Of a DNA stretch of 64,000 nucleotides, positions 1 through 64,000 are shown piece after piece. Source of the DNA: Escherichia phage HY01. Each line of letters opens with the position of its first letter. Positions within the stretch are counted from its first letter, which is position 1. The stretch is from the sequence record NC_027349.1; one strand, written 5' to 3'. The position numbers were made by a program, and so were the translations under genes. A model generated the notes under the pieces. It had not been told where the DNA came from and ran no database searches. It saw only the letters and a list, made by a program, of their open reading frames with translations.

Positions 1-11
1 AATTTTCCTTA

Positions 12-2189
12 TTAGGCCGCAAGGGCCTTCATAGTTTTAGCGATTTGGGAAACTTCATCATCACTTAAAGAGTTGCGATAACCGATGAAGTCGGAAACAA
101 TACGGAATTTCTTGGTAAACTCAACGACCATTTTATCACTGTTTTTTGAAGCATTATTTGACAATACATCAAAAAGATTAGTTACTGTCCAGATATCATG
201 ACCGATGGTACCTTTTCCACCGTTGAAATATATACCCTGCAATGAACTAACCATATTACCAAGGCGAGTATATTCTTCAGAAACTTCATCTACACTGAAG
301 TACTTCATCATAAAATCGAGTTCAGGATACTTGATAATTTTATCAATATATCGTTTAGCTGAACTTGAATAACCTACATACTTATCATAATCTACATCAT
401 CAAAAGCATCTACATATAAATCACGCAGAGTTTCAAAAATACATTGGCACTGACCGAGTTCTTTTACCTTTTTCTGTAAAAGCGGACGAATAACATAAAA
501 TTCATTAATGCCAATAAGATTAGCCATACGAATCAAAATATTCATAGATGGATGACAAAGCGATGTAGTACCATCCATAGAGAAAATATCAGAACGATGC
601 ATGTATGCTACATAACCAGTAATTTCATCTGCTTCTGATGTGAGCGTAAATAGTTCCTCTTTTTCCCAGCGCCCGTCTTTAATTTCAAACTTAAATGCAG
701 TAGCAGCTTTAGGACGAGGAGCTGTACTTTTTACTGCCTTTGGAATATAACTTTTAACTAAAGCTTCAATTTCTGACAAATAATGAATGTTAACTTCATC
801 ACTTTCAAACATCGCCATAATATCAGGGAGTAAATCAATCTGCGATTCTACTTCTGGATTAATAAACAGAAGACGCTCGTTGTGATGAATATTTAAAGTG
901 TTATTAAATTCACTATCATCTAACGCATGTGCTAATCCACGAACAATATTAACACGATTTTTAATATCATCAATAACGATATTAATTTTTGTTGTATTAA
1001 TACCAAACAGACGATAACTTGATGCGACGGCTGAAGTTTCATGACTTTGCTTAATGCGTTTCAGTCGAGGGTCAAGATTTACTTCATACACAACCCCTGC
1101 ATTGCATAACTTACTATCAGGTTCAAACATGCTCTGCATCTTTTTATATGACAGATTTTTAGTCGTGAATTTGACTGAATTACTAATCATATAATCTCGA
1201 GCAGAATACCCCATCTTCATCAATTCACGATATGTGTGACGAGGAGATGTAGATTCTTTAAATCGTTTTACATCTTCATTGAATGCCTTCTCACTAAGCT
1301 CTTTAACACGCTCAATAATATTTTTACGAGTACGATCATCTAGTGAAAGAGCCTCACGCGATGGAGCAATATCAAGTGAACCCATTGGAAACTTAATATA
1401 ATTCACTTCATTGCGGATGCTTAGCCAGTTACGGTCTCTAATAACACCATCAATAGGATAAACAATACCACCATAGATAGCATATAATCCACCACGATCT
1501 GGCCAGTATCTTTCTGGATTTACGCCGTAATAATCATCAAAATCCGGAAAATAATCAATTTCGCGGTCAAGACCATTAATGATAGCCAAATCTTTGAATG
1601 GTCGCATGATATAAGAAACTTCATAAGCAAAGTTTCTAAAGTCTTTTTCTTCAACTGGAACTACGATTTCAATACCAGTTTTATCATCTGGACCCATTTC
1701 TTTTACGAATGTAGGTTTAATTTGTGGACCATCGCCATCCATGTAAGCTACATAACCACGAATTTCGCCTTTATGATATGAAGTAATACTAAATGTATCA
1801 GTATAACTAAACGGAGATTTAGAACCTAAACCAAATCCACCAATGAAATCGTTAGATTCAGCCTTAGATGAACTAAAGTATGAATTATACAACCCAGGAG
1901 AATTATCATCACCCTGAATATCAAAATCGCTCATACCCGGACCAAAATCTCGACAAACAAATCGCGGATCTAATCGTCCTGGAACTTGAATGATAAATTT
2001 TTCAGGATTTCCATTGAGAGCATGGGCATCAATCATGTTGGTAATCAATTCACGAACCACTGCGCGAATCTTGTTTGTATACAAATCAGATGACAGAATT
2101 TTAAATACTTTAGGAGACGCTGTGATGCTAAATGCTTTTGATTTAGAACCATTACCAAGAATAGTTTCTTTTTCAGTGGTGATAATCAT
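12..2189 (-). CDS. rIIA: rIIA protein (rapid-lysis / exclusion locus, membrane-associated ATPase-like)
   Basis: 725-aa ORF; size, position at the window start and sequence match T4 rIIA as recalled. Confidence 0.93.
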
Positions 2190-2199
2190 AATTTCCTCA

Positions 2200-2403
2200 T
2201 TAATTCATATTGCGTTTAATAACTTCAGCAACTTCTAGTAATTCATCTTTAGTTGCAGTGTCGGATTGAATTTTATCTCTAATATCCTTAAAGCGGTTTT
2301 TAAACTCTTCGGCTTCTCCCATATCGAAAAAGCGTTGAATGATTCTATATTCTCGATGAACTGCTTTATCAAAAAGTTCTAAATTTACTCTGTATGATTT
2401 CAT
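2200..2403 (-). CDS. rIIA.1: small protein upstream of rIIA
   Basis: 67-aa ORF directly upstream of rIIA, fed by an early promoter at about 2429-2458. Confidence 0.6.
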
Positions 2404-2428
2404 TTCAATATCCTCATTTGCCCAATTA

Positions 2429-2458
2429 ATTATACCACATCCTTGTGGTAAAGTAAAC
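2429..2458 (-). promoter_or_regulatory. early promoter (-35 GTTTAC, -10 TATAAT) for rIIA.1-rIIA
   Basis: minus-strand sense GTTTAC-18 nt-TATAAT with upstream A/T tract. Confidence 0.6.
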
Positions 2459-2990
2459 TACTGGCTCATCCATTCTTTACGAAGGTCAGCGTTATCTCCC
2501 ATGAGCATTTCAAAAAGCTCTTTCCAATTCTCAGGAAGTTTAACAACATCATATACTGGGTTTTGAATCATCTCACGATATTCAGATTTTTCCAAAGAAC
2601 CAAGTCCTTTAATATAACGGATGCTATGTTTAGGTAGAGCATCTTTGGCACTCTCATATTCAGCGACTGTATAAAACCATTCTTGTTTTTTGCCGACCTG
2701 AGCGATGATTACAGGAGTTTTGACAAAACGAATTCGTCCTTGCTCAAACAATTCTGGCCAATTACTAAAAAATCCGAGCAGAGAAGGATAAATAGAACCT
2801 AATCCAATAATCTCTTAATTATGAGGTATTTCAATGGATAGCCCGAAGGCTATCCATCGTGATCTGCGTCTGTCATAATAGCGACATTCGCATAGTTCAT
2901 TGAAGAGGATTTAATAGAACGACGGACATTGTTCTGCGATTTATATTTTTTCATATCAATGCTAGAAGAATCAATTTTTACAAATTTCAT
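2458..2990 (-). CDS. 60: DNA topoisomerase II subunit gp60, decoded as join(2853..2990, 2458..2802) across a 50-nt untranslated gap
   Basis: N-terminal segment MKFVKIDSSSIDMKKYK...MTDADHDG ends at GGA-TAG; translation resumes LGSIYPSLLGFFSNWPELFEQGRIRF... after the landing GGA; 46 codons precede the gap as in T4. Confidence 0.9.
2803..2852 (-). other. 50-nt translational bypass element of gene 60 (take-off GGA, stop TAG, UUCG-loop hairpin, landing GGA)
   Basis: mRNA sense GGA UAG CCUUCGGGCUA...UUAUUGGA UUA; the stop codon sits in the stem of hairpin AUGGAUAGCCUUCGGGCUAUCCAU. Confidence 0.88.
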
Positions 2991-3789
2991 TATACACCTC
3001 GTAGAACTTTTCATCAGGAATCCAGCCGCGTTTAAATTCATTAAATGCTCGGCCGAATAATTTTGAATTCACAGTTATATTATTAACTGATTTCCATTTA
3101 GCAACTCCCGTTCGTTTATAATGATCGGGGTCATATTTCGTGACGTACCATTCATATAAATTTGGTATTAATTTTACAGCCTCTGGATTTGTCGCTGATT
3201 TATTATACCATGGTTTCGCTTTTTCAAGTTCAGCTGCTTTTGCAGTAGCAGCAACAGTATTTCCAATACCAACTAATTTTTCAGCTTTAATGCGTGGATC
3301 ATTAACATGAAGACGAAAAACTTCGCCTTTTTCATTTTTAAAGCATGTCATGCCTTTAATTCCAGGAAGCTTAACACCTTTATTAACACCGCACCATTCC
3401 TTTGGGTTAAATGATCCTTTAATTAATAAGGCGCATTTACCCGATTTAATACTTCTCATTAAAACTTTATCTTTCATAAAGTTTTTTGACCATTCAGATA
3501 CTGCTCTTTGATGGTAAATTCTAGCAATTTCATATAATTTACTAGAACGTAAATATTTTTCAGTGTTTAACATTCTATTCATCGCATATGCCATTTCACG
3601 ATTACGATGAATTTTATATAGTAGAAAATGTGCTAAAAAGTGTTCACGAAAAGTCAGTTTCACCAAATTTTCTTTATCATCAGAACCTCCCATTGATCTT
3701 GGAAGGATATGGTGAATTTCACCCTTAAATTTAGAAACGCGGGTTTTACCCCGCACTATTAAGTCATCATAGATTTTTTCGTAATTCAC
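2971..3789 (-). mobile_element. mobA: HNH-family homing endonuclease ORF between topoisomerase genes 39 and 60
   Basis: 272-aa ORF with HNH-like motif HHILPRSMGGSDDKENLVKLTFREHFLAHF; overlaps the 3' end of gene 39 and the 5' end of gene 60; true start uncertain. Confidence 0.7.
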
Positions 3790-5320
3790 CTACTGTTATC
3801 CATTTACCATTAATCTGTACTTCATCATTTTCATTTACAATAATTGTATCACCATTTAGTTCGAGAGTAAACCACTCACCGTCTTCTTTTTCTTCAAACG
3901 CTTTTTCACCAAGAACCAATCCAGTGATTGCGCAAATATCAAATAGTTCTTTGTTTTTAAGCATATCAGCATATGACATACCCCAACTGTTGAGAACTTT
4001 ACCACGCAATGGATAACCACCGTGAAGTTCTTTATCACGAACATCAATAAGATAGCCGATAGCAGAATCACCCTCAGTCAAGAAAAGAGTAGTATCAGCA
4101 TCTTTACCGCAAAGATTCGCTTTAATATGTTTATGAACCTTAGCTTTAGAAGCCTTTTTAGCTGCTTTAGTTTCTGCTGCTTTTTCTGCCGCCAATTTAC
4201 GAGCCAAGGCAGCTTCAATAATTGGCATTAAAATTGCTTCATTATTTAAAATAGCGCGTGAAATCTTTTTAGCATCAAGCTGAATATGACTACGAATTTC
4301 ACCAAATGGAGAAGTCAAACGCTCTTTAGTTTGAGAATCAAATCGCATGTTTTTCATATCACGAACAAACATAACGATAGTCAAACATTCTTTAACCCGT
4401 GCTTTAGTTACATCAATTTTGAATTTACGTTTGATTTGCGGAATAAGGTCTTCACAAATATCATCCATAACACAGTCAATATGATGGCCACCATTCTTAG
4501 TATGAATGTTATTGACGTATGTTAATTGACGAAAACCATCCGGTGAACGACCAACCGCAATAGAGCAATTTTCCTGTTCTTGAACGATAGCATGCTCATC
4601 ATATTGGCGTGCGTATTTCTTAAAATTACCCTGAACCTTTTTACCATTAAAGGTAAATTGAATATCAGGATAAACTACTGCAAGTGTCTGGAGACGATCT
4701 AGTGTAATGTCAAGATAAACTTGGGACAGCTCATTAGTTTCAAATGACATAAAATCAGGAATGAAAGTAACACGAGTTCCTTTCCATTTTCCAGGAATAG
4801 TTTCCCATGATTTATTTTCCATGCCATTTGAACAACGAACTACAATATTATTTTGACCGTCGCCAGTTTCACCGACAAACATCACAGAAAAAATGTTTGT
4901 CAAACTAGAACCAACACCATTCATACCGCCGGTGACGCGTTCTTTATCATCACCGAAGTTACCACCTGCTTTTGGAATAGTCCACGCAGCAACAGGACCA
5001 GGAATTTCTTCGCCGGTAGGTGTTTTAACCATCGCTTGTGGAATACCGCGACCGTTATCTTCAACTGTTACTTGATTGTTTTTGATAGTAACATTAATTT
5101 TATTTGCGAATTTAAACTTAGTACGAATACCTTCATCTACTGAGTTATCGATAATTTCATCAATAAGCTTAACAAGACCAGGTACATACTGAACACTTTC
5201 CCATTTACCAAACAGAAAGCGCTCATGCATTTCATTAGCAGAAGAACCAATGTACATGCCGCTACGCTTTTTGATATGTTCAATATCGCTCAGAATTTTA
5301 ATTTCATTCTTAATCATCAC
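3767..5320 (-). CDS. 39: DNA topoisomerase II large subunit (GyrB-like ATPase)
   Basis: 517-aa ORF with GHKL ATPase motifs (IDNSVDE, DNGRGIP, GLHGVG-like). Confidence 0.93.
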   Translation of the reverse strand: MMIKNEIKILSDIEHIKKRSGMYIGSSANEMHERFLFGKWESVQYVPGLVKLIDEIIDNSVDEGIRTKFKFANKINVTIKNNQVTVEDNGRGIPQAMVKTPTGEEIPGPVAAWTIPKAGGNFGDDKERVTGGMNGVGSSLTNIFSVMFVGETGDGQNNIVVRCSNGMENKSWETIPGKWKGTRVTFIPDFMSFETNELSQVYLDITLDRLQTLAVVYPDIQFTFNGKKVQGNFKKYARQYDEHAIVQEQENCSIAVGRSPDGFRQLTYVNNIHTKNGGHHIDCVMDDICEDLIPQIKRKFKIDVTKARVKECLTIVMFVRDMKNMRFDSQTKERLTSPFGEIRSHIQLDAKKISRAILNNEAILMPIIEAALARKLAAEKAAETKAAKKASKAKVHKHIKANLCGKDADTTLFLTEGDSAIGYLIDVRDKELHGGYPLRGKVLNSWGMSYADMLKNKELFDICAITGLVLGEKAFEEKEDGEWFTLELNGDTIIVNENDEVQINGKWITVGELRKNL

Positions 5321-5370
5321 TTATCCTCGTTTGGTTTCGGGAATATTATACTCCGGTAATCATAAAGCTA

Positions 5371-5386
5371 AAGGCCCGAAGGCCTT
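5371..5386 (-). terminator. UUCG-tetraloop GC hairpin after 39.1
   Basis: AAGGCC-UUCG-GGCCUU in mRNA sense, followed by U-rich sequence. Confidence 0.55.
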
Positions 5387-5647
5387 TTATTTAAAACGAA
5401 TAGTCGAATCCTTGAAGAATAGTCCAGAACATACGGTTCCTTCTACTTTCTGCCCAGTAGGTCCAATAGCACGAAATCCAGTATGCTGGAAATCATTTTC
5501 AGAGCAACCGAACCAATTATATCCAGTGATTTCAATATTAGTAAAACCACTTGAAGACAAAACTTTGGTTGCATTATCAGCATCAGTACATCCTGCTAAA
5601 GACACTGCTAATACTAATGCCGCGATAGAACGATTAACATATTTCAT
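5387..5647 (-). CDS. 39.1: small lipoprotein-like protein
   Basis: 86 aa with signal peptide and lipobox-like LAGC; UUCG hairpin terminator directly after its stop. Confidence 0.55.
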   Translation of the reverse strand: MKYVNRSIAALVLAVSLAGCTDADNATKVLSSSGFTNIEITGYNWFGCSENDFQHTGFRAIGPTGQKVEGTVCSGLFFKDSTIRFK

Positions 5648-5649
5648 AA

Positions 5650-5826
5650 TTACCCTTTAAGTAAGTCGTAAAATCCACCGTTCACATGCTTAGGAGCGGA
5701 AACTAACCGAATAGCAATCCGATGACAATCAGGACATACATCAGTATCTCTTTCAGAAATTTTCTTGATTTTTTCGTATTCTTTTGCACAGTCTTTGGAT
5801 TGACATTTATAATCATAAAGAGGCAT
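5650..5826 (-). CDS. 39.2: zinc-ribbon protein (FmdB-like CxxC...CxxC)
   Basis: 58-aa ORF MPLYDYKCQSKDCAKEYEKIKKISERDTDVCPDCHR... translated by hand (below the ORF-track cutoff); coordinates approximate. Confidence 0.5.
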   Translation of the reverse strand: MPLYDYKCQSKDCAKEYEKIKKISERDTDVCPDCHRIAIRLVSAPKHVNGGFYDLLKG

Positions 5827-5828
5827 AA

Positions 5829-6260
5829 TTATTCCTTAAAGTGAGCTTTCAACATCTGATACAAGGACCATGCTTGTTCATTATTTTCAATAGTAACTTT
5901 CATTACCGGGAATTCAGATGGTTCAGTTACTGGTGCAGGGTCTTCCTGCTCTTCAGCAGCCTGATATGGATTTTCCACTTCATTAAAGAACTCGGCTTCG
6001 TTGCTAGAAAGCCAGATAAAGTTTTCGTCAATGACTGTACCTCGTGATGAATATCCAACTATGCCAGTAGATGTCACAATTTTAGTAGGACGCCCGTAAT
6101 AGTCAACATCTAAAATTTTAAAAGGTTCCATACCTAAACGCCGCGCATAGATTCCGTTATCAGTATGGTCTTTAATAAAATTTTCTTGAGCTTGTTTATT
6201 TTTGAATTGATACCATTTATTAACTTCAAATTTAATAGCCATTAATAAATTTCCTTCCAA
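5829..6260 (-). CDS. goF: GoF-like protein (mRNA metabolism modulator), assigned by position
   Basis: 143-aa ORF in the T4 goF position between 39.2 and cef. Confidence 0.5.
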
Positions 6261-6457
6261 TAAGTTGTGCCATTTTCAGTAATTTCACGAAATACACCAT
6301 AAATTGGTTGTTTATCACCGACTTTCTCATACACATAAACAGAAGTCAAGTGAGTAAACTTGCTAGTATGTTCCTTTTGAACTACTACCAAATTTGGATC
6401 AAATAATACATCTTCAAATTCATCATTAGTGCAATTCTGAACAATTTTACGTTTCAT
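6242..6457 (-). CDS. cef: Cef-like protein (modifier of suppressor tRNAs), assigned by position
   Basis: 71-aa ORF; size and position match T4 cef. Confidence 0.5.
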
Positions 6458-6628
6458 TACAATTTCCTCATTAATTAAACATTGGAGCGATGCGTTTCAG
6501 AAGAGTATCAGCACCTTTGGCGAATTTCCATTTTATTCTCCAAGTTGTTTTCTGTATCAGTAGTTGATATTGATATAGTACCACAATCAACTACTGATGT
6601 ATATAGTTTTATGAAAAAATTTTAAACT

Positions 6629-7126
6629 TTATGCACAGCGAGCTTTGCTATAGTGTTTAATCCAACTTTCAGGAATGACTTTGTATGTTCCTAAAAATAC
6701 CGCGTTGTACAGCTTAACACCATCTTCTACCCACTGATCGGTAATGTATGCACACATAGCGCGAGTACGGCGTTTTTGAACAACCCCTTCCTCATCTTCA
6801 GTAAATTCGAATTCATAAGGAGCAACGAACTTAATAGCCTGACCGAGTTTCCACTTAAAGTCTACACCTACATGCGAAGTATCAATCGTTTCAATTCCTT
6901 TAGCAGGAACAGCTTTCAAAAATGCAGGTTCAAGAAATTTCGCGCGAACATAACCAAACTGAGGCTTAGACTTTCCATCTTTAGGAATGATACGCACTTT
7001 TACTTCAGAATCTTCATCTTTAACACCATGCTTAAGCTGAATGCTTACAATTTCGACCAATTTTCCTGCTGCTTTAGAACGGGATTTATCAGATACACGA
7101 GCAATTTCACCAATATTAATAATCAT
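6629..7126 (-). CDS. motB: MotB-like protein
   Basis: 165-aa ORF in the motB position; C-terminal motif ITDQWVEDGVKLYNAVF shared with the next ORF. Confidence 0.55.
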   Translation of the reverse strand: MIINIGEIARVSDKSRSKAAGKLVEIVSIQLKHGVKDEDSEVKVRIIPKDGKSKPQFGYVRAKFLEPAFLKAVPAKGIETIDTSHVGVDFKWKLGQAIKFVAPYEFEFTEDEEGVVQKRRTRAMCAYITDQWVEDGVKLYNAVFLGTYKVIPESWIKHYSKARCA

Positions 7127-7170
7127 AGTTATCTCTCACTTGTTAAAAAGATTTTATACTCCACAGGACC

Positions 7171-7200
7171 ATTATACTCTGGTCCCAAGAGTTTGTAAAC
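7171..7200 (-). promoter_or_regulatory. early promoter upstream of motB
   Basis: GTTTAC-18 nt-TATAAT on the minus strand; -10 flanked by GGACC/GGTCC inverted repeat. Confidence 0.55.
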
Positions 7201-7202
7201 TA

Positions 7203-7748
7203 TTAATTCAAAATAGCTACCACCGCACTACGAGGTACTACACTAAAATCTCCTGCATGGACAACGTTCAGAAGCTCAACACCATCTTCAATCCACTGGT
7301 CTGTTACCCAACCACAGATAGGATTATCAAAAGGACGACGGATAGACACAGCAGCACACAACAGGTCTGTAGGGTCTTGTTCTTCAACTTCTTGGAACAG
7401 GATGAACTCATCTTCATAAACCAGGTTTTTCTTTATTTTGTTATTATCTAACCGGCGACCGTGGATGACGTAAGATTTGTCAAACCACTCACTTTTGGCA
7501 AATTCTTCAACAATAAATTCGCCTTCGCCAAAAACATCAGTCAGAGTTTTATGACCAGAAATCAAGGCATTAGTTTTAATTTTAGGTTCAACCAGTTTGT
7601 AGGTTTTGCCGATTTCAATAGCGGTAGTCATAGTAGGTTCCTTAATTTCCAGTGGTTTAACAGGGCATACATAAGTGCTTACAACATCAAAATCAATCAG
7701 TTTAGCTACCGGATTTGGTATGTATTCAGGATTATAATTAAATTTCAT
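7203..7748 (-). CDS. MotB-family paralogue (shared C-terminal domain)
   Basis: 181 aa; C-terminus VTDQWIEDGVELLNVVHAG is paralogous to the 6629-7126 product. Confidence 0.5.
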   Translation of the reverse strand: MKFNYNPEYIPNPVAKLIDFDVVSTYVCPVKPLEIKEPTMTTAIEIGKTYKLVEPKIKTNALISGHKTLTDVFGEGEFIVEEFAKSEWFDKSYVIHGRRLDNNKIKKNLVYEDEFILFQEVEEQDPTDLLCAAVSIRRPFDNPICGWVTDQWIEDGVELLNVVHAGDFSVVPRSAVVAILN

Positions 7749-7750
7749 AA

Positions 7751-8290
7751 TTATCTCATTTCAATAAAATCTACGAGTTCAGCATGCGATTTGCGGAACA
7801 TTACTTGGTGCCCACCAATGATAACTTCATCTTCAGGAACTTCGTATACAGCGAGATAAAATCCTTTAGAAGATAATTCTTCCCGCTCTTCTCGTGTGAA
7901 CCATCTCATCATATCATATTCGCTAGCGAAAGCAAAATGATAAAGAGCTATAAACCATCCTGGAATATGATATTCTACTCCAACATAATCTTTCTTGAAC
8001 TTAGTATTAATTACTATATTAGCGTTTTTAACTAACAGTTTATCTTCATGTGGTACAGGAATTCTTTTATTATCATCACTATGATGCATAAAATTAGGTC
8101 TGTCATAACCTACGTGTAATAGCCACTCTTCGCTCCATGAATCTATTATACTCCTGTATGGCGTTATTTGAACACAAAGATTTCGACGTATTGTTATAGC
8201 ATCTTCATAATTAAGAATACTAAACGATGATTCAACACGATAAATTTTCATTTTATTATCCTCAGTAGCTATGATGTTATAATACCACAA
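7751..8290 (-). CDS. hypothetical protein
   Basis: 179-aa ORF with an early promoter upstream (about 8277-8308). Confidence 0.4.
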   Translation of the reverse strand: MWYYNIIATEDNKMKIYRVESSFSILNYEDAITIRRNLCVQITPYRSIIDSWSEEWLLHVGYDRPNFMHHSDDNKRIPVPHEDKLLVKNANIVINTKFKKDYVGVEYHIPGWFIALYHFAFASEYDMMRWFTREEREELSSKGFYLAVYEVPEDEVIIGGHQVMFRKSHAELVDFIEMR

Positions 8291-8314
8291 CTAACCGAGG
8301 AAGTAAACAGCTTT

Positions 8315-8998
8315 TTATCGTTTTGTTGGAAGAGACAGAGGATCGCACTCTTCCTCTGATGGAGCATCTTCAAGACCCATAGCATATCGCAAAGCATACT
8401 TCATCATCAGGATGTCTTTCGCACAGTCATGAATAGAATTATGCGCAACAAATCCATCTAAAGTTCCCTTTGGAAGGGGGCATGTGGTCATATCACGAAC
8501 AAGCAGAAGTGCTTCAATTCTGGTACGAATATCACGCTGATTCCAGAATTTACATGGTTCTAACTTAAATGTGTCAAGCTCATTCTCAGATACACCATTA
8601 AGGCGTTGAATATCACGAATGAGATCGACTAAAATTGGAAAATCAAACGACATTCCACGGCACCAGCCTTGAGATTTCCAAGGATCGATATTATGTGCAT
8701 TGATGTAATCATTAAATTTTGCAATACCATCGATAGTGCTTACATCTTCATCTGATGGTGCAATATTTTTTCTAGCTTCAGGTGATTGATTTTTCCACCA
8801 TTCGATAGTGCTTTTAGTAAAAAGACGATGTCCTTTTTGGCTTTTTAAATCAAATTTGATTTTAATGCCACGTGAAACTAATTCATCAAATGTTTCAACT
8901 ACTTCTGGATTAGGGTCAAAGGCAATAACAGCCAAATCAATAACAGCTGCCTTTTCACCACTTCCCATTGTTTCAAAATCTATAATAAAATCAAACAT
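8315..8998 (-). CDS. dexA: exonuclease A (DnaQ-like 3'-5' exonuclease)
   Basis: 227 aa with DEDD-type exonuclease motifs (FDFETMG ... HNSIHDC). Confidence 0.88.
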   Translation of the reverse strand: MFDFIIDFETMGSGEKAAVIDLAVIAFDPNPEVVETFDELVSRGIKIKFDLKSQKGHRLFTKSTIEWWKNQSPEARKNIAPSDEDVSTIDGIAKFNDYINAHNIDPWKSQGWCRGMSFDFPILVDLIRDIQRLNGVSENELDTFKLEPCKFWNQRDIRTRIEALLLVRDMTTCPLPKGTLDGFVAHNSIHDCAKDILMMKYALRYAMGLEDAPSEEECDPLSLPTKR

Positions 8999-9273
8999 TA
9001 AATTTTCCTTGCTAAATCGCGAATTTGACCTACAGTATAGTCTTGAATATAAACTTTATTAATGGGCTCATCAATAAATTTTGCCACAGATTCAATGTCT
9101 TTTTGTATCTCTTCAAGACTGTATACTATCTTTGAAGCTTTTTCGCGAATAGTAATATTTTCAGGACCTGGATTTTCTTCAATGACATCTTTAACATTTG
9201 TTATAAGAGATTTAAACTGCCACCAACTTAATTCAATCATTAATAACCGCCTTATAAAGATAGCTAATTTCAC
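8998..9273 (-). CDS. dexA.1: hypothetical protein
   Basis: 91-aa ORF upstream of dexA. Confidence 0.45.
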   Translation of the reverse strand: MKLAIFIRRLLMIELSWWQFKSLITNVKDVIEENPGPENITIREKASKIVYSLEEIQKDIESVAKFIDEPINKVYIQDYTVGQIRDLARKI

Positions 9274-9493
9274 CTAAAATATAATCACTGATTGTAACAG
9301 TTTTTACTTCACCACAAAAGAATTCTAACGCAATTAAATCTCGTTCAATTTCTTCTAATTGAAGCATCAACTTACTAGATTCAGTTTTCACATTTTTGCG
9401 ATTTTTGCTATAAGCTATTTCATAAATTTCGCTTACTTTATCTTGAAGAAGATAAAACTGATCTTTAGTTATTTCCACGAATAGCTTCCTCAA
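9233..9493 (-). CDS. dexA.2: hypothetical protein
   Basis: 86-aa ORF. Confidence 0.45.
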   Translation of the reverse strand: MRKLFVEITKDQFYLLQDKVSEIYEIAYSKNRKNVKTESSKLMLQLEEIERDLIALEFFCGEVKTVTISDYILGEISYLYKAVIND

Positions 9494-9499
9494 ATTTAA

Positions 9500-10819
9500 T
9501 CATACATAAAATACATCATAACGACCACGGGTAACACCAACATAAAGAAGTTGTTGGGCCAATTCAGCATCTGCATAATGAATACAAGGCGTATAAATGA
9601 AAGCACGGTCTACAGACATACCCTGAGCTTTATGGAATGTTGATGCAGGAAGTGCTTTCACTTTACTGAACTGTGATTTAGCATCCCAAAAATCACTCCA
9701 AGGTGATTTTCCGCCTTTATTCCAGTTCTTATAAGTTTCTGCCGTTTTACCTAAAAATAGGTTAAACTTATATAGCTCTTCATCAGATGAAATTATTTTA
9801 ATCTTTTCACGATAATATTCATCATCGCCGTAAGTTTCTACTGTTAAATCCCAATGACGAATTAGATATTCTCCAGAAACACCACGAGCTTTAACAAACG
9901 TCGATGTATATTCTGCTTCTATAATACGAACTAATTGTCCGTTATTAAAAATAATTTCTGACACAGGCTTTCCATCAATTTTATATGTTTTAATTAATGG
10001 TTCCTGCATTACAATAATTTCACCGACAATAAAATCTTTATCAGTTTCAAAAATCTTTTTACGAATAATGCTATTTAACTTGTCAACAGATTTATTCGTA
10101 AATGCCATTACGCGATTTTCAAACAAATCATCTAAAGATTTGACGATTGAAAAATAATTTACCATAAAATCGCGTAAAGCGGTATCACCAGTAAATCCAC
10201 GTACTCCATGCCCGTCAACAATTTTATCATAAATCCACTTACCGTTACGAACGTCAGTAGCTACATCAATAATAGGAGCATTACTGCGTTTAACTTCAGT
10301 GAGTTCACACTGATAAAAATCTTTGTGTGTAAAGAATGGACTGATATAAGCAGTGTTTTCTCCTGGGTCAACAGGTCTAATTTGCTTATTATCCCCTATT
10401 CCAATTATAGTACACCAAGGTGGAATAGTTGAAAGCAGAATTTTAAATAGCTTTCTATCATACATTGACACTTCATCGCAGATTAATACCCTGCATTTAG
10501 CTAAATCTGGTACTTCCTTCTGTTCAAAAAGAACATTTTCTTCATATGTTACCGGGTTAATTTTAAGAATGCTGTGAATAGTACTCGCTTCTTTCCCCGA
10601 CAGTTTTGAAAGAATCTTTTTAGCTGCATGTGTAGGAGCTGCTAAAATAATACCAGTTTCACCCGTAGATATTAAAGCTTCAATGATGAACTTAGTAAGA
10701 GTAGTCTTACCAGTACCAGCAGGTCCATTAATAGTTACATGATGTTTCTTTTCTTTAATAGCCCTCATAACGATGTTAAAGGCATTTTTCTGGCCTTCTG
10801 TCAAATCATCAAATGTCAT
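9500..10819 (-). CDS. dda: Dda DNA helicase (SF1B)
   Basis: 439 aa with Walker A GPAGTGKTT and Walker B; size matches T4 Dda. Confidence 0.93.
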   Translation of the reverse strand: MTFDDLTEGQKNAFNIVMRAIKEKKHHVTINGPAGTGKTTLTKFIIEALISTGETGIILAAPTHAAKKILSKLSGKEASTIHSILKINPVTYEENVLFEQKEVPDLAKCRVLICDEVSMYDRKLFKILLSTIPPWCTIIGIGDNKQIRPVDPGENTAYISPFFTHKDFYQCELTEVKRSNAPIIDVATDVRNGKWIYDKIVDGHGVRGFTGDTALRDFMVNYFSIVKSLDDLFENRVMAFTNKSVDKLNSIIRKKIFETDKDFIVGEIIVMQEPLIKTYKIDGKPVSEIIFNNGQLVRIIEAEYTSTFVKARGVSGEYLIRHWDLTVETYGDDEYYREKIKIISSDEELYKFNLFLGKTAETYKNWNKGGKSPWSDFWDAKSQFSKVKALPASTFHKAQGMSVDRAFIYTPCIHYADAELAQQLLYVGVTRGRYDVFYV

Positions 10820-11127
10820 CGTAAATTCCCTGCAATTGGTATACTAACAATACGCCCAGTATCTAAAATTCGCCGATATAATCTTTGTGTGTCTACATCA
10901 GGCTTAACATGTTTAACTTCTATTTTATTAAACCAAAACTTGCGTGGAGTCTCAACTAATCTAGGAATTCCCATACCTAAAGCTAGTCGATACTGCTCTT
11001 TAAGAGTAGTAAATACTTTATCAGCAATCTCCCTTTCAAAAAATACAGCAGGGCGATGTTCATCAAGAGGAACAGGCACCGCAAATCCATCTTTATCTCT
11101 ATACACTATCGCATATACATAAAACAT
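10816..11127 (-). CDS. dda.1: hypothetical protein
   Basis: 103-aa ORF. Confidence 0.45.
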   Translation of the reverse strand: MFYVYAIVYRDKDGFAVPVPLDEHRPAVFFEREIADKVFTTLKEQYRLALGMGIPRLVETPRKFWFNKIEVKHVKPDVDTQRLYRRILDTGRIVSIPIAGNLR

Positions 11128-11128
11128 A

Positions 11129-11875
11129 TTATCCTCGGATAAGTTTAAAAATTGAACAATTTAGCGGGTATCCTCTTTTCAGTTTAAGTTTATCAATAAA
11201 AGACAAGTTTTGATACCGCTCTACACCTTGAATAATTTTATCACACATATCATATTGCATTTCTGCTTCTGACAACTTTTTCACAGTTTTCCAATCCGAG
11301 CCTTTAAGAAGAACGTTCAATTTAACAACTTCAGCGCCTTCTGCTATACGAGAACCATCAATACGAGCTTTAAGCGCTATAATCGTTAGCTTAATGTCAG
11401 ATGTTTGTTTTGATTTAGAAAGCTGAGAAATGTGCTCAATTCGGTTTTCACGTTTTTTCTGTATAGCTTTAATTTGATTATAAGTCTTTTTGATTTTAGC
11501 CCATTTCTTTTCATCTAAATTTAGTTTATGAACTTTTTTCGCAGATGAACGACCAATTCGCAAAGCAAATAAATCACGCTTTTCAATCAACTCTTCTAAA
11601 GTATAATCAGAACGAAATGTATTATACTTTTTCTTTACTGCAATAACATTCCCTTTAATGTATCCAACGTTATTATCAAAACGTTCTAACGATAATTTCT
11701 CTCCTTCAATACGATTATCAAAAGGTTCTCCTGAGTAAGCGCAAACTTTCTGATCTAAAATGTTCTTAATGTAATTGAAGTCTAAGTTAAAATCTTTAGA
11801 ACGTCTTTTAGCTGATGCCTGAGTGTGCTCTAAACGACGTGTAATTTTACGAATTTGATTTTTAGACAGTTTCAT
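11129..11875 (-). CDS. srd: Srd-like protein, assigned by position
   Basis: 248-aa basic protein between dda.1 and modA. Confidence 0.45.
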   Translation of the reverse strand: MKLSKNQIRKITRRLEHTQASAKRRSKDFNLDFNYIKNILDQKVCAYSGEPFDNRIEGEKLSLERFDNNVGYIKGNVIAVKKKYNTFRSDYTLEELIEKRDLFALRIGRSSAKKVHKLNLDEKKWAKIKKTYNQIKAIQKKRENRIEHISQLSKSKQTSDIKLTIIALKARIDGSRIAEGAEVVKLNVLLKGSDWKTVKKLSEAEMQYDMCDKIIQGVERYQNLSFIDKLKLKRGYPLNCSIFKLIRG

Positions 11876-11997
11876 ATTTTTCTCACGGACGGTTAACTAC
11901 TTATATTATATACTATATCATTTTTACTTCAGCTTGTAAACAACTTTATGAAAAATGCTTTAAAACTTTCATGGTATAATGAATCTAAGTCCTTCCA

Positions 11998-12600
11998 TTA
12001 TAGATTAAATCCTTCAAAATCAAGAGTATAGATAGTGTATGTTGAATACTTTTTATATTCATATCTATCCGCAATTCTAAATACACTTCCAGCTGGTATC
12101 ATTACTTCTTGTTCATCTGAAACTAATTCCATATTACGATAGCGATGGCTATCTGGAAATTTAAAACTCGGACTATATTCTTTACAACGTAGAGCTTTTA
12201 TAGCATACTCCTGAAAATTAAATACCATAGGAGCTTTGAATTCAAAAATAACTTGCGTGTTGTATTCTAATCCAGAAGCAAAATGCAGTGCTATATTTTT
12301 ATCATATGAAGCTGATACTACTTTATCAAATGTAATAATATCAATTCCTTGATTTAATACCTGCTTAGTCTCAACTGGAACACCTCTCCAAAGAGGTTTA
12401 TCGTTTGGAACCAAACGAGATTTGATTATTTCATTTAACCAAGAGTGGTCGTCTGGCTTATTAGTAATACAATGAATTAAAAGTTCAATTTCGGATAAAT
12501 TAAATCCTTCGGAAAGTAATTCTTCACGAATAGAAGCACGCACCGATGCATCCATTGATTTGATTTTAAAATCTTTTAATTGCATTGCTGAATATTTCAT
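11998..12600 (-). CDS. modA: ADP-ribosyltransferase ModA
   Basis: 200 aa with R-S-E ART motifs (LWRG ... QEVMIPAGS). Confidence 0.8.
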   Translation of the reverse strand: MKYSAMQLKDFKIKSMDASVRASIREELLSEGFNLSEIELLIHCITNKPDDHSWLNEIIKSRLVPNDKPLWRGVPVETKQVLNQGIDIITFDKVVSASYDKNIALHFASGLEYNTQVIFEFKAPMVFNFQEYAIKALRCKEYSPSFKFPDSHRYRNMELVSDEQEVMIPAGSVFRIADRYEYKKYSTYTIYTLDFEGFNL

Positions 12601-12604
12601 TCAA

Positions 12605-13231
12605 CTACCTCAATATCATACACTTTAAATGTTCCAAATGAATCGTGTAATTTTTCTTTTGAAATGAAGTTATTTTATACTTTCCAATTGGAATCATCCA
12701 TTCTTGTTCACGCACAATCATCATTAAGTTATCAGTACGTTCTGAATCTAATCCATCAGTATCTTCATATGTATACTTAAACTCAGTATTAGGAGAAGAA
12801 AGTATAATATCGCTGATATGGTCAGAGTAATTAAAAGCTTTATCAGTTTTTAAGCGAAGTACTATTTCAGTGAAATATTCAGCATAAGAAAAAGAACACG
12901 CTGTATGCAAACTAGTAGTAAATGAATCTACTCTGTTCGTTGAAAACACTTCTCCAACTTGTAAATCTTTAATGAGTTCTTTTGTCGATTTTGATATACC
13001 ACGATATAGCTGATAAGGCGATTTAGTTAAATGCTTTTTAACGATTTTATTCAACTGCTGATGAAGAGCTTCATTCTTTTTGGCTTCCATACATTGCCAA
13101 AGAATTGACTGTTCAAAGTCCGTAAATTTTTCACAGACCTTTTTATACATATCATATTGAAAATCGACACTTTCAGCTTTTATAGATAACTGTTCAACAT
13201 CTGCGAGATTAATAATCATGATAGCCTCCAT
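12605..13231 (-). CDS. modB: ADP-ribosyltransferase ModB
   Basis: 208 aa with ART motifs (LYRGIS ... EQEWMIPIG); paralogue of modA. Confidence 0.8.
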   Translation of the reverse strand: MEAIMIINLADVEQLSIKAESVDFQYDMYKKVCEKFTDFEQSILWQCMEAKKNEALHQQLNKIVKKHLTKSPYQLYRGISKSTKELIKDLQVGEVFSTNRVDSFTTSLHTACSFSYAEYFTEIVLRLKTDKAFNYSDHISDIILSSPNTEFKYTYEDTDGLDSERTDNLMMIVREQEWMIPIGKYKITSFQKKNYTIHLEHLKCMILR

Positions 13232-13286
13232 ATACTTCAGAAGCTATCATATCATTGTTAGGAAGGAAAGTAAACAACTTTTTGAA

Positions 13287-13469
13287 TTATTTTGCCCAAG
13301 GAGCCCAGGGCGGAGGGTCAAGATGGTATGAAGCTAGTTCTTCTAGAAGAGCATCTGGGGCTTCAATTCCATAATTCTGTAATACTATACGGTACTCTTT
13401 CTTATAATCACTAGAATCATTCTGGATATTCGTAGAATGATTATCTTCTAACATCTCAAATAAATCCAT
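13287..13469 (-). CDS. hypothetical small protein
   Basis: 60-aa ORF. Confidence 0.4.
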   Translation of the reverse strand: MDLFEMLEDNHSTNIQNDSSDYKKEYRIVLQNYGIEAPDALLEELASYHLDPPPWAPWAK

Positions 13470-13477
13470 ATTAATTC

Positions 13478-13948
13478 CTAGCGATAAAAACCAAAATAAC
13501 GATTAGTTTCAATAATCTTTCTTTCTTCTTCGGACATTCTCCAGCGTAGTCCAACATCAAAATGAGCCCAGACCATCTTAACAAATGCATTTATATCTTT
13601 AATATCTTCAATAATGAATGTTTTACTTTTAGAAGGTTGACTCGCTAATTTAACTTTATCATCTTCAAACAGGTCAAAAAGACCATATTCATGAGCTCTT
13701 TTATAGCCTTTAATAGTTAAAGCTTCAGAAGAAGAAAACGGTGAATCAGTATTATGCAAAATATCTTCAGTATGCTTTATAATTAGAATAACATTTTCTG
13801 GATATTTTCTTTCTTTTATATCTTTAATTAAAATATCCGGATTTTCTGCTAAAGGAATAATTAATGAGCACTCTTTATCAAGTGTATTTACCGATTTACC
13901 TTCTTTAGACATAAATTCTATTGAATAATGTTTTGCTACTTCAATCAT
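13478..13948 (-). CDS. hypothetical protein
   Basis: 156-aa ORF. Confidence 0.4.
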
Positions 13949-14101
13949 GTGATTTCCTCTTGCCTACTAATGGGCCGTCAGGAATTTTGTTTTCCTGGAT
14001 ATATTTCTCATTTTCTTCCATCATTTTACTGCCAATTTTAAGAAGCAAATCCAATGCTTCATTTGCTTTAGCCTTGGCCTCTTCTAACGTCATATCTCTG
14101 T

Positions 14102-14305
14102 TCACGATTTATCCCCATAGATGTCTCTCATCAATTTAAGCGCTGAGCGTTCTAATTTCTTTTCTTTCTCGGCACTAATCATTGATTTCATCCATTCTTC
14201 TGATTCGTTCTGCATTTCTTTATTTGCCTGTTCAACCCAACCATCGTCAATATACATTGAGTTTGGTCTATTGAACCATTCAAACATTTTCTTCAGAACT
14301 TTCAT
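14102..14305 (-). CDS. hypothetical small protein
   Basis: 67-aa ORF. Confidence 0.35.
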
Positions 14306-14777
14306 TTGTTTTACCTAAAACAACAGTAGGAGCATCGTCAAATTTATGAATTTTGAGTAAATTTGGATTTAAATTATTCCATAAAGAGGTAATAAAATAT
14401 GATAGTGCATTTTCTTCTGTAATTATAAATTTATTTCCCTTATCTATTTTCCAGTCATATATTGAATCATATGAATATAATGGCAATGGTTTATTGTTAT
14501 AATATGATTCAGCAACATCAATATAGTTAGATTTAGTAAATGCTTGAATTGACATAAATGGAGAATTTCGTACAGTTTCAATAATTCCGATCTTTTTAAG
14601 TTTTATTTCAACATCTTCTGGAACTGGCATTGAAATAAAATCTTCTACTAGATACATGTTATTATCATATCTTTTATCAATCATTACTGCTACTGTAATT
14701 GGAATATCTTTAGCAAACGCCATGCTATCACTGCTAATATACATTTCAAACAAAATCGCTTCCATAATTTTCCTCAA
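14280..14777 (-). CDS. hypothetical protein
   Basis: 165-aa ORF. Confidence 0.4.
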
Positions 14778-15115
14778 TCACAAGATGTAGATGAACAACT
14801 AGAATCGCAAGAACTTCCACACGAATCTCCCGTCCATACATGAACAGGAACATTAGTATCATATGAATCAGAACTAGACTGTGTATTCTGCGTATTAGAT
14901 GATGTAGTAGGTGTTGACCAGCGCCAAGGATTTTTATAATATTCTTGGGCTTCTTCATAAGTCATAGTAACTGCTTCTACTGTTCCATCTCCCATATAAA
15001 CATATTCAACTACAGTTAAAGGAAGGTAGTCGTTTGAAATAGGAACTACACCTTCTCCAGGAGCTGTAGAGAAAAAATCCGTAAAGAAATTTTTAAACCA
15101 GTTAAAGATAAACAT
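14774..15115 (-). CDS. hypothetical protein with Cys/Ser-rich C-terminal tail
   Basis: 113 aa ending [18 protein letters not shown]. Confidence 0.4.
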
Positions 15116-15321
15116 TACAAAAAGCCTCTCTTGAATTCGACTTGCTTCTCGCCATAATCATATCGAATCTCTGCATTAAATTCGACAGAACCATCTGCGT
15201 ACATCATAAATGAATGCACAACAACTTCTGTAGACCATGGCTGCAGTTCATATTTCTTCATTACATGCCGTGAAATGATAATATCTAAATCTTCATTTGG
15301 TTTAATCCAACGATTTAACAT
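15115..15321 (-). CDS. hypothetical small protein
   Basis: 68-aa ORF just downstream of a promoter/terminator module. Confidence 0.4.
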   Translation of the reverse strand: MLNRWIKPNEDLDIIISRHVMKKYELQPWSTEVVVHSFMMYADGSVEFNAEIRYDYGEKQVEFKRGFL

Positions 15322-15392
15322 AGTGCTCTCCTCTATAAGATAATTCTATTATACCATACTCATTTTGGAAAGTAAACCGGTAAAATGAAAAA

Positions 15393-15410
15393 GGACTCCC
15401 GAGGGAGTCC
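15393..15410 (-). terminator. intrinsic terminator hairpin after soc
   Basis: 7-bp GC stem GGACUCC/GGAGUCC with U5 tract on the minus strand. Confidence 0.65.
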
Positions 15411-15418
15411 TTGAATTA

Positions 15419-15655
15419 TTAACCACCTATTTGTGTAGGCGTAAACATTGCAGCATTCTTAGTTTTCCAATCAGCTGCATCAGAAACTACAGTAGAATAT
15501 GCTGCCTTTTCTGACGGAAAGATCTGATAATGAGAATCTGCGATACGGTGCTCGTTAGAATAAATTTCAAACGGAACAGAAACTTCCATACCTTTAACTT
15601 CTTTGCCTTCACCCGCTGGATGAGTAAAGGTCTTGATGTTAACGAAACCACCCAT
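15419..15655 (-). CDS. soc: small outer capsid protein Soc
   Basis: 78 aa with Soc family motifs (YVNIKTF ... YQxFPSEKAAYSTV); late promoter TATAAATA about 30 nt upstream; diverged from T4 Soc. Confidence 0.85.
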   Translation of the reverse strand: MGGFVNIKTFTHPAGEGKEVKGMEVSVPFEIYSNEHRIADSHYQIFPSEKAAYSTVVSDAADWKTKNAAMFTPTQIGG

Positions 15656-15683
15656 AATAAACTCCTTTATTGTTTAATTACAA

Positions 15684-15695
15684 GTGTATTTATAT
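15684..15695 (-). promoter_or_regulatory. late promoter (TATAAATA) for soc
   Basis: TATAAATA on the minus strand about 30 nt upstream of the soc start; coordinates approximate. Confidence 0.55.
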
Positions 15696-15868
15696 CAGTC
15701 TTCAATGAAAACTTGTGCCAGGAATTCGTGTTCATCTTGAATTTGTTTATATAAAGCCATTACAGCATTTATATTAGAGCTATCTACTTTAAGCTGATAA
15801 GCATACCACTCGTATAAATTAATTAAAGCTTTTTGTCGTCTAATAAATTCTTCTTTGGATATTTTCAT
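15695..15868 (-). CDS. hypothetical small protein
   Basis: 57-aa ORF translated by hand; ATGA overlap with the next ORF; coordinates approximate. Confidence 0.3.
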   Translation of the reverse strand: MKISKEEFIRRQKALINLYEWYAYQLKVDSSNINAVMALYKQIQDEHEFLAQVFIED

Positions 15869-16074
15869 TTTGAATGCTCTATAATTAATTTTAAGGCTTC
15901 TTCACTGACAAAAATTTCATCAGGACCTTCTTCTACAACCCAATCAACCCAATCAACCACACGAAGCTGATTAGATAAGAGCTCACATACGAGCTCCTTG
16001 TCATAATTTTTAAATAGCTGGTCAATACGTTTCTTGCGGGCTTTCTTAAGCTGACGTTTATTTAAACGAGCCAT
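15865..16074 (-). CDS. hypothetical small protein
   Basis: 69-aa basic ORF. Confidence 0.4.
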   Translation of the reverse strand: MARLNKRQLKKARKKRIDQLFKNYDKELVCELLSNQLRVVDWVDWVVEEGPDEIFVSEEALKLIIEHSK

Positions 16075-16592
16075 TAATAACCTCGGTCTTGACGAGCGAA
16101 GTTTTCAGCATTTTTCAGATAATAAAGTTTAAAGATTTCTTCAGCAGTAAGGCCGAGACCTTGGAACATGTTCAGAACGAAATGAAGAATATCAATCATT
16201 TCGAATTTAATTTCCAACTGGTCTTGAGGAGACAAATCAGTAATTAGAGTTTCACGGCGTTCACCATGCTGCGACTTCCAAGGCTTCCATACAGCAGATG
16301 CATCTTTTTCACCATTGCTCATACCACCAAGAGAAGTCAGAAGTTCGCGGAATTCATCATCAATGTAATCTTTCTGATTACGCAGCCAATCAACAACTTC
16401 GCCTGCAGTAGCCAAATCATCAGGATGACGGTTATATTCAGGTTTATCTTTAGCTAAACGAACCTGCAAAGATTTCTGCATATCAAGCATAACTTGCAGT
16501 GGGTCTTTTTCGTCACCGAGAATATCCCAGTATTCATTTTGAGCTTTATCAGCGCCTTCGATCAGTTGCGAGCATTCATTAAAGTAAGCCAT
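16074..16592 (-). CDS. 56: dCTPase/dUTPase (MazG-like NTP pyrophosphatase)
   Basis: MAYFNECSQLIEGADKAQNEYWDILGDEKDPLQVMLDMQ... matches T4 gp56; true start is the internal Met (ORF track extends upstream to 16685). Confidence 0.88.
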   Translation of the reverse strand: MAYFNECSQLIEGADKAQNEYWDILGDEKDPLQVMLDMQKSLQVRLAKDKPEYNRHPDDLATAGEVVDWLRNQKDYIDDEFRELLTSLGGMSNGEKDASAVWKPWKSQHGERRETLITDLSPQDQLEIKFEMIDILHFVLNMFQGLGLTAEEIFKLYYLKNAENFARQDRGY

Positions 16593-16626
16593 TATTTTTC
16601 CTTTCAATTCATGGGTTAGTAGATTA

Positions 16627-16652
16627 ATTATACAATAAATATATAAAGCAAT
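16627..16652 (-). promoter_or_regulatory. MotA-dependent middle promoter for gene 56
   Basis: minus-strand MotA box ATTGCTTTA followed 11 nt later by TATAAT. Confidence 0.55.
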
Positions 16653-16663
16653 AAGGAGGACAT

Positions 16664-16864
16664 ATGGTACAAAAATTAATGGCACTTGTTAATGCCATAA
16701 AAGGTAATAAAAAACGTATAGCTTTTACTATTTCTGCTATGATAGGAATTTTACTCTGGAATTTTGTTTTATCACCAATTGCTATTGCTCATGGTGTTAA
16801 TATTCCAGTAATTACTCTTGATACATTCGTAGATTTAGCATTTGCTTTAGTTGGGTTAATTTAA
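16664..16864 (+). CDS. putative small membrane protein (two hydrophobic segments); only plus-strand candidate
   Basis: 66-aa ORF filling the 56-61 intergenic region, preceded by AAGGAGGA 5 nt before ATG; overlaps a minus-strand middle promoter, so it may be fortuitous. Confidence 0.3.
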   Translation: MVQKLMALVNAIKGNKKRIAFTISAMIGILLWNFVLSPIAIAHGVNIPVITLDTFVDLAFALVGLI

Positions 16865-17889
16865 ATCTTAGCATATTTAGATAGCCGCATTTTAGCCATC
16901 AACCCTTGGGCAATATTATTTTTCATATATTCCATAATTTGTTCAGGGGTTGCACCTTCCTTTCTAATCATATCATTAACATCTTTTGATTTCCAGGGAG
17001 ATTTATCCCAAAACATAACTCTTTCTCCTGCATCAACTAATTTAGTCATTCGTTTAATAGTGTCAGGGTGACGAGGTTCATTATCTAAAACCCATACACG
17101 TCTATCTTTAAATGGAACAATTTCTAAGTCTAATTGACCACCCGTAATAGCTATACCATTTTCAATAAAAAGAGAATCTATAGGTCCTTCTAGAACATAT
17201 ACATCACCATCTTTAACCCGTTCGACTCCATAGATTTTTGTTGCCTCAGGATAAGCTTTGATGGTGATATATTTTTGAGGAGCATCTTTCTTTAATGCAC
17301 GTCCTTGAAAAGACTCAGCTTTTCCATTAGCATTATAAATTGGAATAACAAGACGAGGCTCAGGTATTTCCTTTTTGTATGTTCCTGGTGCTATGCTATT
17401 AACTAATTTAGGCCATTCGGTTGTAAACCAAAGATATTTCCATTTATCCTTTGGAATACAGCGAGCTTTTACATATTTTATAATTGGATGGTCTTCCGCC
17501 AGTTTATCTAATCTAATGCATGACGGAAGAGATTTAATTATTTTCTTCTCAGGTTGTTTAGGAAGTTCTTTAGGTTTTTCTACTGGACGACTTTTACCTT
17601 TTTCTTTTCTTATTTCAAAGATATACTCACGATATAAATCAGGTTCAAACTCCTTTAAATATATTCCTATTGGTGCATGATAGTTACAGTTATAACAGTG
17701 AATATTTCCTTCATTATTATCACCATAATACCATCCACGGGCTTTATTTTGGTCGGTTTTTGAATCTCCACAAACCGGGCATCTAAACCGTAATTTAAAA
17801 GTTGAACTATTATTTACTTGTGTGAATTTAGGTAAATGAGCTAGCGCACGATATGCAAACTCATTATCAATCCAAGGTATTGATGACAT
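16861..17889 (-). CDS. 61: DNA primase
   Basis: 342 aa with N-terminal zinc ribbon CPVCGDS...CYNCNYH and a Toprim domain. Confidence 0.93.
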   Translation of the reverse strand: MSSIPWIDNEFAYRALAHLPKFTQVNNSSTFKLRFRCPVCGDSKTDQNKARGWYYGDNNEGNIHCYNCNYHAPIGIYLKEFEPDLYREYIFEIRKEKGKSRPVEKPKELPKQPEKKIIKSLPSCIRLDKLAEDHPIIKYVKARCIPKDKWKYLWFTTEWPKLVNSIAPGTYKKEIPEPRLVIPIYNANGKAESFQGRALKKDAPQKYITIKAYPEATKIYGVERVKDGDVYVLEGPIDSLFIENGIAITGGQLDLEIVPFKDRRVWVLDNEPRHPDTIKRMTKLVDAGERVMFWDKSPWKSKDVNDMIRKEGATPEQIMEYMKNNIAQGLMAKMRLSKYAKI

Positions 17890-17891
17890 TT

Positions 17892-18056
17892 TTACTCTTC
17901 TTTTTCTTTAGATTCCTCTTTTTTCTTTTTAGGAATCTGCTCAGGACCTTTATTTACTACAGCGCCTGACGTTGTTCCAGTGGAGATATTTTCAGGATTA
18001 CCACCTGAATCTCCAGCGACCATATCTTCTTTGATAAATTCTTTATATGTTTTCAT
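17892..18056 (-). CDS. 61.1: hypothetical small acidic/lysine-rich protein
   Basis: 54-aa ORF translated by hand directly upstream of gene 61; coordinates approximate. Confidence 0.3.
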   Translation of the reverse strand: MKTYKEFIKEDMVAGDSGGNPENISTGTTSGAVVNKGPEQIPKKKKEESKEKEE

Positions 18057-18057
18057 A

Positions 18058-18414
18058 TTAACCTCTATTCATAAAAGCATTAAAAATTTGGTCATCAATA
18101 GATGGAATAACAACCTTTTCGGCATCATTTAACAAATCATTAATTTCATCAGATAGCATAACACGTGTACCTTTATTTCCTGTAATTGTTACTGCACAAT
18201 TACGAACATTTTCTTTATCGAATTTTAGGTTAATATTTTCGTAGTGAAAATCCTTTAATGCCGAATATATTTTTAAAATGAAATTGTCTTTTACTACAAT
18301 AAACCCAACCTCGCTATTAAAACGTGGTTCATGGAAACTGTAATAAACCTTTTCATCTATAAAATCGTATGAAATTTTTTCCATTTTTAAATATGAAAAT
18401 TCAGAACTATACAT
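18058..18414 (-). CDS. hypothetical protein (61.2 position; AdfA-like by synteny only)
   Basis: 118-aa ORF between 61.1 and spackle. Confidence 0.4.
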   Translation of the reverse strand: MYSSEFSYLKMEKISYDFIDEKVYYSFHEPRFNSEVGFIVVKDNFILKIYSALKDFHYENINLKFDKENVRNCAVTITGNKGTRVMLSDEINDLLNDAEKVVIPSIDDQIFNAFMNRG

Positions 18415-18426
18415 ATTAGCCTCTAA

Positions 18427-18720
18427 TTACTCACCTACCACTTCAGCGATGATATTTTTATTATTAAAGTTTTTATCGCAATACAGAACATAATTATACT
18501 GCATTACACCACCAGACTTAAGTTGTTTTTGCACTTCAGCTTTCATTTCAGGACGATCACGCTCAACGATATTCATAATATCTGCTTCAATCTGAGTTTC
18601 AACCTCAGTCTGATCTGCAGTCATAGACCATTCGCACAAATCTTTATCATAACCTGCCATAGCAGGCTGAGCAGCACAAGAAGCTAAAGCAAAAATTGTA
18701 GCAAAAACAAATTTTTTCAT
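18427..18720 (-). CDS. sp: Spackle periplasmic protein
   Basis: 97 aa with signal peptide MKKFVFATIFALASCAAQPAMA; near-identical to T4 Spackle as recalled. Confidence 0.88.
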   Translation of the reverse strand: MKKFVFATIFALASCAAQPAMAGYDKDLCEWSMTADQTEVETQIEADIMNIVERDRPEMKAEVQKQLKSGGVMQYNYVLYCDKNFNNKNIIAEVVGE

Positions 18721-18780
18721 GATAATCTCCTCAGTAGTTTATGTTTATATAGTATCTCAATTTCCAACAAAAGTAAACAC

Positions 18781-19038
18781 TTATTTTAAAACTTCTGCAT
18801 AATCACATGTTACAAACTGTTTCTCTAACTTGACGATTTTACGAAAGTATCTTTTGCATTGGCGAATCTGTCGCTTCGTAGGGCGCGCAGCAAACTTAAT
18901 AAATTCCACTCGACCAAATGGAGGGCTTTCTTCTGCTGGAATATCTAACACCAATTCCCATGTATCCGCAATAAGTGCTTTGAATTGTGTATTTTTCCTG
19001 ATGTTATACGGAGTAGGTTTAAATAAAACCGTATGCAT
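18781..19038 (-). CDS. hypothetical basic protein (61.4 position; TifA-like by synteny only)
   Basis: 85 aa from the internal ATG (MHTVLFK...); the ORF-track start at 19083 is a TTG. Confidence 0.45.
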   Translation of the reverse strand: MHTVLFKPTPYNIRKNTQFKALIADTWELVLDIPAEESPPFGRVEFIKFAARPTKRQIRQCKRYFRKIVKLEKQFVTCDYAEVLK

Positions 19039-19039
19039 A

Positions 19040-19231
19040 TTACCCTCGCCAATCAGATTCAAAAACTTTTTTATCATTAACAAATGCTTTAACTAAAGCT
19101 TTATTAACTTCAGCAAGTTGTGAAGTGACCCATAGAATTTGATCTTTATCAGACACATCCATAGTAATTTCTTTGGTAAACATATTACCATTTTCAAACC
19201 AGCCAATAAAAACAATCTTTGCTAATTCCAT
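19040..19231 (-). CDS. dmd: Dmd-like antitoxin, assigned by position next to gene 41
   Basis: 63-aa ORF immediately downstream of gene 41 with an early promoter upstream. Confidence 0.55.
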   Translation of the reverse strand: MELAKIVFIGWFENGNMFTKEITMDVSDKDQILWVTSQLAEVNKALVKAFVNDKKVFESDWRG

Positions 19232-19289
19232 AACAATCTCCCCATTTAACCAACAAGACTACTATACCATAGTCTTGTCAGTTTGTAAA

Positions 19290-20717
19290 CTAAAATTTTA
19301 ATTCATTTGCTAAAGCATCTAACTGAGCTCGAGTGGATTCGTTTCTTTGATAGCGGTTCTGTTCAGCCTGAATCTGCTGTGAACCTGCTACTTCGTTCAC
19401 TTCAGTTGGAGTAGAATCTTGTTCAATTTCTACCCATTTCTGATTTCCTTTTTGAACACCCATCAAAAACTTATTCCATTTATTCTTATCACCATATCGT
19501 GATTTGATTTGCTTAATGAGTTGTTGTTCAGCCGCTGCTAACTCTTCAGTTTCAATGACCGCAAGCATAAAATCGGCTGTGGCTGGAAGACCGGCAGATT
19601 CTGCAATATCGCTCATGTTAACATCAGAAGAATCCCAAGCTTGTTTACCAACCTGTGCTGCAGTCCAAAGAACAGTTTCGGTTTCAACAGCTAGAGCACG
19701 CAATTCCTCTGCGATAGCTTTAACAGTTGTGTAACTATTTTCTGAATAAACTCTGATGCGGCAAGATTTACAAATACCCAGATAGTCGACAATAATGATT
19801 GTTGGAACAAAATTCTTCTTGAGCTTTAATTCATTTAAAAGGGATCGAAATGTATTAGCGTCTGCTCCACCAGTAGGATACTGTTTAACGATTAAACGAC
19901 CGAGAGTAGATTTCTCACGCCATTTTTCCATTTTTCCTTTATACTCAGCATAAGAAATATGCCCATCATCAATGTCATCAAGAGAAACATCAAGCATATT
20001 AGCGTCAATACGTTTAGCACAGACTTCTTCTGCCATTTCCATGGAAATGTAAAGAACATTATGACCGAGCTGTAAATAATCTGCTGCCAATGAACACAGA
20101 CCTAATGACTTACCAACGTTAACGCCAGCCATTAAAACGTTCAGTGTTCCAGTCTCAGCTCCGCCTTTAGTAATTTTATTTAGAATTTTGAGTTTAAATG
20201 GAACCTTACGAGCTTTATTCATATAAGATAGCCAACGTGCTTCATAGTCATCCATCCAATCATGACCAACGTAACTATCAAATGAAATTGATAATGCTTG
20301 GCGCATGATGTCAGGAATAGCACCAACATCCGGCATTTTCTTATTTCGTTTTTCTGGAGGAAGCTCAGCATTGGTTTGAATTTCAATTATTTTAGATGTG
20401 GCGTTAAACATCGCCCTTTGCTGAACATATTTTTCTGTTTCTTTTACTAACCAGCTGTGGTCTTCCGGAGAATCGGTTAGTTTTGAAATAAGTGTTTTTA
20501 CACCAGAATATTCTGTTTCAGTAAATGAACTATTTTCTAATGCAACATTTAACGCATTAATAGATGGAACGCTATGGTACTCATTAACATGAGATTTAAT
20601 TAATTTGAATGTATTTTTAGCTGGACCACTTTCAAAATATTCTGAATCCATATATGGCCAAACTTTTGAAAAATAAGCTTGATCAAATATGAGATGAGAA
20701 AGAATAATTTCTACCAC
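19290..20717 (-). CDS. 41: replicative DNA helicase (DnaB family)
   Basis: 475 aa with Walker A GVNVGKS and DnaB-like motifs. Confidence 0.93.
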   Translation of the reverse strand: MVEIILSHLIFDQAYFSKVWPYMDSEYFESGPAKNTFKLIKSHVNEYHSVPSINALNVALENSSFTETEYSGVKTLISKLTDSPEDHSWLVKETEKYVQQRAMFNATSKIIEIQTNAELPPEKRNKKMPDVGAIPDIMRQALSISFDSYVGHDWMDDYEARWLSYMNKARKVPFKLKILNKITKGGAETGTLNVLMAGVNVGKSLGLCSLAADYLQLGHNVLYISMEMAEEVCAKRIDANMLDVSLDDIDDGHISYAEYKGKMEKWREKSTLGRLIVKQYPTGGADANTFRSLLNELKLKKNFVPTIIIVDYLGICKSCRIRVYSENSYTTVKAIAEELRALAVETETVLWTAAQVGKQAWDSSDVNMSDIAESAGLPATADFMLAVIETEELAAAEQQLIKQIKSRYGDKNKWNKFLMGVQKGNQKWVEIEQDSTPTEVNEVAGSQQIQAEQNRYQRNESTRAQLDALANELKF

Positions 20718-20726
20718 ACTTACTCC

Positions 20727-21083
20727 TTAAAAGAATTTAAATTTTTTCTTTGACCTTTTATTAAATGCATCTTGTAGTTGCATTGTAATACATTTTTCTA
20801 CATGAGGAGCTAACTCAGCTTTTCTTTCTTGGTCAAGAACAGCAAAGTCCATTACGACTTTTCCATCAACCCAATCTAATTTTGTCACATACACAATGTG
20901 TGTAGAACCATCTTCTAGTTTAATGACAATCTCCTGGATAACATTTTCCATGGCAGATTTAATTATCTTAAGAGATTCATTAAAAAGACGTTCTTTTCTT
21001 TCTTCTTCCCCCTCCGAAGAGGGGGATTCGTCGATAATTTCTAAATCTAAATCATCTTTATTCATTAAATTCTTCCATATCAC
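20727..21083 (-). CDS. 40: gp40-like head assembly protein
   Basis: 118-aa ORF between uvsX and 41; contains an internal GC hairpin. Confidence 0.55.
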   Translation of the reverse strand: MIWKNLMNKDDLDLEIIDESPSSEGEEERKERLFNESLKIIKSAMENVIQEIVIKLEDGSTHIVYVTKLDWVDGKVVMDFAVLDQERKAELAPHVEKCITMQLQDAFNKRSKKKFKFF

Positions 21084-22239
21084 TTAACTGATCTAGGTCA
21101 GTTTCTAAATCAGCTGCTGATTTACTTTTACTTTCTGGAGATTTAAATTTTTCAACCTTTGAGTTAATCAATTCATCAACTTCAGCTTCAACAATTTCAT
21201 TACTATCAATAGCACCTAATTGATAAGCACGTTTAATAGCATCTCGGAATGGCTGATGCTTAAATAAAGGACCCCAGAATGTAGTGCAATTGGTATCTTT
21301 TGCACGCCAAGATTTTTCTTCGCGAATCATCTCGCCGGTTTCTTCATCAAGAAATTCACGAGCATACCAGCCATTTTTAGGTTTTACTACAAATCCTAAT
21401 TCAAGAGCCATGTCTAACAATCCAGAATAAGGATCGATACCACCGTCAAATTTAACATCAATAAAGAATTTACTTTTTTCTTTGACGGTACGAGATTTTT
21501 CTACATTTAGAACAAATTGATACCCCTGAAGATCAGAACCATCTTTAATCTGACGCTTACCGATAATGAATACAGTATCAGCCGAATACATTACGCCTGT
21601 ACCACCTGTCATCACGGTTTTACTAAACATTTCAATTGTTTCAATTGTATGGTTAACCGCAACACATGGAATGTTTTTAATACTAAAATAAGGAGTAACA
21701 ATACGGAATAATGACTTCAGTGATTTAGCACGAGTCATATCTGCCACAGATTTTTCATTCAAGGCATCTTCCGTTTCTTTCTTAGAAGCCATATTACCGA
21801 TTGAGTCGATGAATACAATAACTTTTTCACCGCGCTCAATAGCTTCAAGCTGATTCACCATATCAATTTTCAGTTGTTCAACTGACTGAATTGGCGTATG
21901 AATTACTCGTTCCGGGTCAACTCCCATGGATCGCAAATAAGCTGGAGTAATACCAAATTCGCTATCATAGAATAAACAAACCGCATCAGGATATTTGTTC
22001 AAATACGCCGCAACCATAGTCAAAGACATATTTGATTTAAAGTGTTTAGAAGGACCTGCAAAAATGGTTAAACCAGACTGCATACCACCATCAATCGCGC
22101 CAGAAATAGCGATATTAAGCATTGGGATTTTTGTACGAATTACATCCTTTTCATTAAAGAATTTAGATGTAGTCAGTTCAGCAGTCATTTTAGAAGTGGA
22201 AGCTTTAATCAAACGGGATTTTAAATCTGCAATAGACAT
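21058..22239 (-). CDS. uvsX: UvsX recombinase (RecA-like)
   Basis: 393 aa with Walker A GPSKHFKS; C-terminal half matches T4 UvsX as recalled, N-terminal part diverged. Confidence 0.93.
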   Translation of the reverse strand: MSIADLKSRLIKASTSKMTAELTTSKFFNEKDVIRTKIPMLNIAISGAIDGGMQSGLTIFAGPSKHFKSNMSLTMVAAYLNKYPDAVCLFYDSEFGITPAYLRSMGVDPERVIHTPIQSVEQLKIDMVNQLEAIERGEKVIVFIDSIGNMASKKETEDALNEKSVADMTRAKSLKSLFRIVTPYFSIKNIPCVAVNHTIETIEMFSKTVMTGGTGVMYSADTVFIIGKRQIKDGSDLQGYQFVLNVEKSRTVKEKSKFFIDVKFDGGIDPYSGLLDMALELGFVVKPKNGWYAREFLDEETGEMIREEKSWRAKDTNCTTFWGPLFKHQPFRDAIKRAYQLGAIDSNEIVEAEVDELINSKVEKFKSPESKSKSAADLETDLDQLSDMEEFNE

Positions 22240-22316
22240 TCATTTTTTCCATAGGCATCATTATATTTTCCTCACTGGTTAAAGATAGGGTAATTATAAC
22301 ACAATAAATTTAGGCA

Positions 22317-23165
22317 TTAATCAACTGCTATTGGATGAATAGCATTAAACTTATGAAACGCTTCTGATTTTTCTTTGCGCGAAACACACATGCGAAGAAC
22401 CTTTAATGGCTCGTCTTCTTCACCTAATGATTTTCGTTTTTCAATATTAGAAGTTTTCCAACGAGCTTGCTCTGGAAACTCTCTATTGATTTGCTCAAGC
22501 GCTCTATTATGTTTAGAATTACTACGAATTGAACTACATCCACCGGGGGCTTGTGCTTTTCCAGATACAACTAGATATTTGAACAAGGCCAAATGTGGAT
22601 AACCTTGATTAATTAAATTGAGAAATGCATACATATCTTCGCATAAATCAATTTTTCCATACCCAATTTGTTCTGTTGTAAGTTTTCCGAGGTCATACCA
22701 GGTATTCGTGAATCCATACGAATTTTCACGATAATTACCCCAAGATGAAGTAATTTTAAAAATAGGTAGACGAGCATGACCATGATAATACCCGCAATCC
22801 ATTGCATCTTCCACGTATTGAATCAATTCATAGAACTGTTCACGGGTTAATTGATTAATTTTATCTACGCAGCGACGATCATCTTTCTTTCGCATTGAAC
22901 TCATACGAATAGTAGTATCATCATCAATCATCCAAATTCGTTGACCTGCATACATATCAGTAATCGCTTTACGAGTTCCAGCAATTCCATTTACATCGTC
23001 GGGAATAGTTATAATTTTAGCTCTAGACCCATAAGCATCATAATAAGCTTTTTCTTCGTGTTCACGTACTACAATATGTGGTTCATAATCAGATGGAAAC
23101 ATATCAAGGGCAGAAACTGCCCCTACGCGTTGATAGCTTGGAATTACAAATTGAATCATTTCCAC
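22317..23165 (-). CDS. putative DNA-modifying glycosyltransferase occupying the T4 beta-gt locus (not T4 beta-gt)
   Basis: 282-aa ORF MEMIQFVIPSYQRVGAV... between uvsX and 42; does not match T4 beta-glucosyltransferase (351 aa) as recalled. Confidence 0.45.
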   Translation of the reverse strand: MEMIQFVIPSYQRVGAVSALDMFPSDYEPHIVVREHEEKAYYDAYGSRAKIITIPDDVNGIAGTRKAITDMYAGQRIWMIDDDTTIRMSSMRKKDDRRCVDKINQLTREQFYELIQYVEDAMDCGYYHGHARLPIFKITSSWGNYRENSYGFTNTWYDLGKLTTEQIGYGKIDLCEDMYAFLNLINQGYPHLALFKYLVVSGKAQAPGGCSSIRSNSKHNRALEQINREFPEQARWKTSNIEKRKSLGEEDEPLKVLRMCVSRKEKSEAFHKFNAIHPIAVD

Positions 23166-23896
23166 TCACCATTATAATCTTTTTTCGCAATATGAGTTTC
23201 GCCAGTTTTCCACCAATGGTCAACCAAATAAAAATGACGAGAATACACATGAAGACTTCCGACATTCCATATAATGGAACCTGCTTTATACTGACGAGTT
23301 GAATCACCTGCATTCAAATCAGATACTAATTTATCTAGTACGTATTTTTGCCATGCATAATCATTACGGAATCCGAAGACCACGTCATTTGAGCGCATGT
23401 TTACTACTGCATTGACTTTCTTATCACGAATCAGGTACTGTACTGTATTCGTACACATGAAATCTGACATACCATCTTTGTTGTAGTCAAACTGCATGGA
23501 TGGACGAGTATAAATCATGATACCACGTCGAGAATCAGGATTTTGACCAAGTTCAGCTAAACACATATCATACTGAGCATAGTTATCTTCTGACCAGATG
23601 GCCCAACCGTAATTCGAATTAATTTCGCCTTTAGAAGATGCTACCTGCTGCCAAATCTTTGGTGTTTCACCTGGAATATCTTTAACAAACAGACTTTGAG
23701 ACTTATACCATTCAAGTTCACGCTGAATGTATTCATCATTAAGAGCGCCAAAAATAAAAGGTTCATCTGCTACAAATGATGCACCAATAATTTCAATAGT
23801 TTTAACACCGGTTTTATCAATTACGAAATCTTTTTCCTTTAATGCAAGACCCAAATCAAGACGGATTTCTTCAACTGTCATATAATCGTTAATCAT
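23156..23896 (-). CDS. 42: dCMP hydroxymethylase
   Basis: 246 aa, thymidylate-synthase-like fold; size and position match T4 gp42. Confidence 0.92.
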   Translation of the reverse strand: MINDYMTVEEIRLDLGLALKEKDFVIDKTGVKTIEIIGASFVADEPFIFGALNDEYIQRELEWYKSQSLFVKDIPGETPKIWQQVASSKGEINSNYGWAIWSEDNYAQYDMCLAELGQNPDSRRGIMIYTRPSMQFDYNKDGMSDFMCTNTVQYLIRDKKVNAVVNMRSNDVVFGFRNDYAWQKYVLDKLVSDLNAGDSTRQYKAGSIIWNVGSLHVYSRHFYLVDHWWKTGETHIAKKDYNGEWK

Positions 23897-24049
23897 TTAA
23901 ACCTCAATTGATGCATTCATATTTAACTTGTAACAGTAATAAACTCCAACCTATAATAAGTGGCGGAATCATAAGAGGAACTGTTACGCTATAGTATATA
24001 CTTATTATAATCATCAAGATTAAAAGCAATACTGCTAAAATTTTGCTTT

Positions 24050-24301
24050 TCATTCCTTCTCTCTGATGATAATTACTTGATTTTGCTGTACAGATTTTTT
24101 AGTTTCACCCGCAATTGACCAAATAAATGTAATAAACCAACCAATGATTGACCAGTTAAACAGTAAAGATGTGAAAAAGATTCCTACTGTCGATTTTGAC
24201 CCACGCATCAAGGCGATGAACCATGGAAGCATGTATATAATAATAGCCAACACGCCTGAAACTAAAACCATAAAAATTGAACCTGCTACTAAAGTTTCCA
24301 T
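24050..24301 (-). CDS. imm: superinfection immunity membrane protein Imm
   Basis: 83 aa with two TM helices; size and position match T4 imm. Confidence 0.82.
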   Translation of the reverse strand: METLVAGSIFMVLVSGVLAIIIYMLPWFIALMRGSKSTVGIFFTSLLFNWSIIGWFITFIWSIAGETKKSVQQNQVIIIREKE

Positions 24302-24308
24302 GTTTTCC

Positions 24309-24689
24309 TCACTTAGTCAAATTTTTTACACATGAATTATAAGAATTTACTACATACTCCATCGGAGCATTTTTACCGGTACGCCATTGGTAATTATTAG
24401 CCCAATTAGCCCAAAGCTCAGCGCAGTAGTTTTCAATTTTTTCTTCGCGTGTAATTACATCTGAATTACGATATGCTTGAGCAGATTCATCTGGGCGAAT
24501 AGCTTCGTCAAAATTCGCCTGCATCTGTTCTACTGTCTGTTTTGGAGCTTCTTTATAACACTTAACATTAGGATTATAAAATTTGCTTGAACAGTTTACA
24601 ATTTTTCCTACATCAGATTGATTTACTACCGGTCCTTGAGCTACACAGCCAGTAAGACCTAATGCAATAACCAAAATAGCGATTTTCAT
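24309..24689 (-). CDS. imm.1: lipoprotein-like protein
   Basis: 126 aa with signal peptide and lipobox LTGC. Confidence 0.5.
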   Translation of the reverse strand: MKIAILVIALGLTGCVAQGPVVNQSDVGKIVNCSSKFYNPNVKCYKEAPKQTVEQMQANFDEAIRPDESAQAYRNSDVITREEKIENYCAELWANWANNYQWRTGKNAPMEYVVNSYNSCVKNLTK

Positions 24690-24699
24690 AACAATTTCC

Positions 24700-24957
24700 T
24701 CAAATACAAGTAGTAATTACTCCAGTAGTGCTTACACAGGTATTACCTAATTGAACACCCAACGTTCCATTAGTATTCATATGAAGATTATCATCAATTT
24801 TTGTTGATACTTTACCATTCATGTGAATAATAGTATTAGATTCAATCACATTCTGAGTGTCATTTTCAATATCAATAAATGGAACAGTTGCTAATGCAAC
24901 TAAACACGCTGCTAATGCAACTAAACACACTGCTAAACAACCATAAACAATTTTCAT
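24700..24957 (-). CDS. small secreted/lipoprotein-like protein with tandem-repeat signal region
   Basis: 85 aa from the internal ATG (MKIVYGCLAVCLVALAACLVALA...); encoded by a 21-nt tandem repeat. Confidence 0.4.
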   Translation of the reverse strand: MKIVYGCLAVCLVALAACLVALATVPFIDIENDTQNVIESNTIIHMNGKVSTKIDDNLHMNTNGTLGVQLGNTCVSTTGVITTCI

Positions 24958-24980
24958 TTCATTCTCCAAATCCGCATCAG

Positions 24981-25011
24981 TTGATAGTTGTATAGTACCA
25001 CGGAAGAACAG
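24981..25011 (-). promoter_or_regulatory. early promoter with conserved -10/leader module
   Basis: GTTTAC-18 nt-TACTATA followed by CAACTATCAAC leader shared by several promoters. Confidence 0.5.
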
Positions 25012-25109
25012 GGATGTAAACAGTTTTGCGAAAAAATTTTTAATGAATTCCAGAGGTCCAGAATCATCTATTTTTCCTAAGTATAGATTTATATTACTTG
25101 TATGAAAAA

Positions 25110-25125
25110 GGGACCCGGAGGTCCC
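25110..25125 (-). terminator. intrinsic terminator hairpin after gene 43
   Basis: GGGACC-loop-GGUCCC followed by U5. Confidence 0.65.
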
Positions 25126-25138
25126 TAGATTTATTCTA

Positions 25139-27835
25139 TCAGCCAAACAGGAAGTCTAACGAAGCTTTTTCCTCATAGTCCATACCTGCCGATTCACACA
25201 TGCCTGCAAGCGGTTTAACAAACGATTTTTGGAACAAAGTTGAGTAGTCAATCCAAGACAGTACATCAGAACGAATTTCTTTTGGAAGTTCCGTACCCGA
25301 CGGCCAAGCAATGCACTTGTCACCAAATGGATTTCCCTCACGTAATGGAAGAACCATTACCTTATTTCCATCCAAAATTGGAGCTACACCTAAACCACTA
25401 ACAGCTCGACGATAAGTTAGCACCCCACGAATGTGGAACGGGCATTTAAATCCTGGCCAACCTTTATCGTCATATTTCGCTATATCGTTCGCGGTTTTTA
25501 CTTCAGCAATAACTTTATAGTCAAGTTGACGATATTCTTTCTCAAAGTTCTTGTAGTATTCTTGTACAGACTCTTCGCCTTCCTGAAGAATACGACGAAT
25601 ACTTTCTTCGAGAGCTTCTTGTACTGCTTTTGGTGTTGAACTCTGCTGAGTTTCCATACCCATGATTTTTAGATGTGGTTCAGCAAATCGCTTATCTTCC
25701 ATATCATAAACGTTCAGAGCATAACGCTTTTTCGCTTTCCAAAATCCACCAACACCCTTTGAACCAAGTGGAGGGCAAGAAATAGCTTCACGGTCCATAT
25801 GCATCAGATGCTCGCGGTTATTCATATAATCACATAACTCACGATATGCAACATCAATCATAGGTTCCATCTTTTTCTTACCGAACTGATTCATGAATTC
25901 AACTAAATCATTTTGTTCTTTAAAGCGGTCAAGACCTACTTTTTCAATAACTTTATCTACACAAACATATACCGAATCAGTATCACCTGCTGCGATGAAA
26001 TCTTCGCCATCAGTTCCACATACTTTATTCAGATATTCATTAATTTTACGAGCAATCCACTGAATACCAACTTGACCGAAAATTGTGATAGCAGTAGCAT
26101 TTCGCAAATCATAGTAGCGGAAATGAATATTACCAAGAGCACCATAAAGACTGTTAATAAGAATTTTACGGTTCAGCTGATTTGTGTTAGCAAGTGTAGC
26201 TGCTTTTTCACATTCTTCGATCAGACTATTAAGAACAGATTCAGTGTAATTCGATAATTCGTTTAAGAAATCATCACTGAACTTAACATATCGTTCAACT
26301 TCTGGTTTAGTTGAGCAAGACCCTGCACCTTTCATAATAATCTTTTTAATAGCTTCGGCATTCATTTCTTCAGCGAACATTTTCTTTTTCCAATCTTTAC
26401 GCTGGAAAAATACTTTAGCGATTTCCTTTGGAATGATACCTTCTTGGTGCTTATCATACATCCATCCATTCGGAGAGCAAGAATATTCATCACTTGGCTT
26501 AGGAGCTGTTCCTGCGATATATTCATGAATTGGATGAACTTTAAACTGTCCACGAATAGTCTCAGGACTAATGTTAACCTGACGAATAATACTTGGATAC
26601 AGAGACGTCAAGTCAAAACTCATAATGTATCGACGAGCAATCGCTTTAGGTTCAAACACAAATGCACCTGGAAAACTTTGTTTAACGTGCGAACCTTGTT
26701 GAGGAATAACCTTGTGTTCACCTTTCAACGAGTTAAAAATAATAGCATCCCAAGTTTTAATAGGACTCATTACACCAGAAAAAGGCATTTTAGCATAATA
26801 AGACATACTTAAAACTAGATCGATAAACCCACGAATTTTATCAATTGCTTGAACTGATTCTACGTCAATGATGTTATAACTAATGTATCGTTGATGATTA
26901 GTCTCACGAAGTTTATTAATAGGACCATCATACGGTAATTTACCTTTTTTGGTTTCATGTTGAGCAACCGATTCCAAAGAGAACGATGGCAAATTAGTAA
27001 ATGCGAATTTCTTGTACAAATCTAAATAATCAAGAATAGATACGCCATCAATAGAATAAATTTCTTTGCTACCGTACATATTTTGAATTAGTTTAGATTT
27101 TACTCGACCGATTGGAGAGAAGCGTTTCATACTGCGTTCACCGAGAACCATTTTAACGCGATTCATGATATACGGAACGTCAAATCCCTCAATATTCCAA
27201 CCGGTAAAAATAGCAGGTCGTTTCTGTTCCCAGAGATTAATATATTCCATGAGCATATCACGCTCATTATCAAATGGCATATAAATTACTCGGTCAAGAA
27301 TTTCTTGAGGAACTTCATCACCACCTTCACAGTCAAGCTTAGCAGCTAACTTTGCATCCCATTTTGATACTGAACCGTACATTGAATTCAACAAATCAAA
27401 GACGTAAAAACGGTCGTCAATTGAATCATAATGAGTGATAGCATCAATTTCATATTCTGCTTTCATTGGGTCAGGAAATTTATCGCCAGTAACCTCAATG
27501 TCGCAGTTAGCTACACGAACAAATTTTCGGTCATAAACAATTTCTGAACCATATGTATCACTGATATAAGCGAGTTTAAAATCGTTCATACCGAGAGCTT
27601 CGAGACCGATGTCTTCCATTCGTTTCATCCAATCTCGTGCATCTTTCATTGATGGAAATTTTTGAGGAGCACAGTTTTTACCATAAATGTCTTTGTATTT
27701 TGACTCTTCCTTACAATGCCTAAACATAGTCGGAAGATATTCTACTTCACGAGTACGTTCCTTTCCGTTTTCATCAATGTAACGCTCAACAATGTTATTT
27801 CCGACTGTTTCGATAGAGATATAAAATTCTTTCAT
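25139..27835 (-). CDS. 43: DNA polymerase (family B)
   Basis: 898 aa with exonuclease and polymerase motifs (DIE, YGDTDS); matches T4 gp43 length. Confidence 0.96.
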   Translation of the reverse strand: MKEFYISIETVGNNIVERYIDENGKERTREVEYLPTMFRHCKEESKYKDIYGKNCAPQKFPSMKDARDWMKRMEDIGLEALGMNDFKLAYISDTYGSEIVYDRKFVRVANCDIEVTGDKFPDPMKAEYEIDAITHYDSIDDRFYVFDLLNSMYGSVSKWDAKLAAKLDCEGGDEVPQEILDRVIYMPFDNERDMLMEYINLWEQKRPAIFTGWNIEGFDVPYIMNRVKMVLGERSMKRFSPIGRVKSKLIQNMYGSKEIYSIDGVSILDYLDLYKKFAFTNLPSFSLESVAQHETKKGKLPYDGPINKLRETNHQRYISYNIIDVESVQAIDKIRGFIDLVLSMSYYAKMPFSGVMSPIKTWDAIIFNSLKGEHKVIPQQGSHVKQSFPGAFVFEPKAIARRYIMSFDLTSLYPSIIRQVNISPETIRGQFKVHPIHEYIAGTAPKPSDEYSCSPNGWMYDKHQEGIIPKEIAKVFFQRKDWKKKMFAEEMNAEAIKKIIMKGAGSCSTKPEVERYVKFSDDFLNELSNYTESVLNSLIEECEKAATLANTNQLNRKILINSLYGALGNIHFRYYDLRNATAITIFGQVGIQWIARKINEYLNKVCGTDGEDFIAAGDTDSVYVCVDKVIEKVGLDRFKEQNDLVEFMNQFGKKKMEPMIDVAYRELCDYMNNREHLMHMDREAISCPPLGSKGVGGFWKAKKRYALNVYDMEDKRFAEPHLKIMGMETQQSSTPKAVQEALEESIRRILQEGEESVQEYYKNFEKEYRQLDYKVIAEVKTANDIAKYDDKGWPGFKCPFHIRGVLTYRRAVSGLGVAPILDGNKVMVLPLREGNPFGDKCIAWPSGTELPKEIRSDVLSWIDYSTLFQKSFVKPLAGMCESAGMDYEEKASLDFLFG

Positions 27836-27913
27836 AGATATTCCTTAGTTTATAGCCCGAGTTATTAGGCTCTTGATATATTATACTCCAAATAAGGGGC
27901 CGAAGCCCCTTGC

Positions 27914-28135
27914 TTAAATTAATACCATTTGTCGGTGAAAAATTGTCAATCCATCTGCATTAATTGACTTAACCACTGCGGTAAAGTGTTTTTGTTCTGG
28001 GTGAACTAATTTTTGAAATTCTACCTGAAATTTTAATTGGAGGTTTTCTGGTAAATCAAAAAGCGTTTCTGTTGCAGAAAGATTATATTTTTCTTTAAGA
28101 GACGCCATGTATTCTTGCGGAGTTATAGCAGTCAT
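27914..28135 (-). CDS. hypothetical small protein between regA and 43
   Basis: about 73 aa from the internal ATG; followed by a UUCG hairpin. Confidence 0.35.
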   Translation of the reverse strand: MTAITPQEYMASLKEKYNLSATETLFDLPENLQLKFQVEFQKLVHPEQKHFTAVVKSINADGLTIFHRQMVLI

Positions 28136-28136
28136 A

Positions 28137-28505
28137 TTAATTACCAATCGTATATTTAGGAACGAGTTTCCACTCATGTTTTTGTTTAAAAGAAATAACT
28201 CGGAAGTTATTGGTTAAATCTTTCATAAAAGTTCTTTGACCGGGAGCAATTTCAATCAGTCCCCAATCTTCTAACAGCCATGCAATCGAATCACGACGAA
28301 TTTCATCTTCTTCTGTCATTTCAACTTGGCGACCATCCATACGAAGCATTTCTTTAAAATGGACGATATAGTATAGTCCTTTTTTCTGAAGAATGTGGCA
28401 GGACTGATACAGAACTTTATCTTTATTATTAGCAATTCCCATACGAGTCAAGGTTTCTTTTACTTTCAGAAAATCTTCAGGTTTTTTAAGAGTAATTTCA
28501 ATCAT
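28137..28505 (-). CDS. regA: translational repressor RegA
   Basis: 122 aa; size and position match T4 regA. Confidence 0.88.
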   Translation of the reverse strand: MIEITLKKPEDFLKVKETLTRMGIANNKDKVLYQSCHILQKKGLYYIVHFKEMLRMDGRQVEMTEEDEIRRDSIAWLLEDWGLIEIAPGQRTFMKDLTNNFRVISFKQKHEWKLVPKYTIGN

Positions 28506-28506
28506 T

Positions 28507-29070
28507 TTACCATTCCAATGCTAGTTTTTTGAGTTGTTTCTGTTCTTTTACGTTCTTAGTCACTTCTTTCAAAAAATCATCCGTGACTAAACCTTTTAGT
28601 TCTTTTAATACTAAAGGAAGTTTTCCATTTTTAGTAAGAATTGATTTATAGTTAATTGCATCATTTGTATTAACTTGATACCGCTTAGCAAGTAACTTAA
28701 TAATCAATACTTCAGTAGAATCTTCAACCAGTTTTGCCCATTTACCATATCTTTTACCACGAGGAACAGCAGCCATTAGATAATTAAAATGGGCTTCATC
28801 ACTTAAACCTGATCCAATTAAATTCATAGCATATATAGCTGGCATGCACTCCGGAAATTGTGATAATGCATTCTCAACCATGTATTTTGAATAATCTTTT
28901 TGAGCAATAGAGCATTTAGTTTTATTATTGATCGCTCCAATTATTTCAAAAAATTCATTTTCAGCTTTTTCCTTAAAAGAATCAGCAGCAGATTGGACAG
29001 CTGTCCAATCTTTTGAATACCAAGCAACTTGATGCTCGTTTAATTGAATATCATCTTCAAATAAGCTCAT
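28507..29070 (-). CDS. 62: clamp loader small subunit
   Basis: 187 aa upstream partner of gp44. Confidence 0.88.
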
Positions 29071-29071
29071 A

Positions 29072-30031
29072 TCACTTCCACTGCATTTCGCATGCTAATT
29101 GAATGAAAAGATATGCTAAATGTAATTCCGTATTAGCCGCAATTCCATGATACTGATTATTTTCACCAACAATTTCATACATACGAATAATACTTTGCGG
29201 AGTTACACGTGAATAAATTTCTTCGGCAAGTTTACCTACGAACCACGAATAATCAGCTGCATATTTTGGTGCTAAAGCTCTGAGTTGTTTAACATCTTTA
29301 TTTTTGAGAGATTCAAGAACATCATCAATAGCACCACGATCGTTAGTAACCAGTGATAAAATACCAGCATCCAAAACACCTTTAGATGAATAACTATCGA
29401 GCTCGCCAATAGTTTTACGAAAATCAGGAAAATTCTTTTTAACCAAAGCTGCTACAACTTTCATATCAGCTATAGCAATTCCTTCACGCTTGCAGATTTC
29501 AGTCAATCGACGAATCATCTGCTTCATCATTTCAATTTTATCTTCATCGGTCGGTTGACCGAATGTAATAACTCGGCAGCGTGACTGAAGCGGTTTAATA
29601 ATACCATCAATATTGTTAGCAGTAATAATAATACTACAGTTTGAACTATAAGCTTCCATAAAGGAACGAAGATGTCGCTGAGACTCTGCTAACCCTGAAC
29701 GGTCAAATTCATCAATAACAATTACTTTTTGACGACCATCAAATGAAGCTGCACTAGCAAAATTAGTCAAAGGACCACGAACGAAATCAATTTTACAATC
29801 TGACCCATTCACAAACATCATATCAGCATTTACGTCATGACACAATGCTTTTGCTACAGTTGTTTTACCTGTTCCTGGAGAAGGAGAATGAAGAATAATA
29901 TGCGGAATCTTACCTTTACTTGTAATAGATTTAAAGGTTTCTTTATCAAAGGCGGGAAGAATACATTCATCGATAGTAGATGGACGATATTTCTGTTCAA
30001 GAATGTGTTCTTTTTCATTTACAGTAATCAT
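29072..30031 (-). CDS. 44: clamp loader AAA+ ATPase subunit
   Basis: Walker [11 protein letters not shown] and SRC motif; start taken at MITVNEKEH (track extends to 30046). Confidence 0.9.
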
Positions 30032-30065
30032 AATTTCCTCATTCAAGTTTTAGTGTAAATTATAA

Positions 30066-30079
30066 AGGGCCGAAGCCCT
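30066..30079 (-). terminator. UUCG hairpin after gene 45
   Basis: GGGC-UUCG-GCCC between genes 45 and 44. Confidence 0.5.
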
Positions 30080-30082
30080 CTA

Positions 30083-30769
30083 TTAAAAATCGTGGGTAGA
30101 ATCAGCTTCAAGAGCTACTACATAATTCGCATGTTCACCTTCAAATTTAGCAGCACCTTGTTTACCTTTTGCCCAGAGCAGAAGTTTATAATTTCCTGGT
30201 TGCATTTTCATATTTGCCATATTGATAATGAAATTAAATGTATTTTCACCATCATAATCACCAAGAGTCAAAGAATATTTAACACGAGTCAAAGCAGAAT
30301 CTTCTACTTTATTAAAACCGTTAATTACGATTTTACCTTCTTTTACTGTGATAGCAATTGTATCAATCTGCAGACCGCGAGATACACGCAATAGCTGTTG
30401 AAGGTCTTCAGCTTTAATTTCAGTAACAACAGATGCTACTGGGAATGGAATTGGTTTATTAGGAGCAACTACTGTACTCGGATCGGCTGCTGGCCAAAAA
30501 ATTGTTGAACGGGCATCAGCAATTTTAATATTACCATCTTCTGACTGGGAAATTTCTGCATCATCATTAACTAGGGACAGAATACCGAGAAAACCGTTCA
30601 AATCGTAAATTGCTACATCAAAATCAATAGTGTCAGAAATATTTGCTTCCGCATAAGTTGTACCATTAACCGCGCGAGTCATAATAAATTGACCGGATTT
30701 AAGCATAATACCAGAGTTAATAGTAGCGAAATTTTTAAGCAGAGCAGTAGTATCTTTAGACAGTTTCAT
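30083..30769 (-). CDS. 45: sliding clamp
   Basis: 228 aa; size and position match T4 gp45. Confidence 0.9.
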   Translation of the reverse strand: MKLSKDTTALLKNFATINSGIMLKSGQFIMTRAVNGTTYAEANISDTIDFDVAIYDLNGFLGILSLVNDDAEISQSEDGNIKIADARSTIFWPAADPSTVVAPNKPIPFPVASVVTEIKAEDLQQLLRVSRGLQIDTIAITVKEGKIVINGFNKVEDSALTRVKYSLTLGDYDGENTFNFIINMANMKMQPGNYKLLLWAKGKQGAAKFEGEHANYVVALEADSTHDF

Positions 30770-30824
30770 GTAATTTCCTTCAATTCAAATGAGATTTAAT
30801 TTTATAACTAATTTAATAAAGCAA

Positions 30825-31214
30825 TTAACGATTAAAATCAGCAGCAATTGTTTCCGCAACAATTTGAGCAGCAACAATTAGACGTTCATCTGCATTACCG
30901 CAATAATCATCTTCAAGGCGTTCACCACATGAAGTCATAATAAATTTAGCACCAGCATTTAGAGATTCTGTCGTATGTTTGCGCATCAGTTCAATCCATT
31001 TATCACTCACTTCACGATCGATAGCTTCATAATATGCATGACGAGCAGGTGCAGATTTAATTTTGTTCTGAATAACTTCCATTGCGTTATCAGAAAGAGA
31101 CAAAACCCATGCTCGACGAATTTTATTTTGGTTTTGCGGATTTGATTCAGAACGCACGTGTTTTGGCTGGATATCTTTTACATCAACAGTATAATTCACA
31201 GTAATTTTAGTCAT
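30825..31214 (-). CDS. rpbA: RNA polymerase-binding protein RpbA
   Basis: 129 aa in the rpbA position between 45 and 46. Confidence 0.75.
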
Positions 31215-31223
31215 AATACACCT

Positions 31224-31412
31224 TTAGTCATAATAATCAGTAACAGTCCAAGCTTCATTTCTGTTGGACATTATTTTCGTATATTCTGCTTTAAATGCAT
31301 TCTTAAGCATAGATTCAGTAACTATATGCTCTTCATTAGAAAAATTATTTCTCAGAATATATCGTTTTATTTCAGGAATAGTTAATAGATGCTGTCCAGT
31401 TGAATATTCCAT
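31224..31412 (-). CDS. 45.2: hypothetical small protein
   Basis: 62-aa ORF. Confidence 0.5.
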   Translation of the reverse strand: MEYSTGQHLLTIPEIKRYILRNNFSNEEHIVTESMLKNAFKAEYTKIMSNRNEAWTVTDYYD

Positions 31413-31467
31413 GTTTTTCCTCCATAGAGATTATACTCTAATAAATTAAAGCATAATCTCTTATAAA

Positions 31468-33150
31468 TTAAACCATTACAGTAAATCGACCAACTTTCTT
31501 CATTTGAAGATGCTGACCATATTCTTGTGGGTCATGGTCTTTATGCGAAATTATAAAAACATTAGTGTTTTTCATTGAATTTATAATATTAGCTACACCT
31601 TTAATACCTTCGGCATCAAATGACCCATCAAACACTTCATCAAGAATTAATGTACTAATACTAACACCAGATACGATAGAAGCAATATCACGCCAAGTAA
31701 ATAAAAGAGCAATATCAATGCGTGCTTTTTCGCCTTCACTAAATGAAGCATAACTAAAATCTTCACGACCACGGGATTTAATTGTCTCATTAAATTCTTC
31801 ATCTAATGTAAACACATAATCCGCTTCCATTATTTTAAGATAATGGTTAATTTGCTTATTAAATAATGGAATGTACTTTTTAATAATAGCACCTTTAATA
31901 CCAGAATCTTTGAGCATATCAGTCAAAATTCCTCTGTGGTATTTTTCCATTACTAAATTAGTTTTTGTCTTAACAATTTTATCAAGTTCTTCTTGAAGCA
32001 GTGCTATTTCATCAGCATGGTCAATAAACTCGGATGATGCTTTTTCTATAGCCGCTTTAACTTTTTTAGCTTTATCTACCGTCGTGATTAGAGATTGCTT
32101 TTTATTGCGAATATCATTTGCCAACGTCTGCTGGGTTTTAATATTATCTCGGTATTCATCAACAAGAACTTTTAAATTATCACGGTGTGTTGAAAGCTGT
32201 TCAAACGAATGCGTGCATTCAGAAACTTTATCTTTAATTTTAGAAACAACTTTATCACCGGAACTTAACTGTGACAAACAAGTTGGGCATAATCCACCTT
32301 CGTGATACATATTAATGACTTTATTATACGAGTCAATTTTTGATTTAATTAAAAATGCTTCTTGACCGATTTTATTAAATGCATCAGTCGGGTCTTCATC
32401 CAAAACAATATTAACTAATCTTTCATTAGCTTCTTCTATTTCCGATTTTAGCGTTCTAGCTTCCTTTGCCAAATCGTCATACATATTCTGCAGACGAGTA
32501 AGGTTGTCACCAGACAATTTTTTCTGGCGTTCAACATTATCGTTATATATTTTAATTTGTTGGATAATACTATCTTTTTTAACATCAAGCACTTGGTTTT
32601 GTGAATTTAATTCACGTATTAGTGCTTTATTAAGCTTATCCATTTCAGCTAATGTTCCTACCTCGAGCAGGTCTTCGACGAGTTTTCTTCTTGCAGGAGT
32701 GGATAGGCCCATAAAAGGGGTATATCCAGCCGTGCCGAGTACGACGATCTGTTTGAAACTGGCGTATGACATTCCGATAAGCTGTTCAAATTCTGCTTGG
32801 AAATCTTTACTGCTGGCAGATTCATTAAGACGTGTACCGTTAACGGTGATTTCGAAAACATTTGGTTTTTGTCCTCTTTTGATATAGTACTTTTTCTCAT
32901 CATATTCCATCCACAGTTCAACTAAAAGCTCTTTCTTATTTGTACTGTTTATTAATTGACCTTTCTTTACATCACGAAATGGCTTGCCAAAAAGCCCAAA
33001 TGTGATGGCTTCTAACATAGTAGACTTACCACCGCCATTTCGTCCAGTAATAAGAGTTTTTTGAACCTTATCTAATTGAATGTCAATAGGATTTCCACCT
33101 ACTGACATTATATTTTGATACCTAACTCGGTTTAGTTTAAAATTCTTCAC
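31468..33150 (-). CDS. 46: recombination endonuclease ATPase subunit (Rad50/SbcC-like)
   Basis: 560 aa with Walker A GRNGGGKST, coiled coil with CPTC zinc hook, signature and Walker B motifs. Confidence 0.93.
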   Translation of the reverse strand: MKNFKLNRVRYQNIMSVGGNPIDIQLDKVQKTLITGRNGGGKSTMLEAITFGLFGKPFRDVKKGQLINSTNKKELLVELWMEYDEKKYYIKRGQKPNVFEITVNGTRLNESASSKDFQAEFEQLIGMSYASFKQIVVLGTAGYTPFMGLSTPARRKLVEDLLEVGTLAEMDKLNKALIRELNSQNQVLDVKKDSIIQQIKIYNDNVERQKKLSGDNLTRLQNMYDDLAKEARTLKSEIEEANERLVNIVLDEDPTDAFNKIGQEAFLIKSKIDSYNKVINMYHEGGLCPTCLSQLSSGDKVVSKIKDKVSECTHSFEQLSTHRDNLKVLVDEYRDNIKTQQTLANDIRNKKQSLITTVDKAKKVKAAIEKASSEFIDHADEIALLQEELDKIVKTKTNLVMEKYHRGILTDMLKDSGIKGAIIKKYIPLFNKQINHYLKIMEADYVFTLDEEFNETIKSRGREDFSYASFSEGEKARIDIALLFTWRDIASIVSGVSISTLILDEVFDGSFDAEGIKGVANIINSMKNTNVFIISHKDHDPQEYGQHLQMKKVGRFTVMV

Positions 33151-33410
33151 AAAAGATTCCTTTTAATGTATCTTTTAGACCATTCTATCATATCATCATA
33201 ATCTAAAAAGTATTCATCAAATTCAGCCATACAAACCACACCTTGTGCTGCTTTTGATGTGATATAAATTATTCCAACATGTCTAGAATCTTCTTCGGTG
33301 TAATCAATATTTGCTATGAATTCATCATTAATGTCAAATGTCGAAAACTTCACAGTATGCATCCTTAATACAAGATACAGCCATATCTTGTAATGATTTA
33401 GGTGTGTCAT
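33147..33410 (-). CDS. 46.1: hypothetical small protein
   Basis: 87-aa ORF (start possibly internal). Confidence 0.4.
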   Translation of the reverse strand: MTHLNHYKIWLYLVLRMHTVKFSTFDINDEFIANIDYTEEDSRHVGIIYITSKAAQGVVCMAEFDEYFLDYDDMIEWSKRYIKRNLL

Positions 33411-33597
33411 TATCTAAAATGTTGAAGTTAAAAGATACAGCCCAGTCAGTGCAGACTGTAACCTTTTTAATACAATTATCTTCAACCTCTAGTGGTTCAA
33501 ACCAGTATTCAATAATTTCTTTATGACCAATATCATCTTTTACTTCACATTCAAAATGCTGACTCATCATAACATTTTTAAATTCATCAAAAGTCAT
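33334..33597 (-). CDS. 46.2: hypothetical small protein
   Basis: 87-aa ORF. Confidence 0.4.
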   Translation of the reverse strand: MTFDEFKNVMMSQHFECEVKDDIGHKEIIEYWFEPLEVEDNCIKKVTVCTDWAVSFNFNILDNDTPKSLQDMAVSCIKDAYCEVFDI

Positions 33598-34613
33598 TGT
33601 GTTGCCTCTACATATAACTGATTTGCATATTGAATAAGTGCTTCACGGTCAGAATCAGTGATGTCTGGAATTGCATTAATGTATTCTTCCATCAACGTCT
33701 GAAGAGATTGAACTTCAACTTCTTCGCTATCATCTGACTCGACAGAGTTATCAATCTTTGACACAACTCGTAATGAATGCACAACTTTTTCTAGTTCAGA
33801 TTCGAACTTCGTTAGATTTTTGTCTACCTCAGTTACTATAACACGTACTGACAGATTTGTAAAATCTTTATAGTCAATTTTTCCCTTAAATGGATATTGA
33901 ATTCGACGATGCCAGGTAGTGTTGTTTGGAATAAATTCCATTCGTTCTGTTTCTGTATCAAACATCCAGAACCCGCGAGGGTCATTCTCGTCACCTGCAG
34001 TTAGTGTCCATGGTGTCCCAATATATTTGACGTTAGCAGCCTCAGAGATAGTATGGAAGTGACCAGACCACACTTCTTTATAAGTCTTAAGGAAATCAGG
34101 TTCAAGACCGTGAGATTTCATTCCTTTATAAAAATAAAATCCATTCAGTTCCCAGTGACCAACACAAAAGGAAGCAGATGAAGTTTTAATATGTTCAAGA
34201 ATTTCACCGGTATTTTCTTCACACATCCAAGGAATTAAATCAATCAAACATCCGTCAAAATCTACTGTAGTAGGCTTATCATATACTTTAACATTAGGAT
34301 ATTTAGCCAAAAGCTCAGTAGAAGCATTTGGAGTTAAAGTATTTTTAAAGTGCATATCATGGTTTCCTACAATAGTATGTAGGGTAATACCAGCATCATC
34401 AAGCATTTGAACTATTTCACGGGCAAACTCCATAGTTTTATGCGTAATTGCTTTTCGCACATCAAAAATATCACCATATTGAATCCATGTAGTAATTCCG
34501 TTTTTCTTAGAATATTCTATCGCTTGCTTAATTCCATCCAACTGAATGGATTGAATCCACTCATCATCAGCTTTAACGCCTAAATGCCAATCACCTAAAT
34601 TTAAAATTTTCAT
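33594..34613 (-). CDS. 47: recombination nuclease subunit (Mre11/SbcD-like phosphoesterase)
   Basis: 339 aa with calcineurin-like phosphoesterase motifs (GDWH, GNHD). Confidence 0.93.
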   Translation of the reverse strand: MKILNLGDWHLGVKADDEWIQSIQLDGIKQAIEYSKKNGITTWIQYGDIFDVRKAITHKTMEFAREIVQMLDDAGITLHTIVGNHDMHFKNTLTPNASTELLAKYPNVKVYDKPTTVDFDGCLIDLIPWMCEENTGEILEHIKTSSASFCVGHWELNGFYFYKGMKSHGLEPDFLKTYKEVWSGHFHTISEAANVKYIGTPWTLTAGDENDPRGFWMFDTETERMEFIPNNTTWHRRIQYPFKGKIDYKDFTNLSVRVIVTEVDKNLTKFESELEKVVHSLRVVSKIDNSVESDDSEEVEVQSLQTLMEEYINAIPDITDSDREALIQYANQLYVEATQ

Positions 34614-34749
34614 ATATCAAGAACCGTCATTGAAATGCAAAATAAAATTATTGAAATAAATCCATCTGGAGTACTAAAGAACCCAATCCAACACGCTCTG
34701 GTGAACAAATAAAACGCTAGAAAAAGTATCACATATCCAAGAAATATCA
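34610..34749 (-). CDS. hypothetical small hydrophobic membrane protein
   Basis: 46-aa ORF translated by hand; TGA/ATG overlap with gene 47 start; coordinates approximate. Confidence 0.3.
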
Positions 34750-34789
34750 TTATATCAAACTCCGTATAAAGCTAAAGGGCCGAAGCCCT

Positions 34790-35992
34790 TTATTTTGTAA
34801 TAATGTCAAACTGCTCTTTAAAGCAGAAGCTTGAATCTTGGTGCTGATACAAAAATTCATAAGCTTTTTCACGTTCACGGTCATAAAGAGCTCGGTCAGA
34901 TGACAGTTCTTTAATACGTTCAAATGTTGATTCCATGTCATTTTCATCAAACCAAACGATACCGCTATCATGTGAAATTAATGGAGTATTATCAACACGA
35001 AATTTTAAATTTTCGCCAGTAGATTTCCAAAATACTGGAATTGTTCCGCATGCACCAAGCTCGAGATGAGTGTATTCTAAAGAACGTTGTAGATATTTTT
35101 TATCTAATTTACTCAGCTGATAACCAAATCCGGATTTACTCATGCGTTCAAGCATTTCGCTATTTACATAACGATCGAGAATTTGCGTTGGCAAATTAGG
35201 AGCAATTTTAATTTGGTCTACTTGATGAAGACGATAATACTCGTATGGAATTCCTTTTTCTTTAATAGGAATGAATGCTGGAGAACGTTCCAGACCTTCC
35301 ATAATAGTACTTAGTCCTGCAGGTTTAAGATGTTTTTCGTGAAAATCAAACATCTGATAAAAGCCTTTCCATGTAGTAGTACGACCAATCCAACGGTTGA
35401 TATTCATGTTAATTTCAGAAACATCTTTCCAGTAAGTTGATCGAACCTTCGCAATATCCATAGGAGGCTGAAAGTTATATACAGTCGGTGCTTCTTCAAT
35501 ATCATCAAACAAAGAAACAGTTTCCGGATACCATTCTTTCATTAAAACTTTATTAAAATCACCATTATCAGAATGACTAAAAATAACATCAGCTCGACGA
35601 ACAGTTTCTTCTAATCCCAAATTTCGGCGCAAAGAAAGAGAAGAATGGTCATGTTGATAAACTACAACACGAACTGAAGGTTTAATGTTATCAATAATTT
35701 TTTTATAGTTATTAATAGTGTCTTCTTCGACTGAAGTAGCAGGAACTGAATTGATAATTAGAATATCACAATCATTTACCAGCTTAAGTGTTTTATCGTA
35801 TTCTTTTGCCAATAAAACCGGAATTGAAAATGATTTATAATCATGCGCGCAATTACGGGTAAATGATTTATCTTTAGCATAAACCAAAGTTACTTCATGA
35901 CCATTTTTAATAAACCAATCACGTTGCTCAAGAGAAAATTTAGTTACACCGCAACCTTCAAGACCTCGAGCCATAAAAATGCATACTTTCAT
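34790..35992 (-). CDS. a-gt: DNA alpha-glucosyltransferase
   Basis: 400 aa; near-identical to T4 alpha-gt as recalled (MxxCIFMARGLEGCGVTKFSLEQRDWF...). Confidence 0.9.
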   Translation of the reverse strand: MKVCIFMARGLEGCGVTKFSLEQRDWFIKNGHEVTLVYAKDKSFTRNCAHDYKSFSIPVLLAKEYDKTLKLVNDCDILIINSVPATSVEEDTINNYKKIIDNIKPSVRVVVYQHDHSSLSLRRNLGLEETVRRADVIFSHSDNGDFNKVLMKEWYPETVSLFDDIEEAPTVYNFQPPMDIAKVRSTYWKDVSEINMNINRWIGRTTTWKGFYQMFDFHEKHLKPAGLSTIMEGLERSPAFIPIKEKGIPYEYYRLHQVDQIKIAPNLPTQILDRYVNSEMLERMSKSGFGYQLSKLDKKYLQRSLEYTHLELGACGTIPVFWKSTGENLKFRVDNTPLISHDSGIVWFDENDMESTFERIKELSSDRALYDREREKAYEFLYQHQDSSFCFKEQFDIITK

Positions 35993-36016
35993 TTAATATC
36001 CTCATTGTTTTGGTTT

Positions 36017-36042
36017 ATTTTACCAAAAATTTATAAAGCAAT
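36017..36042 (-). promoter_or_regulatory. MotA-box middle promoter upstream of alpha-gt
   Basis: minus-strand ATTGCTTTA then TAAAAT about 11 nt downstream. Confidence 0.45.
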
Positions 36043-36058
36043 ATAGGAGCCGAAGCTC

Positions 36059-36232
36059 CTATCCGCACAATACGCCATACAAAGGCTCGTTAGAGCTTCT
36101 AAATTTTATACGCTTATGTGTTATAGTTCCTTCTGCTTTAGCTTTATCATGGGACTCTTTAAAGCGTCTCATCATTTCTACTTTAGAGGAACGAATTTTA
36201 TTATAATCTATTTCAGAAGTCTGGGTGTTCAT
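36059..36232 (-). CDS. hypothetical small protein
   Basis: 57-aa ORF translated by hand; coordinates approximate. Confidence 0.3.
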   Translation of the reverse strand: MNTQTSEIDYNKIRSSKVEMMRRFKESHDKAKAEGTITHKRIKFRSSNEPLYGVLCG

Positions 36233-36235
36233 CTT

Positions 36236-36442
36236 TCACAGTTGCCACCATTTTTTGACTTGATAGGAATCAACCCACACTTTCATATTAGGGTCTGCTC
36301 TTACAATAGGAGGATTAACTTCTTTAATTGAACTATCATGGTATTCTTTTTCAGAAATTTTCACACAAAGATGACCGTTCAAAGATTCAGTAAATCCTGC
36401 ATTAATTTTAAGACGCTTGAATTTTACGTGTGTAAGCATCAA
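36236..36442 (-). CDS. hypothetical small protein
   Basis: 68-aa ORF. Confidence 0.4.
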   Translation of the reverse strand: MMLTHVKFKRLKINAGFTESLNGHLCVKISEKEYHDSSIKEVNPPIVRADPNMKVWVDSYQVKKWWQL

Positions 36443-36725
36443 TCATATCCTCAATCTGTGATCTAGTAGTCTTCCAAAGAATACTAATGAGTTCATCGTT
36501 ATATGGCTGTTTTAGAATATCCCGACTTTTCTTGATAGCATATTCGTATTGAGCAAAATTATTGTTTTCAGCTGCAATCTGAGCGTGTTTATAAAGACGG
36601 TTCAGTTCGCGTTTATTTTTAGACAATAACTTATTTGCTTTTCTTTCTGCTTCAAGACGGTTCTTTTCTTCAATAGAAGAAATAAGCTTTTCCACTTCAT
36701 CATTAATTTCGGGTTTATCAGTCAT
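36408..36725 (-). CDS. hypothetical protein
   Basis: 105-aa ORF. Confidence 0.4.
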   Translation of the reverse strand: MTDKPEINDEVEKLISSIEEKNRLEAERKANKLLSKNKRELNRLYKHAQIAAENNNFAQYEYAIKKSRDILKQPYNDELISILWKTTRSQIEDMIDAYTRKIQAS

Positions 36726-36726
36726 A

Positions 36727-36945
36727 TTATTTCTCTAATATAAAATAAAAATCATCATCTGTTAAATGATACCGATAGTTTAATTCTACACCATTAGATT
36801 TAAAAGCGGTATCATACGGATTTTCTGGATCAATATCAATGTCAAGAGCTAAAACTTCCCTGAGATACATTTTAAGTAAATAGGGAATAGCTTCAACTTC
36901 AGGTATTTCTTCCAAGAATCCGGAGAGGTTAATCGTTAGCCTCAT
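36727..36945 (-). CDS. hypothetical small protein
   Basis: 72-aa ORF. Confidence 0.4.
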
Positions 36946-37486
36946 ATAAAAAATCCAAACTAGGAGAATCGTCTACAACACTTTTCTTTTCAGCCCCCGG
37001 TGTTCTATAGGTTGATTCTTCGTAATGCGTCATTTTATCGTAGATGTCTTGAATAAAAGTTTCATCTACTAACGCAACCATATCGTCGTCACGACTGTCA
37101 TAGACATTGTGAACGAAGTAACTATATTTCTTTGCAACTTCCTTACGTTCTTTTTTAATACGTTGGACGAATGCATTAAAACAAGCTTGAGTTATATATG
37201 CATGTGGGTTTTTATATTTCGTTTCATCAAAATTATGAAGTCCCTTAATAGAAGCTTCTATACCATCTGCAATCATTTCTTGTTTCCAAGACTGGGTGTA
37301 TCCTGAAAAGTTGAAACGTTTAGATAAGCCTTCTGCAATAAGCATAATGGCTAATCCGATAGTATCATTCTGACGAACTACTTTATTTGGGTCTTTATTA
37401 TTTGCTAATTCTGTTTTCCAATCAATAATAGCTTGTAAAAGCTCTTTATTGTTTACGTAATTATATTTAGGCTTAGTTTCTGACAT
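36929..37486 (-). CDS. 55: late-transcription sigma factor
   Basis: [23 protein letters not shown]... matches T4 gp55; start at third codon of the track ORF. Confidence 0.9.
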
Positions 37487-37566
37487 TTTCACCTCTTAGC
37501 TCAATTCATAGATCTATTATATCATAATATTTGAAGATCTATCTTAAAGCATAGAGGATGAATCAG

Positions 37567-37836
37567 CTATCTAAGTAAACAGTATGCTTGGAATACTTTC
37601 TCCATCATCTTTTTAAATTCATGAATATCTATATAATGACTAGTTAAATCAGCATGATATAAAAAGTCTAAAAACTTTTCATGTGTGCTAACATATTCGC
37701 TTTCATTTAATTCAGAAACATGGCTTTCCCAATATCCAACACCAGTCTTATTTGGGAAAAATGAAATTTTCATGTATTGGTCAACATAGAAAATGCCATA
37801 ATTTTCAATAGTAATAGAAATATTAATAAATTTCAT
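37567..37836 (-). CDS. 55.1: hypothetical protein
   Basis: 89-aa ORF. Confidence 0.4.
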   Translation of the reverse strand: MKFINISITIENYGIFYVDQYMKISFFPNKTGVGYWESHVSELNESEYVSTHEKFLDFLYHADLTSHYIDIHEFKKMMEKVFQAYCLLR

Positions 37837-38048
37837 ACATTCATCAACTTAGCCGCTTCAAGAGCTGCATCTAGTGAATCAAATTGATCGACATATTCAA
37901 TCAGTTTGCCGTAATTAGCATATAACCACCATTGGCTAAATTCATACTCAAGGATAAATCCATTTCCTTCAATTTGAGTTAAACCACTGCCGTTTGTATT
38001 TACTTCATATCCGGCAAGACGTAAATCGTTAATAAGAGCTTCGTTCAT
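37833..38048 (-). CDS. 55.2: hypothetical protein
   Basis: 71-aa ORF. Confidence 0.4.
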   Translation of the reverse strand: MNEALINDLRLAGYEVNTNGSGLTQIEGNGFILEYEFSQWWLYANYGKLIEYVDQFDSLDAALEAAKLMNV

Positions 38049-38050
38049 AA

Positions 38051-38377
38051 TTATGCCTTAGTAATTTTCAGGTCAGCAAATTTTTTCTTGCGTTGATTTT
38101 TCATACGACGAATAGTTTTATCGGAAATTTCATGTTTTTGATAAGCTTTAGATTCTACGCCAAAAGCTTTAACATCAAATTCTGACAAGATATATTGAAC
38201 TAACAATTCACGGACAGTATTGCGTCCAATTTTCTGATCATTCTGTTTCATCGTCTGATGAAGCTCTTTTTCCCATTTATCCAAAATTTGAGGAGTTACA
38301 ATATCGCCTTTTTCTAGCAGAGAAACTACTTTGTCATATGCGTAAGAATTGATGGCGTTTTTAATTTGAATAGTCAT
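38051..38377 (-). CDS. hypothetical protein
   Basis: 108-aa ORF. Confidence 0.4.
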   Translation of the reverse strand: MTIQIKNAINSYAYDKVVSLLEKGDIVTPQILDKWEKELHQTMKQNDQKIGRNTVRELLVQYILSEFDVKAFGVESKAYQKHEISDKTIRRMKNQRKKKFADLKITKA

Positions 38378-38429
38378 ACATTATCCTCAATTACGTTAAA
38401 ATTTTATTATCCAAAAAGGGCCGAAGCCC

Positions 38430-38630
38430 TTAGCTAAACTGTTTGGCGCCCTTCCAGCCTTCATACATCATTGCGGCTGATATTAATATTGCTCCTGCGC
38501 ATTTTGAATATTTGTGATTCCAAAACCAGTTCAGAAAAACTTCGTCATCAATACCTTGGGCTATCATATTTTCAAAGAACTGACGACGAGCTTCGGCAAT
38601 TCGTTGCGATAATTTAGATTCAGGATTCAT
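38430..38630 (-). CDS. hypothetical protein
   Basis: 66-aa ORF. Confidence 0.4.
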   Translation of the reverse strand: MNPESKLSQRIAEARRQFFENMIAQGIDDEVFLNWFWNHKYSKCAGAILISAAMMYEGWKGAKQFS

Positions 38631-38762
38631 TTAAATTTTCCAGTTACCATTTTCATTAATGAATTTAATCCAGTCATTTACTGACCACTTGGTCGTATCG
38701 CCTTTTGGAGCAACATTTAAAGTGTATAATCCTTGTTTAAAAAGCATTCGTTTGATATTCAT
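38631..38762 (-). CDS. hypothetical small protein
   Basis: about 43 aa from the internal ATG of track ORF 38631..38846. Confidence 0.3.
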   Translation of the reverse strand: MNIKRMLFKQGLYTLNVAPKGDTTKWSVNDWIKFINENGNWKI

Positions 38763-38769
38763 ATTTTCC

Positions 38770-39084
38770 TCAGCTATAACGATAGCACTCGTTTGATTTA
38801 CGCTTAGCAACTCGTTGAGAAGTATTGTAATCAAAATCATCGTCAATGTAAACTGATTTTTTCAACTTTCTTACTTCACCACGTAATTGACGATTTAACT
38901 CATCTTTAACTTCTGAATCAATGCCTTTCATTCTACGCCATTTATCAGAGCGAAAAATGTTTTCAACCATATCTTTATGACTTACACCATCAGGAGCTTT
39001 ACGCTTTCCGAAATAGTCATAATCACGAACTTTCAAGTCTTTACGACGATACGTTTTACCCATGGAGTTTAATTTCCTTAGCAA
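38770..39084 (-). CDS. hypothetical basic protein
   Basis: 104-aa ORF. Confidence 0.4.
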   Translation of the reverse strand: MLRKLNSMGKTYRRKDLKVRDYDYFGKRKAPDGVSHKDMVENIFRSDKWRRMKGIDSEVKDELNRQLRGEVRKLKKSVYIDDDFDYNTSQRVAKRKSNECYRYS

Positions 39085-39238
39085 CTAAACTAAATACAGC
39101 ACGGTCACAAATCATCTGTTTATGTAACTTGAGTATAAGATAATAAACTTCAAAACCGTTTACATAAGTAACACGAACAACATTACCATTAATAAAATAA
39201 TATTGTCCCTTTTTAATTTCTTTATCAACCACAACCAT
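39056..39238 (-). CDS. hypothetical small protein
   Basis: 60-aa ORF. Confidence 0.35.
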   Translation of the reverse strand: MVVVDKEIKKGQYYFINGNVVRVTYVNGFEVYYLILKLHKQMICDRAVFSLVAKEIKLHG

Positions 39239-39396
39239 ATCAATTCCTCAAAGGCAATTCATATGTTAATAATACCACAGTTTGAACTTGTTGTAAACAA
39301 CTTTGTGAAAATTATTTTAGGGAATGATAAGAAGGGAACGATAGCTTAGAATGGTAATATACAGAATGTGAGAAAGAAAGGCCCAAAGGGCCCGTC

Positions 39397-39705
39397 TTAG
39401 TCTTCTATGATATCTCTATCATATCCAAGTGAAATGAGAGTTTCTTTGAAGTGTTTAATGTTCTTTTGTCTAGAATCATTAATGAAAATGACTGGATAAC
39501 GAATGTTAAGAGATGTGAATCCAGCACGTTTAGCAAGAGATACAATCAGTGGACGATCATACTCAATCTTACCATTATTTGTAAGAACTTTATAGAAAGT
39601 AAAAGGAGCATTGAGCTCCTTTAGAAGTTTTGTAACTGATTGACATCCAGGACAACGACCTACTTCATCTGGAATTCCATAGACTTCAATCTTGTTTTGT
39701 TTCAC
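39397..39705 (-). CDS. nrdH: glutaredoxin-like redoxin (NrdH-like)
   Basis: 102 aa with CPGC redox motif in a thioredoxin-fold context. Confidence 0.65.
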   Translation of the reverse strand: MKQNKIEVYGIPDEVGRCPGCQSVTKLLKELNAPFTFYKVLTNNGKIEYDRPLIVSLAKRAGFTSLNIRYPVIFINDSRQKNIKHFKETLISLGYDRDIIED

Positions 39706-39707
39706 AA

Positions 39708-39944
39708 CTATTCCTTACTAAGAGCAGCATTCAGCTTGTTAGTAATTTTATCCAGACGCTCATTGAACTCGCTAGAAGATAAGCCTTTTTCTGGAGAAAT
39801 TAAGCTAATCACGAAAAATATAGCAATAAAAGGAATAAGAAAAATAGCACCAACTGCCATAAACAAAAAGAACGTTACAGTTGTAAGAAAATCAGCTAAA
39901 CCTTTACGAAATTTATACATATTTACCCTTAATTGATTAACCAA
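39708..39944 (-). CDS. small membrane protein
   Basis: 78 aa with one long hydrophobic segment. Confidence 0.4.
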   Translation of the reverse strand: MVNQLRVNMYKFRKGLADFLTTVTFFLFMAVGAIFLIPFIAIFFVISLISPEKGLSSSEFNERLDKITNKLNAALSKE

Positions 39945-40034
39945 GCATTGATAAGTACTAAACTATACTGCGAATAAAATTCTGGACCAAAATGAAAAAT
40001 CATATCATTTATAGTATCAATAATATAATTCAGT

Positions 40035-40505
40035 TTAATCATGTTTCCACACCCCATCGGTATTTGACCAAAGTCGCTGATTATCTGAACCTCGCCACAG
40101 CTTTTTGGTCGGAAGATTTTTCTCATACTTCCCATCAATAATAACATCAACATATTTAAGCATTTCTAGTTGTTTAATATCTTCAAACTTATATCCTGTC
40201 CACAACCAAATGCTTTTATTCGGATAAAGATTTTTTACCGTTTGAACAATGCAATGAACATCATCTCGGTTATCAGGATAAAGAGGGTCTCCTCCAGTTA
40301 TAGTTAATCCTTCTATATAATCATTATTCAAACATTCAATTAATTGTTCTAGTGTTTCACCAGTAAATGGAACGCCATTTCTAGCATTCCATGTTGATTT
40401 ATTATAACACCCTTCACATTTATGCAAACACCCCGTAACGAAAAGAACGACCCTGCATCCAGGGCCATTCACAAAATCACAGGGATAAAATCTATCGTAA
40501 TTCAT
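40035..40505 (-). CDS. nrdG: anaerobic ribonucleotide reductase activating protein (radical SAM)
   Basis: 156 aa with CxxxCxxC-type cluster (GCLHKCEGC). Confidence 0.88.
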   Translation of the reverse strand: MNYDRFYPCDFVNGPGCRVVLFVTGCLHKCEGCYNKSTWNARNGVPFTGETLEQLIECLNNDYIEGLTITGGDPLYPDNRDDVHCIVQTVKNLYPNKSIWLWTGYKFEDIKQLEMLKYVDVIIDGKYEKNLPTKKLWRGSDNQRLWSNTDGVWKHD

Positions 40506-42319
40506 TGGTGTTTAACCCTATGCATGATTTCTTTATTTTTGCCAAGATTAAATCCGCGTTCGTTCGGATTTCCCAAATAGCCACATGTTCTTCTTATTGT
40601 GTTCATCTTTTTAGGATCAGTTTCTCCACAAATAGAACAAACAAATCCGTTTTCAGTAGGAGTCATTTCATGGGTACTTCCACACGTAAAACATTTATCT
40701 ACTGGCATATTAACACCAAAATAATCTAAATGTTGTGCAGCATAATCCCATACAGCCTCAAGGCCTTTTAAGTTATTTTTCATATCAGGAAGTTCAACAT
40801 AAGAAATGTGACCACCTGTCGCAATGAAATGATACGGTGCTTCGCGAGAAATCTTTTCAAATGGAGTAATATTTTCTTCTACTGAAACGTGGAAACTGTT
40901 AGTGTACCAGCCTTTATCAGTAACATCTTTTACACTTCCATATTTTTCGGTATCAAGTTTACAGAAGCGATAGCACAGGTTTTCAGCAGGAGTAGAATAC
41001 AAACTAAAAGCAAATCCGGTTCTTTCTGTCCATTGTTTAAGATGAGTATTCATTTTAGTTAAAATTTCTTGCCCAATATCACGACCGACAAGAATATTCA
41101 ATTCGTGAATACCAATGTATCCTAGGGACACTGAACTTCTACCGTTTTTAAATAACTCAATTATATCGTCATCAGGTTTAAGACGAACCCCGAATGCACC
41201 TTCTTGGTAAAGAATAGGAGCAACAGTAGCTTTAACTCCTTTTAAGGAACTAATTCTACACATCAATGCTTCAAAACATAAATCCATTCGCTCATTGAAC
41301 AATTCGGCAAATTTCTGTTCATTGAACTGTGTTCCAATATAAGAATCTAGCGCAATGCGAGGAAGATTCAGTGTTACAACACCAAGATTATTACGTCCAT
41401 CAAGAATTTCATTACCAGTCGAATCTTTCCATACACTCAAGAAACTACGACAACCCATTGGAGAAACAGGAATAGATGAACCGGTGATAGCTTTATTGTT
41501 CTTAGCCGAAATGATGTCAGGATACATTCTTTTACTTGCACACTCTAGAGCAAGCTGCTTAATATCATAGTTCGGATCGTCTTTATAAAGATTAACACCT
41601 TCTTCAACGAACATAACAAGTTTAGGGAAAATAGGAGTTATCCCGTCACGACCAAGGCCTTTAATACGATTTTTCAGAATTGCTTTCTGAATCATTCGTT
41701 CAGTCCAGTCAGTTCCCGTACCAAATGTAATTGTTACAAAAGGCGTTTGTCCGTTTGAACTAAAGAGAGTATTTACTTCATATTCATAAGCTTGGAATGC
41801 ATCGTATACGTCTTTTTCTGTTTTAGATTGGGCATAATTCAACGCATCAGCGATTTGCCATTTTTCTGCATCCTCAATATGTTTTGCATAGGTGCGTTTA
41901 ACATAAGGAGAAAGTACTTTATCTACATTCGCAAAAGTCGTTCCACCGTATTGATGGGAAGCAACCTGTGCAGTAATTTGTGCCATAATTGCAGTAGCAA
42001 CGCCGATTGATTTAGGAGTTTCAATCTGTGCATTACCGAGCTTAAATCCGTTCTCAAGCATTCCTTTTAAATCTACTAAACAGCAATTAGTAAATGGAAG
42101 AGCAGGGGAATAATCAATATCATGGAAATGAATAATTCCGCTTTCATGCGCTTTCATAATAAAAGACGGGACCATATTTTTGGCAATGTGTTTAGACACA
42201 ATACCAGCCATAAGGTCCCGTTGAGTTGGAAAAACACGAGAATCTTTATTAGCATTCTCGTTTAAAAGGTCTTTATTAGTTTTATGAATCAATCCTTCAA
42301 TTTCTTTTTCAATTGTCAT
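40502..42319 (-). CDS. nrdD: anaerobic ribonucleoside-triphosphate reductase (glycyl radical enzyme), uninterrupted
   Basis: 605-aa contiguous ORF with C-terminal glycyl-radical motif RTCGYLG and Zn ribbon CFTCGS...CSICG. Confidence 0.93.
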   Translation of the reverse strand: MTIEKEIEGLIHKTNKDLLNENANKDSRVFPTQRDLMAGIVSKHIAKNMVPSFIMKAHESGIIHFHDIDYSPALPFTNCCLVDLKGMLENGFKLGNAQIETPKSIGVATAIMAQITAQVASHQYGGTTFANVDKVLSPYVKRTYAKHIEDAEKWQIADALNYAQSKTEKDVYDAFQAYEYEVNTLFSSNGQTPFVTITFGTGTDWTERMIQKAILKNRIKGLGRDGITPIFPKLVMFVEEGVNLYKDDPNYDIKQLALECASKRMYPDIISAKNNKAITGSSIPVSPMGCRSFLSVWKDSTGNEILDGRNNLGVVTLNLPRIALDSYIGTQFNEQKFAELFNERMDLCFEALMCRISSLKGVKATVAPILYQEGAFGVRLKPDDDIIELFKNGRSSVSLGYIGIHELNILVGRDIGQEILTKMNTHLKQWTERTGFAFSLYSTPAENLCYRFCKLDTEKYGSVKDVTDKGWYTNSFHVSVEENITPFEKISREAPYHFIATGGHISYVELPDMKNNLKGLEAVWDYAAQHLDYFGVNMPVDKCFTCGSTHEMTPTENGFVCSICGETDPKKMNTIRRTCGYLGNPNERGFNLGKNKEIMHRVKHQ

Positions 42320-42789
42320 TTTAAACTCTTTCTAAGCTGCTTCTTAAATGAAGCTATTAATTGTGTTTTAGTGTCAGATTCATTATATTCAAATCCTCTT
42401 TGAAGCATCTCAGCCATCATTTCCTCTTTTCCTAAACGAGAAAATTCCTTTGATTTATCTCCAACGAAGTTAGGGTGAATATTATTTTGGGTGTAATCGG
42501 ATTTTAAATAAGTAAGTAAATTTTCTAACCATTCAAGATAATCAACACCTTGTCCCTTTAAGCCAGAACGATTAAATTTATGCTTCATTTGACCTTCTGC
42601 AGCATTACAGAGATTACACAGCAACCCACGTACCTTTCCTGCTTTTGGTCCATTTAATTCATGGTCATGGTCAAGGTGATTAGCTTGAACATCAGGATTT
42701 AGTTCTCGTTGGCAAATTAAGCATTTACCGTTTTGTGCATTATAAAATTTTTGTTTTTCTTCTTTGTACAATTTGCCAGTCAATAACAT
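42316..42789 (-). CDS. 49: endonuclease VII (Holliday junction resolvase)
   Basis: 157 aa; essentially matches T4 endo VII as recalled (MLLTGKLYKEEKQKFY...CLICQRE...). Confidence 0.9.
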   Translation of the reverse strand: MLLTGKLYKEEKQKFYNAQNGKCLICQRELNPDVQANHLDHDHELNGPKAGKVRGLLCNLCNAAEGQMKHKFNRSGLKGQGVDYLEWLENLLTYLKSDYTQNNIHPNFVGDKSKEFSRLGKEEMMAEMLQRGFEYNESDTKTQLIASFKKQLRKSLK

Positions 42790-43007
42790 AATAAAACCCT
42801 TACCTTGAATAGATAAGGGTATTTATTATTTTCAAGTATTGTAAAACATTCGATGCAATCGCTTATATTGTCGAATCATCTTTTTAGTAGGACGAGAATA
42901 AGTTCCTATACAAGTGGTCATATTAGGGTCAGTAGGACTTCCTTTAATAAAAAGTTTCCAAACCTTACCACCATTTAACTTTTCAGTATAAACCAATTCA
43001 GTTTTCA

Positions 43008-43472
43008 TTAAAATGCTCGGTCAGAAAAAGAAATTTGAGTTTCAAGCCATTCAATATATTCTGCCGCAGCTTGCATCAAATTTCCTTCATAGCCATCGTT
43101 GTTTTCTTGCGCAGCTAATTTAGCTAATGCATATGAAATGCGTTCACCTTGAAAAGCGGCTTTAGGTTTATGAATAGCTTGATCAACTCGTTCTACAACT
43201 TCTTCAATTTCGCCATTTTCTACTGATTCAGTATTCCATAAGCACCAATACGTAATTGGCTTATCGTAGATGTTAATAATCTTTCCATCAGAAAGTTCAA
43301 TTTCAATAATTCCAGTATCAGGTTCTATATCATCTTCGCATTCTTTTGCGAGTTCACGAACTTTAAAGACAGTACCTGCACTAAGTTCTGGCCAATAATT
43401 ACATAGCCCTTTATCAGCACGATTAATTCTAAACCACTTATCTACTGTAATCATGTCCCATCTCCATATCAA
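43008..43472 (-). CDS. hypothetical protein (possibly pin, Lon protease inhibitor, by position)
   Basis: 154-aa ORF upstream of gene 49. Confidence 0.35.
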   Translation of the reverse strand: MIWRWDMITVDKWFRINRADKGLCNYWPELSAGTVFKVRELAKECEDDIEPDTGIIEIELSDGKIINIYDKPITYWCLWNTESVENGEIEEVVERVDQAIHKPKAAFQGERISYALAKLAAQENNDGYEGNLMQAAAEYIEWLETQISFSDRAF

Positions 43473-43577
43473 TTAAGTCATTTATCGTAGGTTCATTATA
43501 TACTGTTTCTTCATCAGTGTAAACCGGTTCTTCCGGCTCTGGCTCTACTGTTTCCCATCTAGCCGCCCACCAGGGTT

Positions 43578-43898
43578 TTATAGCGTAATCCATTCTCGTA
43601 TTGTCTGAATTACTACACGTTCACGGGGCTCGACTAGTTCAACAGTCGGAACTGCATAATACCAGTCAGAATGGTAAGAACCTGAGCGAGTTTCATTTAC
43701 AGACACATGAACGTTATGTTTTGGACTAAAATAAACGCACTGCCGATATTGGCATTTGCCGTCTTGTACCCAATCTTCTATTTCGATAGGTTTAAGATAA
43801 TCCGAAAAATCGAAATCATAATTTTCTGAAAATGCATCATGGTCTTCGATGATTTCACTCAGAACTGCATCAACATCTAATTTATTTTCAGTATTCAT
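43578..43898 (-). CDS. hypothetical protein
   Basis: 106-aa ORF. Confidence 0.4.
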   Translation of the reverse strand: MNTENKLDVDAVLSEIIEDHDAFSENYDFDFSDYLKPIEIEDWVQDGKCQYRQCVYFSPKHNVHVSVNETRSGSYHSDWYYAVPTVELVEPRERVVIQTIREWITL

Positions 43899-43908
43899 TT
43901 GTCACCAC

Positions 43909-44118
43909 TTAATTTCGCAATTTATTAAGTTCTTCATAATCAATCCAGGATTCTAATCCTGATGGCAAATCAGATTCAATTTCCCAAAGAAGTTCTTCAA
44001 TTTTCTGAAGACGATCTAGTTCTTCAGCAGAAATAGTAACCATTGACGGAGTTCTTGATGCACTAATATCATAAATCATATTTACCCCAGTTTGACCATA
44101 CAATCGCCATATTTCCAT
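43909..44118 (-). CDS. hypothetical small protein
   Basis: 69-aa ORF. Confidence 0.35.
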   Translation of the reverse strand: MEIWRLYGQTGVNMIYDISASRTPSMVTISAEELDRLQKIEELLWEIESDLPSGLESWIDYEELNKLRN

Positions 44119-44297
44119 TTAGAAATAGACTTTTCACCGTTAGAATAATAAACTTCGAGTTTAGCGCGGCCATTTTTAATTTGAATAACCTTTGCTGTCA
44201 TCAAAGTTCCATACCCATAGTAAACTGCAACCCCATCACCTACATATACCGCGCTTCCGCGGTAGTCATGGATATAATCAGTTCCTTCGAGCATCAT
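44082..44297 (-). CDS. hypothetical small protein
   Basis: 71-aa ORF. Confidence 0.35.
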   Translation of the reverse strand: MMLEGTDYIHDYRGSAVYVGDGVAVYYGYGTLMTAKVIQIKNGRAKLEVYYSNGEKSISKWKYGDCMVKLG

Positions 44298-44557
44298 TTA
44301 AAGTATTCCCGCAATTGGTCAAATCCACCAATATGACTTCCATCAGGAGCAAATACTTGTGGCATCGTCAAACCAATTTGAGTATCACGACCTAGTTTCG
44401 TCAGAAGCTCAGCGATTTTCTCATCATCAAAAACACCTTTTTCCGGCATAATGTTGATAAATTCAAACGGCTGTTTCTTCACAGTCAAAAGACGTTTTGC
44501 ATTATCGCAATACACACATTTATGAATGTTGCTATCATAACCATATACTTTAAACAT
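44294..44557 (-). CDS. nrdC: thioredoxin/glutaredoxin
   Basis: 87 aa with CVYC active site; matches T4 NrdC. Confidence 0.85.
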   Translation of the reverse strand: MFKVYGYDSNIHKCVYCDNAKRLLTVKKQPFEFINIMPEKGVFDDEKIAELLTKLGRDTQIGLTMPQVFAPDGSHIGGFDQLREYFK

Positions 44558-44558
44558 A

Positions 44559-44816
44559 TTATTCCTTAATTCCTAGTACTTGTTTAAAAGTCTCGTCGTA
44601 ATCAAGACTTTGACCTGTTTGTTCTTTATGTTTGTATATAATATCACTTACTTCTGATAGCATATTTTTATATGAACGAGTTAAAGCAGATTTAAGCACG
44701 CTGTATCTATCAGGAAATTTACCATGTTCATTATAATACGCTATTGCTAATTCACGGACTGCCTTTTCAGCAATCTCCATATATTCTTTACGCTTTTTCA
44801 TTTTCTTCTCGGTCAA
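44559..44816 (-). CDS. nrdC.1: hypothetical protein
   Basis: 85-aa ORF. Confidence 0.4.
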
Positions 44817-45105
44817 ATCGGTGTTTGCAATGACGACATTTATAACGAAGAATACTAGTCTGCCAATGAACTAATTGTACCTGTTCAGTACCGCATTCAG
44901 GACAACTAGGAACGTTTTTAGAAGCCCTTTCACGACGTTCAACCATAACCATAATGGCATCCCAAGCTGGAGGTTTAAAGTCTAAATCATCGCAACCATG
45001 AATCTTTCCACGCATTTCTAAATCGTCTTCTTCACCAGCCATAATAATTTTAATTAGACTGGAATTACTTGAAGCTGCAATATCTTCTAATAGACGCTTT
45101 TTCAT
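44788..45105 (-). CDS. nrdC.2: zinc-ribbon protein
   Basis: 105 aa with CPECG...CRHCKHRF (C2C2 zinc ribbon). Confidence 0.45.
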
Positions 45106-46031
45106 TTCAATACCTCAATAGCATTACGTAAACCATTTGCTTTTGCATTAAGAGCTTTTAACAATTTAGTGTGTTCGGCAATCTGAGCTTCAACTTCAAC
45201 TAGTCGAGATTTGAGGTATTCACGTTCTTCGCTCAAGTTATCAACCTTTTCTACTTTAGGTTCTTTTACAACTGGCTTATATGTATTAGGGTTCTTCAGT
45301 TTAATTAGAATGCGTGAACTGTATAACATTGAACCATTATCTTCGGTTTCGTCATACATTTCTACTACGTCCATGATTTTTAACATCATGCGGAGTTTAT
45401 AAGATAACGAACGAATAGTTTTGTTGTGCTTATTAATTTCTCTAGAGTTCATGGTGCCGAGATTACGTGAGTAATAATAAGGAACCTGGATATTAATTAA
45501 TACTGATGAACCACCTGGCTTATGTGTTACTTCATCAGCAATAACCCAATCCTTAACATGAACTGTATTTGTACGGTCATCGCCCGCGGTAAATAGTTTG
45601 CGAGCATGCTTAAAAAGCATATTCACTTGGTCATTGAATTGACAAGTAAATTTATCAGCAAATTTAGTTTCAGGAATGGTAGATAACCAATCAGCCAAAT
45701 GGGTCTTTTTAACATCGTTAACAATAGTAAATTCAACCAAATCAGTTATAGATGTCTCAGATTTAATAAAGCTCGGCTTCATAAAGTTTTTAATGTTATC
45801 GCGAGCTACAGTAGAAGATAACATACGAGAACGTTTAAACCATTGAAGCAAATTGCCTAATGAATGAGAATAGGCGTTCTGAGTATCTTTACAGATATGA
45901 TTTTCCTGCCCAACATATTGAAGGAAATCACGAAGAATATTATTGATTACTGCTCTGTGCCCGATTTGATAATTACGGTGTTTAGTAATAAGACTGTCAA
46001 AATAATCAATATAATGTTTACGAGTTTTCAT
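45102..46031 (-). CDS. member 1 of a tandem paralogous family with C-terminal coiled coil
   Basis: 309 aa; C-terminal heptad-rich tail; shares W..F..F+.Q.L..A.+L-type motif with the next three ORFs. Confidence 0.45.
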   Translation of the reverse strand: MKTRKHYIDYFDSLITKHRNYQIGHRAVINNILRDFLQYVGQENHICKDTQNAYSHSLGNLLQWFKRSRMLSSTVARDNIKNFMKPSFIKSETSITDLVEFTIVNDVKKTHLADWLSTIPETKFADKFTCQFNDQVNMLFKHARKLFTAGDDRTNTVHVKDWVIADEVTHKPGGSSVLINIQVPYYYSRNLGTMNSREINKHNKTIRSLSYKLRMMLKIMDVVEMYDETEDNGSMLYSSRILIKLKNPNTYKPVVKEPKVEKVDNLSEEREYLKSRLVEVEAQIAEHTKLLKALNAKANGLRNAIEVLK

Positions 46032-46083
46032 GTTCTTCTCACTTGGTTAATGATTTATACTCCGAGCCATCCTTGGCTTTAAA

Positions 46084-47136
46084 TTACTTAATTAACTGTA
46101 AAGCTTGTTCAAGACGATCCAGGCGATTAACAGATTCTTCCCAAATCCTTTTAGCCTGCTCATATTCTTTCTGCGCTTTATTAGAAATTTCTAGAGCTTC
46201 TTTATAAGCTTTTTCTAATGCAATAACTTCTGGACGAATTTCTACCGATTCAGGTGAATCATCAAGATTATCCATTAGTTCCTCAAGGGTAGTTTCTTCT
46301 TTAGGGGTATTCACAATTTCCTCACATTTTTGTTGGTAAATTTCTTTATCAGTAAGTGAGTACGCACATTTCACTTCACGAAGACTAACTACAATTTTAT
46401 ATCCTTCCCAACCGCACATATTCTTAAAAGGATAAGTATGAATATTTTCTACTGTTTCCATACAAAGTAATGCGGTTTCTAATTGACGAGTTATAGTGCT
46501 AGCAATTGAGAAAAATTTATTAATATTCTTTTGGTTAGTTTCTGGTGTAAAAAATCCATAATTCACAAAAATAGATACTTTATTTTTATCAAGTTCATAT
46601 TCTTTTATGATAATCATATCAGAAGCCAAAGGATGAATTTGACGATAATCGCCATAACATAATTTAGAAGCTGATTTTAGAATCTGTCCTTTGAAAAGTC
46701 TGAAATTACTAATCCAACGACGAGTAAAAATATTCTCAGGGTCTTCTTTATTATTAAGATGATAAGAATTAACATCACCGAACCAATTATATCCTACTAC
46801 ATCTTTAGTTCGTTTAATTTCTTTCCCAAATTTACCAAGAATATCCCGATTAACCAAATATGAAAGAAGACGAGACTCTTTAAAGGTTTTCTTGATAACA
46901 TCTTTATCTACACGGCTAGAAATTTTACGAATTTCATGAATAAATTTAGTAGAAGAAACAATACTTGCATCAACACTATTGAGCCATTGATTGATAATAG
47001 AAAGAACGATATTTTGGCCAAACATCGGTATAGCTTTATCATCAATAACGCTATTAAATGATTTGATATATTCGTCACGAGTCATATTAATCTCCTCAGT
47101 AGAAAGTAAGAACATTATACCACATCCTTGTGGCAA
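46084..47136 (-). CDS. member 2 of the tandem paralogous family
   Basis: 350-aa ORF (start possibly at internal MTRDEY); motif RRWISNFRLFKGQILKSASKL; coiled-coil tail. Confidence 0.45.
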   Translation of the reverse strand: MPQGCGIMFLLSTEEINMTRDEYIKSFNSVIDDKAIPMFGQNIVLSIINQWLNSVDASIVSSTKFIHEIRKISSRVDKDVIKKTFKESRLLSYLVNRDILGKFGKEIKRTKDVVGYNWFGDVNSYHLNNKEDPENIFTRRWISNFRLFKGQILKSASKLCYGDYRQIHPLASDMIIIKEYELDKNKVSIFVNYGFFTPETNQKNINKFFSIASTITRQLETALLCMETVENIHTYPFKNMCGWEGYKIVVSLREVKCAYSLTDKEIYQQKCEEIVNTPKEETTLEELMDNLDDSPESVEIRPEVIALEKAYKEALEISNKAQKEYEQAKRIWEESVNRLDRLEQALQLIK

Positions 47137-47142
47137 AGTAAA

Positions 47143-48159
47143 CTAGTTTAGTGCATTTAGTGCATTGTTCAGTTTAGAACGTTGCTTCGTAAGATTTTTG
47201 ACTTTTTCTTGAGCTTTTTCTAGCATCTTTTCAGCTTCTAACACTTCATTAGTTGCTTTAACTAGTTCATCATCTACTGCTTTAAGAGAATTCTCAATCG
47301 CATCTGCATGCCATTTTTCAACAGGTTTAAGACTCGGATTTTCAACAGGAAGAAAATTCACTTTATTGAATTTCCATGCATCCTTATTACCTGAACTATA
47401 CATCCAAAATTTAGGATCGTTTGATGAGTAATTGGATAAATTTAAATTTAAGTTATCTTGCACTTCTTGCTTTTTCTCTTGCGTGACTTCATCCTTTCTC
47501 AAAAAATCGTATTTAAATGAAACGATCATATCAAGTTCATATGTTGTTGTGTCTAATAAACGAGGTAAAATCTTAGACTGAACAGCGGCAACAACATCCA
47601 TATACTTAAATGCTTCTGTCAACTGCGATTTAAGGCATTCGCAAATTGAAAGAGAATTTTTTGTATTAGGTTTAAAGCTAATTCGTGCAGTTCTGTTATT
47701 TTCTTTTAATGGTCTTACTTCCATCTGAAGAGTATAACCATCAAATTTCAAGTTCTTTAAGTTAATATCAGAACCTTTTAATCGACTCGCAGTTGATAAA
47801 ATTTGCTTTAATTGTCTACGGAACAGAGCAATAAATCTCCATTCAATACGATAATGATTTGGATTGAAAAATCCAGATGATAAATCGACCTTACTTTGAC
47901 CAACGCCTTGAACAAATAAAGGATTTTTATAATCAATAGTTTTACAGAAATCGGTGAGTTGCTCACGAGCAGTCATTTGTGTAATATATCCCGCTTTACT
48001 AAAATTACGCACCCATTCACTGCTATTCGTATACTTAAAGTGATGAATAACACGATTAACTTTATCAGGGTCTAAATTATTTTCACACAAAAATGTCATA
48101 ACATCACAAGTATAACTGGCATTACGAACCATATCTTCAATTTGAGAACGAGTTTTCAT
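47143..48159 (-). CDS. member 3 of the tandem paralogous family
   Basis: 338 aa; motif RIEWRFIALFRRQLKQILSTASRLKG; coiled-coil tail. Confidence 0.45.
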   Translation of the reverse strand: MKTRSQIEDMVRNASYTCDVMTFLCENNLDPDKVNRVIHHFKYTNSSEWVRNFSKAGYITQMTAREQLTDFCKTIDYKNPLFVQGVGQSKVDLSSGFFNPNHYRIEWRFIALFRRQLKQILSTASRLKGSDINLKNLKFDGYTLQMEVRPLKENNRTARISFKPNTKNSLSICECLKSQLTEAFKYMDVVAAVQSKILPRLLDTTTYELDMIVSFKYDFLRKDEVTQEKKQEVQDNLNLNLSNYSSNDPKFWMYSSGNKDAWKFNKVNFLPVENPSLKPVEKWHADAIENSLKAVDDELVKATNEVLEAEKMLEKAQEKVKNLTKQRSKLNNALNALN

Positions 48160-48167
48160 AGTGTTCC

Positions 48168-49094
48168 TTAAGATTTAAGTAAATCAACAATTTTAATTAA
48201 TTTTTCACGCTCAGATTTAGCTTTATTACTCAATCCAGATAGTCTGAAAATTTCATCGTCATACTGTTGAATAGAAATATTCAGCTCTTCAATTTGCTTA
48301 TTAAAATAATCAATTTGTTCAGAATGTTTTTCATTACTACGAACTGGTACAGGTTTTGTAGGCAATTTAGTTGAACTGGATTCATCCGGGCGATAAATTA
48401 AAATACAACTTGAACCAATCGGGCATTTAGCACCAGACGTATATTCTAATGTTCCAGCTTCTTTTAAAACTTCAAAAGCTAAACAGAGATGATGCCCCAT
48501 ATTAGCATAATCTGTAGAGTGAGCTCTGATGTAATAATCATCTCCACGAATACTAAATTTAAAGCATTTAAGGTCTTCTGTATTATTGGTCTTAAAAATC
48601 ATTTGTTTATCTAGACCTTTAGCTAATCGAGCGCCTAATGCTAATAATCGTCTTTGATTTTCCCACAAATCCGCTATCATTTGATCGAATGATAATTTTG
48701 GCATCAGTCGACCATAAAGGTCATATCCTTTATTATAATTACGAAGGATTTCACTCGCGTTAATACGAGACAATGCTCCAATTTTATTAAGGGCTTTCAT
48801 AATGCGATTAGATAAACTCATTCCAGATCCGCTTGTTCGCTGCAAATGTTTTTCTAATCCAAATCCAATATCAACTTTAAACTTATCTAAAATTTCGGCA
48901 TGAACATCTTTATCAATAACATTCAAATCCAAAGTTGGGTTAAATCTATGAAAAAATTTATCTGGCTCTCCACGACGAAGTACAGTCCATTCATTCATCA
49001 TTTTTTTATTAACTAAAGATTTAATTACTGCATTGACATTATTAATTACTACTGACATATTTTCCTCACTCAATTTCAATTTTACTAAATACAC
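48168..49094 (-). CDS. member 4 of the tandem paralogous family
   Basis: 308 aa; motif LWENQRRLLALGARLAKGL; coiled-coil tail. Confidence 0.45.
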   Translation of the reverse strand: MYLVKLKLSEENMSVVINNVNAVIKSLVNKKMMNEWTVLRRGEPDKFFHRFNPTLDLNVIDKDVHAEILDKFKVDIGFGLEKHLQRTSGSGMSLSNRIMKALNKIGALSRINASEILRNYNKGYDLYGRLMPKLSFDQMIADLWENQRRLLALGARLAKGLDKQMIFKTNNTEDLKCFKFSIRGDDYYIRAHSTDYANMGHHLCLAFEVLKEAGTLEYTSGAKCPIGSSCILIYRPDESSSTKLPTKPVPVRSNEKHSEQIDYFNKQIEELNISIQQYDDEIFRLSGLSNKAKSEREKLIKIVDLLKS

Positions 49095-49473
49095 AGAATA
49101 TGATTGAACAGACTACATAAGCACCGCACACAGATTGAACTAATACCATCCCAAAGAACCAAACAATATTATCAAACAATGTCTGTTTTACGTCGAAAGG
49201 ACGTAAACTTACAGTAATATTATCACCTTTTTCTATTGAAGAATACATCTCTGGGGAAATATATTCACTAAATCTATAACCGTCTTTGAGTTCATATACG
49301 GCAATAAACGATAAACTAGACCCTTTTCCTTGTGTTCCTGTAATAGTATTAACTACAGTAACATCATAATCTTTATAATGCATATAATCATTAATTGCGT
49401 AATAACCATATGCAACTACTACACATAAACAACATATCAATAAATTCAATCTTTTAATTATCAACTGTTTCAT
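49066..49473 (-). CDS. membrane protein with N- and C-terminal TM segments
   Basis: 135-aa ORF. Confidence 0.4.
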   Translation of the reverse strand: MKQLIIKRLNLLICCLCVVVAYGYYAINDYMHYKDYDVTVVNTITGTQGKGSSLSFIAVYELKDGYRFSEYISPEMYSSIEKGDNITVSLRPFDVKQTLFDNIVWFFGMVLVQSVCGAYVVCSIIFCVFSKIEIE

Positions 49474-49528
49474 AATAATCTCAATTAAAAGGGCTTAGAA
49501 CCATTATACCATCCTTGGTATAAAGCGG

Positions 49529-50056
49529 TTATGCGAGTACCGTCTTTAACCGTTCTTCAAACTTCCGAAGAGTATTTTGGCGTTCAGCTCTTTGCTTTTT
49601 GTAAGTTTCAATACGCTCTGAAATGAGAGTGTATCGTTCATTTACTGATTCTTTCATAAAATCAGGAATTTCACGAGAAGCTTTAATCTCATCAAATTTA
49701 TCAATAACAGCTTGCTCTTCAGCAATTAAGTTATCATACATTAAAATATCTTTCTTGATGAACTCAATATCTTCTTGAGTTACACGAGATAATTTAGATG
49801 CTTTATCCTTTTTGTACTGTTCGTTAGTATCACGAGACCAATGTAATGTACGATTTTTATTCGTATTCTTGTAAATTTCTACAATACCAATCTCATCGAT
49901 AATAACGATCCAATTCCAACGGGATTTATAAATTTGTCCTCCATCAACTGTGATTTCACCTCCGATTGAGATGTCATTAAAGAACTTGCTTTGTGCTTCA
50001 GATTTAAATTTACCATCGTTGTAATTTACCAAGTTGAAAATATCTTTAGCATTCAT
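49529..50056 (-). CDS. hypothetical protein
   Basis: 175-aa ORF with an early promoter upstream. Confidence 0.4.
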   Translation of the reverse strand: MNAKDIFNLVNYNDGKFKSEAQSKFFNDISIGGEITVDGGQIYKSRWNWIVIIDEIGIVEIYKNTNKNRTLHWSRDTNEQYKKDKASKLSRVTQEDIEFIKKDILMYDNLIAEEQAVIDKFDEIKASREIPDFMKESVNERYTLISERIETYKKQRAERQNTLRKFEERLKTVLA

Positions 50057-50084
50057 TTTGTGTTCCTCCGTAGTTGATAGTTGT

Positions 50085-50114
50085 ATAGTACCACAGAGGA
50101 ACAGTCTTGTAAAC
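50085..50114 (-). promoter_or_regulatory. early promoter with conserved -10/leader module
   Basis: GTTTAC-18 nt-TACTATA-CAACTATCAACTAC. Confidence 0.5.
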
Positions 50115-50116
50115 CA

Positions 50117-50431
50117 CTAAAAGAAACTTCTTTCACAATTTTTTCCACTGAACCATGCGCTTACCGCTTTCTTAGTCTCAGGAGCAGTGTTATCCATAAA
50201 CCATTCAAAGGCAGCCTTTTTATGATTCTGGAGGGCTTCTCGGGCTTTAATCTGCTCACGGTCTATTAACACTAACATATGAGCCTTTCTTGTCACCATG
50301 GGCTTCTTATGATTTTTTGAATACTCCCAGTCATTTGTCCATCGCATTGTCGTTGCGAATTGAAATACTGCTTCTTTAATCTTAGTTTCGTAAATTTCAC
50401 GAGCCTTTGAGTATAACATCACTACCTCCAT
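50117..50431 (-). CDS. hypothetical protein
   Basis: 104-aa ORF. Confidence 0.4.
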   Translation of the reverse strand: MEVVMLYSKAREIYETKIKEAVFQFATTMRWTNDWEYSKNHKKPMVTRKAHMLVLIDREQIKAREALQNHKKAAFEWFMDNTAPETKKAVSAWFSGKNCERSFF

Positions 50432-50520
50432 TCACCAGTTTAATTCTAGTCATCTTTTTAATGGCAGTCCATATAATCTATTTCTGAACTGCCTTTTTGT
50501 CATAGAAGTCCTCTTATGAA

Positions 50521-51501
50521 TTATTTCAGAAGAGTAACCTCAGCAATTTCTTCCCAACCGTTTTTGTCGGTCATAATAAAGTCAGCAAGATAAAGAGCAG
50601 TACGCAGTGAAACATTGCGTAAACGATTAACATTAACTTTCATCCATGATAATGCTTTATAAGTTTCTTCATCAGAAAGACCGCGCTTTTGCATCATGTC
50701 AGTTGAAAGAATAACATCTTCAACCCTGACCATAATTTCTTCATTAGTATGAACACCCAAATCCAAATAAACTGAGCGGGACACTAATGCTTGTAAGTGT
50801 GGAGCAAGTTTAGTACCACGGTCTAATTCGCGGTCAATGTCAACGTTTGTGATAAAAACAATCGTTCCTTTAAATTCAAACTCACGCTCAATGCCTTTTT
50901 CTTCTAAGTAAGAAGATGCAGTGCTCCAGCAGACTTTACGGGTTTCTCCGGTGTCCAGAGCGGCTTTTAGAAGATTAAGAATGTCCATATCAGAGAAAAC
51001 ATCCACATCATCAATCAAAAGGACAGAATTCTCTTCACGATTATTCCAAAGCTGTTCATAAAGACCAATACCAGAGATTTTACCATTAATGCTTTTATAT
51101 TCAATGTATCCAATATCATTTGCTTTATTTAAAGCTTTATCTAAAGAATACGTTTTACCAATACCTGCTGCGCCAGAGATAATTAATGAACGAATATTTC
51201 CATTAATAATACCGTTCGTCATCATTCCCATAACATTAAATCTTTTATTAATGCGGGTTTTCATATCTTCATATGATTCTTTAACTTCTTCAACTTTTAC
51301 ACCATCATATGAAATATCTGATTTGTAAACCCAAACACCGCGACGTTTACCGTCAATTTCAACAAAAACTTTACCATCTCCTTGTGCATCTACCGGAGCA
51401 TTATCTGGGAACCATTCGCCTAAGAGCTCAAAAGTTCCAGAGATTTCTTTACCAAAGTAGATACCCTTATTGATAGTTACAGTTTTCATTTTATTCTCCA
51501 A
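50521..51501 (-). CDS. P-loop (AAA-like) ATPase of unknown function
   Basis: 326 aa with Walker A ISGAAGIGKTY, Walker B VLLIDDVD and sensor-like FITN. Confidence 0.55.
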   Translation of the reverse strand: MENKMKTVTINKGIYFGKEISGTFELLGEWFPDNAPVDAQGDGKVFVEIDGKRRGVWVYKSDISYDGVKVEEVKESYEDMKTRINKRFNVMGMMTNGIINGNIRSLIISGAAGIGKTYSLDKALNKANDIGYIEYKSINGKISGIGLYEQLWNNREENSVLLIDDVDVFSDMDILNLLKAALDTGETRKVCWSTASSYLEEKGIEREFEFKGTIVFITNVDIDRELDRGTKLAPHLQALVSRSVYLDLGVHTNEEIMVRVEDVILSTDMMQKRGLSDEETYKALSWMKVNVNRLRNVSLRTALYLADFIMTDKNGWEEIAEVTLLK

Positions 51502-51525
51502 ATCTGTATCAGTAGTTGATAGTTG

Positions 51526-51556
51526 TATAGTACCATAAAGCTTTATGCTTGTAAAC
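51526..51556 (-). promoter_or_regulatory. early promoter with conserved -10/leader module
   Basis: GTTTAC-18 nt-TACTATA-CAACTATCAACTACTGATACAG. Confidence 0.5.
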
Positions 51557-51615
51557 TGTTTTGTGAAAAAATTTTTGAAATAAAAAGGGGCCTTTAGGGC
51601 CCCCTTTGTGTTGAT

Positions 51616-52101
51616 TTATTCCATTTCTACTATATGCATGTTCTTTTTGCTATCAAAATATATGTTTTTAACTATTAACTCAGAATTAATTGGCAGTAAA
51701 AACTCTCTTTCATAATCTACCATACAAAGATTATCATAAAGCTTGTTAAGCTTATCATCGTCAGTTTGGCCAGATTCTTCAATTGCGATTAAATTTTCTA
51801 AAATGTCAATCATGGCAGTCGAATAGTCGAAAACGTTTGCATTTTTTAACACTACTAAAACATTAGTCATATAGCGTTCTGCCGCAAACGTTTCAGCTAT
51901 ATGAGACTCACTGCTAAAGGAAGTTATTCTTTTAAATTTGATTCTCCTATTAACTTCAAACTTATAAGATAGCACTTCCTCTATTGTAAGTCCTCTAAAA
52001 AGTATGTCTTTAATCTCAAGTTTGTCTTTAATGTAATCATTAACACGCTTATGATTAAAATCACTAATTTTGTTGCCAAGGCATTGCATTAAAATATGCA
52101 T
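51616..52101 (-). CDS. hypothetical protein
   Basis: 161-aa ORF followed by a GC hairpin terminator. Confidence 0.4.
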   Translation of the reverse strand: MHILMQCLGNKISDFNHKRVNDYIKDKLEIKDILFRGLTIEEVLSYKFEVNRRIKFKRITSFSSESHIAETFAAERYMTNVLVVLKNANVFDYSTAMIDILENLIAIEESGQTDDDKLNKLYDNLCMVDYEREFLLPINSELIVKNIYFDSKKNMHIVEME

Positions 52102-52207
52102 TGTATTCTCCTCAATTTTTAAAGAGCAATTAATTAACTACACATATATTATAATATGCTTTGTGATAGAAGTAAACAACTTTGTGACGTCATTTTAAAC
52201 AAAAAAG

Positions 52208-52225
52208 GGGAGCCCGAAGGCTCCC
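52208..52225 (-). terminator. intrinsic terminator after the nucleotidyltransferase cassette
   Basis: GGGAGCC-UUCG-GGCUCCC followed by U6 on the minus strand. Confidence 0.65.
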
Positions 52226-52228
52226 TTA

Positions 52229-53242
52229 TCATTTATAATAACTTCGGTGGTTTTCAAGATAAACCCTCTCAAGGAAGTCATCCCAGAAACTCATGTCTAC
52301 TTTTTGCTGCATACCGTTCTTAGAAGCTTCAATGGATGCTGCTTCTACTTGATCGACCACATCTTCCAAAAACTCTTGAACAGTTTTAAATGGGTGTTTA
52401 CCCAGCTTCACGTCGAGAATAAATGGAGCGTCTTGAAGTGGATAAACCAAGTCACCAGTTTTGTAAATTTCCAATAGTTGGAGTCCACCACGACAAGCAT
52501 GACTTAGAGCTTTCCAGTCAATGCCCTCATTCGCTTCAGCCTTACGAGCACGTTCGCCATATTCAGCATCAAGTTTATTCAAAGACTGCTTAAGCTCAAT
52601 AAGAGAAAGTGTTGTCTGATATTTACGACCCAACACGGTATAGAACGTTTGCGGGCCTGTTTTCTCATGGTTATGGAATACCCATTCACAGAACTCGTTT
52701 TCAGGGAGTCTGTGTTTGATATCTTCTACCTTAGTACGACGAAGTCTATCAGGAATTCCTTCTTGATAGTCGACCCACTGGTCAGGGATTTGATTAACTA
52801 CTTTCAATACATCACGTAATGCGGCCAAACGAGAACCCTTGACACCGTATTTAGAAGCTTGCTTGCGGACATATCCTAAATAGGATTTCATGTTAGTTGT
52901 ATAAAACCGTGAACGATTGTCTTGGATAAATTTCCATACATCAGGCAAATCAGATTTAACCACTAGTTCAGGCGGAGTGTGAAGCATATCCAATGCTACA
53001 GTTTCACCATCTGCTGCTAATTTAAAGAAATACTTAAGACTGTACAGTTCATGGTCAATATCATCTTTGGTGTTTTTAGATGATGTGTTGTTAGTGTTTT
53101 TACTCATATGCTCTTTAACATTTCCGATAAGAATATCGCGAGCAGGAGGAACAAAGATTTCTTTAAAATCTACATCAGATTCTGGAGTAGAAGTTCCATA
53201 AAGATGACTACCAAAATAGCTTTTCATTACTGTTTTCATCAT
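52229..53242 (-). CDS. Pol-beta-superfamily nucleotidyltransferase-like protein
   Basis: 337 aa; N-terminal G-S-x10-D-x-D motif (GSHLYGTSTPESDVDF) with a downstream acidic residue cluster and helical C-terminal region. Confidence 0.5.
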   Translation of the reverse strand: MMKTVMKSYFGSHLYGTSTPESDVDFKEIFVPPARDILIGNVKEHMSKNTNNTSSKNTKDDIDHELYSLKYFFKLAADGETVALDMLHTPPELVVKSDLPDVWKFIQDNRSRFYTTNMKSYLGYVRKQASKYGVKGSRLAALRDVLKVVNQIPDQWVDYQEGIPDRLRRTKVEDIKHRLPENEFCEWVFHNHEKTGPQTFYTVLGRKYQTTLSLIELKQSLNKLDAEYGERARKAEANEGIDWKALSHACRGGLQLLEIYKTGDLVYPLQDAPFILDVKLGKHPFKTVQEFLEDVVDQVEAASIEASKNGMQQKVDMSFWDDFLERVYLENHRSYYK

Positions 53243-53700
53243 TCAGCCTTATATTCAATAACAGGACATACTTTAGCTTTACGCGCTTTTAAAAATTCGA
53301 CGATAATAGATTTCTTGGGTTGAATAGGAGGTAAACCTTTATACGCCCTATCAATATTTTCTACATGTAAAGCATAATCCTTTTTCCATTTATAATCTTT
53401 ATATTTTTCATGCAATTGTGCAGGAATAACAAATGAACCGATAATAAGTAAAACAAGCAAAATGGCAAGTATAAATGCTGCTGGAATAAGAGTCCATAAA
53501 CTACCAAAAATAAGCCATTTCTGTATGATTTCTGCACAGATGATAGTTAGACCTGCGAGTATAGTACATCCGAAAAAAGAAACGAAAAATGTAGGAATAA
53601 CAATAGACCAAAAATACGCGCATAGTGTCTTAGGTCGTTTCCATTCATCATTAAACATTTTGAATAATTTATAGTGCCAAGAGCTTTCATTAATAATCAT
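53239..53700 (-). CDS. integral membrane protein (2-3 TM helices) with basic cytoplasmic tail
   Basis: 153 aa; ATGA overlap with the downstream nucleotidyltransferase gene. Confidence 0.45.
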   Translation of the reverse strand: MIINESSWHYKLFKMFNDEWKRPKTLCAYFWSIVIPTFFVSFFGCTILAGLTIICAEIIQKWLIFGSLWTLIPAAFILAILLVLLIIGSFVIPAQLHEKYKDYKWKKDYALHVENIDRAYKGLPPIQPKKSIIVEFLKARKAKVCPVIEYKAE

Positions 53701-53702
53701 AA

Positions 53703-54224
53703 TTATCCTTTCATTGAAGGTGTAACAGTTGTTAAATACTTAATCATAGCTTCAGCTTCTGATTTTGATAATGAAATTTCTCCATTGTTTTGACGAATAG
53801 AAATAAAATCCGGATGACGGTCACCACCAGCTTTCAAAACACACATATAAGTATCAGTTTCATCTTCAATATTTGAAATGATTGAAGCAGTTCCACATGA
53901 ATGTGGTTTTTGATAAATCAATACGGCTTTTCTTCCACCGTTTGACTGTTCATAAACTTTTAACACATCAAACAAATCAATTCTTTTATCAATAGCTAAG
54001 ATGTTGTTTTCATCTTCAATGTTAAATCCTTCGGATACTTCATAAAGTGTCACCCATAAATCACCGATGTCAATAACAACATTTACTTTTCCATGACTTT
54101 CAAGAGCATTACAAATTTTCTTGATTTCGTCATAACTCATTTTAATAATATCATCTCCTTGAATAAGGAAGATGTCATTTTTAAATTCAACACGAATTAA
54201 ACCACTTCCACTTGAAATAAACAT
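53703..54224 (-). CDS. hypothetical protein, paralogue of the 54231-54788 product
   Basis: 173 aa; C-terminus SKSEAEAMIKYLTTVTPSMKG resembles TKDEAIALKTYLDSVIPTMISK. Confidence 0.4.
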   Translation of the reverse strand: MFISSGSGLIRVEFKNDIFLIQGDDIIKMSYDEIKKICNALESHGKVNVVIDIGDLWVTLYEVSEGFNIEDENNILAIDKRIDLFDVLKVYEQSNGGRKAVLIYQKPHSCGTASIISNIEDETDTYMCVLKAGGDRHPDFISIRQNNGEISLSKSEAEAMIKYLTTVTPSMKG

Positions 54225-54230
54225 ATTTCC

Positions 54231-54788
54231 TCACTTTGAAATCATAGTTGGAATGACAGAATCAAGATAAGTCTTTAGCGCAATAGCTTCGTCTTTGGTA
54301 AATGTGACAATATGTGATCGAAAATCGTCAATTTGGCGAATAGTTAAGACATCTCCCTCTTCATAACATTTTGATACATTTAAAAGAGTTTCATCATTCT
54401 GATTGTAAGAGTTAGTAATAATAGCATTGCAATTTTTGAGCCATTTTAAACTATGTTTTCTTTCATTAGAATAATAAAAATATTTAATCTTAGCTATAAA
54501 ACTATCCCAATGGATAACTGATAAACACATTGACTCACTTTTAATATTAAATCCTGGGCATGAAGAATAAAAATGAATTTTGTGCTCATCATTGATGCTT
54601 ACTATTTTATCAGTATAAGGATATTCAATTTGGGTTAAATGAATAATTTCGCTAGGCGTAAAATATAGCATATCGTCTTCTTGCGTCAAACGATACATGT
54701 TATTTACTTTTTCTATAGCCAATTCACCAAAAAGCGGACTAACTTCTAATACTAATCGTTTCATATTGATTCTCTTCGACTCACTCAC
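54231..54788 (-). CDS. hypothetical protein, paralogue of the 53703-54224 product
   Basis: 185-aa first gene of the cassette, downstream of an early promoter (about 54905-54950). Confidence 0.4.
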   Translation of the reverse strand: MSESKRINMKRLVLEVSPLFGELAIEKVNNMYRLTQEDDMLYFTPSEIIHLTQIEYPYTDKIVSINDEHKIHFYSSCPGFNIKSESMCLSVIHWDSFIAKIKYFYYSNERKHSLKWLKNCNAIITNSYNQNDETLLNVSKCYEEGDVLTIRQIDDFRSHIVTFTKDEAIALKTYLDSVIPTMISK

Positions 54789-55118
54789 AATTACATACTC
54801 CTTTGAATAATATCAATAATGTTGTTCACTAGATTATAAGTAAACATTGGGTAATTATATTGAATCATCACATACACAACAAACAAAACTTTCATTCTCT
54901 TCTCCTTGGCAGTTGGCAAGATTACTATACCATAACCTTGCCAACTTGTAAACCATTAAATGACGTTTTCAATAAAATTCTGAAGCTTTGTGTGAGCATC
55001 AACCATGATTTTCATTTCTTCCTTTGCGAAAGCTGTACCTCTTTCTCGAGAAGAATACTCATAGTCAGAAACTGCATTAGCATATTCTTCAATTAGCTTC
55101 ATTAAAAACATCTGCTTT

Positions 55119-55313
55119 TCAGTTTTCATTATTCCACCTAATCATTTCAAGATATTGAACTAACTTAGCTTTGGATTTATCCAAATCCTTTTTAGCTGCT
55201 TCTATACCATCGTACGAATATCCTTCACAATGTTCAACTGCCAATTGGTATGAATCTATTTCAATATCACGTGCTAATTTAATGATTTTTTCAAACTGTT
55301 CACGTGTCAGCAT
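55119..55313 (-). CDS. hypothetical small protein
   Basis: 64-aa ORF. Confidence 0.35.
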   Translation of the reverse strand: MLTREQFEKIIKLARDIEIDSYQLAVEHCEGYSYDGIEAAKKDLDKSKAKLVQYLEMIRWNNEN

Positions 55314-55315
55314 AC

Positions 55316-55534
55316 TTAAACTCTCGTATTGTGATCGATAATTTCATCAAGAAACATATCTAAAGCTTCTAAAGCATTATCAACTTTAGCTTCAAATTCT
55401 TCAATACCTGATAAGGCAAAGTTAATGCGTTCCTCATCTGCTTTGCGAATTAAAGCTACCAATTCTTTAATTTTATCTGCTTGTTCGATATTAATCATTA
55501 TTCCACCACATATGAAAGAGAGAATATTGCACAC
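55316..55534 (-). CDS. hypothetical small protein
   Basis: 72-aa ORF. Confidence 0.35.
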
Positions 55535-55731
55535 GCCATGTGAGTTGCAGCTTCATCACACATATCATAACGTTTCTTAAGAAGTTCTTCAAGTTCTTCA
55601 CTGGTAACTTCATCCATGTCGACGAAAAAATCACCATTAATGATGACGTAGATATTTCCTTCTTGATTAAGTGCTTCAATTTTCATGATGTTCTCCTCTT
55701 TATCCGATGGTTGTATAGTATCACAGCTCAA
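55498..55731 (-). CDS. hypothetical small acidic protein
   Basis: 77-aa ORF. Confidence 0.35.
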
Positions 55732-55760
55732 ATGGAAAGTAAACCGGTAAAATGAAAAAA

Positions 55761-55776
55761 GTCTCCCGAAGGAGAC
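55761..55776 (-). terminator. intrinsic terminator after rI.-1
   Basis: GUCUCC-UUCG-GGAGAC followed by U6. Confidence 0.65.
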
Positions 55777-55781
55777 TAATG

Positions 55782-56168
55782 TTATTCGAGGGAAAGAAGA
55801 TACTTACTCTGGTAAAACATTCCAGTAATATCATCTATCGTGCTTTGAATGGCTGGAGGCATTTCTTTGTAAATGCTGTTAGATTGGTCTAGTATACGAT
55901 CAATCATTTTAATTGTGTCGGTAGGAAGTTTACTAGCATCTGGAATTGAAGGTGTGTATTTTCTACCAGAATACCCCAAATACTGCTCACCAAATTTATC
56001 AATCAAATCTGGCAACTCAGAGAAAATAAAATCGTATGCCTTGTGTCTAGCATAACTTTTAGTTTCAAAATGCGCAGAATGAAAATAAGCTTGTGCAGCC
56101 ATTAATAAACCTAAGTATTCATCTGCCTTTGAAGGTTTTCCACTTTGTGAAAAGTCGCTGAATTTCAT
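55782..56168 (-). CDS. rI.-1: hypothetical protein upstream of rI
   Basis: 128-aa ORF overlapping the rI start. Confidence 0.5.
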
Positions 56169-56458
56169 TCAGTCTCCAATTTAATGTTCATAATTCTAGC
56201 GTATGATTGTGCCATCTCCGCGCCTCGTTCTATACATTCAAAATCGGAAGAGCACGGGTCATTTTTATAGGTCGTTCGCATAAAACTATAGAACTGTTCA
56301 GATGATTCTACGCTTTTATTTTCAAAAAGCATATAAACATGTCTAATACCAGATTCCATAAATTTATCAAAATGAGGATCGACATTCGCTTCAATCGGTG
56401 GAGATAAAGCAAACGCTAATCCTAGCATGGCAAATAGTGCCGTTGCTTTTAAGGCCAT
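56165..56458 (-). CDS. rI: lysis inhibition regulator (antiholin) RI
   Basis: 97 aa MALKATALFAMLGLAFALSPPIEANVDPHFDKFMESGIRHVYMLFENKS...; near-identical to T4 RI as recalled. Confidence 0.9.
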   Translation of the reverse strand: MALKATALFAMLGLAFALSPPIEANVDPHFDKFMESGIRHVYMLFENKSVESSEQFYSFMRTTYKNDPCSSDFECIERGAEMAQSYARIMNIKLETE

Positions 56459-56470
56459 AAAGGCCTCCTA

Positions 56471-56683
56471 TCATTTTTGTCCTGTATTTACTTTATGCCG
56501 ATGCACGGCCTTAACTTTATCAAGGTATTTTTCAAAATTTCGCAATCTAGTATAGTCTGCCGGAGATTGGTTGAGTGATACTTCTCGACGCAAAGCTGAA
56601 ATGATATTTCCAACTTCCCTACGAATTTCATCTAATTGAAGAACAGTAAGATTGCGAAGTTGCTTTTCAGTTAATTGTAGCAT
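56471..56683 (-). CDS. rI.1: hypothetical small protein
   Basis: 70-aa ORF. Confidence 0.45.
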
Positions 56684-56725
56684 ATATACCCCTTTAGTTA
56701 GATAAACCTATTTATAACTTTTGCA

Positions 56726-57307
56726 CTAACCGAGCTTTTTAGTTAATTCATTCCAATGTTTTCTGCACAAAGAAACATAAATTTCATCACCAATACAGAT
56801 TTGATTACCTTCTTTAACTGGTGTTCCATCTTCCATTAATCGAGCCGTCATAATCGCTTTTTTACCGCAATGACAAACTGCCTTTAGTTCAATAAGTTTA
56901 TCTGCAATCGCCAAAAGTTCTTTAGAACCTTCAAATAATTTTCCAGCGAAATCAGTCCTTAGACCATAAGCCATAACAGGAACATTGTATGTATCGACAA
57001 TTCGGCTTAATTGATGCACCTGTTCAGTTTTTAAAAACTGAGCTTCATCTACAAATACGCAATGAATATCTTTTTGTGCTTCAGCCCATTTATAGAACTC
57101 AAAAATATCCATATCATCCGTAATAATATTCGCTTCCTGCTTAATTCCAATGCGAGAAACGACTTCACAGACAGAATCGCGAGTATCAATAGCAGGCTTA
57201 AGAACTAATACACCCATTCCGCGTTCTTTATAATTATGCGCAGCAGTCAAAAGAGAAGCAGATTTTCCAGCATTCATTGCTGCATAAGTAAAAATTAAAC
57301 TCGCCAT
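56726..57307 (-). CDS. tk: thymidine kinase
   Basis: 193 aa with P-loop AAMNAGKS and a zinc-binding Cys cluster. Confidence 0.9.
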   Translation of the reverse strand: MASLIFTYAAMNAGKSASLLTAAHNYKERGMGVLVLKPAIDTRDSVCEVVSRIGIKQEANIITDDMDIFEFYKWAEAQKDIHCVFVDEAQFLKTEQVHQLSRIVDTYNVPVMAYGLRTDFAGKLFEGSKELLAIADKLIELKAVCHCGKKAIMTARLMEDGTPVKEGNQICIGDEIYVSLCRKHWNELTKKLG

Positions 57308-57316
57308 ATCACCTTC

Positions 57317-57502
57317 TTAAAGCGTATTCACATAAGCTATTAATTCGTTTTCTTTCTTATCAAACCGGTCAGCAAATTCTTCTTGTTGTTCGGGAGATAG
57401 CGGGCCGTATTCATCATAAAAGGTGTTTGCTTCTGCATTCTCATCTAGAAGTTCATGGATAAGCTCAAACAATTTATCTTTTTGTTCTTTACTCAGACTC
57501 AT
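57317..57502 (-). CDS. tk.1: hypothetical small acidic protein
   Basis: 61-aa ORF. Confidence 0.4.
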   Translation of the reverse strand: MSLSKEQKDKLFELIHELLDENAEANTFYDEYGPLSPEQQEEFADRFDKKENELIAYVNTL

Positions 57503-57668
57503 ATATTAATTTCCAGGAGTTTTAAAATAATTCGCTTTTGCTTAAATATTTCCGTAGTTAAATGGTCAGTATCTTTTTGACCGATTCCAACGGCAAAACC
57601 TTTATTAACAGCGAGTTCAATTAAATTATCAAGCTCACGTAACACTTCATATTGTAACTCAAAATTAT

Positions 57669-57896
57669 TCATTTTGGTTTACCTTCTTTAACGAAATCAG
57701 GATAAGGATAAAATCCTGAATAAAATCCTTCACCTTTATGATTGATGCATCCTTTATTAGAACAATAGCACCAATAGTCGAAATCACAGGCCATTTCATC
57801 ATTACATAAAGCAAAAACAACAGGCCATTTACACTTTTCACAATGGGCATTTTTAAGAATACTAGTTTGGCTCATAACCATGTAACCTTTAAGCAA
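57669..57896 (-). CDS. small Cys-rich protein (possible metal-binding)
   Basis: 75 aa with 8 Cys (CEKCKWP...CNDEMACDFDYWCYCSNKGC). Confidence 0.4.
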   Translation of the reverse strand: MLKGYMVMSQTSILKNAHCEKCKWPVVFALCNDEMACDFDYWCYCSNKGCINHKGEGFYSGFYPYPDFVKEGKPK

Positions 57897-58084
57897 TATT
57901 CTTCTACATGTTGTTTACGACCTTTCCTATCAATGAAGGTATATTCAACGAATGTTCCAATATAGTCTTTATCTACATCATGAGGACTATTAATTGGGCA
58001 TTTAGTACGGCAAATGCGTTTCCATTGACGAATAATTTCCACTTTGTTTTTAGGATCAAACGGATGCGGGCAATGTACTTTCAT
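57872..58084 (-). CDS. small Cys/His-rich protein
   Basis: 70-aa ORF. Confidence 0.35.
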   Translation of the reverse strand: MKVHCPHPFDPKNKVEIIRQWKRICRTKCPINSPHDVDKDYIGTFVEYTFIDRKGRKQHVEEYCLKVTWL

Positions 58085-58535
58085 AATCCACCACTATTAA
58101 ATCAATATCAGGAGTAAACATGTCGATTAATTTAGAAACCTTATCCCAATCACCGCCAGCAATACCACAACCTATGCGTGGAATGTAAATTACTGGTTTA
58201 AACAGAAGGGTCTCTGCCTGTAGATTTAATTCTATCATGCAGTTTACTAAAGCACCATAATCAAGATTAGGACCCGGTTCGTATTGCGTATACAGGTTAT
58301 AGCATATACCAAATCCCGTAGGACTATGTTTAAAAACAATAGACATATCGCCTAATTTATCGCGAGAACCGTACTCGGTAGTAGTTTTATCTATTTCTAA
58401 AATTTTAGGATAGGCCCTCGCTAATTGACCCGCTACACCTGAACCCATAGTATGAAAGCAGTTGCACCCGTGCGCAATAATATTACCTTGAAGAAATAGG
58501 GCGACAATATCGCCCTTGATATATTTTACAATCAT
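58056..58535 (-). CDS. macro-domain protein (ADP-ribose binding / ADP-ribosylhydrolase-like)
   Basis: 159 aa with macro-like motifs GDIVALFLQGNIIAHGCNCFHTMGSGVAG and IPRIGCGIAGGDW. Confidence 0.55.
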   Translation of the reverse strand: MIVKYIKGDIVALFLQGNIIAHGCNCFHTMGSGVAGQLARAYPKILEIDKTTTEYGSRDKLGDMSIVFKHSPTGFGICYNLYTQYEPGPNLDYGALVNCMIELNLQAETLLFKPVIYIPRIGCGIAGGDWDKVSKLIDMFTPDIDLIVVDYESTLPASV

Positions 58536-58873
58536 CTAGTACTCAATCCTCGATTATAAGAATCTACCAAACGGTCAACCATTGAATGACAAGCGGCTTT
58601 ATCTTTCTCCTCCGCAACTGAACATTCTAAGGTATTCCACTTTTTAGCATATCGTTTTAATAAAGTATCGTTCTTGTATCTACTTGATTTATCTCTTTCT
58701 CCGTCTTTATATGCATATATTAATTTCTGCGCAAATTCAGCTTGACATGCTTTATTTTTCCCACAATAATCCGCGGCAGTACGGTTTACATACTCTCTAA
58801 TTTCAGTGTATGATGTATTTGCTAACGCAGAAAATGAAATTAATCCTACACATAAAACCAAAATTTTAGTCAT
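58532..58873 (-). CDS. secreted Cys-containing protein
   Basis: 113 aa with N-terminal signal peptide MTKILVLCVGLISFSALA. Confidence 0.45.
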   Translation of the reverse strand: MTKILVLCVGLISFSALANTSYTEIREYVNRTAADYCGKNKACQAEFAQKLIYAYKDGERDKSSRYKNDTLLKRYAKKWNTLECSVAEEKDKAACHSMVDRLVDSYNRGLSTR

Positions 58874-59411
58874 TTACTATTTCCAACAGTTTATTATTTT
58901 TAAGGTAGTTAGCCTTTTCTAGGACTTCAGAAGCATATTTAGAACCTGCTTTAACATTCCATCCCGAATTATAAGAGGATATTGCCTTTCTTATATCGCC
59001 CTTATGTATATTTAACCAATAAGAAAGTTCAATGTACGCCCAGGAAGCTGAATTGGACCGTTTATTCAACATTCTTTTTATTTCAGCATCGGTCATATTA
59101 TAACCAAGTTCCTTAACTCTTGCTCGCATGGTCGGCAAATAATTTTGGAACATTCCATAGGCATGATGCTTTGGTTTAGATTTTAAATTAACTCCGGCAG
59201 AGCTTTCTTGCCATAAAATAGCAGCCATTATATGACCTAATCCACTCTTGTGGATATTTTTGTGTGTTTTATATTTTCCATCCTTAGAAAATTGTTCCCC
59301 GAATTGATATGCGTAACGCATGTTATCGAGTTGGACATTACTGAAAGTATGCTCGGAGCTATGTGCCATCATTGAAATGGCCAATAGACCAGCGAGTAGT
59401 GCTTTTCTCAT
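58866..59411 (-). CDS. secreted lytic transglycosylase-like protein (SLT domain)
   Basis: 181 aa with signal peptide and SLT motifs (LWQESS, AYGMFQ, SYNSG). Confidence 0.6.
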   Translation of the reverse strand: MRKALLAGLLAISMMAHSSEHTFSNVQLDNMRYAYQFGEQFSKDGKYKTHKNIHKSGLGHIMAAILWQESSAGVNLKSKPKHHAYGMFQNYLPTMRARVKELGYNMTDAEIKRMLNKRSNSASWAYIELSYWLNIHKGDIRKAISSYNSGWNVKAGSKYASEVLEKANYLKNNKLLEIVND

Positions 59412-59418
59412 GCTTACC

Positions 59419-59880
59419 TCATTGAGTTTTAATTACTGCTTTAGAAGCCTTTCCTGGTAAACGACGACTGTTAATAATTGCCATCCTGCACTGAAGCGAC
59501 GGGTCTTTGAACTTCGCATTAGGTTTACAAACTGTAAATCCAAGCCAAAGATTTCCATCTGTGATTTCTAAACGCCCAGGACGATATTCAACCCCATCAA
59601 TAAAATCCTCGTCAATGTCAGGACGCGGAGGCATACTCAGGAATTCATTAACTTCTAAAACATGGTCTTTTATTTTGTGGAATAATTCAAAAACATATGT
59701 CTCATCAATCTCCCGTTGAATTGCACGATCAAGAAGATGTTGAGAATATTTTAGATGAAACGATGAGACCCCTGCTGCTTTTGATGCCTCACGAATCTCA
59801 TTGTTAATTTGACGAAACTCCGACTCAAAGTGACGACGGAGCTTATTTCGACGGATAAAAACTTCTGTGTTGATAGTCAT
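59419..59880 (-). CDS. regB: RegB endoribonuclease
   Basis: 153 aa; matches T4 RegB as recalled. Confidence 0.88.
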   Translation of the reverse strand: MTINTEVFIRRNKLRRHFESEFRQINNEIREASKAAGVSSFHLKYSQHLLDRAIQREIDETYVFELFHKIKDHVLEVNEFLSMPPRPDIDEDFIDGVEYRPGRLEITDGNLWLGFTVCKPNAKFKDPSLQCRMAIINSRRLPGKASKAVIKTQ

Positions 59881-59939
59881 GTTATTCTCCTCTTAACTGA
59901 TAGAAAAATTATACCACAGTCAAGAGGAAAAGTAAACAG

Positions 59940-60260
59940 TTATTCTTTAAATCTAATCAATTTATTCATAGACTTTGAAACTTCTGCACGAACCTCATGT
60001 AGGTTTTTGAGCTGTTCAAGACGCTGCTCATAGTAAGCAATTTCATCTTCTTCGAGACAGTCCTGTGAATCTTCTTTAAGATAACGTGCATAGTCCTGGA
60101 AAGCTTTACGGACTACTTCCTGGAAGTCATCAAGACTTTGAATTTTCTTAGGAGCAACAGATACACGACGAGGGGCAGTATAATACTCATAACCAAACCC
60201 TACGCTTAATTGAGCCATTAATATTTTTCCTCTGGTTGGAACACAGCACGACAAGCCCAC
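59940..60260 (-). CDS. vs.3: hypothetical protein
   Basis: 106-aa ORF. Confidence 0.4.
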
Positions 60261-60484
60261 ATACTGGCTTCTTTGAGTTTCGTTTTAGCAATAGTTAACT
60301 GATCGAGGCTTTCAGCATAATTCTTTGCGAATTCACAGTCTTCACAATTATCCAGTGCTTCCCAGAATTCATCATATAAAGCATCAAAGATAAGTCCTAA
60401 ACGAACTTCAGCGTCTTTGATAGCATTCACTTTACCGATTTTCTCTTCAGTGTGCGGCTTATAACCTTTAATGTCTTCAATCAT
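60218..60484 (-). CDS. hypothetical acidic protein (vs.4 position; Acb2-like by synteny only)
   Basis: 88-aa ORF two genes upstream of regB. Confidence 0.4.
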
Positions 60485-60698
60485 ATTCTACTTCCTCACC
60501 TGTTCCCAAATCATATTCAACTAAACGAATAGGCTCATGAATGCCATATCCTTGAACAGAAATTTCTGTCGTAGGATAAATTCCATTAATATCACCCATG
60601 TTCCACGCTTCATTAAATTGCTGTTCGCCTGAATTACTAAACCACTCGGCGAAAGCATTTAGCACATCTTTAGAACCTTCAATAATTATCTTTGCCAT
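60477..60698 (-). CDS. hypothetical small acidic protein
   Basis: 73-aa ORF. Confidence 0.4.
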   Translation of the reverse strand: MAKIIIEGSKDVLNAFAEWFSNSGEQQFNEAWNMGDINGIYPTTEISVQGYGIHEPIRLVEYDLGTGEEVEYD

Positions 60699-61060
60699 TA
60701 CAAACTCTCAGTAAAGGTACGAGCGATAACGTCGCGCTGCTGTTCCGGAGTCAGAGAGTTAAAGCGAACTGCATATCCGGATACACGGATGGTCAGCTGC
60801 GGATATTTTTCCGGATGCTTAACTGCATCTTCCAGAGTTTCACGACGCAGAACGTTTACGTTCAGGTGTTGACCACCCTCAATTTTAACTGTAGGCTGTG
60901 TTTCAATTTCAATTTCACGGGCATGCAAACCATAGAAAATTTCTGGGTCTACAAAAGAGTCCTCTTTAAAAGTTTTAGAGACAATAATTCGTGCTTGAAT
61001 ACCGTCTTCAAAATAAATAGTACCTTTATGCGTGCCTTCAAGAATTTGATATGCTTTCAT
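60698..61060 (-). CDS. autonomous glycyl-radical cofactor (GrcA/YfiD-like)
   Basis: 120 aa; C-terminal about 60 residues [61 protein letters not shown] match E. coli GrcA as recalled. Confidence 0.8.
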
Positions 61061-61070
61061 ATAACCCCTC

Positions 61071-61451
61071 TCAATTAGAAAATAAATTTATCCAAGATTG
61101 CTCTTTAATTAAAAATGGCTCAGAATCATATGCCATTAAACTTTGGGTAATTAGTCCTTTAAAAGGCCCATCAATAAATTCCATGGTAAAATATGGAATT
61201 TTATTCATTAATCTTGCATTAGGAGCAGTGCATAAAACTCTGCATCCTTTGAATACACCTTTTTGTAATTTGTATTGCTTAGGATAAAATTCACTCAAGA
61301 CGTTGTTATTTGCCAAAATTTCAAAATGATTCACCAATTTATTTTTAATAGTTTTTGGCGAAAAATAAAGATATTCGAAAAGTTGCGTGTCTGTCATCAT
61401 TGCATTCCGATTATGAAAAACTGTGGACGAGTAATACCACCAATGCAACAT
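61071..61451 (-). CDS. hypothetical protein
   Basis: 126-aa ORF (start probably internal). Confidence 0.35.
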
Positions 61452-61984
61452 TTACTATTGCAACAGTGGTGCACAGTTTCAATATGAATATCGTAAATTT
61501 TATCCATATCAGGAGATTTAACAGGCTCATCAATTATATACAAAATCCGCGAAAGCGATAAACCTCTGAACTTGCTTCCTTTATTACCGATAAAACTACG
61601 GACAGAATCGGTAAATAAGCGGAATCGAATATCATCGCCAGAATAACGAGAAAATTCTTTTTTAATGTGGCCCGCAGAAATTTTAGCGTAAGCTGAAGTA
61701 TTAGAAAGAACAATAACTGTTCCACCATCATACAGCCAATTAGCAGCAAAGTTAGTCACAGCAGTTGATTTACCGGATTGTCTGCCACCATCTAATCGAA
61801 GTGTGCAATACTGCTTGAGTAAGTCTTCAAATGGTGGGATATAATCGTTTTTACAAATTTCTTCTACTCTAGCATCAGAATGGTGTGTAAAAGCATTCAT
61901 CAGGGATAGATAAGGACCAGTTAAAAATGTTCTCATTTTATTCTCTCTAAATTTGGGCCATTCCATGGCGCATGAATTGTCCAT
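61397..61984 (-). CDS. P-loop NTPase-like protein
   Basis: 195-aa ORF with Walker A GGRQSGKST and a Cys cluster HHCCNSKCC; start may be the internal Met near 61936. Confidence 0.45.
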   Translation of the reverse strand: MDNSCAMEWPKFRENKMRTFLTGPYLSLMNAFTHHSDARVEEICKNDYIPPFEDLLKQYCTLRLDGGRQSGKSTAVTNFAANWLYDGGTVIVLSNTSAYAKISAGHIKKEFSRYSGDDIRFRLFTDSVRSFIGNKGSKFRGLSLSRILYIIDEPVKSPDMDKIYDIHIETVHHCCNSKCCIGGITRPQFFIIGMQ

Positions 61985-62089
61985 TTCTGTATTTACCCAT
62001 TACCGCACTTGGGCTCGACCTTATTACAGGTTGGCGGGAATCCCTCACAGAATCATGAGGTCCAGGTTGTTCCCATATTTCTTATTTGC

Positions 62090-62563
62090 TTATTTGAATG
62101 ATTTAACGTACTGAATAGAACCTTTACTATTTACAAAGGCAATTTTACCATTTTTATTGTACATAGTAGCAGTACGCTGATAACCATAAGTTTGTTTACC
62201 AGATTGATAACCAACTAATGCGAAATTATCTTCGCCCATTTTATTCTGTTTAGCGCGGATGCGTTCATGACCGTGTGCCATAAGAACCTTAGCATCACCA
62301 GTTGAAATTGATCTACGAGTTTTTTCATCTTCAACTGTATTAACAAAGTCGTCAAATGAATCAAATTTAGCATGGGATTTATTATACAGTTTTCCATCTA
62401 CTGCATAATTATATCCCTGTACATCCATCTCAACTTCTGTACCATCATCCAATACAGCAGTGATTTTTTGACCTTTTTTAAATTTCAAAAGATCAGTAAA
62501 AGATTCAGCAATAATTTGAGAATTAATAGCTGCTTCAGTGATAAATTCTTGATATGTTTTCAT
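62090..62563 (-). CDS. capsid-targeted internal protein (IP family), distinct from T4 IPII/IPIII
   Basis: 157 aa beginning MKTYQEFITEA (capsid targeting sequence consensus); between denV and e. Confidence 0.65.
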   Translation of the reverse strand: MKTYQEFITEAAINSQIIAESFTDLLKFKKGQKITAVLDDGTEVEMDVQGYNYAVDGKLYNKSHAKFDSFDDFVNTVEDEKTRRSISTGDAKVLMAHGHERIRAKQNKMGEDNFALVGYQSGKQTYGYQRTATMYNKNGKIAFVNSKGSIQYVKSFK

Positions 62564-62572
62564 ATGTTTCCT

Positions 62573-62989
62573 TTAAATGTAAATATTTTTGCCGTAATAC
62601 TTGTACCAGTGTGGCTTCATTAAAATTTTTTTATCGAGTCGTTGTTGACTCAATTTAATAGCTGATTTGCATGGATTATAATCATTTTTCCATTCTGCTG
62701 GAATATCGCTGATGTCAGGAACTTCAGTATCTTTTATACTAAACCCACGTTTTAAGCATTCCATTATAATGTCTGATTGACGCTTTCGCAAAAATTCTAA
62801 CTTGTCGTAAAAGAACGTAACATGACCAGAACCTAAAATAAACTCGGAAGATATTTTAAAATCTTTAACCCGCTTACCATTTGCCACGTGTTTACGAACT
62901 ATACCAAAAACGCGTGGCAATTCACGGTATTCTGCGATTAAATGTTGATCAGCAAGTTCAGATACTAAAGTCAAATTAATACGAGTCAT
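62573..62989 (-). CDS. denV: endonuclease V (pyrimidine dimer DNA glycosylase)
   Basis: 138 aa [17 protein letters not shown]...; matches T4 endo V family. Confidence 0.9.
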
Positions 62990-63048
62990 TTTATCCCTCC
63001 AAGTAACTGTGAATATACTATCACAATTCTAGGAGAAAGTAAACCACT

Positions 63049-63579
<531 letters not shown>

Positions 63580-63580
<1 letters not shown>

Positions 63581-63990
63581 TAAAAGAGGCTGTTCATTAT
63601 TCGGTAAAGTGAAGGACCCATCACATATTGCCACTGGGTACGAGGAATAAGAGCAAAAGCGTCCATCTCTGGAATCATAATGCCATCTTTATTTTCAAAA
63701 TAAGACTCACAATGGCAATTTCTAAACATCTCATGCTCTACTGGAATCGTATAATAAAATAACTGTAAGTCTTTATTACTAGAATATTTAAATACACCTA
63801 GGTCTTCTAGAAGGTCTGGATTATAATTGCTAAAACCAGTCTCTTCTAAACATTCTCTTCGTGCTGCATCTAGTGCGTTTAAATCAGAATTTTCTACGCG
63901 GCCCTTTGGGATATCCCAGCGATGTGCCATCATTCCAGGCTTACGAGAACCAGTAACCCGACCCATAAATAAATCTTTATCTTCTGTCAT
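63580..63990 (-). CDS. nudE: Nudix hydrolase
   Basis: 136 aa with Nudix box GRVENSDLNALDAARRECLEETGF. Confidence 0.85.
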
Positions 63991-64000
63991 AAAGATAATA

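Follow-up and report, generated by a model that had tools for sequence, protein, structure and literature searches.

The Ip4–vs.8 locus

The element described here lies in Escherichia phage HY01, a T4-like phage of the Tequatrovirus type, and was analyzed within a window, i.e., the whole 64-kb stretch of DNA under study. The genes around it are encoded on the minus strand and their order is read from right to left: nudE, the lysozyme gene e, denV, the internal virion protein gene Ip4 and vs.8 are followed by vs.7 and then by vs.6, which is GrcA-like (Table 1). The region 61300–62700 is 100% identical to phage PEC04 and has matches in 799 phage records. The vs.8 product is a P-loop protein with weak similarity to terminase ATPase, and no Pfam family matched it. 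No tRNA genes were detected by ARAGORN in the whole 64-kb window.

Table 1. Genes and RNA features around the Ip4–vs.8 intercistronic region of phage HY01, in the direction of transcription (positions are those of the window; RNA-sense sequences).
Feature	Position	Strand	Basis or remark
nudE	63990-63580	minus	ORF list and annotation of relatives
Lysozyme gene e	63543-63049	minus	ORF list and annotation of relatives
denV	62989-62573	minus	ORF list and annotation of relatives
Ip4, internal virion protein gene	62090-62563	minus	Pfam DUF7412 (E 1e-95); PHROG 3155
Ip4–vs.8 intercistronic region, 153 nt, containing the whole element	61937-62089	minus	ORF list; ime09 and PinkRuby annotation
Upstream hairpin CCUCA-UGAUUCUG-UGAGG	62043-62060	minus	Tequatrovirus-specific; the predicted CCTCA...TGAGG repeat
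Palindrome GGGAUUCCC	62036-62044	minus	The predicted GGGAATCCC repeat; without comparative support
Conserved core motif, 51-nt covariance-model match	61990-62040	minus	67.3 bits, E 3e-20; single copy in the 64-kb window
P1 closing helix, 5' strand GCCA	62032-62035	minus	Pairs with 61995-61999
P2 hairpin ACCU-GUAAUA-AGGU	62018-62031	minus	Three-way-junction model
P3 hairpin C(G)AGCC-CAAG-UGCGG	62003-62017	minus	Three-way-junction model
UAA strand joining P3 to P1 (invariant GGUAA)	62000-62002	minus	Invariant columns of alignment A1
P1 closing helix, 3' strand U[G]GGU, first pair followed by a bulged G	61995-61999	minus	
Small hairpin AUGGA-CAA-UUCAU, tentative	61972-61984	minus	Judged by eye, unscored
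Hairpin GCCA-UGGAA-UGGC, GGA in the loop	61957-61969	minus	RNAalifold; conserved block, restricted to T4-like phages
vs.8 ribosome-binding region (GAGAGA) and start codon (ATG, 61936-61934)	61934-61947	minus	
vs.8, 179 aa, P-loop	61397-61936	minus	PHROG 1488 (E 1e-78)

Composition and coding capacity of the gap

The original prediction described the stretch between Ip4 and vs.8 as an atypically GC-rich, untranslated segment with short inverted repeats and without a convincing ORF, promoter or tRNA. The GC content of 61940–62089 is 44.7% (0.447), against a window mean of 34.5% (0.345); among 150-nt windows, whose standard deviation is 0.043, the gap falls at the 98.7th percentile, 1.3% of windows being equally high, and the nearby grcA-like vs.6 reaches 0.49. 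The claimed elevation was thus borne out by windowed computation, and it is genuine yet modest. Inside the gap no promoter-like or terminator-like site was found, ARAGORN detected neither a tRNA nor a tmRNA in the whole window, and the Rfam tRNA clan gave no match there, in agreement with the prediction as far as promoter and tRNA are concerned. An Rfam scan, which had been proposed as a check on the prediction, returned no family: the 4,227 models of Rfam 15 gave no match to 61937–62089 at E ≤ 10 in a 3-kb search, and a search of 221 nt produced two chance-level matches on the opposite strand, at 10.4 and 9.3 bits (thresholds 45 and 40). Taken over the full 151 nt, the folding energy is ordinary on both strands (z +0.35 and −0.20), and the case for structure therefore rests on the comparison between phages.

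The PHROG 1488 profile (177 positions) starts at MRTFL and aligns to residues 3–179 of the 179-aa vs.8 protein, and vs.8 is annotated as 540 nt in phage ime09. The T4 records carry a 651-nt vs.8 (216 aa), which runs through the gap and over the element. The frame fused to vs.8 in those records corresponds to a 33-aa ORF at 61947–62048, which is closed by a TAG and out of frame with vs.8 in the HY01 window and is open in T4 alone; in PinkRuby, a 102-nt ORF is annotated at the element. Between relatives, the gap varies through indels whose lengths are not divisible by three. Given the vs.8 start at 61936, the TAG and the frame break, 61937–62089 is therefore non-coding, as had been claimed, and the T4 records probably overextend vs.8 by 111 nt. 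The alternative set against the original prediction, that the segment is the N-terminus of a gene at 61397–61984, did not hold up, as the 195-aa ORF starting at 61984 adds just 16 unconserved codons.

A conserved core within the gap

The main signal of the gap, overlooked by the original prediction, is a conserved core with the minus-strand sequence ACCUGUAAUAAGGUCGAGCCCAAGUGCGGUAA (61990–62040), which was matched by a covariance model, R1, built from 28 distinct sequences (alignment A1). In RNA sense, the sequence of the shared core is ACCU-GUAAUA-AGGU-C(G)AGCC-CAAG-UGCGG-UAA. Over these ~32 nt, 16 columns are invariant and 9 more are at least 90% conserved in the 28 distinct sequences, with ~26 bases fixed; the element as a whole measures 45–50 nt.

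The inverted repeats to which the prediction had drawn attention are present (CCTCA at 62043, TGAGG at 62056 and GGGAATCCC at 62036), but they are peripheral to the core. The first two form the upstream hairpin, which shows a compensatory change to CCUUA...UAAGG in one relative (L068) and keeps its stem with other loops in two more (L017, L071). The palindrome at 62036 finds no such comparative counterpart: L071 has GGUAUUCCC at the site, and the non-Tequatrovirus relatives are without it. Downstream of the core, the site of the tentative hairpin at 61972–61984 can fold as AUGG-loop-CCAU or AUGGA-loop-UCCAU in relatives, and the GCC/GGC of the 61957–61969 hairpin is invariant in 20 sequences and therefore gives no covariation. 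In T4-like phages, a conserved block, AUGUGCCAAGGAAUGGCCCC (consensus AUGUGCCAWGGAAYGGCCC), lies just before the vs.8 ribosome-binding site. Both the upstream hairpin and this downstream block are absent from the other phage families.

Distribution and genomic context

A sensitive blastn search with the gap matched 1,116 phage records, mostly T4-like phages of Enterobacterales. Unrelated phages share a stretch of 32–45 nt at 86–97% identity, and the core was found in Vequintavirus (nimi, rV5), in Ivi, a 45-kb Kagunavirus-like phage, and in the N4-like Klebsiella phage Pylas; the segment was not found in other Kagunaviruses. A pattern scan yielded 40 further metagenomic stretches with the core, which is nearly identical in more than 1,000 phage records and in at least four phage lineages. 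All matches with annotated or called neighbours are intergenic and run in the same direction as those genes. The suggestion that the segment is horizontally acquired DNA holds in a limited sense only, because what unrelated phage families have in common is the same ~32-nt core.

Two degenerate patterns gave no matches in 185,579 bacterial and archaeal species genomes (596 Gb), and blastn gave none in 5,426 complete E. coli genomes. The only match in PLSDB was to a 137.5-kb record, taken from its size as an rV5-like phage genome. At the sensitivity of exact patterns and blastn, the family therefore appears limited to virulent Enterobacterales phages. As regards an origin as a copy of a bacterial antitoxin or CRISPR repeat, the bacterial genomes searched held no match.

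Between the HY01 window and a Mosigvirus-like locus (L006), the core is identical at 32 of 32 positions, with the vs.8 proteins 38.5% identical. From this comparison, the core appears to be under far stronger constraint than the adjoining vs.8 protein gene. Recent horizontal transfer, as opposed to constraint, could account for part of the near-identity across families.

The element is preceded in T4-like phages by Ip4, denV, an ipIII-like, an ipII-like or another internal-protein gene; in nearly all loci it is followed by a vs.8 homologue, with identities as low as 33%. Internal-protein genes have been inserted on either side of the element, and in six loci an internal-protein-like gene stands between it and vs.8. 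The tRNA cluster of these phages lies ~6 kb upstream on the same strand. In the rV5-like and N4-like phages and several unclassified contigs, tRNA genes are found 46–1183 nt away, always on the same strand (a distance that counts the non-T4 loci holding tRNA genes). In N4-like loci, the motif is embedded in a ~900-nt non-coding region with long repeated stems, which has a tmRNA-like tag sequence, ANDDVVLMAA, and scores 33.7 bits with RF04321, below the threshold of 47. In Ivi and in locus L037, the element follows an endolysin gene, with a terminator ~85–110 nt downstream.

A second, diverged copy stands in tandem with the first in Karamvirus-like loci. The core is missing from some Tequatroviruses (Pu-Krd-SF5 and relatives), and the covariance model run with filters off detected none at the locus in these phages. 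There, an early-promoter cassette, TTTACT-N17-TAGTAT, substitutes for the stretch between the internal-protein gene and GGTAAATACAG, with a breakpoint at GGTAAAT; the same cassette occurs elsewhere in other phages too. With a promoter cassette standing in place of the core in some Tequatroviruses, the element is modular and dispensable.

Evidence for an RNA fold

The closing helix P1 was examined in 50 distinct sequences. Its three inner pairs are 98–100% paired and occur as two to five pair types each (AU/UA/UG/CG/GC; CG/GC/UA/AU/GU; CG/GC), and the covariation score of 0.27–0.30 compares with 0.077 in column shuffles, none of 500 of which reached the observed value. Registers slid by one to three columns score at most 0.06 in these 50 sequences, slid controls overall scoring at most 0.08, and a MAFFT alignment, not fitted to the structure, gave the same picture. 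The G-U pairs are confined to the transcribed strand (GU 13, UG 5 and GU 1); on the opposite strand they would be A-C mismatches, an argument for pairing in the transcript. On either side of the core, the bases vary by lineage while complementarity is retained: the 5' and 3' strands of P1 are GCCA and U[G]GGU in the HY01 window, CCCU and AGGG in Mosigvirus-like phages, CUGGU and A[G]CCAG in Winklervirus, GCGG and C[G]CG in Ivi, and ACUA and U[G]AGU in Pylas. The bulge column holds a G in 27 of 28 sequences, as counted by eye from alignment A1. Judged from the aligned sequences, P1 carries the compensatory pair changes that generally mark a structured RNA, and this covariation backs the structured-RNA reading offered by the original prediction.

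For the interior of the element, two folds were compared. Model A is a three-way junction, in which P2 (ACCU/AGGU, closing a loop of six bases) and P3 (C-AGC(C)/(U)GCG-G) are followed by UAA leading to P1. The P2 stem is invariant except for one A:U to G:C double change in the second copy of locus L031, and its loop is G-U-R-R-N-A in nearly all sequences (AUAAA in SEA1). In P3, locus L058 has GCC-UUUU-GGC, and the L031 second copy has a C:G to U:A change. Every change of column 29 from C to G or A leaves it paired with column 34 (as GU, GC or AU, read by eye), the counts for this pair being GU 5, CG 3, GC 2 and AU 1. The junction tolerates a missing bulged base and is the minimum-energy fold for variants such as L027 and L035. 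The two-hairpin layout is retained by the diverged second copies of the Karamvirus-like loci, that of L031 having GCCU/AGGC and GUC-CGC-GAC and that of L033 clean 8-bp and 5-bp hairpins followed by UAA; the UAA joining strand is kept in these divergent copies as well.

Model B is a rod with ACC:GGU, GUA:UGC and GGU:GCC paired. For the window sequence, it is calculated at −10.0 kcal/mol, against −0.6 to −2.2 kcal/mol for the junction, and 88% of cells agree with it; the column-29 variants disrupt it, and no compensatory support for it was found beyond P1. P2 and P3 hardly vary, and their pairing therefore rests on few sequences; when the T4-like gap was folded in full with RNAalifold, P2 and the GCC/GGC hairpin were all that was recovered. 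The junction is preferred by comparison and the rod by energy, and we consider the junction the likelier of the two, while both folds may exist.

A loop-to-tail pseudoknot between GUAA and a UUAC just 3' of P1 fits most T4-like sequences, with GUGA/UCAC in locus L026. Other lineages do not fit it, and it therefore remains just a lead.

Proposed role of the element

The segment is very probably a non-coding RNA element that is structured and under selection. As part of the Ip4–vs.8 message, which is transcribed from the minus strand, the module would fold autonomously, most likely into the three-way junction, and its fixed loops and junction would be bound by a partner common to these infections, for which an enterobacterial protein, an RNase or a small ligand are candidates. 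Recognition might then decide the fate of the transcript, through processing to a stable RNA, a defined end, or protection; the vs.8 leader would be affected in T4-like phages and tRNA-cluster transcripts in the others. We lean towards RNA processing, stability or a stable RNA, to which the tRNA linkage, the intercistronic site and the promoter-cassette swap all point. The account as a whole, with its family, fold, partner recognition and transcript fate, seems to us evenly poised between right and wrong, and the specific mechanism is put forward tentatively.

The core would form a new family among the conserved structured phage RNAs that are orphan in role, and that it is a new functional class is a real possibility. 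It is conceivable, if rather doubtful, that it represents a new functional RNA class of virulent enterobacterial phages, be it a ribozyme, a switch or a decoy, which has spread horizontally across Straboviridae, Vequintavirinae, Schitoviridae and Guernseyvirinae and is hidden in T4 under the vs.8 annotation. The element offers a short target of ~50 nt, with natural core-less variants for comparison. It is more conserved than its neighbouring gene and common to otherwise dissimilar phage families; its association with tRNA clusters may help account for the presence of these clusters in phages, and its study could bear on RNA processing, RNA-based regulation and counter-defence in virulent phages.

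Alternative explanations and known systems

The alternative that survives best, though we regard it as unlikely, is a cis-acting leader, either riboswitch-like or protein-controlled, that would switch vs.8 translation or stability, an alternation between junction and rod being relayed to the hairpins downstream and to the ribosome-binding site. A regulatory leader for the adjacent P-loop gene was among the readings offered by the original prediction, and it would suit the position in T4-like phages. According to PMC3014915, T4 has neither a characterised riboswitch nor a characterised trans-acting small RNA. The element shares with small riboswitch aptamers a small and very conserved core, a 5'-leader site in T4-like phages and two competing, mutually exclusive folds that are both compatible with the conserved sequence. 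In those phages it sits upstream of a vs.8 homologue whatever precedes it, and the downstream block is conserved next to the vs.8 start. However, outside the T4-like phages there is no vs.8, and the single gene class and expression platform of a riboswitch are not seen across lineages, where the neighbours are tRNA clusters, an endolysin gene and long non-coding regions. An internal-protein-like gene intervenes before vs.8 in six loci, natural variants keep the block and vs.8 without the core, and no Rfam riboswitch model matched.

Hammerhead, twister and HDV-like ribozymes are small self-cleaving RNAs, and HDV-like ones, the "theta" ribozymes, have been reported near phage tRNAs. A ribozyme of this sort, or a dedicated RNase recognition site, would cut polycistronic transcripts, providing the vs.8 mRNA with its own 5' end and freeing tRNAs or tmRNA-like RNAs in other phages; we judge this somewhat less probable than a leader. 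The compact three-stem layout of 45–50 nt, in which the core is fixed and the closing helix varies, is what such RNAs look like, the element occurs in phages near tRNA clusters and, in N4-like loci, beside a tmRNA-like gene, and the promoter cassette found in its place would likewise give vs.8 a new 5' end. Yet no Rfam 15 ribozyme model matched at E ≤ 10, the CUGANGA/GAAA hammerhead core is absent, the stems are invariant, unlike those of hammerhead or twister, and no cleavage site can be named. Three resemblances were pursued by eye only and given up, with no support from Rfam: a twister-like arrangement (GGUC..CCCAAGC.CGG.UAA) and a mapping onto the HDV fold, both of which failed on inspection, and a hammerhead-like CUGAGUGA upstream in non-Tequatrovirus relatives.

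A decoy RNA that would block a host factor, e.g., a tRNA-directed defence nuclease, is improbable. It would accord with a distribution limited to Enterobacterales phages and common to unrelated families among them, with the tRNA-cluster linkage, with the absence from the host genomes searched and with a dispensable, modular character like that of many counter-defence loci; in L037 and Ivi, where a terminator follows, the element may be a stand-alone small RNA. On the other hand, it is unlike any arm of a tRNA and unlike CRISPR repeats or the repeats of type III antitoxins, nothing was matched by ARAGORN or by the models for tRNA and tmRNA, and the target of such a decoy cannot be named.

PeSL are promoter–stem-loop cassettes of T4-type phages (PMC2839356, PMC4122927), with the T4-group form AGNA-loop-TCNT plus TTTACW-N17-TAYWAT (PMC4122927). 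That the element is a DNA-level recombination cassette of this kind at the border of the hypervariable internal-protein cluster, with no RNA function, is very improbable, although the likeness goes some way. It too is a short conserved intergenic cassette bordering hypervariable regions, here the internal-protein genes and vs.8. The location at the border of a variable module is thus the expected one, with upstream genes (Ip4, denV, ipIII-like, ipII-like) being swapped and internal-protein genes inserted on both sides, and a TTTACT-N17-TAGTAT cassette with a breakpoint at GGTAAAT stands in its place in some phages. The element is nevertheless not a PeSL, because the T4-group consensus needs a promoter and the gap has none: the stem-loop at 62043–62060 comes without one. 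Homology does not explain the P1 compensatory changes and one-strand G-U pairs, and the core is kept across families, including phages without an internal-protein cluster. A recombination cassette alone leaves the compensatory changes unexplained. Least of all, and practically dismissed, is coding sequence, whether as the vs.8 N-terminus of the T4 records or as the small ORF of PinkRuby, since HY01 has no continuous conserved frame there, the PHROG profile begins at MRTFL, relatives' indels break the frame and the core is found again in unrelated intergenic settings.

T4 RNAC and RNAD are stable small RNAs from the T4 tRNA cluster. As a structured RNA element, the core would be comparable with them in being a phage non-coding RNA co-transcribed with other genes and orphan in role, and it adjoins tRNA clusters in non-T4 phages. 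It differs in showing, on comparison by eye, no likeness to the RNAC probe sequence in PMC9697503. The locus is also a different one, separated by ~6 kb from the tRNA genes of T4-like phages, and the spread of the core is much wider.

GOLLD and ROOL are large structured phage RNAs next to tRNA genes. The position near tRNA genes and the ~900-nt N4-like region with its tag sequence recall these RNAs and tmRNA, but the motif is only ~50 nt long and none of these models match it. In the literature, searches for the core sequence found nothing, and those on vs.8 and denV, T4 small RNAs and phage tRNA-cluster RNAs were likewise without relevant result; the supplements of PMC10690425 (10,006 viral structured RNAs) lay outside the search scope. 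Kinship of the gap with E. coli tmRNA was rejected, an alignment with ssrA (an approximate query) being no better than shuffles. Against the same approximate query, the flank of the N4-like locus L054 scored weakly, at 27 versus 18.6 ± 1.9 in shuffles, and blastn of the L054 region gave no ssrA match in E. coli. The 9-mer GUGCGGUAA is reminiscent of E. coli RNase P RNA, which we take to be a coincidence.

Insertions and replacements around the RNA element

In the Kagunavirus-like phage Ivi, the endolysin gene is followed by approximately 340 bp of extra sequence that is absent from its relatives (compared with L044, ~700). Besides the RNA motif, this insert contains a 24-codon ORF and a terminator; the motif therefore reached Ivi within an insertion. 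At the T4-like locus of phage Pu-Krd-SF5, an early-promoter cassette, TTTACT-N17-TAGTAT, occupies the place of the RNA core. Other T4-like phages carry this same cassette at different positions, as would be expected of a mobile promoter of the PeSL (promoter-stem-loop) type.

An extra insertion of ~334 bp with a 318-nt ORF was observed between denV and Ip4 in PinkRuby, ESh33 and JLBYU22. Its presence in some close relatives adds evidence that the neighbourhood is an insertion hotspot.

Coordinates of features at the HY01 locus and in other phages and contigs
Feature	Position	Context
Diverged second motif copy	L031 5091-5139; L034 9133-9181; L080 475-523; L033 downstream of 273-323	Karamvirus-like
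vs.6, GrcA/YfiD-like autonomous glycyl-radical cofactor	window 60698-61060	minus strand
tmRNA-like tag-coding stretch	L054 7252-7339 (Pylas); L042 1916-2003 (gut contig)	N4-like phage loci
Early-promoter cassette	L087 850-905 (Pu-Krd-SF5)	upstream of vs.8
denV-Ip4 insertion ORF	L002 2781-3098 (PinkRuby)	
Ivi insert	L004 1716-2055	after endolysin gene
vs.8 as annotated	L025 1231-1881 (T4T); L086 691-1341 (T4)	spans RNA element (corresponding window 61937-62048)

Motif copies and flanking sequences

Karamvirus-like phages carry a diverged second copy of the motif ~110 nt downstream of the first; both copies have CCCUCUC before them and GUUUACA after them. In one rV5-like subgroup (L056, L066, L082), the direct repeat UAGAGGGCUUGAWAGUGC lies on both sides of the RNA element, at a distance of ~75 nt from the core.

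Two N4-like loci contain a tmRNA-like stretch, ...AAUGCAAACGAUGAUGUUGUUCUGAUGGCUGCUUAA, encoding the tag ANDDVVLMAA. Scored against the permuted-tmRNA model, this stretch reached 33.7 bits where the threshold is 47, and ARAGORN called no tmRNA there. The stretch sits inside a non-coding region of ~900 nt, in which repeated 16-20-bp stems (CACAACAGGUAAGAGCAUUG...CAGUGCUCUUUCCGUUGUG) lie on either side of variable inserts.

Neighbouring genes and database records

The vs.8 gene is annotated as 651 nt (216 aa) in both T4 records. Both the family profile and relatives point to a gene of 540 nt, so the T4 start was probably placed 111 nt too far upstream. The nearby gene vs.6, whose product we take to be the known T4 protein Y06I, is the GC-richest stretch in the vicinity (0.49), which suggests its acquisition from the host.

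Several records labelled "Campylobacter phage" (MG065682, MG065662, MG065676; 60-141 kb) match rV5-like coliphage sequence, as does the 137.5-kb E. coli "plasmid" record CP057073.1; all of these look mislabelled or contaminated.

Follow-up and report, generated by a model that had tools for sequence, protein, structure and literature searches.

ip4, a catalogued T-even internal-protein gene, lies downstream of denV in Escherichia phage HY01 and probably encodes a packaged, processed and injected head protein

We analysed a stretch of 64,000 nucleotides from Escherichia phage HY01 (NC_027349.1; the window) and focus here on a 157-aa open reading frame (ORF) at 62090..62563 (minus strand), whose predicted product starts with MKTYQEFITEA. 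An ORF of this length with a capsid-targeting start had been reported at these positions in the original prediction, which gave no strand, and both the ORF and its start were confirmed. The genes on the minus strand are ordered nudE, e, denV, ip4 and vs.8. The original prediction had placed the gene between denV and e, which is wrong, as ip4 is downstream of denV and the e-denV spacer is only 59 nt long. Genes for T-even internal proteins are found near e/denV or near 57B, and the order e-denV-ip4-vs.8 places ip4 near e/denV. The locus has the following features.

63580..63990, minus strand: nudE
63557-63564 and 63570-63577, minus strand: two TATAAATA putative late-promoter motifs upstream of e (the same pair is found before T4 e)
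63049..63543, minus strand: e
62990..63048, minus strand: e-denV spacer, with a block like a T4 early promoter (GTTTAC, 18 nt, TAGTAT) and an inverted repeat (by sequence motif)
62573..62989, minus strand: denV
62532..62590, minus strand: 5' block of the internal-protein (IP) cassette, with the last denV codons, the ribosome-binding site (RBS) and the leader DNA, common with T4 ipII/ipIII (blastn)
62090..62563, minus strand: ip4 (ipIV), coding for the 157-aa precursor of the internal head protein Ip4 (ORF plus matches to PEC04_0013, Pfam, phrog and K3)
62534..62563, minus strand: putative capsid-targeting sequence, residues 1-10, MKTYQEFITE (likeness to the T4 IPII/IPIII leaders; virion peptides of an orthologue)
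62090..62533, minus strand: predicted mature Ip4*, residues 11-157 plus the stop codon (147 aa, ~16.5 kDa, calculated pI 9.1; computed values)
61397..61984, minus strand: vs.8, main ORF

Both neighbors of ip4 differ from their T4 counterparts. The denV allele shares 77% protein identity with T4 denV, compared with 96-97% for the flanking e and nudE, indicating local mosaicism at denV. The vs.8 gene is split relative to T4: a 33-aa ORF (61947..62048, minus strand) corresponds to the N-terminus of T4 Vs.8, and the main ORF continues in another frame. The 105 nt of apparently intergenic DNA between ip4 and vs.8 are therefore former vs.8 coding DNA, 91% identical to T4 and frameshifted here. A tRNA or structured RNA 3' of ip4 was considered and rejected: no tRNA was predicted by ARAGORN, the only Rfam match (a snoRNA) was below threshold, and the stretch shares homology with the 5' portion of the T4 vs.8 coding sequence.

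Judged by its sequence, the gene at 62090..62563 is the catalogued ip4 and not a novel gene. Its nucleotide sequence is 100% identical to PEC04_0013 of Escherichia phage PEC04 (KR233165, Tequatrovirus hy01), and 318 phage records carry the gene at a nucleotide identity of at least 90%. The best match of the protein in the structural databases is UniProt Q38388 ('Ip4 [Enterobacteria phage K3]', 98% identical). It also matches the Pfam family DUF7412 (PF24183; 1.3e-95, 318.2 bits against a cut-off of 27, positions 1-157 of 158) and, over its full length, phrog_3155 ('internal virion protein', 1.1e-101). The gene is annotated as ipIV in Kha5h and PP01, and the Kha5h note names RB51, RB70, RB32, RB14 and T2L as ipIV carriers. 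K3 Ip4 (Q38388) and ipIV of Kha5h, PP01 and T2 are the same protein, with nothing of substance different; local gene order alone varies, with denV between e and ip4 here and ip4 directly after e in T2. Ip4 is named among ~10 T-even internal proteins by Repoila et al. 1994, as that work is cited in PMC12373910 and PMC3012670. The alignment to known internal-protein families that had been proposed as a check thus returned the Ip4 family and not IPIII, and the description of the protein as divergent or novel fails in view of its matches to K3 Ip4, DUF7412 and phrog_3155 and its wide distribution.

By tblastn, Ip4 is encoded in 469 phage records, including those of T2 (99.4%), RB10, phiD1 and pSs-1; the T2, Kha5h and PEC04 versions are 99-100% identical to the protein in the window. 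Of the 469 records, 159, at 60-80% identity, are of Klebsiella (Jiaodavirus) and Salmonella (Gelderlandvirus) phages. A collection of 5.8 billion proteins holds only 14 Ip4 clusters (at 90% identity), and only seven were returned when 1.84 billion representatives (at 50% identity) were searched exhaustively with a profile. The distant members (E of about 1e-22 to 1e-17) start with a leader-like MNFEQFLNES or MNFKDFLNES, giving the pattern M-x-F-x-x-F-L-N-E-S, and one of them is encoded directly after a denV-like gene. Two copies are irregular: Ip4 of Klebsiella phage vB_Kpn_AM_K5 (P0014) is 184 aa long, with an aberrant C-terminal part that diverges beyond residue ~132, and the match in vB_Kpn_AM_K6 (H75) has a coverage of only 42%. 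These two copies are either frameshifted, decaying, or assembly errors.

The start region of ip4 closely resembles those of two T4 internal-protein genes. The denV stop is separated from the ip4 start codon by 6 nt, and ip4 has a good, strong ribosome-binding site (AAAGGAAACAT-ATG; in longer form TTTAAAGGAAACAT-ATG). By blastn, the DNA that runs from 27 nt before the start codon to the leader codons aligns with the T4 ipII start at 94.9% identity over 59 nt and with the T4 ipIII start at 93.6% over 47 nt. The leader itself is closely similar to those of T4 IPII (MKTYQEFIAEARV) and IPIII (MKTYQEFIAEASV), with 10 out of 13 N-terminal residues identical between Ip4 and IPIII. The leader match in ip4 is not a chance match, because a search of all six frames of the 64-kb window with the leader motif gave only two ORFs, ip4 and a 54-aa ORF. 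Ip4 also has the prohead-protease motif (L/I)-x-E, as I8-T9-E10↓A11, with a predicted cut after Glu10. E10 is invariant across the alignment of the Ip4 family, and the leader and the I-x-E site are kept throughout the family, including its distant members.

The similarity to the T4 proteins does not extend past the leader. By BLASTP, T4 IPIII aligns with residues 1-13 of Ip4 with no similarity beyond, and T4 IPII aligns at 31% over 77 residues, an alignment that is driven by the leader and does not amount to similarity of the mature proteins. Ip4 and T4 IPII/IPIII also belong to different phrog families. The original prediction was right in this respect, having stated that the rest of the protein does not look like T4 IPII or IPIII. 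T4 IPII and IPIII therefore share with Ip4 the targeting sequence, the I-x-E motif, the DNA block around the start codon, the polymorphic e/denV locus and a basic mature protein, but not the sequence after residue ~13. T4 IPI* (Ip1), an inhibitor of GmrSD from E. coli CT596, is like Ip4 in class (an injected, protease-processed T-even head protein), but its locus is near 57B, its leader is longer (MKTFKEFTSTTTPVSTITE↓A) and its phrog family is unrelated. Taken as sequence evidence, these comparisons support the assignment of ip4 as an internal-protein gene with a capsid-targeting sequence.

Ip4 had also been described as a single internal protein, which holds for the e/denV locus only: PEC04 also encodes a T4-type IPI (PEC04_0257, phrog_4363, outside the window) and a further leader-bearing ORF. 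The latter, PEC04_0002 (157 aa; 1259..1732 of KR233165, plus strand, also outside the window), has a leader-like start, MKSYAQFLNEA (MKSYAQFLNEAVLNEA...), is located upstream of the e.x genes, and is annotated as hypothetical (phrog_2280); it is a candidate for a further internal protein. The 54-aa ORF found by the leader scan (17892..18056, minus strand, MKTYKEFIKEDMVAGDSGG...) starts in a way that resembles a capsid-targeting sequence and carries the site I-K-E↓D. This ORF is immediately upstream of the primase gene 61 and is gp61.1 in the JS98 annotation (phrog_1823); tblastn found gp61.1 in 1227 phage records, among them T4-like phages of Acinetobacter and Aeromonas.

Evidence for packaging and processing comes from published virion data on an orthologue. 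The 'internal virion protein' gp127/119 of Klebsiella phages ValerieMcCarty03/04 was detected with 66/66 spectra in CsCl-purified virions (PMC13119998, Table 3), and VMC04_119 (WKM80649.1, 159 aa) is an Ip4 orthologue that is 70% identical to the window protein. We re-examined all 66 WKM80649.1 rows in Supplementary Data S2 of that study. Among these 66 rows there are no peptides from residues 1-10 (the leader peptide TYQEFLNESR is never present), and two spectra, E.SRLATVGVMTESVGSNLLK.F, have a non-tryptic N-terminus at residue 11 (S11), with low scores (20.7 and 18.1). The N-terminus at residue 11, together with the empty residues 1-10, supports leader removal at the expected protease cut. 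We also considered a second cut at the conserved (I/L/M)-x-E↓S (E20/E21), which was rejected: the virion peptides R.LATVGVMTESVGSNLLK.F and SRLATVGVMTESVGSNLLK of the orthologue span E20/E21, so this second I/M-x-E site is not fully cut. An IPII-like protein in the same virion data has 1/26 spectra in the two sister phages, as compared with 66 for the Ip4 orthologue.

These data support the packaging of Ip4 and the removal of its targeting sequence, as seen in an orthologue of 70% identity. From the orthologue we infer that the mature window protein consists of residues 11-157 (147 aa, 16.5 kDa); with a pI of 9.1 it would be basic, as are IPII* and IPIII*. Virion proteomics had been proposed as a check on the original prediction, and the published data in effect supply it for the orthologue, which is abundant and leader-less in virions.

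The expression signals of the locus suggest that ip4 is transcribed with its upstream neighbors. It retains only the RBS-proximal portion of the cassette block, the promoter portion being gone, and is therefore probably co-transcribed early with denV and late with e and denV. The block in the e-denV spacer is the probable early promoter for denV-ip4. Nearly the same blocks precede T4 ipIII, ipII and denV; the inverted repeat overlaps two elements, the -10 region and the Shine-Dalgarno sequence of denV, and a 42-nt piece of the block is 95% identical in Klebsiella phage ValerieMcCarty04 (VMC04). This block may be both a cassette recombination site and a promoter. The late motifs before e are the probable source of late e-denV-ip4 transcripts, which would arise by read-through, and no minus-strand terminator is predicted between these motifs and ip4. 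A late promoter of ip4's own was rejected, as the pair before e contains the nearest exact TATAAATA. The late gene e is the immediate upstream neighbor of ip4 in T2, Melville and VMC04.

Gene arrangements at this locus differ among phages: e-ip4 without denV in T2, e-ip4 in Melville, e-ip4-ipII-like in VMC04, e-(93-aa IP)-denV-ip4 in Kha5h, and e-ipIII-ipII-denV-vs.8 in T4, which is without ip4. The ip4 gene is one of the interchangeable T-even internal-protein cassettes. In VMC04, the IPII-like protein VMC04_118 (L005:1679-1981, minus strand) hardly differs from T4 IPII when the two are compared by eye, whereas Ip4, e and NudE are 57-70% identical to their Tequatrovirus counterparts, which suggests a recent exchange of internal-protein cassettes between genera.

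Where it is present, Ip4 looks vertically inherited and constrained. All 11 nucleotide differences between ip4 in the window and in Kha5h are synonymous (11/11). Between Tequatrovirus and Jiaodavirus (same genome pair), Ip4 is 70% identical, as against 65% (lysozyme e) and 57% (NudE), and the dN/dS of ip4 is about 0.15, with dS saturated. By these measures Ip4 is under purifying selection across three genera (Tequatrovirus, Jiaodavirus and Gelderlandvirus). At identities of at least 95% there are 305 Ip4 records, versus roughly 500 for gp61.1, and about 40% of the Tequatrovirus-level records appear to be without Ip4. This pattern of conservation indicates that Ip4 varies by presence or absence and not by rapid sequence change, a form of constraint more in keeping with a conserved target or with a structural role than with a rapid arms race at the interface.

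Structure and sequence searches gave no clue to function. The AlphaFold2 model of Ip4 (13-sequence alignment; pLDDT 73.7, pTM 0.67) predicts a long N-terminal helix, followed by beta-rich elements resembling a small barrel and by short helices. Foldseek returned no PDB matches for the model at E <=0.001, and a search of BFVD returned only Ip4 itself; weak fold matches were to small SH3/Sm/Tudor-like barrels, and T4 IPI* was absent among the structural neighbors. Nothing above noise came from NCBIfam, PADLOC or a profile search of the PDB, and no likeness of Ip4 to any known inhibitor was found in fold or sequence. We also rejected an enzymatic reading: H64 and H99, otherwise invariant in the family, are replaced in the distant members P0015 and P0016, which argues against a conserved catalytic site.

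The best explanation as a whole is that ip4 is a cassette gene for a protein that is packaged, processed and injected, to which we assign a probability of roughly 0.85; its identity and packaging are firmer still. A 157-aa precursor would be translated from transcripts initiated at the late promoters before e, and probably also at the early promoter before denV. Residues 1-10 (MKTYQEFITE) would direct this precursor to the prohead scaffolding core, and the prohead protease (gp21 in T4) would cleave it after Glu10, at the I-x-E motif. The basic 16.5-kDa Ip4* would remain in the head with the DNA and would presumably be injected at infection. In the host it may bind and block a modification-dependent (type IV) nuclease that attacks hydroxymethylcytosine or glucosylated DNA, of another subtype than those screened.

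This last step, in which Ip4* would be an inhibitor of type IV restriction like T4 Ip1/Ip2/Ip3 and Bas37_0260, is tentative, and we put it a little short of even odds. In T4, the proteins Ip1, Ip2 and Ip3 are inhibitors of GmrSD type IV restriction enzymes, a different one for each protein, and all proteins of the two Ip loci have been proposed to target GmrSD-family variants (Silas et al. 2025, PMC12373910). Bas37_0260, a leader-bearing cassette protein, blocks McrBC (preprint, bioRxiv 10.1101/2025.11.20.689424), so the target range of such proteins is wider than GmrSD; it bears a leader like that of Ip4, but is encoded at the ipI locus and is described as unrelated to IPI-III. However, ip4-10 gave no reproducible inhibition when tested against additional GmrSD variants (PMC12373910, Supplementary Fig. 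9). In addition, T2 is restricted by GmrSD-ECOR17 and GmrSD-ECOR21 (PMC12373910) although it has Ip4, and Ip4 therefore does not neutralise these two enzymes, which are the known GmrSD targets of Ip2/Ip3. The lack of fold or sequence similarity to known inhibitors also counts against an inhibitor, as does the strong conservation of Ip4, which is unlike that of a fast arms-race protein and is the main reason why we keep an anti-restriction function below one half. The original prediction of a candidate injected anti-defence effector agrees with the standard hypothesis of the field (PMC12373910), but the first GmrSD test of ip4-10 gave no reproducible inhibition.

A less likely possibility is that Ip4 is an ancestral, vertically inherited injected effector with a fold of its own and a target other than GmrSD, conserved in Escherichia, Klebsiella and Salmonella (a non-GmrSD defence or a core host factor). 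A conserved target of this kind would explain both why Ip4 is more conserved than lysozyme and why the GmrSD screens were negative.

We consider it somewhat more doubtful that Ip4* has no anti-defence role and is a DNA-associated head component, acting as a basic counter-ion in packing, in genome condensing or ejection, or in non-specific protection. Its mature pI is near those of IPII*/IPIII*, its orthologue is abundant in virions (66 spectra, versus 1/26 for the IPII-like protein), and its weak matches are to barrels of a type common among nucleic-acid binders; the purifying selection with vertical-looking divergence in the three genera and the negative GmrSD screen would also be expected of such a component. 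But T4, which is without ip4, packages its DNA normally, and Ip4 appears dispensable for head function, because about 40% of Tequatrovirus-level records seem to do without it. Moreover, all leader-bearing proteins of known role (4/4) are nuclease inhibitors.

Also unlikely, and slightly more so, is an injected effector directed at a non-restriction target (another defence or a conserved host takeover target), in the manner of Alt, an ADP-ribosyltransferase that is packaged. Delivery of enzymes by heads is known (for Alt, 189/191 spectra were recorded in that virion proteome, PMC13119998), the conservation of Ip4 in phages of E. coli, Klebsiella and Salmonella points to a conserved target, and the GmrSD screen of ip4-10 yielded none. 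However, positive evidence for such an effector is nil, the putative catalytic residues H64 and H99 are lost in P0015 and P0016, and beyond the DUF7412 match there is no relative in Pfam, NCBIfam, PADLOC or PDB. Finally, it is very improbable that the leader is a relic and that Ip4 is made but not packaged in this phage, acting only within the infected cell: ip4 does follow tightly on denV, an early gene, and its cassette block is left without the promoter part, but the leader and I-x-E site are conserved even in distant members, the orthologue is abundant and leader-less in purified virions, and late promoters lie upstream with no predicted terminator between.

As a discovery, ip4 carries little weight, since gene, protein family, leader and anti-defence hypothesis had all been recorded before, and T2 itself has the gene. 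It is nevertheless the commonest internal protein at the e/denV locus outside T4 (469 phage records). Three points may help in the design of a hunt for its target: published proteomics can be re-read for removal of the leader at Glu10 and for the incompletely cut second site, Ip4 is under purifying selection in three genera, and it has no structural relative.
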